From the NCBI GenBank assembly GCA_000995185.1, contig LCET01000001.1, positions 169,028 to 213,180 on the forward strand: DNA of 44,153 nucleotides. Reading direction: 5' to 3'. This document shows positions 1 to 44,153 of this stretch, one piece after another; position 1 is the stretch's first letter, and every line of letters begins with the position of its first letter. The stretch comes from Candidatus Woesebacteria bacterium GW2011_GWC1_42_9. Lineage in GTDB: Bacteria; Patescibacteriota; Microgenomatia; UBA8517. The translations under genes and the position numbers were made by a program. The notes below the pieces were generated by a model. It made no database searches and was not told where the DNA came from. It saw only the letters and a program-made list of their open reading frames with translations.

Positions 1-330
1 AAGCTTGATCTTGAGAGGGCTGGGATTATGAATCGAATACCTTCCGGCTTGGTTGTTACGGGCGGCGGATCGTTGACAGTCGGCTTGGAAGACGCTGCCA
101 AACGGGTGATGTCTTTGCCGGTGAGAGTAGCTAAACCAAGCGGAGTCACAGGATTGGTTGATGATGTGCTTAATCCTCAATTTTCAGCCGCGGTTGGGCT
201 AATAAAGTATGCGGCCAATGTCCCTGATGGCGGTCAAGGGCCTAGTAAAAGTTTTGGCAAGAAGCTAAAAATGCCCAACACGAACATATTAAGTGGAATT
301 ATTGAAACAATAAAGGATCTATTGCCTTGA
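1..330 (+). CDS. ftsA: Cell division protein FtsA, C-terminal part (truncated by window edge)
   Basis: Frame open from base 1; 'GLVVTGGGSL...LPVRVAKP...NPQFSAAVGL' and amphipathic C-terminal tail; directly upstream of ftsZ. Confidence 0.93.
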   Translation, partial: KLDLERAGIMNRIPSGLVVTGGGSLTVGLEDAAKRVMSLPVRVAKPSGVTGLVDDVLNPQFSAAVGLIKYAANVPDGGQGPSKSFGKKLKMPNTNILSGIIETIKDLLP

Positions 331-379
331 GTTTTTTATTGTTTTTGTTAAACTGCCCGTATAGAGAGGCGCGGGTAAA

Positions 380-1588
380 ATGGCATTAGTAAAACCAGAT
401 TCTTCAAGAATAGCAAAGATTCGAGTAATTGGCGTGGGCGGGGGCGGTGGAAATGCTGTTGCCTCGATGGTCGAGGGCGATCAAATCACTGGGGTTGAGT
501 TTATTGTTGTTAATACCGATGCCCAAGTCTTACTGGCAAACCCAGCACCGACTAAGCTTCAGATAGGGGAAAAATTGACCAAAGGACTTGGAGTGGGTGG
601 GAACCCAGAAATTGGTAAACAAGCGGCAGAGGAAACTATGGAAAAAGTTAAAGAGCTTTTGCTGGATTCGGATATGGTTTTTGTTACCGCTGGAATGGGT
701 GGGGGGACTGGGACCGGCGCTTGTCCAATCATTGCCCGATTGGCACGGGAATCTGGTGCTCTCACTGTAGGAATCGTCACAAAGCCCTTTGCTTTTGAGG
801 GATCAAGAAGAAGCATCCTTGCTGATGAAGGGGTCGATAAGCTTCGAGAGGAAGTGGATACTTTGATTGTCATTCCAAATCAGCGGCTTTTGGATGTGAT
901 AGATCGGAAGATGACCTTGGTTGAAGCCTTTAAAGTTGCCGACGGTGTTTTAGGGCAAGCTGTTGGCGGGATTGCCGATATTATTACAACTCCGGGCTTA
1001 GTTAATGTGGATTTTGCTGATGTAAAGACGATTATGAAAGATGCGGGATCTGCACTATTGGGTATTGGGACTGGTGTCGGAGAGAATAGGGCACAGATGG
1101 CGGCAAGGGCCGCAGTAAGCTCACCTCTTTTGGATCTTTCGATAGATGGTGCCAAGGGAGTACTTTTTAATATTACTGGCGGGCCAGATCTGACAATGTT
1201 TGAAGTTGATGAGGCGGCGAGAGCAATATCGGGGGCGGCTGATCCTGATGCAAATATTATATTTGGGAATGTGATCAAAGAGGATTTTTCTGATCAAGTA
1301 AGAATAACTGTGATCGCGACGGGGTTTGATGAAACTCAGTCGAGGATCGCTAAAATGAATGTAGTACCAACTAACCTTCCTAAAATCCAAGGGGTAGTGA
1401 GTGAACCTTCCGAGGAAAGGAAGGTAGAGGTCAAAGACATAGATGAGGGAACGAAAGAAGTAATTGATTTTGAGCCTAAAGAGTTTGAAGAGAGGGAAGA
1501 GGATGAGCGCCAGACTGAGCTACCCAAAAAGCGCGACGAATTCGGTGAAGATTTTGAAGTCCCCGCTTTCTTAAGAAAAATCCACTAA
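380..1588 (+). CDS. ftsZ: Cell division protein FtsZ
   Basis: GVGGGGGNA, tubulin signature [16 protein letters not shown]-terminal 'FEVPAFLRK'. Confidence 0.99.
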
Positions 1589-1591
1589 AAC

Positions 1592-1621
1592 TTGACAATT
1601 ATAGGATTGTTTTTGTATGAT
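1592..1621 (+). promoter_or_regulatory. Sigma70-type promoter upstream of ileS
   Basis: TTGACA (1592-1597), 18 bp spacer, TATGAT (1616-1621). Confidence 0.6.
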
Positions 1622-1652
1622 ACGGTTGTTCTTTGAATAGGAAAAGATCTTA

Positions 1653-1691
1653 GCACCGGGGGCCTTTATTTTTTTATTACGCCCTCGGTGC
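1653..1691 (+). other. GC-rich stem-loop between ftsZ and ileS
   Basis: GCACCGGGGGC (1653-1663) pairs with GCCCTCGGTGC (1681-1691), one G-U pair, T-rich loop. Confidence 0.6.
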
Positions 1692-1751
1692 CAAATTTAA
1701 CCATAAGTCGGGTTTTTATATTGGCCTAAAAACTGCTAAAATAAGCTTCAA

Positions 1752-4670
1752 ATGCCGACTAAGCCATATTTTGATCCTGTCGATCCGAAACCTAATTTCC
1801 CGGAAATAGAGAAAACGCTCCAAAAGGAGTGGGAGAAAAAAGGGATTGTCAAGAAATATCTTGATAAAAATAAAGCCTCCAAAAAGTATTATTCATTTTT
1901 AGATGGCCCGATTACCGCCAATAACCCGATGGGAGTGCACCATGCCTGGGGGAGGACTTATAAAGATCTCTACCAACGCTATAAAAATATGAATGGATTT
2001 AGGGAGCGCTTTCAGAATGGGTTTGATTGTCAAGGATTATGGGTAGAAGTAGAGGTGGAGAAAGAATTGGGACTAAAGACCAAGCGTGATATCGAAAGTT
2101 TGGTACCGGGTGACAAGAAAAAAAGTATCGCCAAATTTGTAGAGCTTTGTCGTGATCGAGTAAATAAGTTTGCCGATATCCAGACCCAGCAATCGAAACG
2201 TTTGGCCTATTTTATGGATTGGGACAATTCCTACTACACGATGAGCGATGAGAATAATTATATGATTTGGCATTTTTTGAAAAAGTGCCACGATGATGGG
2301 CTTATCTATAAAGGAACTGATTCCGTTCCTTGGTGTCCAAGGTGCGGGACGGCCATAAGCCAGCATGAAATGTTAACTGAAGATTATAAAGACGTTACTC
2401 ATGAGTCGGTGTATTTTGAGCTTCCAATCGAAGATCATGATTCTCAGTATCTTTTAGTTTGGACGACTACTCCTTGGACCATCCCGGCCAACGTCGCGGT
2501 AGCGGTTGATCCGAAGCTAGATTATTCACTCGTTAAAGGTGAGACCGGCAATAAATATTGGGTGGCAAGTGAATTGGTCAATAAAGTATTTAAAAAAAGT
2601 ACTAAGGAGATTGAAAAGACGGTTAAAGGGAAAGACTTGGTGGGGTTAAAGTACCGCGCCCCTTTTGATAATTTGCCCGAAGTGGCCAAGGTAAAGAAGG
2701 ATAATCCTGATAGATTCCATCGAGTAATCGCTTCAGACGCAAGAATTTTACCTATTACAACAAGTGAGGGGACTGGCCTAGTACACACGGCAACCGGTGC
2801 AGGGACGGAGGACTTTGCCCTGGGAAAGAAACTTGGGCTTCCGGTACTCCCGGTCATCGAGGAAGACGCAAGCTATATGAGTGGATTTGGGTATTTGACA
2901 GGTAAAAATGCCAAGAAAAATCCAGAGCTTATTTTGGATTTTCTTTTAAAGAATGACCCTAAAAAGAACGATGACTGGGTGTTTAGGATTGAAAAGTATC
3001 GTCATCGATATCCCGCGTGCTGGAGGTGCAAAACAGAGCTAGTTTGGAGAGTAGTTGATGAATGGTACATCGCCATGGACAAGCCTTCGCGTAAAACTTT
3101 GCGTGAGCGCATGATTGCGGTTGTCAAAAAAATTGAATGGATGCCGGAGTTTGGTCTTAAGCGGGAGCTAGATTGGCTCAAAAACATGCACGATTGGCTT
3201 ATTTCTAAAAAGCGCTATTGGGGGCTGAGCCTCCCAATTTGGGAGTGCAAGTCTTGCGGAAACTTCGAGGTGATTGGGAGCCGTGAGGAGCTTAAGGAAA
3301 AGTCCATTTCAGGATGGGAGGAATATAAAGACCATTCGCCACATCGCCCATATATCGATGAAGTTAAAATTAAATGTTCCAAATGCGGGAAGGAAATTGA
3401 GCGAATTCCTGATGTGGGGAACCCTTGGCTTGATGCTGGGATCGTGCCATTTTCGACAATTTCAAGTGATAATAAACAGCCGCTCTATCTTGATAATCGC
3501 ACAGAATGGGAGAAGTGGTTCCCTGCCGATTTTATCACCGAAAGCTTTCCCGGGCAGTTCAAAAATTGGTTTTATTCCGTGATCGCGATGAGCACCGTGC
3601 TTGAAGATAAGGAGCCATATAAAAGAGTGCTTGGATTCGCCACGCTTTTTGATGAACACGGGAAACCAATGCACAAAAGTGCTGGCAACATGATTGAGTT
3701 TAATGAAGGTGCAGATAAAATAGGAGTTGATGTAATGCGATTAATGTATACGCGGCAGAATCCTTCCGATAATTTACCTTTTGGTTATCACAAAGCCGAT
3801 GAAGTCAGAAGGCAGTTCCACTTGAAATTATGGAATATTTATAATTTCTTTATTACGTATGCAAATTTAGATGGCTGGTGCCCAAGCAAACCAGAATTAG
3901 ACACTGTTAAGTTAACAATGCTGGATAAATGGATTTTATCTCGATTGGATGGGACTATTGGTGAAGTCACTAAAAATCTTGAAGCCTATAGAGCAGATAA
4001 TGCGACGTTAGCCCTGGAGGATCTTGTTGAAGATTTGTCTAATTGGTACATCAGAAGGTCCCGTGATCGTGTAGGCCCCGAGCTTTATGGGGTTCTTTAT
4101 TTTACACTTGGGAATTTATGCCGGCTCCTTGCACCTTTTGCCCCACACATTTCGGAAATAATTTACCAGAACTTGGAAAAGAGTGGATCTGTTCACTTGG
4201 CTAGTTGGCCCAAAAAAATCGGGATGAGAGACAAGAAACTTGAGCTTGAAATAAATAATTTAAGGGTGGCCGTGGAAAATGCGCACGCGGAAAGGAAAGC
4301 GCTTAGAATACCCGTGAGACAACCCTTGGCTGAGCTTAAATCTACTCTTCCTTTTAGTGCTCCTCCCGATAATCTTCATTATTTATTAATGGAAGAAGTG
4401 AATGTAAAAAAATGGACTACCAAGAAGGCAAGTCAATTAAAATCAACTTTTGATACAAAAATTTCACCAAGCTTAAAAGAGGAAGCAGATACTCGGGAAC
4501 TGATTAGAAAAGTCCAACAAGCTAGGCGGGCGATGGGAATTTCGTTGGTCCAAAAGATAAAAATTACTAGTCCTTGGCTGCCAAAGGAGGAAAAAAATCT
4601 TACTTGGTTAGCCGAGAAAACACTTTCATCGTCGGTTTCTAAGGGAGAGTTTAAAATTATAACTTCGTGA
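1752..4670 (+). CDS. ileS: Isoleucine--tRNA ligase, type 2-like, with non-canonical GVHH and PMHKS motifs
   Basis: FLDGPITAN, GFDCQGL, editing domain WTTTPWT and GTGLVH, DWLISKKRYWG, NWYIRRSR. Confidence 0.96.
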   Translation: MPTKPYFDPVDPKPNFPEIEKTLQKEWEKKGIVKKYLDKNKASKKYYSFLDGPITANNPMGVHHAWGRTYKDLYQRYKNMNGFRERFQNGFDCQGLWVEVEVEKELGLKTKRDIESLVPGDKKKSIAKFVELCRDRVNKFADIQTQQSKRLAYFMDWDNSYYTMSDENNYMIWHFLKKCHDDGLIYKGTDSVPWCPRCGTAISQHEMLTEDYKDVTHESVYFELPIEDHDSQYLLVWTTTPWTIPANVAVAVDPKLDYSLVKGETGNKYWVASELVNKVFKKSTKEIEKTVKGKDLVGLKYRAPFDNLPEVAKVKKDNPDRFHRVIASDARILPITTSEGTGLVHTATGAGTEDFALGKKLGLPVLPVIEEDASYMSGFGYLTGKNAKKNPELILDFLLKNDPKKNDDWVFRIEKYRHRYPACWRCKTELVWRVVDEWYIAMDKPSRKTLRERMIAVVKKIEWMPEFGLKRELDWLKNMHDWLISKKRYWGLSLPIWECKSCGNFEVIGSREELKEKSISGWEEYKDHSPHRPYIDEVKIKCSKCGKEIERIPDVGNPWLDAGIVPFSTISSDNKQPLYLDNRTEWEKWFPADFITESFPGQFKNWFYSVIAMSTVLEDKEPYKRVLGFATLFDEHGKPMHKSAGNMIEFNEGADKIGVDVMRLMYTRQNPSDNLPFGYHKADEVRRQFHLKLWNIYNFFITYANLDGWCPSKPELDTVKLTMLDKWILSRLDGTIGEVTKNLEAYRADNATLALEDLVEDLSNWYIRRSRDRVGPELYGVLYFTLGNLCRLLAPFAPHISEIIYQNLEKSGSVHLASWPKKIGMRDKKLELEINNLRVAVENAHAERKALRIPVRQPLAELKSTLPFSAPPDNLHYLLMEEVNVKKWTTKKASQLKSTFDTKISPSLKEEADTRELIRKVQQARRAMGISLVQKIKITSPWLPKEEKNLTWLAEKTLSSSVSKGEFKIITS

Positions 4671-5713
4671 TGCGAGGAAATTTAGGTTTAGTTTTTGCGG
4701 TCGCAGTATTAACCGCGACAAGCGTCATTGTACTTCAGTCGATCGTCCCTTTTATTTTTCCGCAGTATTATTTTTATATAGCATTAGGAATTGTGATGTT
4801 TATAGTTTTCTCCTTTATTGATTTTAGCGTACTTTCCGCTTTTTCACCTCATCTTTATGTGGCCAGTATTGTATTTTTACTTCTTCCTTTTCTGGTAGGT
4901 CAAGTTACCAGGGGGGTCGTGAGATGGGTCGGGGTGGGAGAGCTTACGATCCAACCATCTGAAATCGTCCGTCCATTCCTTATCCTTTTTTATGCAGTTT
5001 ATCTCGCAAAAGAGGATAAAGTTAGACTAACTGCCGTAAGAACTGGAAAAGCGTTAATATTTCTGTTCATTCCCTTTATTTTAATTTTGCTTCAGCCGTC
5101 GCTTGGGGTGGCGGTTTTAACTCTGATTGGTTTTTTTGGAGTGTTCTTGTCCCTTAATTACGACAAAAAAATATTACCAGTGGGCATGCTGATTTTTATT
5201 ATTGCCCTCCCGGTTTTTTGGCTCGTGCTTGCGCCTTATCAAAAATTAAGAGTTATTACGTTAATAAACCCGATGGCGGACCCTTACGGTGCCGGTTATA
5301 ATAGTATTCAGTCGGTGATAACGATAGGAAGCGGGGGAGTGTGGGGGAAAGGATTAGGGAAAGGAGTTCAGACTCAGCTTGAGTTTCTCCCAGAGCGGCA
5401 TACAGACTTTATTTTTGCAAGCATTGCTGAAGAAATGGGCCTAGTTGGCGCTTTATTTGTTCTTTTAGTTAGTTTTTTTCTTTTATATCAAATTATTGTC
5501 CCGATCCAAAAGGGCGGTAATTATCTGGAGAGAGCATTCCTATCGGGAATATTTCTAACTCTATTTACGCAAGTGGCTGTGCATGTCGGGATGAATATGG
5601 GTTTGGCGCCAATTACTGGTTTGCCGCTCCCCTTGGTTTCCGCCGGTGGATCATCATATCTTGCGACGATGATTATGCTTGGAATAGTTGCCAGGGTGCG
5701 GGTTCTCGCGTAA
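4670..5713 (+). CDS. rodA: SEDS family peptidoglycan polymerase (RodA/FtsW), probably RodA
   Basis: Multi-TM; RW...IQPSE, GYNSIQS..IGSGG..GKG, LPERHTDFIF, PITGLPLPLVSAGGSS; ATG overlaps ileS TGA. Confidence 0.88.
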   Translation: MRGNLGLVFAVAVLTATSVIVLQSIVPFIFPQYYFYIALGIVMFIVFSFIDFSVLSAFSPHLYVASIVFLLLPFLVGQVTRGVVRWVGVGELTIQPSEIVRPFLILFYAVYLAKEDKVRLTAVRTGKALIFLFIPFILILLQPSLGVAVLTLIGFFGVFLSLNYDKKILPVGMLIFIIALPVFWLVLAPYQKLRVITLINPMADPYGAGYNSIQSVITIGSGGVWGKGLGKGVQTQLEFLPERHTDFIFASIAEEMGLVGALFVLLVSFFLLYQIIVPIQKGGNYLERAFLSGIFLTLFTQVAVHVGMNMGLAPITGLPLPLVSAGGSSYLATMIMLGIVARVRVLA

Positions 5714-5725
5714 AATACAGTGTCC

Positions 5726-6028
5726 ATGAAATATGCAGTTGTTAGGATAAAGGGAAGGCAGTATAAAGTGAGCGAAGGAGAGGAGTTTTTGGTTGATTTT
5801 TTGGGTAAAGATAAGCCGGAGGCCGAAGTGCTTCTTATGGTGAACGATGAAAAAGTAAAGGTTGGCACTCCAAAGGTCAAAGGGGCAAAAGTGGTTCTTA
5901 AAGTTCTTGAGCCGGAAGTTAAGGGTAAAAAGCTTCATATACAAAAATATCGAGCGAAGTCTCGCTACCGAAAGAAGATCGGTTTTAGACCTGTATTCAC
6001 GAGCTTACAAGTAAAGTCAATCAATTAA
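5726..6028 (+). CDS. rplU: 50S ribosomal protein L21
   Basis: MKYAVVRIKGRQYKVSEG...KYRAKSRYRKKIGFR; start taken at ATG 5726. Confidence 0.96.
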   Translation: MKYAVVRIKGRQYKVSEGEEFLVDFLGKDKPEAEVLLMVNDEKVKVGTPKVKGAKVVLKVLEPEVKGKKLHIQKYRAKSRYRKKIGFRPVFTSLQVKSIN

Positions 6029-6063
6029 CTTCACTATATATCAAAAGGTAATTTAAAGATCTA

Positions 6064-6092
6064 TTGACAAGCGTGAAAAATCATCTTACACT
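6064..6092 (+). promoter_or_regulatory. Promoter for rpmA-parB
   Basis: TTGACA (6064-6069), 17 bp, TACACT (6087-6092). Confidence 0.75.
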
Positions 6093-6106
6093 AATTTAAA
6101 TTAAAA

Positions 6107-6352
6107 ATGTCAAAGAAAAAGCAAGCAGGAAAGCTTAAACAGCATGTAAGACCCGCCGGTAAACGCTTGGGACTAAAGGTGGCTCATGGAGAGAAAGTTG
6201 TGACCGGATCTATCTTGGCCAGGCAGAGAGGGACCAAGTTTTCTCCCGGGGAGGGAGTGCGCGTAGGACGTGATCATACTCTTTATGCAGTAGTTAGCGG
6301 TCAGGTTAATTTTAAGAAACGCCAAGGAAAAGGCATTATTTCAATAATGTAA
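6107..6352 (+). CDS. rpmA: 50S ribosomal protein L27
   Basis: KRLGLK..G..V..GSILARQRGTKF.PGEGV.VGRDHTLYA. Confidence 0.96.
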   Translation: MSKKKQAGKLKQHVRPAGKRLGLKVAHGEKVVTGSILARQRGTKFSPGEGVRVGRDHTLYAVVSGQVNFKKRQGKGIISIM

Positions 6353-6354
6353 CA

Positions 6355-7194
6355 ATGGCTGAAGAAGTACTTCAAATAGCAGTAAACGAGTTGCAACCTA
6401 ATCCTTTGCAGCCACGGGGAGTGATTACTCCGGAAAGCTTGGTAGACTTGGTCGATTCCATAAAGGAGCATGGCATTTTGGAGCCTTTGGTGGTAGCCAA
6501 AACCCCTGCAGGATTTCAAATAATTGCTGGCGAGAGGCGCTGGAGAGCATCCAAATTAGCGGGGCTTTCTCATGTCCCAGCTATTGTCCGAGAGACTACT
6601 CCCAAAGGAATGCTTGAGATGGCACTAGTTGAGAATGTTCAGAGGGTGAATTTGAATGCACTTGACCGTGCTCAAGGGTTTGAGCGGTTAATGAATGAAT
6701 TTGGACTTACCACAAGCGAGATTGCAGTGAGGATCGGGAAATCTGTGGCATATGTTTCGAATACCATGAGGCTTTTGACCCTTCCGGATGCCTTGAAAGA
6801 TGGTCTTTTGTCTAGTTTAATTACTGAGGGGCATGCAAGAGCCCTGGCTTCGATAGATGATCCGGATTTGATGGTTGAAGCATACAAAATTATTTTGAGA
6901 GAGTCTGGTTCGGTGAGGCGAGCCGAAGAGCTGGCAAGGAGGATGAAGGCTCGTTCTAAACAAGAGCCAAAGCCAAAAGCAAATATCCATCAAACCATGA
7001 TTGTCTCTGAAGAAATTGACCGTTTGAGGGATGAAATGCACAACGCCTTGAAAGCAAAGGAAGAAAAGGATGGGTTTACTCAAGTAAAGCTATCCCGTTC
7101 AAGGGCTCAAACCAGAATAACTTTTGTGTTTAAGGGTAATCCGGATGAAACGGAAGAAAAGCTTCAGAGGATATTTAAGGGGATTACCAAGTAA
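6355..7194 (+). CDS. parB: ParB/Spo0J partition protein
   Basis: PNPLQPR, GILEPLVV, IAGERRWRA, ALVENVQRVNLN, HTH, ITEGHARAL. Confidence 0.95.
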   Translation: MAEEVLQIAVNELQPNPLQPRGVITPESLVDLVDSIKEHGILEPLVVAKTPAGFQIIAGERRWRASKLAGLSHVPAIVRETTPKGMLEMALVENVQRVNLNALDRAQGFERLMNEFGLTTSEIAVRIGKSVAYVSNTMRLLTLPDALKDGLLSSLITEGHARALASIDDPDLMVEAYKIILRESGSVRRAEELARRMKARSKQEPKPKANIHQTMIVSEEIDRLRDEMHNALKAKEEKDGFTQVKLSRSRAQTRITFVFKGNPDETEEKLQRIFKGITK

Positions 7195-7196
7195 CT

Positions 7197-7751
7197 TTAA
7201 TAGATAGGTTCGTCGATGCCGCCAATCTCACTTATTGGCCAGTACACCACCCAGGCTCTTCCGGTGATTTTATCGCGTGTAATCGGGCCGAAAGCGCGTG
7301 AATCAAGTGAATGTGGTCGATTATCTCCCATTACCACGTATGAATTTGCCGGAACAGTTGCCGGTCTTCCCTCCTGCAGATAATTACCCCCTTTAATCAC
7401 CAGGTCCTGAGGCAAGTAGCTTTCATTCAACGTCTGGTCGTTTACATAAACCCTACCTTGCTTCACCATCACACTATCTCCTGGAAGCCCGATTATCCGT
7501 TTGATATATTCGTCGGTGTAATTTGGAGGAGCCTTAAAAACGACCACATCCCCCCTCTGAGGTTCTCTCATAAATCGATAAGTCACTTTATCTGTCAGCA
7601 AATACTCGCTGTTGTGGAAATTTGGCTCCATTGAAGCACCCTTAATTTTATGCGGCTGGAGCACAAGGAGATAGATGAATAAAAAAATTGAGACCGAGAA
7701 AATAATTACTTGGACGGTATCCAGGATAAATCCAATTAGTCTTTTGATCAC
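7197..7751 (-). CDS. lepB: Signal peptidase I
   Basis: GASMEPN (catalytic Ser), YIKRIIGLPGD (catalytic Lys), MGDNRPHSLDSRAFG; start revised to GTG 7751, 6 nt downstream of TATAAT. Confidence 0.95.
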   Translation of the reverse strand: MIKRLIGFILDTVQVIIFSVSIFLFIYLLVLQPHKIKGASMEPNFHNSEYLLTDKVTYRFMREPQRGDVVVFKAPPNYTDEYIKRIIGLPGDSVMVKQGRVYVNDQTLNESYLPQDLVIKGGNYLQEGRPATVPANSYVVMGDNRPHSLDSRAFGPITRDKITGRAWVVYWPISEIGGIDEPIY

Positions 7752-7817
7752 GTAATCATTATATTCGCGATAGGGTCGGGCTTTCAACCGTCGAAATTGA
7801 TATAATAAGTATGTTTT

Positions 7818-7889
7818 GAGCTCGTGGCTCAGTGGTAGAGCGTCCCGTTCACATCGGGAAGGTCGCTGGTTCGAGTCCAGCCGAGCTCA
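7818..7889 (+). tRNA. tRNA-Val(CAC)
   Basis: Acceptor GAGCTCG/CGAGCTC, anticodon arm TCCCG-TTCACAT-CGGGA, T-loop TTCGAGT, A73, no encoded CCA; TGaTATAAT at 7798-7806. Confidence 0.96.
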
Positions 7890-7921
7890 CTAACAAACTT
7901 TGATCGAGAGGAGGTTCAGAC

Positions 7922-8119
7922 ATGTTAGATATGATAATTGCAATTGGCATTGCAAATGGAATATCAATATTTATTAGAATTGAGGGCGATATCGTGATAA
8001 TAGGAATTTATGATTCACAGATTTGTCGACAGATCACATGTCAGATAAGAACTGTTAAAGAGCTTGTTGTAGCCAGTAACGGGCTTCTTGAGGAGGTTGG
8101 TGTGATTTCGTTGTCGTGA
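7922..8119 (+). CDS. Small hypothetical protein (65 aa, Ile-rich)
   Basis: Strong SD GAGGAGGT 6 nt before ATG; terminator-like hairpin right after the stop. Confidence 0.6.
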   Translation: MLDMIIAIGIANGISIFIRIEGDIVIIGIYDSQICRQITCQIRTVKELVVASNGLLEEVGVISLS

Positions 8120-8123
8120 GTGG

Positions 8124-8166
8124 GTGGGTGCGTATGACTTGGCACAGTATGCGCACCCATATTTTT
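8124..8166 (+). terminator. Intrinsic terminator-like hairpin
   Basis: GTGGGTGCGTAT / ATGCGCACCCAT 12 bp stem followed by ATTTTT. Confidence 0.7.
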
Positions 8167-8188
8167 GGGATAATTGTATAATGCCTCA

Positions 8189-8929
8189 GTGAAAACTTCG
8201 GTAGTCATACTTACAAAAAATGAAGAAAGGAATATTAAAAAGTGTTTAAAAAGTGTTTATTTTAGTGAAGAAATTATATTAATTGATGATTATTCTACGG
8301 ACAAAACAGTTAGTATAGCCCGTAGGAATGGGGCGAAAATATATAAACGTCATTTGTACGATGATTTTAGTAAACAGAGAAATTTTGGACTTAAGAAAGC
8401 CAAGAATAAATGGGTTTTGTTTCTGGACGCTGATGAAGTACTAAGCCCGGAATTGGCCAAAGAAATTCAAAGTTTAGGCGCAACGGACACTCAAGGATAT
8501 TTTCTCAAAAGACGCGACTACTTTTTAAATAAAAAAATTTTAGGCGGTGAGAGTGGGGGAGTATGGCTTTTAAGATTAGGGAGGAAGAGTGCTGGAAAGT
8601 GGGACCGTGCAGTTCATGAGCACTGGGAAATTAATGGGAAAACTCAGAGATTAAAAAATTATCTTTACCACTCCCCTCACCCGAGTTTTTTAAGCTTGAT
8701 CTCAAAAATTAATTATTATTCGGATTTGCATGCAATTGAAAACGAAAAGGAGGGGAAAAATCCGTCTTTGATTAAAATAATATTTTTCCCAATGGCAAAA
8801 TTTATTTATAATTTTGTGTTTAGGCTTGGCCTTCGTGATGGTACTCACGGATTTGTCTTAGCAGTTGCGATGTCATTTCACTCTTTTTTGTCTTGGAGCA
8901 GTCTATATTTAGATGATCAAAAAAAATAA
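8189..8929 (+). CDS. Glycosyltransferase family 2 (WaaE/KdtX-like)
   Basis: SVVILTKNEE, DDYSTDKT, FSKQRNFGL, FLDADE, VHE; start revised to GTG 8189. Confidence 0.92.
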   Translation: MKTSVVILTKNEERNIKKCLKSVYFSEEIILIDDYSTDKTVSIARRNGAKIYKRHLYDDFSKQRNFGLKKAKNKWVLFLDADEVLSPELAKEIQSLGATDTQGYFLKRRDYFLNKKILGGESGGVWLLRLGRKSAGKWDRAVHEHWEINGKTQRLKNYLYHSPHPSFLSLISKINYYSDLHAIENEKEGKNPSLIKIIFFPMAKFIYNFVFRLGLRDGTHGFVLAVAMSFHSFLSWSSLYLDDQKK

Positions 8930-10049
8930 TTTTTCTAAACTTCTTATATTCTTAATTTTTGTTTTGCTGCCTTTTGGACAACTCCCGGGTTTTTTGATCG
9001 ACCGATTAGTTAAAATTTCGTTTACCATCCACCCGATTGATATCGTTGTCATAATATTGGGATTAATTAATTTTAATCTTAAGCTAGCAAGAGCCGTTAT
9101 TTTTGTTTCGCTATTTTCCTTAGCCCTGTCTTTGGGTTTTTTTGACCCAGGCAAGGTCGTATTTGGGTCGTTATATCTAATAAGATTTATTTTTTATCTT
9201 ATATTCCCCTTTGTTATCAGAAAATATGTTGGTGAGGACGTAGGCAACAAAAAGTCTCTTGTAAATCTTTTGGTTGCGATCGGGGTAGTGATTGCAATTA
9301 TTGGTTTTTGTCAGTATTTATTTTTTCCTGACTTACGGTCACTCAAATATTTCGGCTGGGATGATCATTATTTTCGGCTGGTTGGGGCTTTTTTGGACCC
9401 GGCTTTTATGGGGATTATGTTGGCTTTGGCAATATTGGCTAGCCTATTCACCTCGACTATGTGGGTTACCTTGCTTATGACTGTCGCTCTCTCTTTAACT
9501 TATTCGAGAGCAAGCTATTTAAGCCTAATTATTGGCTTGATTGTACTTTCGTGTTTTAAGAAATCTTTTGTTAAATCGTCATTGGCGATAATAATATTTT
9601 TGCTTTTATCCATGCCGCTCCTCCCGCGTCCGAAGGGAGAGGGGGTGAATCTCTTGCGAACAAACTCAATCGTCCAAAAAAACGACAACCTGGGCTTGTC
9701 CTACAAAATAGTCAGTAAATATCCGGTTTTTGGAGTTGGATTTAATAATATTTGTCAAGCGCGGTCTTTGATTGAAAAAGACTTGCCTGTAAATTCATGT
9801 AGTGGCTTGGATAATAGTATGCTGTTTATCGTCGCAACAACGGGAGCAGTCGGGGCAATGATTTTTGTTAGCTTCGGTATAAATCTTTGGGTGAAGACTA
9901 AAAAGAATAATTCAGGACTATTGTTCAAAGTATCCCTTGTGGCAGTGATTGTTCATTCACAATTCACTAACACTCTTTTTTATAATTTTATTTTATTGTG
10001 GCTTGGAATACTGATTGGGATTAGTAGAAATTTTAAGGAGAATAGCTGA
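8913..10049 (+). CDS. O-antigen ligase/Wzy_C family membrane protein
   Basis: Many TM segments; R..G.F.DP.F.G, LTYSRAS, P.FGVG, VHSQF. Confidence 0.8.
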   Translation: MIKKNNFSKLLIFLIFVLLPFGQLPGFLIDRLVKISFTIHPIDIVVIILGLINFNLKLARAVIFVSLFSLALSLGFFDPGKVVFGSLYLIRFIFYLIFPFVIRKYVGEDVGNKKSLVNLLVAIGVVIAIIGFCQYLFFPDLRSLKYFGWDDHYFRLVGAFLDPAFMGIMLALAILASLFTSTMWVTLLMTVALSLTYSRASYLSLIIGLIVLSCFKKSFVKSSLAIIIFLLLSMPLLPRPKGEGVNLLRTNSIVQKNDNLGLSYKIVSKYPVFGVGFNNICQARSLIEKDLPVNSCSGLDNSMLFIVATTGAVGAMIFVSFGINLWVKTKKNNSGLLFKVSLVAVIVHSQFTNTLFYNFILLWLGILIGISRNFKENS

Positions 10050-10746
10050 CCGAGATTGCGACCTCCGATTCGTTTCCGGCAAGGTCGACGACTAGAAAAT
10101 TTAAGGTATTTTCTCCATCGCTTAGGGTATAGGGATGAGAGAATTTTCCTCCTCCTCCGACCACAATCACTCTTTCATTTATTGTGACACTGGTCTCAAG
10201 CTCTGTTTCGCCCTCAATTGTGATTTGCTTATCTTTTCCAAAGAAGCTTTGTCCGTTTTTGGGATTAGTGATATTGATTTCAGGTTTAGTAATGTCATAG
10301 CTTATGTTGTAAGTTTGGGTAGGTTTGCTTGTATTGCCCCCTTCGTCTACTGTAACTGCGGAAAGTGAATTTTTATCCCTTGTGAGAGTGAAGGAACTTG
10401 AGAAATCGCCGTCGATATCCGTGAGAATTTCTTTTTCTGTCCCATTTAGTGTAATAATAACCTTCGACTCTGGCTCAGCACTTCCTTTTACAATCAGCCG
10501 CGGGTCATTTGTCTGCTCTGGCAGAGAGTCTATTTGGGGTGGTGCTGGGGGGGTATCATCGGTGACTTCGAAAATGGGCGAGCGGCCAGTTGCACTAGCC
10601 AGTAAATTGCTAACCTTCGCTGTCAATGAAAATCCATAGGTAAAGATAAAGATAATCAGCAACACCGTAAGAGCGCCAAAAACAATAACACTTCGACGGT
10701 TCTTTTTTTCTTCGGTCCTTGTGAGACGCGAATAATATTTTGCCAT
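10033..10746 (-). CDS. Membrane-anchored protein with two bacterial Ig-like domains
   Basis: N-terminal TM; DDTPPAPP, G.AEP...V.I, AVTVDEGGNTS, DITKPEINI, VDLAGNES. Confidence 0.8.
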   Translation of the reverse strand: MAKYYSRLTRTEEKKNRRSVIVFGALTVLLIIFIFTYGFSLTAKVSNLLASATGRSPIFEVTDDTPPAPPQIDSLPEQTNDPRLIVKGSAEPESKVIITLNGTEKEILTDIDGDFSSSFTLTRDKNSLSAVTVDEGGNTSKPTQTYNISYDITKPEINITNPKNGQSFFGKDKQITIEGETELETSVTINERVIVVGGGGKFSHPYTLSDGENTLNFLVVDLAGNESEVAISVSYSP

Positions 10747-10747
10747 G

Positions 10748-10818
10748 AGCCCTCTGTCAGAATCGAACTGACATCGGCGGTTTACGATACCACTGCTTTG
10801 CCACTAAGCTAAGAGGGC
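10748..10818 (-). tRNA. tRNA-Thr(CGT)
   Basis: Acceptor GCCCTCT/AGAGGGC, anticodon arm GTGGT-ATCGTAA-ACCGC, T arm GTCAG-TTCGATT-CTGAC; TGcTATACT promoter at 10851-10843. Confidence 0.92.
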
Positions 10819-10876
10819 AACTATCAAGCTCGAATAACTCAGAGTATAGCACAATGCATGAAAACTGTGTCCCAAT

Positions 10877-11071
10877 TTATTTTTTTGGGTTCATGAGCAT
10901 GAGATATGCTTTCCAAAGCGCCGCGGCGCCAACTAGGACATAAACAGTTTGGGTAAGAATTGTCGCTCCGAACAAATATGTGACCAAATTAAAGTCAAAA
11001 AGTCCGACGAGTCCCCAATTTAGGCCTCCTATTACCAAAAGCACCATCGCAGGCATCCATAATTTCTTCAT
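10877..11071 (-). CDS. DUF378 family small membrane protein
   Basis: LLVIGGLNWGLVGLFDFNLV..LFG......VYVLVG.A; SD GGGGGTGA before ATG 11071. Confidence 0.9.
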   Translation of the reverse strand: MKKLWMPAMVLLVIGGLNWGLVGLFDFNLVTYLFGATILTQTVYVLVGAAALWKAYLMLMNPKK

Positions 11072-11152
11072 TTTTCTCACCCCCATTCTTTTAAGAAGCT
11101 AATTTCAGAATATTCTATTGTGTTTGGTGTTTGCAAGTATTAGTATTAATTT

Positions 11153-11362
11153 ATGGAAATAGGGCGTTTTGTGTGGGGGCTTATCCCCTTTTTGGTGATT
11201 TTTATTGTTTTGGATGTTGTCCTGAGGGGAGTTGCCTTGTGGAGATCTTCAAAGAGGGATGAAAAAGGGTGGTTTGTGGCGCTTTTAGTGATTAATTCAA
11301 TAGGTATTTTTCCCCTTATTTATCTCCTTACCCATCCGGAGAAAAAGAGCAAGAAAAAGTAA
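11153..11362 (+). CDS. Small membrane protein (DUF5652-like)
   Basis: LRGVALWRSSKRDEKGWFVALLVINSIGIFPLIYL. Confidence 0.8.
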   Translation: MEIGRFVWGLIPFLVIFIVLDVVLRGVALWRSSKRDEKGWFVALLVINSIGIFPLIYLLTHPEKKSKKK

Positions 11363-11377
11363 TTTCCTTTGGAAAAG

Positions 11378-11421
11378 TGGTATACTGGAGCAGTCCCCCA
11401 GACATTGGGGGAAGTTTTTTT
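11378..11421 (+). promoter_or_regulatory. Extended -10 plus hairpin/T-tract before typA
   Basis: TGgTATACT 11378-11386; TCCCCCA-gacat-TGGGGGA 11394-11412; T7 11415-11421. Confidence 0.55.
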
Positions 11422-13281
11422 ATGAATATGAGTGAACAAAAAGATAAAAGGAATATTGCCGTTATTGCCCATGTAGACCATGGCAAGACAACACTAGTGG
11501 ATGCTCTTTTGAAACAAACTCATACTTTTCGTGAAAATGAGGAGGAGATGGGGAAGGAGCAAATTATGGATTCAGGCGACCTTGAACGTGAACGAGGGAT
11601 TACTATTTTGGCCAAAAATTGTGCAGTTGATTATAAAAATACGAAGATAAATATTATTGATACGCCTGGTCACGCGGATTTTTCAGGTGAAGTTGAACGA
11701 ACATTAGGAATGGCAGAAGGAGCACTTTTGATCGTGGATGCTCAAGAAGGACCGATGCCGCAAACAAGGTTTGTATTACGGCGTGCTTTGGAACTGGGCT
11801 TAAAGATTATTGTCGTGATTAATAAAATTGATAAAAGGTTTGCTCGCGTTCCTGAATCGGTATCTAAATTGGAAAGCCTTTTTTTAGAATTAGCAAAGGA
11901 TGAGTCTCAGCTTGATTTTCCGATAATTTATGCCATCGGGAGGCGCGGGGTTGCGTTTAATACTTTACCTGAAGATATGGAACAAAAGGGAGATATTACT
12001 CCACTTCTTGATTTGATCATAAGTCATGTACCGGCACCTAAAAATTCTCCTCTGGGGACTTTTAAAATGGTGGTTACTACGCTTGATTATGAGCCTCATC
12101 TTGGACAGATCGCTATCGGTAAAATTTTTAGAGGCAAGCTAGTTAAGGGCGAGAAAGTAATTGTCACTAACTCGCCTGGGAAAATATATAAAGTAGAGAA
12201 GGTTATGGTCCCTCGGGGCCTGGGAAGAGTTGAAGTCGAAGGCGCTGAGGCAGGCGAAATAGTGGCCATAGCCGGCGTTGATAATCTTAAAATTGGCCAA
12301 ACAATTTCTGATCCTAGTGATACGACCCCGCTTCCGGAAATCGCAGTTTCACCACCCACTTTGCATATCACCCTTGGTCCAAATACTTCCCCCCTGGCAG
12401 GCCAGGAAGGAGAGTATTCCACCGGCAGGCAAATTGAGGAAAGACTTAGAAAAGAAATAGAAACAAATCTAAGTTTAAAGGTCGAGGCACTTGGGAACGG
12501 TAAGTTTAAGGTGTCTGGAAGAGGTGAGCTTCATCTGGCGATCTTACTGGAGACTCTTCGGCGTGAAGGCTATGAAATGGAAGTCGGTAAGCCCGAAGTT
12601 ATTCTCAAAAAAATTGATGGAGTACTAAAAGAGCCGGTGGAAGAGGTAAACATTATTGTCCCTCAGGAGTTTGTCGGAGTTATAAATCAAGAAATGGGTA
12701 AACGGTATGCAAAAATTCTTAAAATGGAGGCGATTTCTGAGGAAGAAACAGAATTTATCTATCAATTCCCGACTCGCGCTATGATCGGCCTCCGCGGCCT
12801 ACTTTTAAATCTCACCAAGGGGACAGTTGTCATGAGTTCGCAAGTAATTGCCTATGAAAAAATTGGTCGGGAACTACCAAAATTAAGGCGTGGAGCATTG
12901 ATTTCGCAATCCTCAGGATCTGCTTTGGCTTATAGCCTTGAAACCGCCCAAAATCGAGGGATCACTTTTATCGATCCGGGAGAAACTGTCTATGAAGGGA
13001 TGATCATCGGCCAAAATGCGAAAAACGAAGATATTGAAATAAATGTATGCAAGGGTAAAAAACTGACAAACATGAGGAGTAAATCTTCGGACGGGATTAT
13101 CCAGTTGACCCCAGCCACGAAGCTTTCTTTGGAACAATCGCTTGATTTTCTGGAACGTGATGAGCTATTGGAGATTACCCCAAAGAGTTTGCGCTTAAGA
13201 AAAAAACATCTTACTGTTTTGGCCCGAAGGCGAATAAACCGCGCCGCCCGCTCGAGCCAAGCCACCCAAGCGATGATTTAA
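11422..13281 (+). CDS. typA: Translational GTPase TypA/BipA
   Basis: RNIAVIAHVDHGKTTLVD, ERERGITILAK, DTPGHADF, GRGELHL, KKLTNMRS, LEITPKSLRLRK; start revised to ATG 11422. Confidence 0.98.
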   Translation: MNMSEQKDKRNIAVIAHVDHGKTTLVDALLKQTHTFRENEEEMGKEQIMDSGDLERERGITILAKNCAVDYKNTKINIIDTPGHADFSGEVERTLGMAEGALLIVDAQEGPMPQTRFVLRRALELGLKIIVVINKIDKRFARVPESVSKLESLFLELAKDESQLDFPIIYAIGRRGVAFNTLPEDMEQKGDITPLLDLIISHVPAPKNSPLGTFKMVVTTLDYEPHLGQIAIGKIFRGKLVKGEKVIVTNSPGKIYKVEKVMVPRGLGRVEVEGAEAGEIVAIAGVDNLKIGQTISDPSDTTPLPEIAVSPPTLHITLGPNTSPLAGQEGEYSTGRQIEERLRKEIETNLSLKVEALGNGKFKVSGRGELHLAILLETLRREGYEMEVGKPEVILKKIDGVLKEPVEEVNIIVPQEFVGVINQEMGKRYAKILKMEAISEEETEFIYQFPTRAMIGLRGLLLNLTKGTVVMSSQVIAYEKIGRELPKLRRGALISQSSGSALAYSLETAQNRGITFIDPGETVYEGMIIGQNAKNEDIEINVCKGKKLTNMRSKSSDGIIQLTPATKLSLEQSLDFLERDELLEITPKSLRLRKKHLTVLARRRINRAARSSQATQAMI

Positions 13282-13512
13282 GAGCTGGTCACCGTACTTT
13301 GCTCGAACCTATTTAGCCAGGATGAGTATATCAAAGGATATCTACTCGACCCCGATTTGCCACTTATTACCAAAGTAAAAATCGGTCTTTACTACTACAT
13401 CACCAGTGACCTTATTTTACAACTAAACGTATTTAAAGACTATCTTGAGAAAATAAATCCATTTCTATTTTTAGAAGTATTTGGTAAACGATGCAAGGAT
13501 CAAAAATATTAA
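13282..13512 (+). repeat. Cassette end B, copy 1 (start-less 76-codon open frame)
   Basis: Direct repeat of 15605-15844; translates ELVTVLCSNLFSQDEYIKGYLLDPDLPLITKVKIGLYYYITSDLILQLNVFKDYLEKINPFLFLEVFGKRCKDQKY*. Confidence 0.9.
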
Positions 13513-13571
13513 TGAGTGATTAATAATTTCAAGGTTCATTTGCCTTTGGCAAAGTTAACATACCCAAAAAT

Positions 13572-14522
13572 TTAAACTATTTCAACACTTTTATTCCAAT
13601 ATTCATCAAACGCTTTCTTTATTTCATCATAGTTCTCAGTCAGGTTTATTTCTGACCTTTGACCTGACGAAATAGCATTAACGTTTGGTACATTTCTCGC
13701 ATAATCCACATCATCAATAATCCAACGATCGTGAGCATCTCGAACTAGTTTGCTGTCAATGGTAGCCCAGGAAACATCGATATTCTTATTAGCCATTTCT
13801 TGCTTAAATCGTGTAAGATCTTTCCGAGCAGTGGTATTAAGATTGCCTTCGCCCAGGTCTAGGGATATTATGCGTATTTGCTTAATTTTACTAGCATCAG
13901 CAATAGCCCAAAGCCACTCAAGAGCCTCTTTTTGAAAGTGCTTATCAAGCCAGTAGATGCCACCTTCGCATTCACCCAGTACCTTTTTTATCCACATGAT
14001 ATTAGAGAAAGGACGATTAGGATCTATAAATATATTTCTTGGTGTTTGAGGAGAGTCGGGAGAAATCAAAATACGTACAATCCGTGTTTTTTTATTGTAA
14101 TTAATAATTTCCGCATAATTCATGAAGTCTAGCAAATGCGTAAGTGGTTCTCGCGAATCATAAAACCAAAATCCCGTTGTTTTTAGAACCGTTAAAACTT
14201 GCTCAACTGTTATATTGGCAACTCCCCAAAGATATTGTTGTATGGCAATAGTTGGAGGGTAAAATAGAAGCATTTGTTTGAGCAACTCTTTTTCCCCACC
14301 ATCACAACGGATAAAGAGTGACTCAAAAATAGCTCTACCCAATTCAGACAATTCACCAGTTGCCGAATCACTGAAAACACCTAGTTCTTCCCAAAAAAGG
14401 TAGTCGTCTCCTAGATCAAGATGGCTAATCGCCCCAGTTTCGCCAGCAGTTCTTATGTAGGGTAGTACCTTTTTCCAATTAGTTTTTGGGAGAAGTATCG
14501 TCTTTTCTGTTGTTTGACTCAT
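13572..14522 (-). CDS. Hypothetical protein: probable wHTH-like N-terminus plus PLD-fold (HDR-type) nuclease-like domain
   Basis: ELSELGRAI wHTH-like wing; C-terminal 'IYWLDKHF...IRIIS...AHDRWIIDD' pattern of PLD-like domains. Confidence 0.6.
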   Translation of the reverse strand: MSQTTEKTILLPKTNWKKVLPYIRTAGETGAISHLDLGDDYLFWEELGVFSDSATGELSELGRAIFESLFIRCDGGEKELLKQMLLFYPPTIAIQQYLWGVANITVEQVLTVLKTTGFWFYDSREPLTHLLDFMNYAEIINYNKKTRIVRILISPDSPQTPRNIFIDPNRPFSNIMWIKKVLGECEGGIYWLDKHFQKEALEWLWAIADASKIKQIRIISLDLGEGNLNTTARKDLTRFKQEMANKNIDVSWATIDSKLVRDAHDRWIIDDVDYARNVPNVNAISSGQRSEINLTENYDEIKKAFDEYWNKSVEIV

Positions 14523-15282
14523 GTTTTTTGATTTCCACTTCTACTGCTTTTTCCAATGCAGACATTTGGTCCCTGAACGTACCCATATTGAAAGCAAATT
14601 GGAGGTTCTTAGGGTACGATAGAGCGATACCACTAGGGAATTCAACTGTAATCATCTCTGGTCGCACATTTGTAATTGGAGCATAACTACCTTTAGTTTC
14701 GTTTTTTAGAGGATTGGCATGAGTTTGTACAGGATCATTATCAATACCAACTTCATCATCCTTAACTAAAATTTCACTTGAGACAATTCCATTCTGATAA
14801 ACACCTGCGTATTCAATGGACTTGCGAAAGATGTTTGCCACGTTATCTGCAACCTTCTGACCAATTTTATGGCTACGCACAAGAATACTGCTTAGTGCAG
14901 TAGGCACTGCATGGCCGGCAAACTCATTAAGAAGCGTCTTGTATAGTTTTGGAGCTGTAACAGCTAACTGTTTAGCTGTTTGGAGATCATTATCGTCAAT
15001 CGGGTGTGCAAAACTGAGGGAGAGGTCAGTATTTCGATAGGCATTGCCTTCTCGACCAAGTAAGCCAAAATGTACAAGAGAGGCAACTTTCATTCCAACT
15101 GGGCCAGTTACTTTTTCATAACCCATTTCCTTAACAGCGTTATCCCTACTAAACGCTGACTTACTAAACGCTGTTTGAAGCTTAGCGCTATAGTTAATAG
15201 CATCTTCAAGCGTAATTGATGGATAAGATGCACTACGTTCTTTTGTTTTCACTTGTTTAGTGGTTGGTTGTTCTTCTGTCAT
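14479..15282 (-). CDS. Hypothetical protein, probable winged-helix DNA-binding protein
   Basis: 'SYPSITLEDAI...MGY...VASLVHFGLL...YRNTDLS...PKLYKTL' pattern; overlaps the downstream gene by 44 bp. Confidence 0.6.
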   Translation of the reverse strand: MTEEQPTTKQVKTKERSASYPSITLEDAINYSAKLQTAFSKSAFSRDNAVKEMGYEKVTGPVGMKVASLVHFGLLGREGNAYRNTDLSLSFAHPIDDNDLQTAKQLAVTAPKLYKTLLNEFAGHAVPTALSSILVRSHKIGQKVADNVANIFRKSIEYAGVYQNGIVSSEILVKDDEVGIDNDPVQTHANPLKNETKGSYAPITNVRPEMITVEFPSGIALSYPKNLQFAFNMGTFRDQMSALEKAVEVEIKKHESNNRKDDTSPKN

Positions 15283-15314
15283 AGATTTACTTTCTTTAAT
15301 AACTTTATTTAATC

Positions 15315-15344
15315 ATTTTACATCAGGAAAATACCACTTGTCAA
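15315..15344 (-). promoter_or_regulatory. Promoter for the 267 aa/316 aa operon
   Basis: Minus strand TTGACA (15344-15339), 18 bp, TAAAAT (15320-15315). Confidence 0.65.
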
Positions 15345-15465
15345 CACTGTTCTATGTGTTGTTCTTTGGCTAGTCTTAACATATCCTGGGTAAAAGATAA
15401 TAATTCGGTATAGTTGTGATAATAATGATATAGAACACTGGTAAATTAATAATTTTGTATTAACT

Positions 15466-15608
15466 CTAGTACGTAGGTCCGACTCCGGTTATCGGTATGA
15501 TTTTTTCCAGGCTAAATATAAGACGTTAAAAATAGTGGCTAGAACTCGGGATAATGTTGATTTATTGAGGGAAATTGGAGAAAACACAAAACCATTTCGC
15601 TATTGAGC
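15466..15608. repeat. Cassette end A, copy 1 (non-coding)
   Basis: Aligns with 19800-19941 through blocks CTAGTAC, AGGTyCGAyTCCsGTTA, TCCAGGCTAA, GGCTmGAACTCGGGAkAATsTTGATTT, ACAAAAC, CGmTATkGAGC. Confidence 0.85.
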
Positions 15609-15844
15609 TGGTAACCGTAATTGGCTCGGACCTATTTAGCCAGGACGAGTATATCAAACAGTATCTACTCGACCCCGATTCGTCACTTATTACTAAAATA
15701 AAAATAGGTCTTCGTTACTACATTACAACTCAGCCTGAGTTAATTTTACAGCTTACCGTTTTCAAAGGCTACCTGGAGAAAATCAATCCGTTTCTATTTA
15801 TGGAGGTATTCGGTAAAGATCGCGAAGATAGAAAAATATGGTAA
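15575..15844 (+). CDS. Small conserved junction protein spanning the A1|B2 junction (end B copy 2 = 15605-15844)
   Basis: Roughly three-quarters amino-acid identity to the B1 frame, ~16 synonymous differences and an in-frame 6 bp indel; start uncertain (TTG 15575 or ATT 15602). Confidence 0.65.
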   Translation: MEKTQNHFAIELVTVIGSDLFSQDEYIKQYLLDPDSSLITKIKIGLRYYITTQPELILQLTVFKGYLEKINPFLFMEVFGKDREDRKIW

Positions 15845-16027
15845 TATTGGGGTACCGAATGATCCCTGTAGTGAAAGTATCTTACTATTAGGGAACTGAC
15901 GACACAAATTCATTTGTGATCCGTACATGAATGATTTTTTGTGTTTAGGGGGAAAGTCTGCGATCAGGAGAGACAAAAACAGGCATATACGAGCCTTTAT
16001 ATGCTGCAGATGAGAGGTATTTGTACC

Positions 16028-16085
16028 CGCGAGGCGGGTTGGAAGGAGTTTGGGGAGTAAATCCGCCGCGCCAAAAATTTTTTTT
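16028..16085 (+). terminator. GC-rich hairpin upstream of the restriction gene
   Basis: GGCGGGTT (16033-16040) pairs with AATCCGCC (16060-16067); followed by A5 then a T-run. Confidence 0.45.
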
Positions 16086-16115
16086 AAAACGTAGTAAAAT
16101 CAACTAGAGGTTAAT

Positions 16116-16952
16116 ATGGCAAAAAAGAATCAATCTAAAAGATTAACTAATCAACATAAAGAATCCCAAGGTGCAGTTGGTATATTTGGAGACGAGGCAA
16201 AGTTCCACGATACAACAGTTAGTAAAATTTCACATCTTGTAATTGAGCAACTTGAAAATGAATTTCCTAAATTAACTTTTAGGCATAGGACAGCAATAAA
16301 AAAGAATGAGATAAACGAAGCATTAAAGAAAATTGATCCAGAATTAGGGCAAACCCTTTTTGTATCAAATTCAAGCATTATCCCAGACGGCGGAATAATT
16401 GAAGTAAAAGATGATAACGATATTTGGAGAATATTGCTTGTAACAGAAGCTAAGCATCAAGGAAAAGATATTGAAAATATCCAAAAAGGAAATTTAGTTG
16501 GCAAAAATAACAATCAAGACTTGATGGCAGCTGGTAACGCAATAGAAAGATCGCATAAAAATATATCAGAAATCGCCAACTTTATGCTACATGAATCCCA
16601 TTTCCCTTATATCTTATTTTTGGAAGGATCAAATTTTCTTACTGAAACTATTTCAATTAAGAGACCAGATGGAAGGGTGGTTACTCTTGATTATAACTCA
16701 GGCATGTTAAATAGATTAGATAGATTGACTTCTGCAAATTATGGAATGCCAATTAACACAAATTTATGTAAAAATAAATTTGTTAAACACAAAGATAAAA
16801 CCATTATGCTTCAGGCAGCTTCGATATATACGCAAGGTAATGGTGAAAAATGGGATGTAAGAGAAATGCTTGACATTATGATTGAGATTTCAAAAACCTC
16901 TCTTCAGGTATTAGGAAGTGAGATATTTAACCAGATAACTAAAGATAAATAA
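16116..16952 (+). CDS. ecoRIR: EcoRI-family type II restriction endonuclease (predicted GAATTC)
   Basis: Full-length close similarity to R.EcoRI: PDGG...EAK catalytic motif, LMAAGNAIERSHKN recognition arm, NRLDRLT. Confidence 0.96.
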   Translation: MAKKNQSKRLTNQHKESQGAVGIFGDEAKFHDTTVSKISHLVIEQLENEFPKLTFRHRTAIKKNEINEALKKIDPELGQTLFVSNSSIIPDGGIIEVKDDNDIWRILLVTEAKHQGKDIENIQKGNLVGKNNNQDLMAAGNAIERSHKNISEIANFMLHESHFPYILFLEGSNFLTETISIKRPDGRVVTLDYNSGMLNRLDRLTSANYGMPINTNLCKNKFVKHKDKTIMLQAASIYTQGNGEKWDVREMLDIMIEISKTSLQVLGSEIFNQITKDK

Positions 16953-16968
16953 CCAAAACCATTTGATT

Positions 16969-17988
16969 ATGGCAAGAAAAGCGACAAATAAATTACTGCA
17001 AAAAGCTAAAGAATCAAAGAGCGATGAATTTTACACTCAGCTTTCTGATATTGAAAATGAATTAAAGCATTATAAAGATAGATTTAAAGATAAAGTAGTT
17101 TATTGTAATTGCGATGACCCTAGAACTAGCAACTTTTATGAGTATTTTTCCTCAAATTTCAAAGAGTTGAGGCTAAAAAAAATCATAGCCTCTTGCTACA
17201 GAAAGCAAGAAAGAGATTTATTTAATAATAAAGAATTTGAAAGTGGGTTTTTTTATGAATATTCAGGTACTCAGGGCGAAAAAATAAAACCAAGCGCTAA
17301 TGATATAATCCACTTTAAAGGAGACGGGGATTTTCGTAGTTCAGAAAGTATAGAATTATTGAAACAGGCGGATATTATTGTAACCAATCCACCATTTTCA
17401 TTATTTAGGAAATATGTAGATCAATTAGTTAAATACGATAAGAAATTTTTAATAATTGGCAACATTAACGCTATTACCTATAAAGAAATTTTTAAACTAA
17501 TTAAGGGAAATAAGGCGTGGCTAGGAATAAATTTAGGTAGAGGTATCTCAGGTTTTATTGTGCCAGAACATTATGAACTTTACGGAACAGAGGCACGTAT
17601 TGATAGCCTTGGAAATAGAATAGTTTCCCCAAATAATTGTTTATGGTTAACTAATTTAGATACTTCTAAAAGACATGAAAACATTACTCTTACAAAAAAA
17701 TATTTTGGAAATGAAATCGAGTATCCATATTATGATAACTACGATGGAATTAATGTAAATAGAACAAAAGATATTCCTCTGGATTACGAAGGTGTTTTGG
17801 GCGTACCCATAACTTTTTTACATAAATATAACCCAGAACAATTCGAAATAATTAAATTCAGAAAAGGAAATGATGAAAAGGATTTGTCAATAAACGGTAA
17901 ATGTCCGTATTTTAGAATTTTAATCAAGAAAAGAATACAAAAAAATAGAACTGACGACACAAAAATATTAGTTAGTGATTTGTCTTAG
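16969..17988 (+). CDS. ecoRIM: EcoRI-family adenine-specific DNA methyltransferase
   Basis: MARKATNKLL.KAK.SKSDEFYTQ, YCNCDDP, GDGDFRSSES, TNPPFSLF; start revised to ATG 16969. Confidence 0.96.
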   Translation: MARKATNKLLQKAKESKSDEFYTQLSDIENELKHYKDRFKDKVVYCNCDDPRTSNFYEYFSSNFKELRLKKIIASCYRKQERDLFNNKEFESGFFYEYSGTQGEKIKPSANDIIHFKGDGDFRSSESIELLKQADIIVTNPPFSLFRKYVDQLVKYDKKFLIIGNINAITYKEIFKLIKGNKAWLGINLGRGISGFIVPEHYELYGTEARIDSLGNRIVSPNNCLWLTNLDTSKRHENITLTKKYFGNEIEYPYYDNYDGINVNRTKDIPLDYEGVLGVPITFLHKYNPEQFEIIKFRKGNDEKDLSINGKCPYFRILIKKRIQKNRTDDTKILVSDLS

Positions 17989-18026
17989 CCATAGGGGTCG
18001 CCTTTTTAGAGAAATAGTTAAGATTC

Positions 18027-18518
18027 TTATTCTCCCAACTCTCCAGTAGTTCTAATTGGATCACCTATCAAAATCGAGTGAAACTCATCCTCTGGCAAAC
18101 GTTCTCTTTTAAATACTTGCCATCCTAAGTCGTAAACCGTCTTCATATTCCAAATGTGATGTTTGTGTAATGTAACTAGATCGTGTAAATAAATGGCTCC
18201 AGGAGCATTTTCGCTCTCTATTATTCTAAACTTATTGCCGTATTCATTAATTGGATACTTTTCTCGGTAATACTTAATGCTTCTTTTCCGTGCCAGTTCA
18301 TCTCTAAAATAAGAACTACCAAAATATGCACCAATGATAGCTGCTAAACCAATACTAATTTTGTTGAAGTTGTCAGCTATTGCATTTAGATTTTCTAAGG
18401 GGAGAAAAAAATGGGCAAGTACAAAGATTAAGAAGGATATAATCAGGAAAGCCTTGTAGGTTTGGACCTGTTTTCTGAATTTTTTCCAATTTTTCTTAAA
18501 CCTTTTCTTGTTTAACAT
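18027..18518 (-). CDS. Hypothetical membrane protein (2 TM plus small beta domain)
   Basis: Two hydrophobic helices, then 'IYLHD...KHHIWNMKTVYDLGW.......EF.SI.IGDPI'. Confidence 0.7.
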   Translation of the reverse strand: MLNKKRFKKNWKKFRKQVQTYKAFLIISFLIFVLAHFFLPLENLNAIADNFNKISIGLAAIIGAYFGSSYFRDELARKRSIKYYREKYPINEYGNKFRIIESENAPGAIYLHDLVTLHKHHIWNMKTVYDLGWQVFKRERLPEDEFHSILIGDPIRTTGELGE

Positions 18519-18526
18519 ATTTATTT

Positions 18527-19762
18527 TTATGGAAAATGAAACAGCAATACAGTAAGTAGCAATTCTCTTTTCGTGTCGACATTCAGGTGAAATCTGAATC
18601 TTTGTATTGTTCCTTCTGCTTCTTCACTCTCTAAATTTATAAAGTTACTATGCTTTTTTGCAGCTTCTCTTGCCGTAGTTATTACATTAGTGAAGTCAGC
18701 ATTTCTTACGAAGACCATAATTGAGGCTTTAGAATCTCTCCAAGTAAGATATTTGAGTATTTGGTCGATAGTTTCAATAAACTTCTTTTCCCCTGTCCAA
18801 AATTTGCACTCGGCAATAAAAGTGTTATTTCCGTCATGTCTAAGTAAAATATCTGTTTTACCCGATTTATTGAACGTTTCACCCGTAGCTGATCCTTCAA
18901 AGTTGGTTTCTAGAATTATTAGAAAATGATCTCGCAGTCCTTCTTCATCTTTGTTGGTATAAACAGCCGGCATTCTTTCAATCTGTTTTCCCATATCGTG
19001 GATAACACGAAGTATTGCGTTATATGTTTCAGTATCTAGAGTTGGATCTGGGGTTCCAGAATTGCTTGGAGATGGTCTCGGAATAATTTTCTTTTTAGCT
19101 TTCGGAGCAGGAATAGAAAATGTGCTCGGAACGTTATCTCTTTTTTTGACGGGGACACCCAACTGGTCCAAGAAACTATTATTAGATTTCAAGCTTTCTT
19201 TTCTTTCCTTAAGCAACATCCTAGCATTCTCTGATAAGCTTGCATTGTAATTATTTACTTCGTTTGCAAGATTTCCAAGCTGTTTTTGTAAATTGGAAAG
19301 ATTTTGGTCTGAGTCTCTTTTTGTTTTTTCGGCATCATTGGTGAAGTTAATAATCTCAAAACATAAAAACTCTCCATCATCATTAATTTCATGATCAAGC
19401 TCGATGGTCCATAGAAGTGATGTACTTGGTTTGAAGTTTATTACTTCAATCTCGCCGTTGAAGGGTAAGTGGTATTTAATAGCTTGCCTTGGATAAGATT
19501 TATTGTCAGTAATAAAAAAACTTTCTCGAGGATGTCTGTCAGCAGGAATCATTTTTTCTTCATGGGTTATAAACTTGTTTTCGATATCTAGTATTGGAGG
19601 ATCTATAGAAAACTCAGAAACTAAATGTTCAACATATTCATTCTCGTTTATATTCAGAATGTAGCCTGTCTCTTCTGAGTGAATTTTGTTTTTGAGTTTC
19701 TCCTTTTGGGAGCGCAAAACATCTCCAAAATACCCTTTAGTGAAGGGAGTAATAGTACTCAT
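18527..19762 (-). CDS. Hypothetical protein with coiled coil and C-terminal PD-(D/E)XK nuclease-like domain
   Basis: EEGLRDHFL...GETFNKSGKTDILL...FIAECKFW...DQILKYL. Confidence 0.72.
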   Translation of the reverse strand: MSTITPFTKGYFGDVLRSQKEKLKNKIHSEETGYILNINENEYVEHLVSEFSIDPPILDIENKFITHEEKMIPADRHPRESFFITDNKSYPRQAIKYHLPFNGEIEVINFKPSTSLLWTIELDHEINDDGEFLCFEIINFTNDAEKTKRDSDQNLSNLQKQLGNLANEVNNYNASLSENARMLLKERKESLKSNNSFLDQLGVPVKKRDNVPSTFSIPAPKAKKKIIPRPSPSNSGTPDPTLDTETYNAILRVIHDMGKQIERMPAVYTNKDEEGLRDHFLIILETNFEGSATGETFNKSGKTDILLRHDGNNTFIAECKFWTGEKKFIETIDQILKYLTWRDSKASIMVFVRNADFTNVITTAREAAKKHSNFINLESEEAEGTIQRFRFHLNVDTKRELLLTVLLFHFP

Positions 19763-19799
19763 AATTGGATCTGATATTAGCAGAAATCTACATTGACTG

Positions 19800-19941
19800 C
19801 TAGTACAGGTTCGATTCCCGTTACCAGTGTTGCGACTCTCCAGGCTAACGCAATTTTTGCAAAATATAAGGCTCGAACTCGGGAGAATCTTGATTTTAGG
19901 GGGAGATTTTTAACTACTACAAAACTAGTCCGATATGGAGC
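19800..19941. repeat. Cassette end A, copy 2 (abuts tRNA-Gly 3' end)
   Basis: Homologous to 15466-15608; holds a perfect 14 bp inverted copy (19808-19821) of tRNA-Gly 19947-19960. Confidence 0.85.
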
Positions 19942-20009
19942 GGGATACGGGAATCGAACCCGTGTCTCTACCTTGGGAAGGTGGCGTACTACCATTGTAC
20001 TAATCCCGC
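19936..20009 (-). tRNA. tRNA-Gly(CCC)
   Basis: Acceptor GCGGGAT/ATCCCGC, loop TTCCCAA, T arm ACGGG-TTCGATT-CCCGT, ends TCCA; one C-A mismatch in anticodon stem; TGtTATAAT at 20030-20022. Confidence 0.95.
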
Positions 20010-20032
20010 TTAGGCAGGTAAATTATAACATC

Positions 20033-20638
20033 TTAAGGTAATACAAACACATTCCCGGGATGAATAAGATCGGGGCTCGTCAGTTTGTTTGCCCTGGCAA
20101 TTTCTACCCATTTATATCCATTCCCATATTGAGCTACCGCTATATCCCAAAGCGTGTCCCCTTTTACAACAGTGTATGAGGAGGAAGTTGTGAGTCCTCC
20201 TTTTGTCGTTGTGGGAGCAATTTCTGGTGTCGCTGAGGGCTGTGGTGTAGCTACGGCCACTGCTGTCGCCTCTGGGGTGGCTACCTCTGCCACTTCGGAG
20301 GTCCTAGCAGGGACGTTTGGAACAACGAGCGTCTGTCCTTCAGCAATATCGTCGGCGCTTGTTAGATTATTTTCTTCCACGATATCCACCCAGTTATATC
20401 CAGTTTTATAATACTTTTCGGAGATAGACCAAAGTGTTTCTCCGCGGACTACTGTGTGAGTAGCCGGAAGAGTTACTTCGTCACTAACTGAAACTCCTGA
20501 GGGAAGAGTGGTTCCAGAATCTAAATTGCGGAAGTAGTTAACTACTAAAACGCCAACTACAACGATAACAAAAATTCCCAAAATAGTGCTGATGCTCGAC
20601 TCGTTTAGTTTAAAGATCTTAAGTAATGATTTAAGCAA
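20033..20638 (-). CDS. Membrane-anchored protein with two LysM domains
   Basis: HTVVRGETLWSISEKYY and YTVVKGDTLWDIAVAQYG, Ala/Thr/Pro linker; SD AAGGAGGTGA. Confidence 0.93.
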   Translation of the reverse strand: MLKSLLKIFKLNESSISTILGIFVIVVVGVLVVNYFRNLDSGTTLPSGVSVSDEVTLPATHTVVRGETLWSISEKYYKTGYNWVDIVEENNLTSADDIAEGQTLVVPNVPARTSEVAEVATPEATAVAVATPQPSATPEIAPTTTKGGLTTSSSYTVVKGDTLWDIAVAQYGNGYKWVEIARANKLTSPDLIHPGNVFVLP

Positions 20639-20675
20639 ATTTATTCACCTCCTTGTAGGGCAATTAACTTAAATG

Positions 20676-20704
20676 AATCTAATGATTTAGTTTGATATTG
20701 TCAA
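20676..20704 (-). promoter_or_regulatory. Promoter for the LysM gene
   Basis: Minus strand TTGACA (20704-20699), 17 bp, TAGATT (20681-20676). Confidence 0.7.
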
Positions 20705-20778
20705 GTAGTGATTTTGCCGATCTTTCCATCACTTTAATGGATTAAAGTATTGAGGGGATAAAGATGATTTTATATGGG

Positions 20779-20852
20779 CGAGGCTGAGGGGATTTGAACC
20801 CCTGATCTCTTCCGTGACAGGGAAGCGCTTTAAACCGCTAAGCTACAGCCCC
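20779..20852 (-). tRNA. tRNA-Asp(GTC), canonical
   Basis: Acceptor GGGGCTG/CAGCCTC, CTTCC-CTGTCAC-GGAAG, G73, C38. Confidence 0.96.
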
Positions 20853-20919
20853 AAAACACCTTATTGTACAATTTTTAGCCTAATTATTCCAGAATTTAAA
20901 AAAAAGGGGGGGTTGAGGT

Positions 20920-21102
20920 TCAGGCGGTTTCAGCTTTTTCGGCTTCCTTTTCTTTTGCTATTCTTTCTCTGGCGAAATGTCCATGGCCATATCCATAGAG
21001 AGAACAAACAATATCTCCCAATGAGTTTATGACCATCTTGCCTGGATTGATCTTATCCTTGGCTACGCAGTCCTCGCAAACAGACCCAATTTGAGGTGTC
21101 AT
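20920..21102 (-). CDS. Small hypothetical protein, possible zinc ribbon (60 aa)
   Basis: SD GGAGGA before ATG 21102; CEDC...C-x5-HGH; charged helical tail. Confidence 0.6.
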   Translation of the reverse strand: MTPQIGSVCEDCVAKDKINPGKMVINSLGDIVCSLYGYGHGHFARERIAKEKEAEKAETA

Positions 21103-21199
21103 TTTGTATCCTCCAAGACATGAACTGTTAAGTGCAACCCTTCCCAAAGTAATATATTAGAAGCTTTTATGCAAGTCTTGGTTGGTATAAAATGAGACC

Positions 21200-22978
21200 G
21201 TGAGGATCCATAAAAATATGTCTAATCGTGAGGTCGCCGATCTTCTTGCGGCCGCTTCCGCCGCCTATAAAATAAAAGACGAGCAGAAGAATAAATTTAG
21301 GAGTATTGCTTATGATCGCGCTTCAGCCGCGATCGAGCATTTAGGGAGCGAGGTAAAGGATTTTTGGGACGACGGGAAACTTGAGGATGTCCCGGGAATT
21401 GGTCCAAATATTGCCAAACATTTGGATGAGATTTTTAAAACGGGTAAATCCAAGCATTTTAACAAAGTGTTTCTGGGTGTTCCGCCGTCTGTTTTTGAAT
21501 TTTTAAAAATTACCGGAGTGGGACCGAAAAAGGCCATCAAATTAGCCAAAGAACTTAATATAAAAAGTTCCAAGGGAGCAATAAAGCGGCTTTCCAAAAG
21601 CGCAAAATCGGGGAAAATTGCTGAAATTGAGAGGTTTGGAGAGGGTTCTCAGAAGGTGATTGCAAAATCTATTAAAGAGCATGAAGCCAGGCCGAAGGAG
21701 AGAATGCTTATTTCACAAGCTGAAAATATTGCAAGAGACGTAGTTGGGTGGGTTAGTGAAAATAAATCTGTCGAGAAAATTGAAGTTTTGGGAAGCTTAA
21801 GAAGGAGAGCGTCGACCGTTGGAGACATAGACATTGCTGTTGCGACCAAAAATCCAGAGAGCATATTGGATCATTTTATTGAGTACCCGAATAAGACGAG
21901 GACATTAGGGAAAGGCCCGCATAAGGCTTCAATTGTGCTCCCAAATAATATCCAAGTAGACCTGATGGCTACGGAGAATGATTCATTTGGATCTCTACTG
22001 CAACACTTCACTGGATCGAAGCATCATAATATTGCCCTGAGGGAAATTGCCCAGAAAAAAGGGCTTAGTTTGTCTGAGTATGGGATTAAGGGAATTAATA
22101 ATTTAAAATTTAAAATTAAAAATTTTAAAGATGAAGAAAGTTTTTATAAATCTCTCGCTTTAAGTTGGATACCGCCTGAACTAAGGGAGGACGCGGGCGA
22201 GATCGAAGCTGCCAAGGCTAATAAATTGCCGGATCTACTTAAATTAAGCGACATTAAAGCCGATTTACAGATCCATTCTGATTTTGATATCGAAACGAGC
22301 CATGATATCGGTGACTCTTCAATGGTGGAAATTGCTAAAAAAGCCGAAAAGCTAGGATATCAGTATATTGGTTTCACTGAGCATAACCCAAGCCAAAGGG
22401 GCCATAACGAAAGAAAAGTAATTGAGCTAATTAAAAAGAAACGCGAAGCTATAAATCGGGTCAACACAAAGATTAAAATTTTTAATAGTATGGAAGTTGA
22501 TATTTTGCCCGATGGGAAATTGGCTATTGGCGATAAGGCCCTAGGGGAATTAGATTTTGCTTTAGTTTCGATCCATTCAAGTTTTGCTCAAAGCCGGCAG
22601 AGCATGACCGCCCGCGTTTTATCAGCACTTTCTCATCCGAAGGTGAAAATATTCGCTCACCCCACAGCAAGGAGAATAAACAAAAGAGAGGGAGTAGAGC
22701 TCGATTGGACTAAAATTTTTGAATTTTGCAGGGAAAATAATAGGTGGATCGAGATAAATGCTGAGCCCACTCGGCTGGACCTTCCTGATTATCTTGTCCG
22801 TGAGGCAGTCAAAGCCGGGGTAACGCTAACCCTCGGGACAGATTCACATCATGTTCGTTCACTTGAGAATATGAGATATGGGGTAGATGTTGCCCGCCGA
22901 GGCTGGGCAGAAAGAAAAGATATAATAAATGCAAGGACTCTGGTAGAATTTGAGAAGGTTTTAAAAGGGGGTGAGTGA
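21200..22978 (+). CDS. polX: DNA polymerase X family protein with PHP domain
   Basis: HhH motifs, GSLRR...GDIDI, QVDL, HFTGSKHHN, PPELRE, PHP motifs TEH/HP/DSH. Confidence 0.95.
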   Translation: MRIHKNMSNREVADLLAAASAAYKIKDEQKNKFRSIAYDRASAAIEHLGSEVKDFWDDGKLEDVPGIGPNIAKHLDEIFKTGKSKHFNKVFLGVPPSVFEFLKITGVGPKKAIKLAKELNIKSSKGAIKRLSKSAKSGKIAEIERFGEGSQKVIAKSIKEHEARPKERMLISQAENIARDVVGWVSENKSVEKIEVLGSLRRRASTVGDIDIAVATKNPESILDHFIEYPNKTRTLGKGPHKASIVLPNNIQVDLMATENDSFGSLLQHFTGSKHHNIALREIAQKKGLSLSEYGIKGINNLKFKIKNFKDEESFYKSLALSWIPPELREDAGEIEAAKANKLPDLLKLSDIKADLQIHSDFDIETSHDIGDSSMVEIAKKAEKLGYQYIGFTEHNPSQRGHNERKVIELIKKKREAINRVNTKIKIFNSMEVDILPDGKLAIGDKALGELDFALVSIHSSFAQSRQSMTARVLSALSHPKVKIFAHPTARRINKREGVELDWTKIFEFCRENNRWIEINAEPTRLDLPDYLVREAVKAGVTLTLGTDSHHVRSLENMRYGVDVARRGWAERKDIINARTLVEFEKVLKGGE

Positions 22979-22979
22979 G

Positions 22980-23567
22980 ATGCAGATATTATTGTTACCA
23001 TTAGTATTATTAGTAGTTGTTGGGATTTGGGTCGCCATGACTTACAATTTCTTTGTTTCCAGCAAGGCCAGGATTAAAGCGGCGGTACAAGAAATTGGAA
23101 ATCAACTGAAGCGGCAAGCTGATTTGATCCCGAATTTGGAAAGCAGCGCCAAGGGCTTTTTGAAGCACGAGAAGGGAATATTTAAAGAACTTGCTGAGGC
23201 AAGAAAAGCCATTTCTGCTGCGGTAAAATCTAGAGATGTCCAAAAAATGGCAGACGCGGGGAGCAGGCTGGCAGGAATATTGCCTTCATTGAAAATTGCC
23301 GTAGAAGATAACCCTGAGATTAAGGGATCGGAAGTTGTAGTTAAGTTGATGGATGAACTTCGCGATACAAGCGACAAAATAATGTATGCGAGAAGGTTGG
23401 TTATTGACCTAACGGCAGATTATAATGTGCGCCGGGTGAGCCTTCCGTCAAACATCGTCGCAAATATGTTTGGGTTTAGCGAGTTGCCGGGATTGATTAC
23501 CCCTGAAAGCGGTGAGCATGTGGAAGTTTCTCAATCTGAGATGAAGTCGCCGAAAGTGAACTTGTAA
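22980..23567 (+). CDS. lemA: LemA family protein
   Basis: N-terminal TM, YN, QLKRQADLIPNL, HEK.IF, PSNIVANMFGF; SD GGGGGTGA before ATG 22980. Confidence 0.92.
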   Translation: MQILLLPLVLLVVVGIWVAMTYNFFVSSKARIKAAVQEIGNQLKRQADLIPNLESSAKGFLKHEKGIFKELAEARKAISAAVKSRDVQKMADAGSRLAGILPSLKIAVEDNPEIKGSEVVVKLMDELRDTSDKIMYARRLVIDLTADYNVRRVSLPSNIVANMFGFSELPGLITPESGEHVEVSQSEMKSPKVNL

Positions 23568-23568
23568 A

Positions 23569-24501
23569 ATGCAAAACATCTACGAAGCAACTGCAAGCAA
23601 TAAGCAAAAAAGCTGGTTTGTTGTCGGGGTTTTTTTGATTTTCGCGGCGGTTTCTATTTACATCCTGTCGCAAGCGTTCTCTGTGTATCTTGGATATGAG
23701 CCAGGTGGATTGGGGATTGTCGGCGTGGCGCTCATTATTTCAGGATTCATGAGCTTTGGAAGTTATTACTTTTCGGATCGAATTATATTATCAATTTCTC
23801 GTGCCCGCCCGGCTGATCGTAAACGGGATTTTGATTTTTTTACAGTCGCTGAGAATTTGAGTATCGCTTCCGGTCTTCCTGTTCCAAGGCTTTATGTAAT
23901 TGACGACACGGCGATGAACGCCTTTGCGACAGGGCGGGATCCAAAGCATGCCGTTGTTGTTGCCACAACCGGACTATTGGCTGAGCTAAATAGGACTGAG
24001 CTGGAGGGAGTTGTCGCACACGAGCTTTCTCATGTCAAAAATTATGACACTAGGCTAATGTCGGTTGTTGCCGTTATGGTCGGGACGGTAGCTCTTTTGG
24101 GGGATATGTTTTTGAGAATGAGCTATTACGGGAGAAGGGATTCAAGTGACAGGAAGTCTGGCCAATTGGGGATTATCATCATAGTGGTTGGGATCATTTT
24201 TGCGATATTGTCGCCTGTGATTGCGAAATTGATCCAGCTGGCAATATCAAGGCGGCGCGAATTATTGGCCGACGCTAGCGCCGTTGCGATTACTCGTCAG
24301 CCAAGCGGCCTTATTTCCGCTTTGAAAAAACTAGGGGGAGACCGCGAGCCATTGGAAGCTGCCAATAAAGCCACCGCTCATATGTACATCGTGAGCCCTT
24401 TTTTGGGCAAGAAAGAAGGTGCTGTGAGTAAGTTTGCGGGGCTATTTAATACTCATCCCCCGCTAGCTGAGCGCATCTTAGCGCTTGAGAAAATGAGATA
24501 A
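23569..24501 (+). CDS. htpX: M48 family zinc metalloprotease HtpX
   Basis: NAFATGR, AHELSH, SRRRELLAD, THPPLAERI; follows lemA. Confidence 0.94.
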   Translation: MQNIYEATASNKQKSWFVVGVFLIFAAVSIYILSQAFSVYLGYEPGGLGIVGVALIISGFMSFGSYYFSDRIILSISRARPADRKRDFDFFTVAENLSIASGLPVPRLYVIDDTAMNAFATGRDPKHAVVVATTGLLAELNRTELEGVVAHELSHVKNYDTRLMSVVAVMVGTVALLGDMFLRMSYYGRRDSSDRKSGQLGIIIIVVGIIFAILSPVIAKLIQLAISRRRELLADASAVAITRQPSGLISALKKLGGDREPLEAANKATAHMYIVSPFLGKKEGAVSKFAGLFNTHPPLAERILALEKMR

Positions 24502-24520
24502 CTCGCTGTAAACTAGCTAA

Positions 24521-24823
24521 ATGGATAAGAGCAACAAATTTGATGTCCGGCATATCGCAGACCTCGCCGGGCTGAATCTACAAAAAAAAGACTATTCTAA
24601 ATTTGAAAAGCAGCTCTCCTTAGTTGTTAATTATTTTGAAGAAATTAAAAAAGTTAATACCGACGATGTTGAGCCAACGAGCCAAACTACAGGGCTTACT
24701 GATGTCTTAAGGATAGATTTAATTAGACCCGAGGATCAGTTGTCAGTGTCTGAATCAACGTCTAATACCGATAAAACGCATAATAATTATTTTGTAGTTT
24801 CACTTTTACTCACTAAAGAATGA
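24521..24823 (+). CDS. gatC: Asp/Glu-tRNA amidotransferase subunit C
   Basis: VRHIADLAGL, VNTDDVEPT, YFVV; precedes gatA. Confidence 0.9.
   Translation: MDKSNKFDVRHIADLAGLNLQKKDYSKFEKQLSLVVNYFEEIKKVNTDDVEPTSQTTGLTDVLRIDLIRPEDQLSVSESTSNTDKTHNNYFVVSLLLTKE

Positions 24824-44153: not shown

What the first reader, a model, noticed from the sequence alone, without database searches (positions are those of the whole stretch)
13282..19960. Integrase-less, tRNA-anchored tandem cassette array carrying defence genes
Seen: the island is two modules with the same two ends but unrelated cargo, in the order typA stop | B1(13282-13512) - wHTH-PLD + wHTH genes - A1(15466-15608) | B2(15605-15844) - EcoRI-type R-M + 2TM + nuclease - A2(19800-19941) | tRNA-Gly. 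All three junctions share GAGCnGG (taaGAGCtggtcacc, attGAGCtggtaacc, atgGAGCgggatacg). No integrase, transposase or replication gene is recognisable in either module. Inference: non-autonomous cassettes inserted at the extreme tRNA 3' end through a ~4 bp core by a trans-acting recombinase and stacked in tandem, functionally like an integron but with different sites. The predicted empty site joins 13285 to 19942. I do not recognise this architecture as a described family.
Basis: partly seen in the sequence, partly recalled or inferred. Interest (0 to 1): 0.92.

Follow-up and report, generated by a model that had tools for sequence, protein, structure and literature searches.

The report
Recombinase-less gene cassettes stacked at tRNA-Gly
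Two small gene cassettes with no recombinase gene of their own sit one behind the other at the end of a glycine tRNA gene, and they belong to a widespread, apparently undescribed family that carries varied cargo between tiny groundwater bacteria.

Summary
The window holds typA | B1-cargo1-A1 | B2-cargo2-A2 | tRNA-Gly(ccc), and all three junctions fall at GAGC.

The same ends flank other cargo at tRNA-Gly genes of three anticodons (ccc, tcc, gcc).
- In genome records, 37 of 39 loci that show a downstream tRNA have tRNA-Gly first.
- In metagenome contigs the figure is 42 of 43.
- Tandem arrays occur in 10 of 54 and 23 of 80 loci.

The ends are more than sites.
- B is a small gene (about 87-89 aa) under purifying selection, and its codons 11-12 hold the junction.
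- B is followed by an unnamed structured RNA motif with 21 pairs, 11 of them covarying.

Cassette 1 occurs at 89% nucleotide identity in another organism. That organism's neighbouring LysM protein is only 34% identical, and it lacks cassette 2. So the cassettes move.

No recombinase lies inside the cassettes. Relics link them to large serine recombinases (LSRs) that target tRNA 3' ends.

No empty site and no circle junction was found. The acting enzyme and the roles of B and the RNA are inferred.

This is closest to decayed integrative elements (CIMEs) stacked by tandem accretion. I rate it a new variant of a known kind.

The parts
11377..13281 (+). typA/BipA GTPase gene. Its TAA stop directly abuts the first junction and forms the left chromosomal flank.
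   Evidence: Pfam GTP_EFTU and BipA_C. The sequence reads taa|GAGC.
13282..13285 (.). Junction 1 core, GAGC.
13282..13512 (+). B1: a copy of the small B gene that lacks its start (76 codons plus stop). It is the left end of cassette 1.
   Evidence: dN/dS against B2 is 0.23.
13572..15282 (-). Cargo 1: two overlapping genes (316 aa and 267 aa) of unknown function.
   Evidence: No Pfam family. Atlas places them in hypothetical-protein clusters. They are 93% and 88% identical in protein to the copies in contig L275.
15466..15604 (+). A1: right end of cassette 1 (A1 type). It supplies a promoter-like site, the ribosome-binding site and the first 10 codons of B2.
   Evidence: 83-95% identical copies in other genomes. 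Promoter-like site at 15526-15555, not above chance.
15605..15608 (.). Junction 2 core, GAGC (an internal, attP-like A|B joint).
15575..15844 (+). B2: complete small B gene (TTG start, 89 aa). The core lies at codons 11-12.
   Evidence: The AlphaFold2 (AF2) model is a four-helix protein with mean confidence score (pLDDT) 67.
15853..15938 (+). Structured RNA motif, 5' part. It lacks the 3' strand of helix 1.
   Evidence: Covariance model R1 hit, E 1.6e-9. Alignment and pair counts.
15893..15917 (+). Direct repeat, copy 1, at the left edge of the nested restriction-modification (R-M) segment.
   Evidence: Repeat family D4: 84% identity to 17948-17972.
16116..17988 (+). EcoRI-type restriction endonuclease and methylase, nested inside the RNA motif.
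   Evidence: Pfam and PADLOC.
17941..18015 (+). Structured RNA motif, 3' part (helix 3 and the 3' strand of helix 1). It includes direct repeat copy 2 (17948-17972).
   Evidence: It matches the 3' halves of the motif in L151, L155 and L196.
18027..19762 (-). Cargo 2, continued: a 163-aa protein of unknown function and a 411-aa homologue of PADLOC candidate PDC-S54.
19800..19935 (+). A2: right end of cassette 2 (A2 type).
   Evidence: 86% identical copy next to tRNA-Gly(tcc) in G045. Same end type in L176, L185 and L186.
19938..19941 (.). Junction 3 core, GAGC, which is the antisense of the last bases of the tRNA.
19936..20009 (-). tRNA-Gly(ccc): the anchor and target.
   Evidence: ARAGORN. Rfam tRNA, 65 bits.

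Best explanation
The island is a tandem array of two members of a family of small, recombinase-less integrative cassettes. Units in genome records have a median length of about 1.8 kb. The cassettes target the extreme 3' end of tRNA-Gly genes in Microgenomatia (Patescibacteria).

Each cassette is bounded as follows:
- On the left: the core GAGC, the small B gene and (usually) a roughly 85-nt structured RNA.
- On the right: one of several 50-140-nt end types (A1, A2, C and others).

Inferred mechanism. A cassette circularises so that its right end joins its own B. This joint completes the B gene and is what the internal A1|B2 junction looks like. A site-specific recombinase supplied in trans then crosses this joint with the GAGC at the tRNA-Gly 3' end. 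The first 30 nt or so of B mimic the tRNA 3' end, so every integrated cassette offers a new target-like site, and arrays grow by accretion.

The best candidate for the enzyme is a large serine recombinase (LSR) of the lineage that in these bacteria inserts at tRNA 3' ends. The cassettes would then be descendants of LSR-bearing elements that lost the enzyme gene.

B and the RNA are kept by selection. They probably act in recombination control or in expression of the cargo, but their roles are unknown.

Shown: the anatomy, family distribution, target specificity, modularity, selection on B and on the RNA structure, and horizontal movement of cassette 1. Inferred: the circular intermediate, the crossover point, the LSR as the enzyme, and any function for B or the RNA.
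For: Sharp common boundary. All 59 listed B copies begin at GAGC (57) or AAGC (2), after unrelated left flanks.

Modularity. Each right-end type (A1, A2, C, C2, hairpin type, '..attaccgtatg', LSR type) is found both against tRNA-Gly and against an internal B. The A1 type abuts ccc, tcc and gcc tRNA-Gly genes.

Target specificity:
- 37 of 39 genome loci and 42 of 43 metagenome loci that show any tRNA downstream of the last B show a minus-strand tRNA-Gly first.
- The distribution is patchy: 22 of 139 genomes of the order at E<=1e-3.

Mobility. Cassette 1 is 89.3% identical over 1757 nt in contig L275 (proteins 93% and 88%). There it also lies at a tRNA-Gly(ccc) with a LysM gene alongside, but that LysM protein is only 34% identical to the window's, and cassette 2 is absent.

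No recombinase inside:
- No LSR or tyrosine-recombinase hit lies between B and the tRNA in the 54 genome loci, except the G037 pseudogene.
- LSR hits occur in 3 of 80 metagenome loci.
- No recombinase family appears among the 25 commonest cargo families of 145 cargo ORFs.

Link to LSRs:
- In G037 a B...tRNA-Gly(tcc) unit ends in a truncated LSR gene (Pfam Recombinase, E 7e-11) that runs up to the core.
- In G423 an LSR C-terminal relic runs in frame into B, giving one 164-aa open frame.
- In L163 the last 21 nt of that LSR-type end abut a B.
- Intact LSRs of this kind sit against tRNA-Gly(ccc) in G327 and G226.
- LSRs occur in 92 of 139 genomes of the order.
- In 9 of 12 intact LSR genes examined, the ORF runs 40-185 nt into a convergent tRNA.
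- A 4-7-nt shared core fits serine recombinases better than tRNA-targeting tyrosine integrases (my own knowledge).

B is a gene. It shows in-frame indels and 43 distinct sequences were aligned. dN/dS is 0.23 for B1 against B2 and has a median of 0.38 over 146 pairs. At internal junctions it has a ribosome-binding site and a TTG start.

The RNA motif is 95.5% paired, against 28-52% when the pairing partners are slid, and 11 of its 21 pairs show compensatory changes.
Against: - No empty site and no circle junction was seen. Only assembled contigs could be laid.
- The window's genome has a single LSR. It is 31% identical to the G037 fragment and sits at tRNA-Asn, not tRNA-Gly.
- The two genomes with an intact LSR at tRNA-Gly have no B.
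- No intact LSR was found joined to a B in the 139 genomes of the order, 50 genome loci or 80 metagenome loci.
- The A1 profile and blastx found no significant likeness between the A ends and LSR genes or their 3' ends. Descent of A from an LSR gene is therefore unproven.
- The sequences left of the core differ completely between right-end types. That is odd if one enzyme must read both half-sites.
- In L158 and L167 the first 12-13 nt of B equal the resident tRNA end, so the crossover may not be fixed at GAGC.
- The LSR mini-elements have their own architecture, with roughly 90-nt inverted repeats, that I did not reconcile with the cassettes.
Confidence: 0.6

Rival explanations
1. Cassette turnover happens by homologous recombination, with no dedicated recombinase. 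These bacteria take up DNA. The conserved backbone (B plus RNA motif on one side, right end plus tRNA-Gly on the other) serves as homology arms, so incoming arrays replace, add or delete cargo.
For: - No recombinase lies in or near almost all cassettes.
- The backbone segments are long enough: B plus motif is about 320 nt and A plus tRNA about 200 nt, at 75-95% identity between genomes.
- In L275 the A1 end is truncated and followed by about 150 nt of other sequence rather than a clean joint.
Against: - It does not explain the base-precise GAGC boundary after unrelated left flanks.
- It does not explain seeding at three different tRNA-Gly genes, which are only about 75% alike.
- It does not explain right-end types with unrelated sequence sharing one junction point.
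- It does not explain the LSR relics that end exactly at the core.
Confidence: 0.2
2. The cassettes exploit a host housekeeping recombinase or some other unlinked enzyme (for example a Xer-type tyrosine recombinase) rather than an LSR. This is what Xer-exploiting integrative elements (IMEX) do at the chromosome-dimer resolution site dif.
For: - Cassettes occur in genomes where the LSR fragment query found nothing. Family f3 scored 0 of 3 genomes although G038 carries a cassette.
- The window's genome has four tyrosine recombinase genes elsewhere.
- Tandem stacking of integrase-less elements is typical of IMEX (my own knowledge).
Against: - No dif-like site was identified. This was judged by eye only and not tested.
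- The target is a tRNA end, which is the documented habit of the LSRs in these genomes.
- LSR relics abut the core.
Confidence: 0.12
3. The array is an immobile fossil. Local duplication of a B-A unit next to tRNA-Gly was followed by unrelated insertions, and the likeness to other genomes reflects vertical descent.
For: - B1 has lost its start.
- No autonomous partner is present in this genome.
- No variant lacking a cassette was seen in four laid runs.
Against: - Cassette 1 is 89% identical in a host whose flanking LysM protein is 34% identical.
- The same ends occur at three tRNA-Gly genes and next to many different left flanks.
- The distribution is patchy: 22 of 139 genomes.
Confidence: 0.05

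Closest known systems
CIMEs (cis-mobilizable elements) and tandem accretion of integrative elements, e.g. ICESt1/ICESt3-related islands of Streptococcus thermophilus
   Same: These are elements that kept attL and attR but lost their integration genes. They stack in tandem at the 3' end of a target gene by repeated site-specific integration. The definition was read in passages of PMC5704250.
   Different: - Here the units are far smaller, mostly carrying 0-2 ORFs of 100 aa or more.
- They are abundant as a family in their own right.
- They keep a selected small gene that spans the att core, plus a structured RNA.
- The suspected enzyme is an LSR.
- No conjugative parent is known, and cis-mobilisation was not tested.
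Tycheposons of Prochlorococcus
   Same: They are tRNA-targeted elements that insert next to the island tRNA and push older ones outward. They occur in tandem separated by partial tRNA copies, with degenerate remnants, and carry adaptive and defence cargo. A minority use large serine recombinases. Passages of bioRxiv 10.1101/2020.12.28.424599 were read; its supplements were not seen.
   Different: [quoted passage not shown] Many also carry replication genes.
- The cassettes here have neither.
- The boundary here is a 4-7-nt core plus a tRNA-like coding sequence, not a long partial tRNA.
Integron gene cassettes
   Same: Integron cassettes are small, mostly one-gene, promoter-poor and recombinase-less. 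They stack in arrays at one platform and carry very diverse cargo.
   Different: - No IntI-type gene is adjacent.
- Cassette borders fall at a GAGC core beside a tRNA, not at folded attC sites.
- The structured motif lies inside the cassette, on the sense strand after B, and is not at the border.
Large-serine-recombinase integrative elements and phages, and recombinase genes split by integration (SSV1-type integrase of Sulfolobus viruses)
   Same: - LSR sites share only a short core.
- In G423 and G037 the LSR reading frame continues across the core in the frame of B. Excision would therefore change the C-terminus of the enzyme, which recalls integrase genes that are partitioned by integration (my own knowledge).
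   Different: - No intact LSR-B fusion was found.
- At A1|B joints B has its own start.
- SSV1 uses a tyrosine recombinase in archaea.

Membership tests
CIME / decayed integrative element in tandem accretion | Bounded by attL and attR sites that match the att sites of an integrative element | tested here: met
   The same core and the same end types recur at tRNA-Gly and at internal junctions.
CIME / decayed integrative element in tandem accretion | Lacks integration and transfer genes | tested here: met
   No recombinase family in the window's cassettes. LSR hits in 3 of 80 metagenome loci.
CIME / decayed integrative element in tandem accretion | Derived by decay from an autonomous element with the same att sites | tested here: inconclusive
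   LSR pseudogene in G037 and LSR relic fused to B in G423. However, no intact LSR+B element was found, and the A ends show no significant likeness to LSR genes.
CIME / decayed integrative element in tandem accretion | Mobilised by the recombinase of a related element | not testable with these tools
   Needs a recombination assay or raw reads.
Integron | IntI tyrosine recombinase gene with attI next to the array | tested here: not met
   No tyrosine recombinase lies within or beside the arrays in 54 loci. The window's flanks are typA and tRNA-Gly/LysM.
Integron | Cassettes separated by attC hairpin sites | tested here: not met
   Borders are GAGC cores between a right end and B. The only folded motif lies inside the cassette. 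No attC-specific detection program was run.
Tycheposon | Element-encoded site-specific integrase matched to its tRNA | tested here: not met
Tycheposon | Integration at a tRNA gene, with tandem copies at the end of the island nearest the tRNA | tested here: met
LSR-type integrative element | Encodes a large serine recombinase (Resolvase + Recombinase + zinc-ribbon domains) | tested here: not met
   Absent from the window's island. The genome's one LSR is at tRNA-Asn on another contig.
IS / MITE-type transposon | Terminal inverted repeats and target-site duplication | tested here: not met
   The ends A and B are unrelated, and there are no long inverted repeats between them. The only one is a 17-nt T-arm-like match to the tRNA.
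IMEX (Xer-exploiting integrative elements) | attP resembling the host dif site, with integration at dif | not tested
   The target is a tRNA 3' end. No dif model was available.

The most novel reading that the evidence does not exclude
tRNA-Gly genes of Microgenomatia serve as an integron-like gene-capture platform. Recombinase-less cassettes are moved by large serine recombinases whose own reading frame crosses the attachment core. Excision would then fuse the enzyme, or a ribosome-binding site in the right end, to the B module, and integration would cut it off: a built-in state switch. In this reading the small B protein and the conserved RNA form a portable control unit, for recombination directionality or cargo expression, that every cassette carries.
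Probability: 0.22. Interest if true: 0.88.

Novelty: new variant of a known kind. Interest (0 to 1): 0.78.

Why it matters
Patescibacteria have tiny genomes, and few of their mobile elements have been described. My searches of 8.1 million PMC papers and 0.36 million bioRxiv preprints found no paper on such cassettes:
- 'Patescibacteria + serine recombinase + tRNA'
- 'candidate phyla radiation / integrative / tRNA-Gly'
- 'Patescibacteria + genomic island + integrase'

For these three searches I saw only the listings and the starts of abstracts.

A family of one- or two-gene cassettes with a fixed docking site would explain how these reduced cells trade defence systems (R-M, Gabija-like GajB, PDC-S54), NUDIX hydrolases, transporters and other accessory genes. 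It also offers three concrete objects to test:
- a short att site at a tRNA end,
- a small protein whose gene spans that site,
- a new structured RNA with good covariation.

If an LSR proves to be the enzyme, the tRNA-Gly/B-start pair would be a compact natural landing pad of possible use for genome engineering.

Tried and rejected
- **Rfam.** No family matches the motif or the A and B ends (window 13000-20200 at E<=1; L022 6300-11300 at E<=5).
- **B protein.** No Pfam family at E<=0.01 (two B ORFs), no PADLOC family at E<=0.01 (B2 only) and no PHROG family for any of 43 members. The PDB profile search found nothing better than E 0.38. The Foldseek PDB search gave no match at E<=0.001. No longer protein contains B: 58 candidates, none scored, which the tool itself calls weak evidence. 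No relative was found in IMG/VR viral contigs: 102 pattern matches, none confirmed.
- **'A is the relic of an LSR 3' end'.** blastx of 19 A copies against 12 LSRs gave a best E of 0.15, while 357 of 380 shuffles also gave hits, the best at E 0.003. nhmmer with an A1 profile against 36 LSR loci found only an A copy in L205 (E 0.02). The idea is kept as speculation only.
- **Left end of the window genome's own LSR element.** I looked for it through a repeat of the tRNA-Asn end. Nothing convincing was found.
- **Empty site.** None of the 28 typA loci of family relatives has any tRNA within 1.5 kb. The window genome's other two tRNA-Gly genes (tcc, gcc) carry no A or B.
- **Reads.** The four laid runs are Logan contigs. 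Joints 13487>15525 and 13506>15502 (X3) and 15631>13308 (X5) have short sides, or extra letters between them, at 90% likeness. I read them as other community members with B/A ends, not as excision. A part without cover there is no finding.
- **Complex prediction.** LSR residues 140-500 (L222) with B gave no answer, score 0.00. This is not evidence either way.
- **Promoter scan.** The number of sites found equals the number in shuffles (27 against 25.1). The A1 promoter-like site is only a lead.
- **Integron reading.** Rejected, because the borders are not at the folded motif.
- **Paper supplements.** I did not request any. The tycheposon supplementary examples of tandem elements may bear on the comparison.

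Full report
**What is in the window.**

tRNA-Gly(ccc) lies at 19936-20009 on the minus strand, so its 3' end faces the island. To its left the order is:
- typA, 11377-13281, ending in TAA
- GAGC
- B1, 13282-13512
- two genes on the minus strand, 13572-15282
- A1, 15466-15604
- GAGC
- B2, to 15844
- about 4 kb of cargo
- A2, 19800-19935
- (TG)GAGC, which is the tRNA end

B1 and B2 are 86% alike over 122 nt and 75% alike over 100 nt, with a 6-nt in-frame gap between the two stretches. In the whole 894-kb genome they are each other's only match (E 7.5e-54; next best 0.18).

A1 and A2 are only faintly alike: one 40-nt stretch at 82.5%. Each has close copies in other genomes, so they are two types of right end and not one repeat.

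Cargo 2 consists of:
- an EcoRI-type restriction endonuclease and methylase,
- a 163-aa protein without a family,
- a homologue of the PADLOC candidate PDC-S54.

Cargo 1 is two genes of unknown function. The PLD label is only a weak Atlas lead at 0.76. No island ORF matches a recombinase, transposase or replication family.

**B is a gene, not a bare site.**

The reading frame that starts at GAG of the core is open for 76-79 codons in both copies. At the internal A1|B2 joint it is preceded by a stop, a GAGG box and a TTG, which gives an 89-aa protein with the core at codons 11-12. The same 12-residue leader is found at the internal joint of G010.

I aligned 43 distinct B sequences. They differ by conservative changes and in-frame indels. 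dN/dS is 0.23 for B1 against B2, and its median is 0.38 over 146 pairs, with 75% of pairs under 0.5.

AlphaFold2 with this alignment gives a four-helix protein with mean confidence score (pLDDT) 67. The core-encoded first 21 residues are unstructured. No fold or family match was found.

The first 30 nt or so of B resemble the antisense 3' end of tRNA-Gly (acceptor strand plus T arm), with six extra bases.

**A structured RNA follows B.**

A roughly 85-nt motif follows directly after the B stop in most cassettes. It also occurs 0.3-1 kb further in, after a TATACT-like box. I aligned 33 copies.

RNAalifold gives three helices with 21 pairs, 11 of which show changes on both sides. On the named structure:
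- 95.5% of cells pair, against 28-52% when the partners are slid.
- 0 of 500 shuffles reach the observed covariation score.

G-U pairs place the fold on the strand of B. Rfam has no match.

A covariance model finds the motif once in the window's genome, at 15853-15938, and in 15 of 139 genomes of the order, many of which also carry a B cassette.

In the window the motif is split. Its 3' half lies at 17941-18015, beyond the R-M genes, and a 25-nt direct repeat (15893-15917 and 17948-17972, 84% identity) marks the edges of that nested insertion.

**The family.**

A B profile finds relatives as follows:
- 22 of 139 genomes of the order at E<=1e-3, about eleven of them full-length.
- 50 loci in species-representative genomes whose records are titled Gottesman-, Woese-, Collier-, Roizman-, Levy-, Shapiro-, Blackburn-, Ames- and Daviesbacteria, WWE3 and others.
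- 177 of 267 candidate stretches in metagenome contigs, of which I examined the best 80.

Target specificity. In 54 genome loci, 39 show some tRNA downstream of the last B, and in 37 of these the first is a minus-strand tRNA-Gly. The two exceptions are a tRNA-Thr(ggt) and a plus-strand tRNA-Gly, and 15 loci end before any tRNA. In the 80 metagenome loci the figures are 42 of 43, with 37 ending too early. The tRNA-Gly carries anticodon ccc, tcc or gcc.

Arrays. Ten of 54 and 23 of 80 loci hold two or more B copies, with up to four in L181.

Size. Units with both borders have a median of 1.84 kb and range from 0.54 to 7.6 kb. One 4-nt 'unit' is a double hit and was dropped. Of 111 units, 22 hold no ORF of 100 aa or more, 40 hold one and 27 hold two.

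Cargo. It is very diverse: 89 Pfam families in 145 ORFs. These include DUF5677 with an HTH domain, Exo_endo_phos, T5orf172/MUG113, NUDIX, methyltransferases, MFS and UvrD. PADLOC matches mad2 (4 ORFs) and GajB (2 ORFs). Defence genes are therefore one part of the cargo, not the rule.

**Junctions.**

All 59 listed B copies start at GAGC (57) or AAGC (2), whatever lies to their left: a typA stop, a tRNA-Thr flank, other genes, or a right end.

The right ends fall into several unrelated types:
- A1, ending '..ccatttcgctatt'
- A2, ending '..actagtccgatatg'
- a 50-nt C type
- a C2 type
- a hairpin type
- an '..attaccgtatg' type
- an LSR type

Each type is seen both against tRNA-Gly and against an internal B. 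A1 abuts ccc, tcc and gcc genes. This modularity is what a site-specific joint predicts.

The shared core is at least GAGC. Position 5 is T in most B copies and G in the tRNAs.

Two loci speak for a deeper or variable crossover, or for gene conversion. In L158 and L167 the first 12-13 nt of B equal the resident tRNA end.

**Mobility.**

Contig L275 carries B (83%), both cargo-1 genes (89.3% over 1757 nt; proteins 93% and 88%) and part of A1. About 150 nt of other sequence follows, then a tRNA-Gly(ccc) and a LysM gene, as in the window. That LysM protein is only 34% identical to the window's, and cassette 2 is missing.

A cassette that is much better conserved than its chromosomal neighbour, found at the same kind of site in a distant host, is the strongest evidence here that the units move as units.

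The A1 end is 83-95% identical between genera and families, although it is non-coding apart from the last 30 nt or so, which code the first 10 codons of B. By comparison, the typA C-terminus is 59-72% identical in protein within the family.

**Which enzyme?**

No recombinase sits in the cassettes. LSR queries hit 3 of 80 metagenome loci, and never inside a complete unit other than the G037 source contig. The window genome's tyrosine recombinases hit nothing between a B and its tRNA in 54 loci.

Three relics tie the family to large serine recombinases:
- In G037 a 6.5-kb B...tRNA-Gly(tcc) unit ends in a truncated LSR gene whose 3' end runs to the core.
- In G423 an 85-residue LSR C-terminal relic continues in frame into B as one 164-aa open frame.
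- In L163 the last 21 nt of the same LSR-type end abut a B.

The frame of the G037 and L163 ends is also that of B. I read this directly from the sequences.

LSRs are common here. They occur in 92 of 139 genomes of the order. In 9 of 12 intact genes examined, the ORF runs 40-185 nt into a convergent tRNA gene (Asn, Glu, Val, Lys, Pro, Leu, Trp).

The G037 end belongs to a class of roughly 1.8-kb LSR units. These carry an inverted copy of their own last 90 nt or so upstream of the gene. The G037 end used as query hit 45 of 401 sampled genomes of the class at E<=0.01, some of them only over short stretches. Two intact examples sit against tRNA-Gly(ccc), in G327 and G226.

Evidence against the link:
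- G327 and G226 have no B.
- The window's genome has only an LSR at tRNA-Asn.
- No intact LSR-B element turned up.
- The A ends show no significant likeness to LSR genes.

I therefore put the LSR at about 0.4 on its own terms. I treat 'trans-acting site-specific recombinase' as the safer statement.

**How arrays would grow.**

This part is inference. B's start mimics the tRNA-Gly end, so a left junction (flank|B) looks like a fresh target. The internal joints (right end|B) look like the joint of a circular cassette. Either feature would let later arrivals land beside earlier ones.

Cassette 2, which is absent from L275, lies next to the tRNA. This fits 'newest next to the tRNA', as in the tycheposon model, but one comparison does not settle the order.

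**What was not found.**

- No typA|tRNA-Gly site: 0 of 28 typA loci of family relatives have a tRNA within 1.5 kb. Synteny differs. In G141 and G094, tRNA-Thr(cgt) lies left of B (directly in G141), whereas the window has typA between them.
- The laid runs are contigs of three or four groundwater samples. They confirm the outer junctions but show no cassette-less or circular form. Contigs drop rare variants, so this is silent rather than negative.

**Comparison with known systems.**

The anatomy fits the published definition of CIMEs and tandem accretion (passages of PMC5704250). It also fits the island-growth model of tycheposons (passages of the 2020 preprint).

It differs in four ways:
- The units are miniature and of integron-cassette size.
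- They outnumber any autonomous form by far.
- Each keeps a selected small gene that spans the att core, plus a covarying RNA.
- The host group is Patescibacteria.

It is not an integron. There is no IntI, and the borders are not at a folded site. Three literature searches found no description of such cassettes (listings only).

**Verdict.**

I rate this a new variant of a known kind, with interest 0.78.

Noticed in passing
window 15853-15938 and 17941-18015; L022 10751-10846(-) and 7401-7482(-); 31 further copies in alignment A5: An unnamed structured RNA motif of about 85 nt with three helices and 21 pairs, 11 of them covarying. It is preceded by a -10-like box, has no Rfam match, and was found in 15 of 139 genomes of the order.
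   Followed up: yes
window 15893-15917 / 17948-17972, enclosing 15935-17947: The EcoRI-type R-M gene pair, with a G+C-rich roughly 170-nt leader (15935-16100), is nested inside the RNA motif between 25-nt direct repeats (84% identity). The methylase ORF ends inside the second repeat. This looks like a secondary insertion within cassette 2.
   Followed up: partly
G000:C2:57357-58994 (L031 1471-3108) with tRNA-Asn(gtt) at L031 3067-3141: The genome's only large serine recombinase gene runs 41 nt into a convergent tRNA-Asn. The same habit is seen in 9 of 12 intact LSR genes examined in the order, at seven different tRNAs.
   Followed up: partly
L222 3029-3115(-) / 4753-4860(+); L223 to L228 likewise: LSR genes of the class are flanked by an inverted copy (about 90 nt, up to 96% identical) of their own 3' coding end, placed 260-360 nt upstream of the start. 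Homology between L222 and L223 continues beyond it, so it is not simply the end of the element. Its function is unexplained.
   Followed up: partly
L222 4860-4910 and L223 4853-4915: A tRNA-Gly fragment truncated at its 5' end lies between the LSR 3' end and the intact tRNA-Gly(ccc). The left flank of the upstream inverted copy in L222 is a B-start-like sequence in inverted orientation.
   Followed up: no
L046, L047, L044, L045, L015 (centres near 1500); L154 11269-11343: Shorter 'mini-B' variants (about 40-50 aa, without the middle helices) also occur upstream of tRNA-Gly. In L046 and L154 the B-type ORF lies upstream of tRNA-Thr(ggt) instead.
   Followed up: no
L059 7500-7800(-) (G110) and L229 (G423): Two right ends finish with GGAGCG(G) followed by sequence that is not a tRNA. 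These may be secondary sites, or arrays whose tRNA was lost.
   Followed up: no
window 10747-10818, 11377-13281; L058, L060: In G141 and G094, tRNA-Thr(cgt) lies to the left of B (directly in G141, about 0.7 kb away in G094). In the window, typA and two small ORFs lie between them, and typA orthologues of 28 relatives have no tRNA nearby. typA may have been brought here by a rearrangement.
   Followed up: partly
L067 6575-6649; L157 8308-8383: ARAGORN calls a tRNA with anticodon CTA (labelled Pyl) in two Patescibacteria loci. This may be an amber suppressor.
   Followed up: no
window 20775-20853(-) and 32751-32827(+): Two tRNA-Asp(gtc) genes of unusual length (79 and 77 nt) lie in the window.
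   Followed up: no

Follow-up and report, generated by a model that had tools for sequence, protein, structure and literature searches.

Tandem integrase-less cassettes at the tip of tRNA-Gly in a Woesebacteria genome, with a putative small selected gene that has no start codon of its own

Introduction

Integron cassettes are bounded by attC sites with inverted core sites (GTTRRRY), and they dock at attI with the intI gene adjacent. Several other systems come close to the locus analysed in this work. The ssrA islands of Dehalococcoides stand in tandem, CIMEs and accretion are discussed for them, some units have no integration module (McMurdie et al. 2011, PMC3146451), and the integrase is a CcrB-like serine recombinase (PMC3146451). 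The tycheposons of Prochlorococcus use tyrosine integrases and have partial-tRNA borders of tens of bases (Hackl et al., bioRxiv 10.1101/2020.12.28.424599). In the Mx8 integrase gene, intP is converted to intX by a swap of the 3′-end on integration (PMC6070905), and for ICEclc it was shown experimentally that joining of the ends fuses the promoter Pcirc to the integrase gene (Delavat et al. 2017, PMC5812530).

The window analysed here is a stretch of 44,153 nucleotides from contig LCET01000001.1 of Candidatus Woesebacteria bacterium GW2011_GWC1_42_9, and all positions refer to it. The original prediction had described a split gene within this window that gains its start codon only when the ends of a mobile cassette are joined. 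The analysis covered the layout of the cassettes, their junctions, the origin of the start codon, the candidate recombinases and the selection acting on the gene.

Organization of the cassettes

Positions 13282-19937 are made up of two tandem cassettes without integrase genes, in the order B1-cargo-A1 and B2-cargo-A2. The following features were located:

11377-13281, plus strand: typA/bipA, the chromosomal left flank (open reading frame; Pfam GTP_EFTU 2e-56, BipA_C 2.1e-42)
13282-13285, no strand: left junction core GAGC (attL-like); the same four bases open B2 and, as the reverse complement, are found at the 3′-end of tRNA-Gly
13282-13512, plus strand: B1, open frame of the B family, 76 codons, without own start codon
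13572-15282, minus strand: cargo of cassette 1, two overlapping ORFs of no known family
13572-14522, minus strand: cargo ORF of cassette 1, 316 aa
14479-15282, minus strand: cargo ORF of cassette 1, 267 aa
15464-15604, plus strand: A1, module of the alpha/delta type at the right end of cassette 1 (alignment to A2, family alignment, A-end cluster 1)
15605-15844, plus strand: B2, open frame of the B family, 79 codons, beginning with GAGC at 15605-15608
16116-16952, plus strand: cargo of cassette 2, EcoRI-type restriction endonuclease (Pfam EcoRI 3.4e-148)
16963-17988, plus strand: cargo of cassette 2, methyltransferase (Pfam EcoRI_methylase 1.9e-128)
18027-19762, minus strand: cargo of cassette 2, an ORF of 163 aa and a protein of 411 aa (PADLOC PDC-S54, 1.4e-139)
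19800-19937, plus strand: A2, module of the alpha/delta type at the right end of cassette 2, with ATG at 19935-19937 as its last codon
19938-19941, no strand: right junction core GAGC (attR-like)
19936-20009, minus strand: tRNA-Gly(CCC), the anchor (ARAGORN; Rfam tRNA, 65 bits)

Both cassettes are inserted at the extreme 3′-end of tRNA-Gly(CCC). The plus-strand sequence TGGAGC at this place, that is, GAGC together with the TG of the ATG of A2, is supplied by the CCA-bearing 3′-end of this tRNA, of which it is the complement. At the left border, the GAGC of B1 follows directly and in the same frame after the TAA stop codon of typA (13279-13281).

The cargo in the window consisted of the EcoRI restriction-modification pair, the 411-aa protein that matches PDC-S54 (a candidate defence family) and three ORFs without a family match, and cargo family searches detected no recombinase or transfer genes within the two cassettes. 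Similarly, no recombinase was present among the 25 most-matched families for 133 distinct cargo ORFs from 98 related cassettes. A search of the A and B modules against Rfam gave no match besides the tRNA. The scan for promoters and terminators returned 27 promoter-like sites for 23.3 expected, which is about the background level; with this total near the expected number, one promoter-like site was noted at 15526-15555 inside A1, directed into B2.

Comparison with described systems

The cassettes resemble those of integrons in forming rows of small units with mostly one or few genes, in sharing one docking site, in having the recombinase elsewhere and in the diversity of the accessory cargo. 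Unlike in integrons, no attC-like GTTRRRY site was found at the junctions, which consist of GAGC between A and B modules; the docking site is a tRNA tip, each unit has a conserved protein gene, and no tyrosine recombinase lies beside the arrays. Like the Dehalococcoides islands (PMC3146451), the units stand in tandem where a tRNA-like gene has its 3′-end, with repeats of that end as borders. The present units differ in being nearly all integrase-less and very small (median length of cargo and A module together, 1.3 kb), in having a core of 4 bases instead of a 20-bp repeat, and in that each unit keeps a protein-coding end module, B, which starts inside the site. With the tycheposons (10.1101/2020.12.28.424599) they share tRNA-anchored growth by repeated integration, by which older elements are pushed outward, as well as degenerate units and partial tRNAs that are left behind; in contrast to the tycheposons, there is no integrase, the core has 4 bases, and defined A and B modules are present.

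With regard to the split reading frame, the site of recombination lies within a reading frame of the element and integration alters the encoded product, as in Mx8 (PMC6070905). In Mx8 this frame is the integrase, whereas here it is a separate gene of 79 codons that loses its start, with no fused integrase; the frame at the site was not that of an integrase. As with Pcirc of ICEclc (PMC5812530), joined ends would bring an expression signal of one end before a gene of the other. The difference from ICEclc is that the signal here would be a start codon, perhaps also a promoter, and the gene would be B.

The cassettes are bounded by halves of an attachment site that stand in the same register as the chromosomal target, which would place them among integrase-less, tRNA-anchored, CIME-like elements. 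Within this known kind, the conserved start-less end module B would set them apart. Searches of the literature on serine recombinases, tRNA-Gly and Patescibacteria yielded no description of such cassettes or of the B family.

Junctions and the tRNA-Gly anchor

The cassette family is widespread in candidate-phyla-radiation bacteria, and its members consist of a conserved left module B of about 240 bp, cargo that varies between them and a right module A, which occurs in two forms. In total 158 copies of B were found in 128 loci, 28 of which hold at least two copies. A tRNA gene was located downstream in the same locus for 102 of the 158 copies, and in 99 of these the next one was a convergent tRNA-Gly, the exceptions being two tRNA-Thr and one tRNA-Leu; for 44 of the 56 copies without a downstream tRNA, less than 3 kb of sequence remained. 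The tRNA-Gly genes next to B have three different anticodons.

All copies of B begin with GAGC or a near variant of it, and the identity shared by every junction partner is limited to 4 bases. Both A-end families stop at an identical base whether B or tRNA-Gly follows (31 cases with B and 25 with tRNA-Gly in the first family, 20 and 33 in the second). Because both families keep this register in front of either partner, GAGC is a real crossover point, and recombination would join the partners within it. No half-site common to the two A families was evident.

Additionally, contigs from four DNA runs were inspected. They were fragmented, broke at B and A, and contained neither a clean circle nor a clean joint of an empty site. 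A few joints were seen in these runs, with sides of 24-46 letters or with extra letters between them, and probably stem from B copies of other organisms. A short BLAST for the far end of the tRNA-Asn element of this genome gave nothing usable.

Origin of the start codon of B

Both B frames proved to be open from the shared GAGC, as claimed, with stop codons at 13510-13512 (B1, 76 codons) and 15842-15844 (B2, 79 codons). That B1 lacks its own start codon was likewise confirmed, its first in-frame start being an internal TTG at 13357; since B has no own start codon, B1 would be untranslatable as it stands. The codon before the GAGC of B2 is ATT, not a start codon, so that the existing A1|B2 joint reads ATT-GAG and B2 would be readable only from the in-frame TTG at 15575, which lies inside A1 ten codons upstream of B2 and gives an ORF of 89 aa. 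As predicted, A2 ends in ATG immediately before GAGC, and a join of A2 and B reads ATG-GAG-CTG. A circle or tandem junction that places A2 before either B would thus yield a protein beginning M-E-L-V-T-V. An in-frame TAG is found three codons upstream of the terminal ATG of A2.

Across the family the proposal of a split gene was upheld in part: B lacks an own start and A2 can donate ATG, but the start is not gained only on joining, as a junction ATG, TTG or GTG is present even in 23 of 90 B copies without an upstream A module, compared with 27 of the 51 internal A|B junctions that have a usual start codon there. At 16 of these 51 internal junctions no NTG codon is present. Overall, a usual start codon was found at the junction in only 49 of 142 cases, and in 59 of 142 there is no in-frame start at all. 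Intact B frames (at least 70 codons) occurred in 44 of the 49 copies with a junction start versus 42 of the 59 without a possible start. The in-frame TTG of the alpha/delta A module is kept in only 20 of 53 cases. Many B homologues begin with M-E-L at the junction, and others carry unrelated extensions that reach it. Shine-Dalgarno-like motifs preceded 3 of 49 junction starts, no more often than random positions (362 of 5000); cargo ORFs, used as a control, scored low too (16 of 133), so that this comparison carries little weight in either direction.

Taken from the junction sequences, the start of B appears to be an NTG codon composed of the last base of the left-hand DNA and of TG, the complement of CA in the CCA end of the tRNA. 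Where this codon is missing, an in-frame start codon lying deeper in the DNA on the left would serve instead.

Candidate recombinases

As a whole, the locus is best explained by integrase-less cassettes at the tip of tRNA-Gly with a start-less selected gene B at the left end and a recombinase supplied in trans, a reading that we regard as rather probable. For the identity of the enzyme, the large serine recombinase of this clade, which is abundant in the lineage and targets tRNA 3′ tips, has about an even chance of being the one that moves the cassettes. The genome encodes one large serine recombinase and four tyrosine recombinases, all of which are on other contigs. Homologues of one recombinase of the clade were found in 65 of 101 relatives, and in 10 of 12 fetched loci the ORF of the homologue extends into the 3′-end of a tRNA gene in convergent orientation; tRNA-Gly was at none of these ten tips. 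Three of the seven B-positive genomes among the 101 relatives (G062, G064, G068) gave no match to this recombinase. A tblastn search with six recombinases over the B loci detected a single decayed copy inside a B element (L012), a serine recombinase located at the A end next to tRNA-Gly.

In serine integrases, the zinc-ribbon-domain motif of the attP half-site is set 5 bp farther out from the centre than that of the attB half-site, giving a 5-bp shift between the two (Rutherford et al. 2013, PMC3783163). Here the first base of the motif TCGRAYY is base 22 in 71 of 81 distinct B starts, whereas it is base 17 in 62 of 76 tRNA-Gly ends; this 5-bp shift rests on one 7-base motif, the universal T-loop, and the overall similarity was barely higher at offset 5 (7 of 15) than at offset 0 (6 of 15). 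A complex prediction for B with residues 150-538 of the serine recombinase of locus L080 had a score of 0.00 and counts neither way.

The same architecture could be served by a tyrosine integrase with arm-type sites, or by another enzyme, with B as a small Xis-like accessory protein. The A modules of the beta/gamma type consist of TGTA-type repeats with a spacing of about 10 nt that adjoin the crossover and look like arm sites, the extreme 3′-end of tRNA genes is reportedly a known sublocation of tyrosine integrases, and in several loci (L011, L030) the identity between B and the local tRNA-Gly extends to 12-13 bases, which exceeds the requirement of a serine integrase. This identity shrinks to the 4 core bases across all partners, however, and in spite of the four tyrosine recombinase genes of this genome none was found in or next to an array, the only one within 10 kb lying beyond the array (L022). 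Moreover, B is neither basic nor predicted to form a winged helix, and the integrases abundant in this lineage are the serine recombinases that cross tRNA tips. The involvement of a tyrosine integrase is regarded as rather improbable.

It is decidedly improbable that B derives from the detachable C-terminal tail of a large serine integrase belonging to the element, with the cassettes as decayed heirs of this tail; on that view the integrase gene would span attP, and integration would sever the tail and leave it at the far end. A precedent would be the intP/intX pair of Mx8 (PMC6070905), and the ten recombinase ORFs that cross the junction into a tRNA would fit; three of them (L169-L171) meet the tRNA tip in the phase of B (xTG, Gxx), and the decayed recombinase of L012 is at the expected end, although it meets the junction in another phase, a weak objection given the frameshift and deletion in that gene. 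The size of B speaks against this origin. In a profile search of 1.84 billion representatives all 53 matches to B were at most 164 aa long, and word searches for longer relatives found none, neither with B nor with the read-through ORF from A2 into the tRNA as query. The 152 B homologues found have lengths of 43-139 aa; none turned out to be the C-terminus of a longer protein, the check proposed with the original prediction, and the homology starts exactly at the junction. In 141 of 142 junctions, a set that includes the 51 joined A|B junctions, the open frame upstream of B spans no more than 64 codons. Furthermore, the A modules have no significant similarity to recombinase C-termini, B is present in 7 of 101 relatives versus 65 for the recombinase, and no relative of B was found in the viral contigs of IMG/VR.

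Two further candidates were rejected. For A modules as remnants of recombinase 3′-ends, blastx gave nothing significant beyond tRNA-encoded residues. When the first 11 codons of B were read in the phase xGA-GCx, as the tail of a recombinase, pN/pS was 0.78, no better than in other phases, and TGA was found at the junction in this phase in 36 of 88 copies.

Selection on the B frame

The repeat formed by B1 and B2, the only B copies in the whole genome, is the largest direct repeat of the window and exceeds chance. About 16 synonymous changes had been counted between the two; the codon alignment contained 17 synonymous and 18 non-synonymous codon differences, the expected in-frame 6-bp indel (QP) and one 3-bp indel. 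The differences were distributed over the three codon positions as 13/9/24, and the Nei-Gojobori method gave a dS of 0.66, a dN of 0.15 and a dN/dS of 0.23, not near 1, in agreement with the proposed purifying selection on the pair. Over the family, the median dN/dS was 0.33, with 99.8% of 3284 pairs below 1 (86 distinct copies).

The segments of the gene behaved differently: dN/dS was about 1.04 in codons 1-12, but 0.28 in codons 13-60 and 0.22 from codon 61 onward. In codons 1-12 the ratio was near 1 in all three phases, yet the DNA is highly conserved. This segment behaves like a DNA site that mimics the tRNA, and it may double as a recombination half-site. Codon-level comparison of the copies indicates that codons 13-79 are under purifying selection.

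The conserved start of the module, the 59 junctions without a possible start, the lack of enrichment of ribosome-binding motifs and the absence of a family or fold match could be taken to mean that B is not made as a protein, and that the block is a recombination arm under DNA-level constraint in which the frame is a by-product or relic. The low dN/dS of the two later segments argues against this, as do the third codon positions, which hold 46% of the differences, the 5.3 and 6.6 stop codons per copy in the other two phases, and the frame length, which is held at 77-79 codons in most of 148 copies. In addition, about 50 bp suffice for the sites of serine integrases (PMC3783163), not 240, and we consider an untranslated B highly improbable. 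That B is an ordinary resident gene which flanks a variable hotspot by tRNA-Gly and is no part of the mobile unit is hardly credible: cargo between B and tRNA-Gly does vary in every relative examined, but the DNA to the left of B differs per lineage (typA here, a LysM gene in G068, others elsewhere), arrays hold 2-4 copies of B, each with an A module before it, B adjoins tRNA-Gly genes of three anticodons, and the typA orthologues of nine relatives of other genera have neither tRNA-Gly nor B within about 1.4 kb downstream.

In this comparison B is a genuine stand-alone gene of 77-79 codons. The AlphaFold2 model of the protein has four helices (pLDDT 71). No family match was obtained in Pfam, PHROGs, PADLOC or NCBIfam, the best E-value of Foldseek against the PDB was 6.2, the best Z of a wide VIA-align search was 3.3, and the ESM Atlas gave no usable match.

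Possible role of B and meaning of the cassettes

Under the favoured explanation of trans-mobilized cassettes with a selected gene B, the B protein could serve cassette mobility as a partner or modulator of the recombinase, with its supply depending on joined DNA; this role is put forward tentatively and is somewhat unlikely. Of the candidate roles named in the original prediction (directionality factor, copy-control protein, addiction module), none gained support from the results; only size (79 aa) and position beside the site fit an Xis/RDF-like candidate. A more specific version, which we rate as unlikely, regards the A|B junction as a recombination-state switch of tRNA-Gly-anchored, integron-like cassettes of the candidate phyla radiation (CPR): B would be made only when a right end, or another cassette, is joined to it, and would then act on a trans-acting serine recombinase or a helper phage and decide about integration, excision or packaging. 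If this switch were real, B would represent a novel type of small factor for directionality or hitch-hiking, whose start codon is donated by the complement of a tRNA CCA end.

In bacteria of the candidate phyla radiation the genomes are very small, and few ways of exchanging genes are recognised. The present family of minimal cassettes, which was found at 128 loci and carries restriction, defence and detoxifying genes to the tips of tRNA-Gly genes, would be one such way. That each cassette keeps a selected small gene with its beginning inside the recombination site suggests that the cassettes encode something for their own propagation and are not passive debris. If the supply of B truly depends on joined DNA, the cassettes would be a compact natural case of expression wired to the recombination state, and B would also be a handle for finding the recombinase that moves them.

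Organization of the tandem array at tRNA-Gly

The array in the window consists of two tandem cassettes located at a tRNA gene tip, arranged as flank, B1-cargo-A1, B2-cargo-A2 and tRNA-Gly, where B is the small left-end gene and A the right-end module of a cassette. This layout follows from the plus-strand motif TGGAGC, which is the complement of the tRNA-Gly discriminator base and CCA end.

Features of the array (positions in the window)
11377-13281, plus strand: typA, terminating in TAA directly before B1
13282-13512, plus strand: B1, 76 codons, opened by GAGC immediately after the typA TAA
13572-15282, minus strand: two ORFs of no known family (cassette 1 cargo)
about 15464-15604: A1, 140-base module
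15605-15844, plus strand: B2, 79 codons, opened by the second GAGC at 15605
16116-17988: EcoRI-type restriction-modification pair (cassette 2 cargo)
18027-19762: 163-aa ORF, and 411-aa protein whose match is PDC-S54, a candidate defence family (cassette 2 cargo)
about 19800-19937: A2
19938-19941: third GAGC, leading directly into tRNA-Gly(CCC)
19936-20009, minus strand: tRNA-Gly(CCC)

No direct repeat in the window is larger than that of B1 with B2, and the host genome (19 contigs, 0.89 Mb in total) contains no further B copies. Cassette 2 is a small defence island, since both the PDC-S54-like protein (18527-19762, minus strand; PADLOC E 1.4e-139) and a complete EcoRI-type restriction-modification pair are located inside it. 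The typA TAA is in frame with B1 (13279-13285), so that read-through of a single stop would add B1 residues to TypA; the odds of such phasing by chance are one in three. The A modules of the type found here (alpha/delta) open with a plus-strand stretch resembling a tRNA T-arm and acceptor 3' strand (19800-19835 and 15464-15500), in the orientation opposite to tRNA-Gly, for which neither Rfam nor ARAGORN gave a call. A LysM protein gene lies to the right of tRNA-Gly (20033-20853), and in the relative G068 (locus L011) its homologue is found on the left side of B and on the opposite strand; the surroundings of the anchor were thus rearranged between the two genomes.

B is a stand-alone gene family under selection

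The original prediction of open frames from GAGC with a synonymous-change pattern of purifying selection was borne out. The frames of B1 and B2 are open for 76 and 79 codons. In their codon alignment, 17 codons differ synonymously and 18 non-synonymously, two indels (6 bp and 3 bp) are present, and changes at codon positions 1/2/3 number 13/9/24; the dN/dS is 0.23. B1 and B2 represent two indel subtypes, each widespread in the family, which indicates separate acquisitions and not in-place duplication.

A word-indexed search yielded 152 relatives of 43-139 aa and, among longer proteins, none containing B, and a profile search of all 1.84 billion representative proteins yielded 53 matches with a maximum of 164 aa. 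No B was found in the IMG/VR viral contigs. Many relatives are 78-80 aa long and begin with M-E-L-V or M-E-L-D precisely at the junction, and others carry N-terminal extensions that are mutually unrelated up to the same junction residue. The collection comprised 158 copies at 128 loci, drawn from the window, from relatives and from genome and metagenome contigs; two duplicate loci were removed from subsequent counts. Most copies have a frame of 77-79 codons past the junction. Of the 142 junctions uncut by a contig end, 141 have an upstream open frame no longer than 64 codons, and the lone exception has 144. Because long matches are lacking and upstream frames are short, B does not form the terminal part of a longer protein in any reachable sequence.

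Across the family, the median dN/dS was 0.33 and 99.8% of pairs were below 1 (3284 non-independent pairs with dS of 0.1-1.5, from the 86 distinct intact copies). Third codon positions account for 46% of the differences, and the alternative phases contain 5.3 and 6.6 stops per copy. The dN/dS was about 1.04 in codons 1-12, 0.28 in codons 13-60 and 0.22 from codon 61 onwards. Over roughly the first 10 codons, no phase carries a coding signature (pN/pS 0.78-0.93), though the DNA there is highly conserved, and we read the first 36 bases as a putative DNA site and the remainder as protein. AlphaFold2 predicts four helices with moderate confidence (pLDDT 71); searches for a family, fold or language-model neighbour of B found none.

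Start codons at the junction

The proposal that B gains its start codon by joining of cassette ends fits the window: B1 has no start of its own ahead of an internal TTG at 13357, and A2 ends in an ATG that abuts GAGC, with an in-frame stop three codons upstream. As it stands B1 would be dead, and A2 joined to B would yield a proper ATG. The TG of this ATG is part of the tRNA CCA complement. The existing A1/B2 junction, however, reads ATT-GAG and supplies no start; the B2 frame is open upstream to a TTG at 15575 within A1, giving 89 aa. As a rule for the family the proposal holds only about half the time. The observation was confirmed and its interpretation partly supported.

Codon before GAG at the B junction
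Internal A/B junctions (51 copies): ATG 12, TTG 15, GTG 0, CTG 8, no NTG 16
B without A module upstream (90 copies): ATG 12, TTG 10, GTG 1, CTG 10, no NTG 57

NTG is common at this position because TG complements the CA of the encoded CCA end. The 142 uncut junctions divide into 49 with a usual start codon right at the junction, 34 in which an in-frame start lies farther upstream, and 59 that lack any start. Copies of at least 70 codons make up 44/49, 28/34 and 42/59 of these groups, respectively, a trend that fits weaker constraint on copies that would not be translatable, though the counts are of related sequences. The in-frame TTG of the alpha/delta module is retained in only 20 of 53 cases, and ribosome-binding motifs showed no excess over random positions, in a test with a likewise weak control. 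The junction sequences demonstrate a dependence of B on outside DNA for its predicted start codon.

Cassette ends, cargo and anchors

A tRNA is located downstream within the locus for 102 of the 158 copies, and the nearest one is a convergent tRNA-Gly (anticodon CCC, UCC or GCC) in 99 of these, the others being two tRNA-Thr and one tRNA-Leu; in 44 of the 56 copies without a tRNA, less than 3 kb of sequence remains. The distance from the last B to tRNA-Gly is 0.23-7.4 kb, cargo plus A has a median length of 1.3 kb (98 complete cassettes), and 28 of the 128 loci hold at least two copies. Grouping of the 80 bases that precede B or tRNA-Gly gives two large families with a shared end base: a TGTA-type repeat family (31 before B, 25 before tRNA-Gly) and the alpha/delta family (20 and 33), conserved over about 140 bases with an abrupt stop at unrelated cargo. 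The same right ends thus abut B or the tRNA at GAGC, as predicted for site-specific crossover there. The left flank of the first B is different DNA in each lineage.

The cargo is varied, with methyltransferases, GNAT acetyltransferases, NUDIX, HIT, DUF5677 and AbiEii-like ATPases. An aminoglycoside-adenylyltransferase-like gene (Pfam AadA_C, 1e-28), belonging to a cargo type classic for integron cassettes, lies in a cassette of G068 (L011:9827-10657). On a WWE3 contig (L050:9924-10007), B begins 9 bases past the 5' end of a tRNA-Gly(UCC) with no tRNA in the following 10 kb, and may possibly mark the distal boundary of a far longer element inserted at a second tRNA-Gly. In the sequencing runs X1, X5 and X9, summed contig depth on B, A and tRNA (13204-13504, 15311-15912, 19826-20126) was several-fold above that of cargo (34-46 versus about 8 in X5), so that many further B and A copies are to be expected in the same communities. 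A run of another study contained a 2.0-kb contig matching 17983-19883 with 78 letters different.

Candidate recombinases

Neither cassette in the window contains a recombinase gene, and no recombinase family was among the 25 most-matched families listed for 133 distinct cargo ORFs. The host genome encodes four tyrosine recombinases and one large serine recombinase, every one on contigs other than that of the array. The latter (549 aa, G000:C2:57345-58994) belongs to an element of its own, with an integrase gene that spans the element's attachment site, since its ORF terminates within the convergent tRNA-Asn(GTT) (C2:58953-59027). At locus L080, a serine recombinase lies upstream of a B array; its homologues, members of one clade, were detected in 65 of 101 relatives, and G039 has the most matches (12). 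In 10 of the 12 loci fetched the ORF enters the 3' end of a convergent tRNA (Glu, Arg, Val, Pro, Trp, Ser, Leu, Gln, Lys and Gln; nine types), and the lineage is therefore rich in tRNA-tip serine integrases with genes crossing their own attachment site. A decayed recombinase at the A end of a B element beside tRNA-Gly (L012) is 77-78% identical to two of them.

The chance that a serine recombinase moves the cassettes is put at about one in two. The common core of the junction partners, four bases only, fits such an enzyme, and so does a T-loop-like motif located at base 22 in 71 of 81 B starts and at base 17 in 62 of 76 tRNA ends; the outward shift of 5 bp in B matches the attP/attB geometry outlined by Rutherford et al. 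2013 (PMC3783163). However, the motif evidence is thin, none of the ten tRNA-crossing ORFs is at tRNA-Gly, three of seven B-positive relatives (G062, G064 and G068) have no match, and the TGTA-repeat modules look like tyrosine integrase arm sites. In these modules (L010, L014, L030, L031, L038, L054 and others), three or four repeats about 10 nt apart lie beside the crossover and resemble protein-binding iterons or arm sites. That B is the integrase's own detached tail is rather improbable: three of the ten ORFs read the tRNA tip in the phase of B, but the fused form is absent from all databases searched, no joined A/B junction has a long upstream frame, the A modules are unlike recombinase C-termini, and the L012 recombinase meets the junction in a different phase (a weak point, the gene being broken).

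Proposed function of B and implications

What the comparisons establish is the anatomy of the cassettes, their tandem stacking, the point of crossover and a stand-alone, selected B. The cassettes would be excised and integrated in trans by a recombinase targeting tRNA tips, the same mode as in the cis-mobilizable elements and tandem ssrA islands of Dehalococcoides outlined in PMC3146451. The B protein may serve the mobility of its own cassette. Since each cassette retains an intact B while the cargo varies freely, selection on B should act on the cassette as a unit. A classical excision factor is a poor fit, because its action is required ahead of excision, at a stage at which a lone B lacks a start. 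Action after joining, on the circle or at internal array junctions, would fit the wiring better; B might modulate re-integration, stabilise arrays or exploit a helper. A possible parallel is the circle-dependent promoter Pcirc of ICEclc, as outlined in PMC5812530.

Separate precedents exist for tandem islands that lack an integrase and lie at tRNA-like genes, for attachment sites in reading frames (for instance in Mx8, as outlined in PMC6070905) and for junction-dependent expression. None of the papers listed by the literature searches describes the left-end B family of these cassettes. What is new is a defined, widespread left-end gene family whose members begin within the crossover site, with a start codon supplied by the tRNA CCA complement or by the neighbouring cassette.

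Follow-up and report, generated by a model that had tools for sequence, protein, structure and literature searches.

The inverted repeat at the tRNA-side end of the second of two gene cassettes beside a tRNA-Gly gene is one copy of a conserved, position-fixed motif, here called the A box. Since its sequence does not follow that of the target, the A box is not a programmable guide. The best explanation, which we hold tentatively and with a little less than even confidence, is that it represents an inverted second copy of a recombination core in an attP-like site, served by a recombinase acting in trans.

The window, that is, the whole stretch of 44,153 nucleotides that was analysed, lies on contig C1 of a host genome of 894 kb (19 contigs, 96% complete). 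Two head-to-tail units fill the space from the typA stop codon (typA, 11377-13281) to the 3′ end of tRNA-Gly(ccc), each starting with a stretch of about 230 nt, termed B, and ending with a stretch of about 130 nt, termed A (Table 1). B1 and B2 are 86% identical over 122 nt and 75% identical over 100 nt, the A modules form direct repeats on both sides of cassette 2, and no further copy of A or B was found elsewhere in the same genome. The cargo of cassette 2 includes, beside the EcoRI-type pair, a 411-aa protein (18527-19762, minus strand) whose full length is covered by a match to the PADLOC candidate system PDC-S54. The 316-aa protein of cassette 1 has a homologue in 2 of the 139 genomes of the order, its own included, and is therefore of no use for tracing cassette moves. 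The B1 ORF follows the typA stop codon without a gap and in the same frame (13279-13284); the gene order downstream of typA is not common to 10 orthologous loci in relatives, where no tRNA-Gly or B-start lies within 1.5 kb downstream, so that these loci provide no empty-site comparator. Further along the window, ARAGORN called two tRNA-Asp(gtc) genes, at 20775-20853 and 32751-32827, that are unusual both in length (79 and 77 nt) and in where the anticodon lies (36 and 39).

Table 1. Features of the cassette array between typA and tRNA-Gly(ccc), in window coordinates.
Feature	Positions	Strand	Basis
tRNA-Gly(ccc), site adjoining the cassette array	19936..20009	-	ARAGORN; Rfam tRNA, 65 bits
A2 module, type-1 A-end of cassette 2, 128 nt from box to junction	19808..19935	+	
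A2 box, 22-nt inverted tRNA-Gly-like T-loop/T-stem/acceptor motif	19808..19829	+	Weight-matrix score 32.1
Second conserved box of the A2 module, TCCAGGCTAA	19839..19848	+	Exact in 34/45 type-1 A-ends
Third conserved box, GGCTCGAAC, direct partial copy of the B-start core	19870..19878	+	15-sequence alignment
A1 module, type-1 A-end of cassette 1 (A box 15476-15497)	15476..15602	+	
B2-start, decayed tRNA-Gly 3′ end in the orientation of the real tRNA, then element-specific core	15603..15634	+	
B2 small ORF, 79 codons from the junction, long form, conserved family	15605..15844	+	Codon-position entropy
B1-start and B1 small ORF, directly after the typA stop codon	13282..13512	+	Similarity to B2
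Cassette 1 cargo, two genes (316 aa and 267 aa), no family match	13572..15282	-	
Cassette 2 cargo, EcoRI-type restriction enzyme and methyltransferase	16116..17988	+	PF02963, E=3e-148; PF13651, E=2e-128
Cassette 2 cargo, 163-aa protein and 411-aa PDC-S54 candidate defence protein	18027..19762	-	PDLC05036, E=1.4e-139

An earlier note on this DNA had singled out positions 19808-19821 as a perfect inverted repeat of the neighbouring tRNA gene, and these are indeed the exact reverse complement of 19947-19960 in the T-arm of tRNA-Gly(ccc). A scripted search showed that this is the sole perfect inverted pair of at least 14 nt with a loop of at most 200 nt in the 44-kb window, and the same search in 30 mononucleotide shuffles returned none. 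In the 894-kb genome the 14-mer occurs at just these two sites, and its first 11 nt, corresponding to the T-loop core, occur seven times. The proposed extension of the repeat to 16 of 17 positions does not hold, as 19807/19961 and 19822/19946 are mismatched and the comparison of 19808-19827 with 19941-19960 gives 17 matches out of 20. The matches said to link the same segment to the donor end of the cassette were reproduced: GTTACCAG (19820-19827) is the exact complement of CTGGTAAC (15608-15615), and the reverse complement of TCCAGGCTAA agrees with B2 (15636-15645) at 9 of 10 positions, the agreement with the B1 equivalent (13313-13322) being 9 of 10 too. All three matches are above chance in the window, yet they are features of the family and not special to the A2 copy. 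Thus, the matches of one segment to both target and donor are real, but the "hybrid" look stems from the homology of the target and the donor with each other, since the donor junction (the B-start) is itself a decayed tRNA-Gly 3′ end. The T-loop part of the A box is true, as in the tRNA, and its acceptor-like part resembles the commonest B-start variant. The perfect match of 14 nt arises here because the T-arm version of this tRNA-Gly(ccc) equals the box consensus.

The A box (consensus aGGTYCGAYTCCCGTTACCGGTA) is a 22-nt motif resembling, in inverted orientation, the T-loop, the 3′ strand of the T-stem and the acceptor strand of tRNA-Gly, and it opens a conserved module of about 127 nt that forms one cassette end, the type-1 A-end. 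A weight matrix built from 25 A-ends was scanned over the fetched loci and gave 48 hits; after removal of two hits with scores under 21 and of L019, a true tRNA, 45 distinct type-1 A-ends were left; six more were seen and stay outside the 45 (automatic junction and length filters). The same 22-nt box comes first in all 45, and the score of the A2 copy is mid-range. In 40 of these ends the junction lies 126-129 nt from the box, in four 116-117 nt and in one 120 nt. The second box, TCCAGGCTAA, is present at 9 or more of its 10 positions in 38 of the 45, and its inverted counterpart in B reaches at least 9/10 in just 20 of 81 B-starts. When 15 modules were aligned, the three boxes, the columns of GGCTCGAAC among them, were found to be invariant or nearly so, although the mean column identity of the alignment as a whole was only 52%. 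The type-1 order, A box, TCCAGGCTAA, GGCTCGAAC and a junction 116-129 nt from the start of the box, fits both copies in the window. At every type-1 junction the A box is separated by about 105 nt, containing the two other conserved boxes, from a tRNA-Gly 3′ end or a mimic of it.

A second, unrelated type of cassette end, of about 45 nt, also adjoins tRNA-Gly genes and B-starts and carries no inverted tRNA-like box. Ends of this type were seen in L014 (about 5513-5560 and 10092-10140) and also in L017, L018, L045, L068, L070, L081, L121 and L122.

Similarity searches at the DNA level detected B, or A together with B, in 7 of 60 relatives, and in the relative regions that were fetched the elements adjoin tRNA-Gly genes with the anticodons ccc, tcc and gcc. 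A search with the pattern of the constant part of the B-start, with one genome per species, returned 101 stretches, and a full B-start was present in 71 of 105 matches. The 71 all come from MAGs of the candidate phyla radiation (CPR) type, assigned to Woese-, Shapiro-, Davies-, Gottesman-, Levy-, Collier- and Blackburnbacteria, WWE3 and Pacebacteria or, for some bins, carrying other labels, and the remaining matches are chance hits in unrelated genomes; patterns of the A module gave additional copies in genomes and metagenomes. Judged by coordinates, a complete tRNA-Gly gene adjoins 23 of the 45 type-1 A-ends (nine ccc, nine tcc and five gcc), an exact B-start adjoins 11, and a tRNA-Gly fragment or a diverged B-start adjoins the other 11. 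One further copy (L097), beyond the 45, abuts tRNA-Thr(cgt), so that the tRNA is left intact at the near end of the cassette in 23 cases of tRNA-Gly and one of tRNA-Thr.

The opposite, far end of the cassette is marked by the B-start, in which the 3′ part of tRNA-Gly is repeated directly, in decayed form and with the polarity of the real gene. Over its first 10 nt the B-start is nearest to tRNA-Gly, among 15 tRNA types, in 75 of 76 copies, with no mismatch in three copies, one mismatch in 24, two in 46 and three in two. After about 13 nt this variable, tRNA-like part gives way to a constant, element-specific core. In four loci, L105 (minus-oriented, 5574 onward), L094, L224 and L020, a type-1 A-end is followed by just 14-25 nt of a tRNA-Gly 3′ end and then by unrelated DNA, which hints at a crossover about 13 nt or more inside the tRNA-like part. 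In its commonest variants the B-start (15610-15616 in the window, and the equivalent positions) always has GGTNACC, a palindrome interrupted by one free base that is at the same time the synonymous third position of a codon.

The codons concerned belong to a reading frame that begins at the junction (NTG GAG CTG GTN ACC ...) and remains open in almost every B copy. The pseudo-tRNA-Gly end supplies the first codons, and the start codon arises at the junction itself. The fetched loci contain 81 distinct copies. A long form, of about 77 aa, was counted in 34 copies, and a short form, of 33-52 aa and mostly 35-47 aa, in 32. After codon 11 the entropy by codon position follows the order 3>1>2 (1.15/0.87/0.66 and 1.51/1.19/0.87 for positions 3, 1 and 2), and this small ORF is therefore a real small gene. 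Its product was matched by no entry of Pfam, PHROG or NCBIfam; AlphaFold predicts an all-helical structure with a mean pLDDT of 70 (moderate confidence), and a Foldseek comparison of the model with the PDB returned no match. Longer proteins containing the small ORF number just two (164-173 aa), and no fused forms were found.

The relation between the box and its neighbour was analysed at individual junctions. At tRNA junctions (n=12), the summed identity of each box to its own tRNA was 171, compared to 170.4±3.2 after shuffling of the tRNA partners (p=0.50), and at B-start junctions (n=11) the match to the own neighbour was likewise unremarkable (p=0.70; p=0.80 when G-T pairs were allowed). 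Enlarged sets gave p=0.25 for 34 non-B neighbours and p=0.55 for 11 B neighbours. The box is essentially fixed across three tRNA-Gly isoacceptors with different T-stems, one tRNA-Thr and the pseudo-tRNA B-starts; in L016, for instance, the T-stem of the tRNA differs and the box does not follow it. For the A2 box, the comparison with the sense strand of the adjacent tRNA-Gly gives 17 of 22, the top value in a range of 13-17, and among the 48 tRNAs of its own genome this neighbour is the best match, the runner-up reaching 14 of 22. The earlier note had named, as an outcome that would refute its reading, a segment that stays fixed across homologues while the target changes, and this is what the junctions show.

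These results bear directly on the readings that place the function of the segment in RNA. The look of the A2 copy, one segment complementary both to the tRNA and to the B end of the cassette, is what favours a programmable transcript of the bridge-RNA or seekRNA kind, with loops reading target and donor. In addition to the absence of covariation with the target, RNAalifold on 15 modules gave -2.4 kcal/mol on the plus strand, essentially just a long-range stem between the box and its neighbour, and no consensus fold on the minus strand (14 modules in the correct orientation, L016 being reversed). Neither A nor B has an Rfam family at E up to 1, and no DEDD_Tnp_IS110 (PF01548) or Transposase_20 (PF02371) domain was detected in the 96%-complete genome, where the controls were detected. 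A bridge-RNA-like guide is very unlikely, and we give the programmable reading as a whole hardly any credence; the guide-like RNA of the earlier note falls with the lack of a conserved fold, of an Rfam match and of an IS110-family gene. The alternative of a control at the RNA level, in which the A module would be a leader into the small ORF and the A box would pair with codons 2-10 and mask the start, so that the small protein would be made just in certain arrangements, seems improbable. It draws on the start of a coding small ORF at the junction (NTG GAG CTG ...), on the position of the A module directly upstream of this ORF on the same strand and on a promoter-like site at 15526-15555 that points into B2. 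However, the consensus folding energy is the low one given above, the promoter-like hexamers are not conserved in the alignment, promoter-like sites are about as numerous as in shuffles (20 compared to 19.5), and about half of the modules precede a tRNA instead of the ORF; the stretch was present in 20 runs (Logan contigs), none of them RNA.

The two readings at the DNA level that compete with inverted recombinase-binding arms can be weighed against the same family of junctions. A folded single-strand attachment site, in which the A box would pair with the B-start of its own cassette in a single-stranded circular form of the cassette, appears unlikely. Such a site would have arms of 7-9 bp and 10 bp around an unpaired bubble, topped by a hairpin of about 105 nt; it would mimic the duplex 3′ end of tRNA-Gly, and a host tyrosine recombinase would exchange one strand, with replication completing the process. 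This reading would explain cassettes without a recombinase, and it agrees with the presence of an inverted pair at fixed spacing, with arms that pair at 12-17 of 17 positions when G-T is allowed, and with a variable tRNA-like part of the B-start that ends where the bubble would begin. The DNA fold of A2 with the tRNA beats that of shuffled sequences (z=-2.78; 1 of 200 shuffles as good), but A1 with B2 shows no such advantage (z=-1.26; 21 of 200). The pair of interest is formed by the box and the B-start of the same cassette, because an excised circle would join them, and for 20 such pairs the sum with G-T was 302, against 296.6±2.3 for shuffled pairs (p=0.024, one of several tests run and not robust), and without G-T 268, against 264.2±3.0 (p=0.13). 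Unusual variants of the box meet matching unusual B-starts in L119, L061 and L020; however, kinship of the copies and a common history of both ends could give the same trend. Furthermore, no compensation with the adjacent partner was found, 5 of 24 junctions show a C-A mismatch where the first arm has its single variable position, and the sequence itself is conserved, not the structure alone. The genome holds no Y1 (HUH) gene, no machinery that would make single strands was identified, and type-2 A-ends carry no box. Quite improbable, in turn, is a functionless relic or homology patch, a leftover inverted tRNA fragment in cassettes that would be swapped by homologous recombination through their A and B modules. 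The failure to find a recombinase, the A modules that flank cassette 2 as direct repeats and the abundance of B repeats in the source metagenomes (depth 26-94, compared to about 9) are in line with it, but a relic would not stay near-invariant at a fixed distance in at least 45 copies while the rest of the module has diverged to the mean column identity given above. A broader combination of these elements, which we consider rather unlikely, would be an integron-like system of Microgenomates CPR bacteria anchored at tRNA-Gly, in which recombinase-less cargo, defence and other, carries two inverted mimics (A box and B-start) that fold in single-stranded DNA into a replica of the end of the tRNA gene and are recombined by a host-encoded enzyme, expression of the small ORF requiring the joining of an A module to a B-start.

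Of the three possibilities raised in the earlier note, ordinary inverted recombinase-binding arms are therefore left as the leading reading, with the folded CTXphi-like site weaker and the guide abandoned. Conservative site-specific recombination at a tRNA-Gly 3′ end is consistent with the sequence comparisons: the tRNAs are intact at the near end, decayed copies of tRNA-Gly mark the far end and the cassettes are stacked in tandem. In the mechanism that we propose, the A module and the B-start together would make up an attP-like recombination site, in which the A box would be an inverted extra core half-site, one of three boxes of the TCGAAC type. As duplex DNA, the A box would be bound by the same recombinase that recognises the core of tRNA-Gly or of the B-start, and this binding may help synapsis or set the directionality of the reaction. 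The enzyme would be supplied in trans by the host or by a helper element, and new cassettes would enter at the tRNA or at a resident B-start, giving rise to a tandem array. Complex att sites are large and contain several boxes in both orientations, and the putative attP-like site described here, of about 240 nt or more with several boxes in both orientations, resembles them in this respect. Against the proposal stand the lack of a recombinase tied to the cassettes and the position of the A box upstream of just 11 of 72 B-start junctions, along with the existence of the second A-end type; the box is consequently not needed for a cassette to sit there. The weak trend towards complementarity between a box and the B-start of its own cassette would also suit strand pairing better than protein binding.

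The search for an enzyme covered the window, the genome and the fetched loci. Neither cassette of the window contains a recombinase gene, and the four tyrosine recombinases and one large serine recombinase of the genome lie on other contigs. In about 100 fetched loci of 8 kb no recombinase was found save large serine recombinases in two of them, L015 and L016. In L015 a broken large serine recombinase gene (13301-15438) abuts tRNA-Gly(tcc), with a B-start 6.5 kb away; the broken gene may be a decayed autonomous relative of the cassettes, or a different element at the same tRNA end. Large serine recombinases occur in 6 of 8 genomes with B elements, the own genome included, compared to 38 of 61 overall, and their link with the cassettes is not specific, the genes being common with or without B. 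The only large serine recombinase of the genome that contains the window (545 aa; L026, G000:C2:55887-59339) reads with its 3′ end into tRNA-Asn and is probably a separate element integrated at that tRNA. In four DNA runs from the source metagenomes the contigs break at the B repeats. Joints with a likeness of at least 90 were seen at 13487>15525, 13506>15502 and 15631>13308, with short sides or extra letters between the two parts, and probably come from the copies of other organisms; no clean excised circle or empty site was seen in these four runs.

The closest known kind of structure is a tRNA-seeded island built by repeated integration, as in the tycheposons of Prochlorococcus. The report describing them places these elements at tRNA 3′ ends, with partial tRNA copies between tandem elements, expects newer arrivals next to the tRNA and counts an own tyrosine recombinase in 474 of 501 (10.1101/2020.12.28.424599). 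The cassettes share with them the location at a tRNA 3′ end and B-starts that are partial copies of tRNA-Gly, and differ in having no recombinase and in carrying an end module of 127 nt with an inverted box and a small ORF that starts from the partial tRNA copy. With tRNA-targeting integrative elements more generally they have in common the intact tRNA and the direct repeat of its 3′ end, whereas no integrase lies inside the cassettes. No description of the A and B modules was found in the literature searched (supplementary files apart), and what is novel over known tRNA-seeded islands is the conserved end module, the junction ORF and the lack of an own integrase.

Elements that rely on the recombinase of their host offer a second comparison. 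At one end of integrated CTXphi, the attP(+) site contains two core-like sites in opposite orientation, separated by about 100 nt. IMEX elements are described as exploiting the host XerCD (PMC3442271, PMC4246890, PMC6744903). Like both of these, the cassettes lack a recombinase of their own, possess two inverted core-like sites and form tandem arrays; in contrast, their sites mimic the 3′ end of tRNA-Gly and not dif, and they contain no filamentous-phage or rolling-circle genes. In integrons, cargo cassettes poor in promoters and without an own recombinase are arranged in arrays, with R and L boxes of the form GTTRRRY. The attC site is an imperfect inverted repeat at one end of the cassette that spans the junction with the next unit and is conserved in its structure rather than in its sequence. 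The arrays of recombinase-less cargo and the imperfect inverted repeat across the junction recall integron cassettes with their attC sites (PMC4792948), but there is no IntI or attI at the array in the window (the four tyrosine recombinases of the genome being elsewhere, as stated), no core of the GTTRRRY type was seen, the sequence is conserved and the array is anchored at a tRNA. The pdif modules of Acinetobacter plasmids are presented as recombinase-less gene modules whose bounding recombinase sites alternate in orientation (PMC7399989). Around the cargo of the cassettes, the B-start and the A box are similarly inverted with respect to each other, but these sites are not dif-like, the setting is chromosomal and tRNA-anchored, and the conserved stretch of 105 nt has no counterpart there. 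The likeness to the bridge or seek RNA of IS110/IS1111 elements, one segment matching target and donor, is superficial in view of the differences in gene content, RNA fold and target covariation reported above.

CPR bacteria have tiny genomes and little is known on how they gain genes, and the arrays described here, in CPR bacteria of the Microgenomates type, amount to a widespread, modular stacking of accessory genes, mostly of the defence type, beside tRNA-Gly. What looked like a guide for target and donor is a motif that stays fixed, and nothing points to an RNA-guided mechanism. The identity of the enzyme would show whether the reading as duplex or as folded DNA applies and would explain the trade in defence genes among streamlined cells; a possible yield is a compact recombination system that targets a tRNA gene.

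Copies were also sought in viral contigs, where one of nine hits to the B pattern was a true B-start, associated with a type-2 A-end, and where neither of two hits to the A pattern had an A box and no recombinase homologue lay nearby. In L015, L016, L019, L020, L031, L033, L067 and L093, the cargo or the immediate surroundings of the cassettes include a recurring protein of about 278 aa that is BRO-N/anti-repressor-like; its L019 copy matches PHROG 15286 with E=8e-87.
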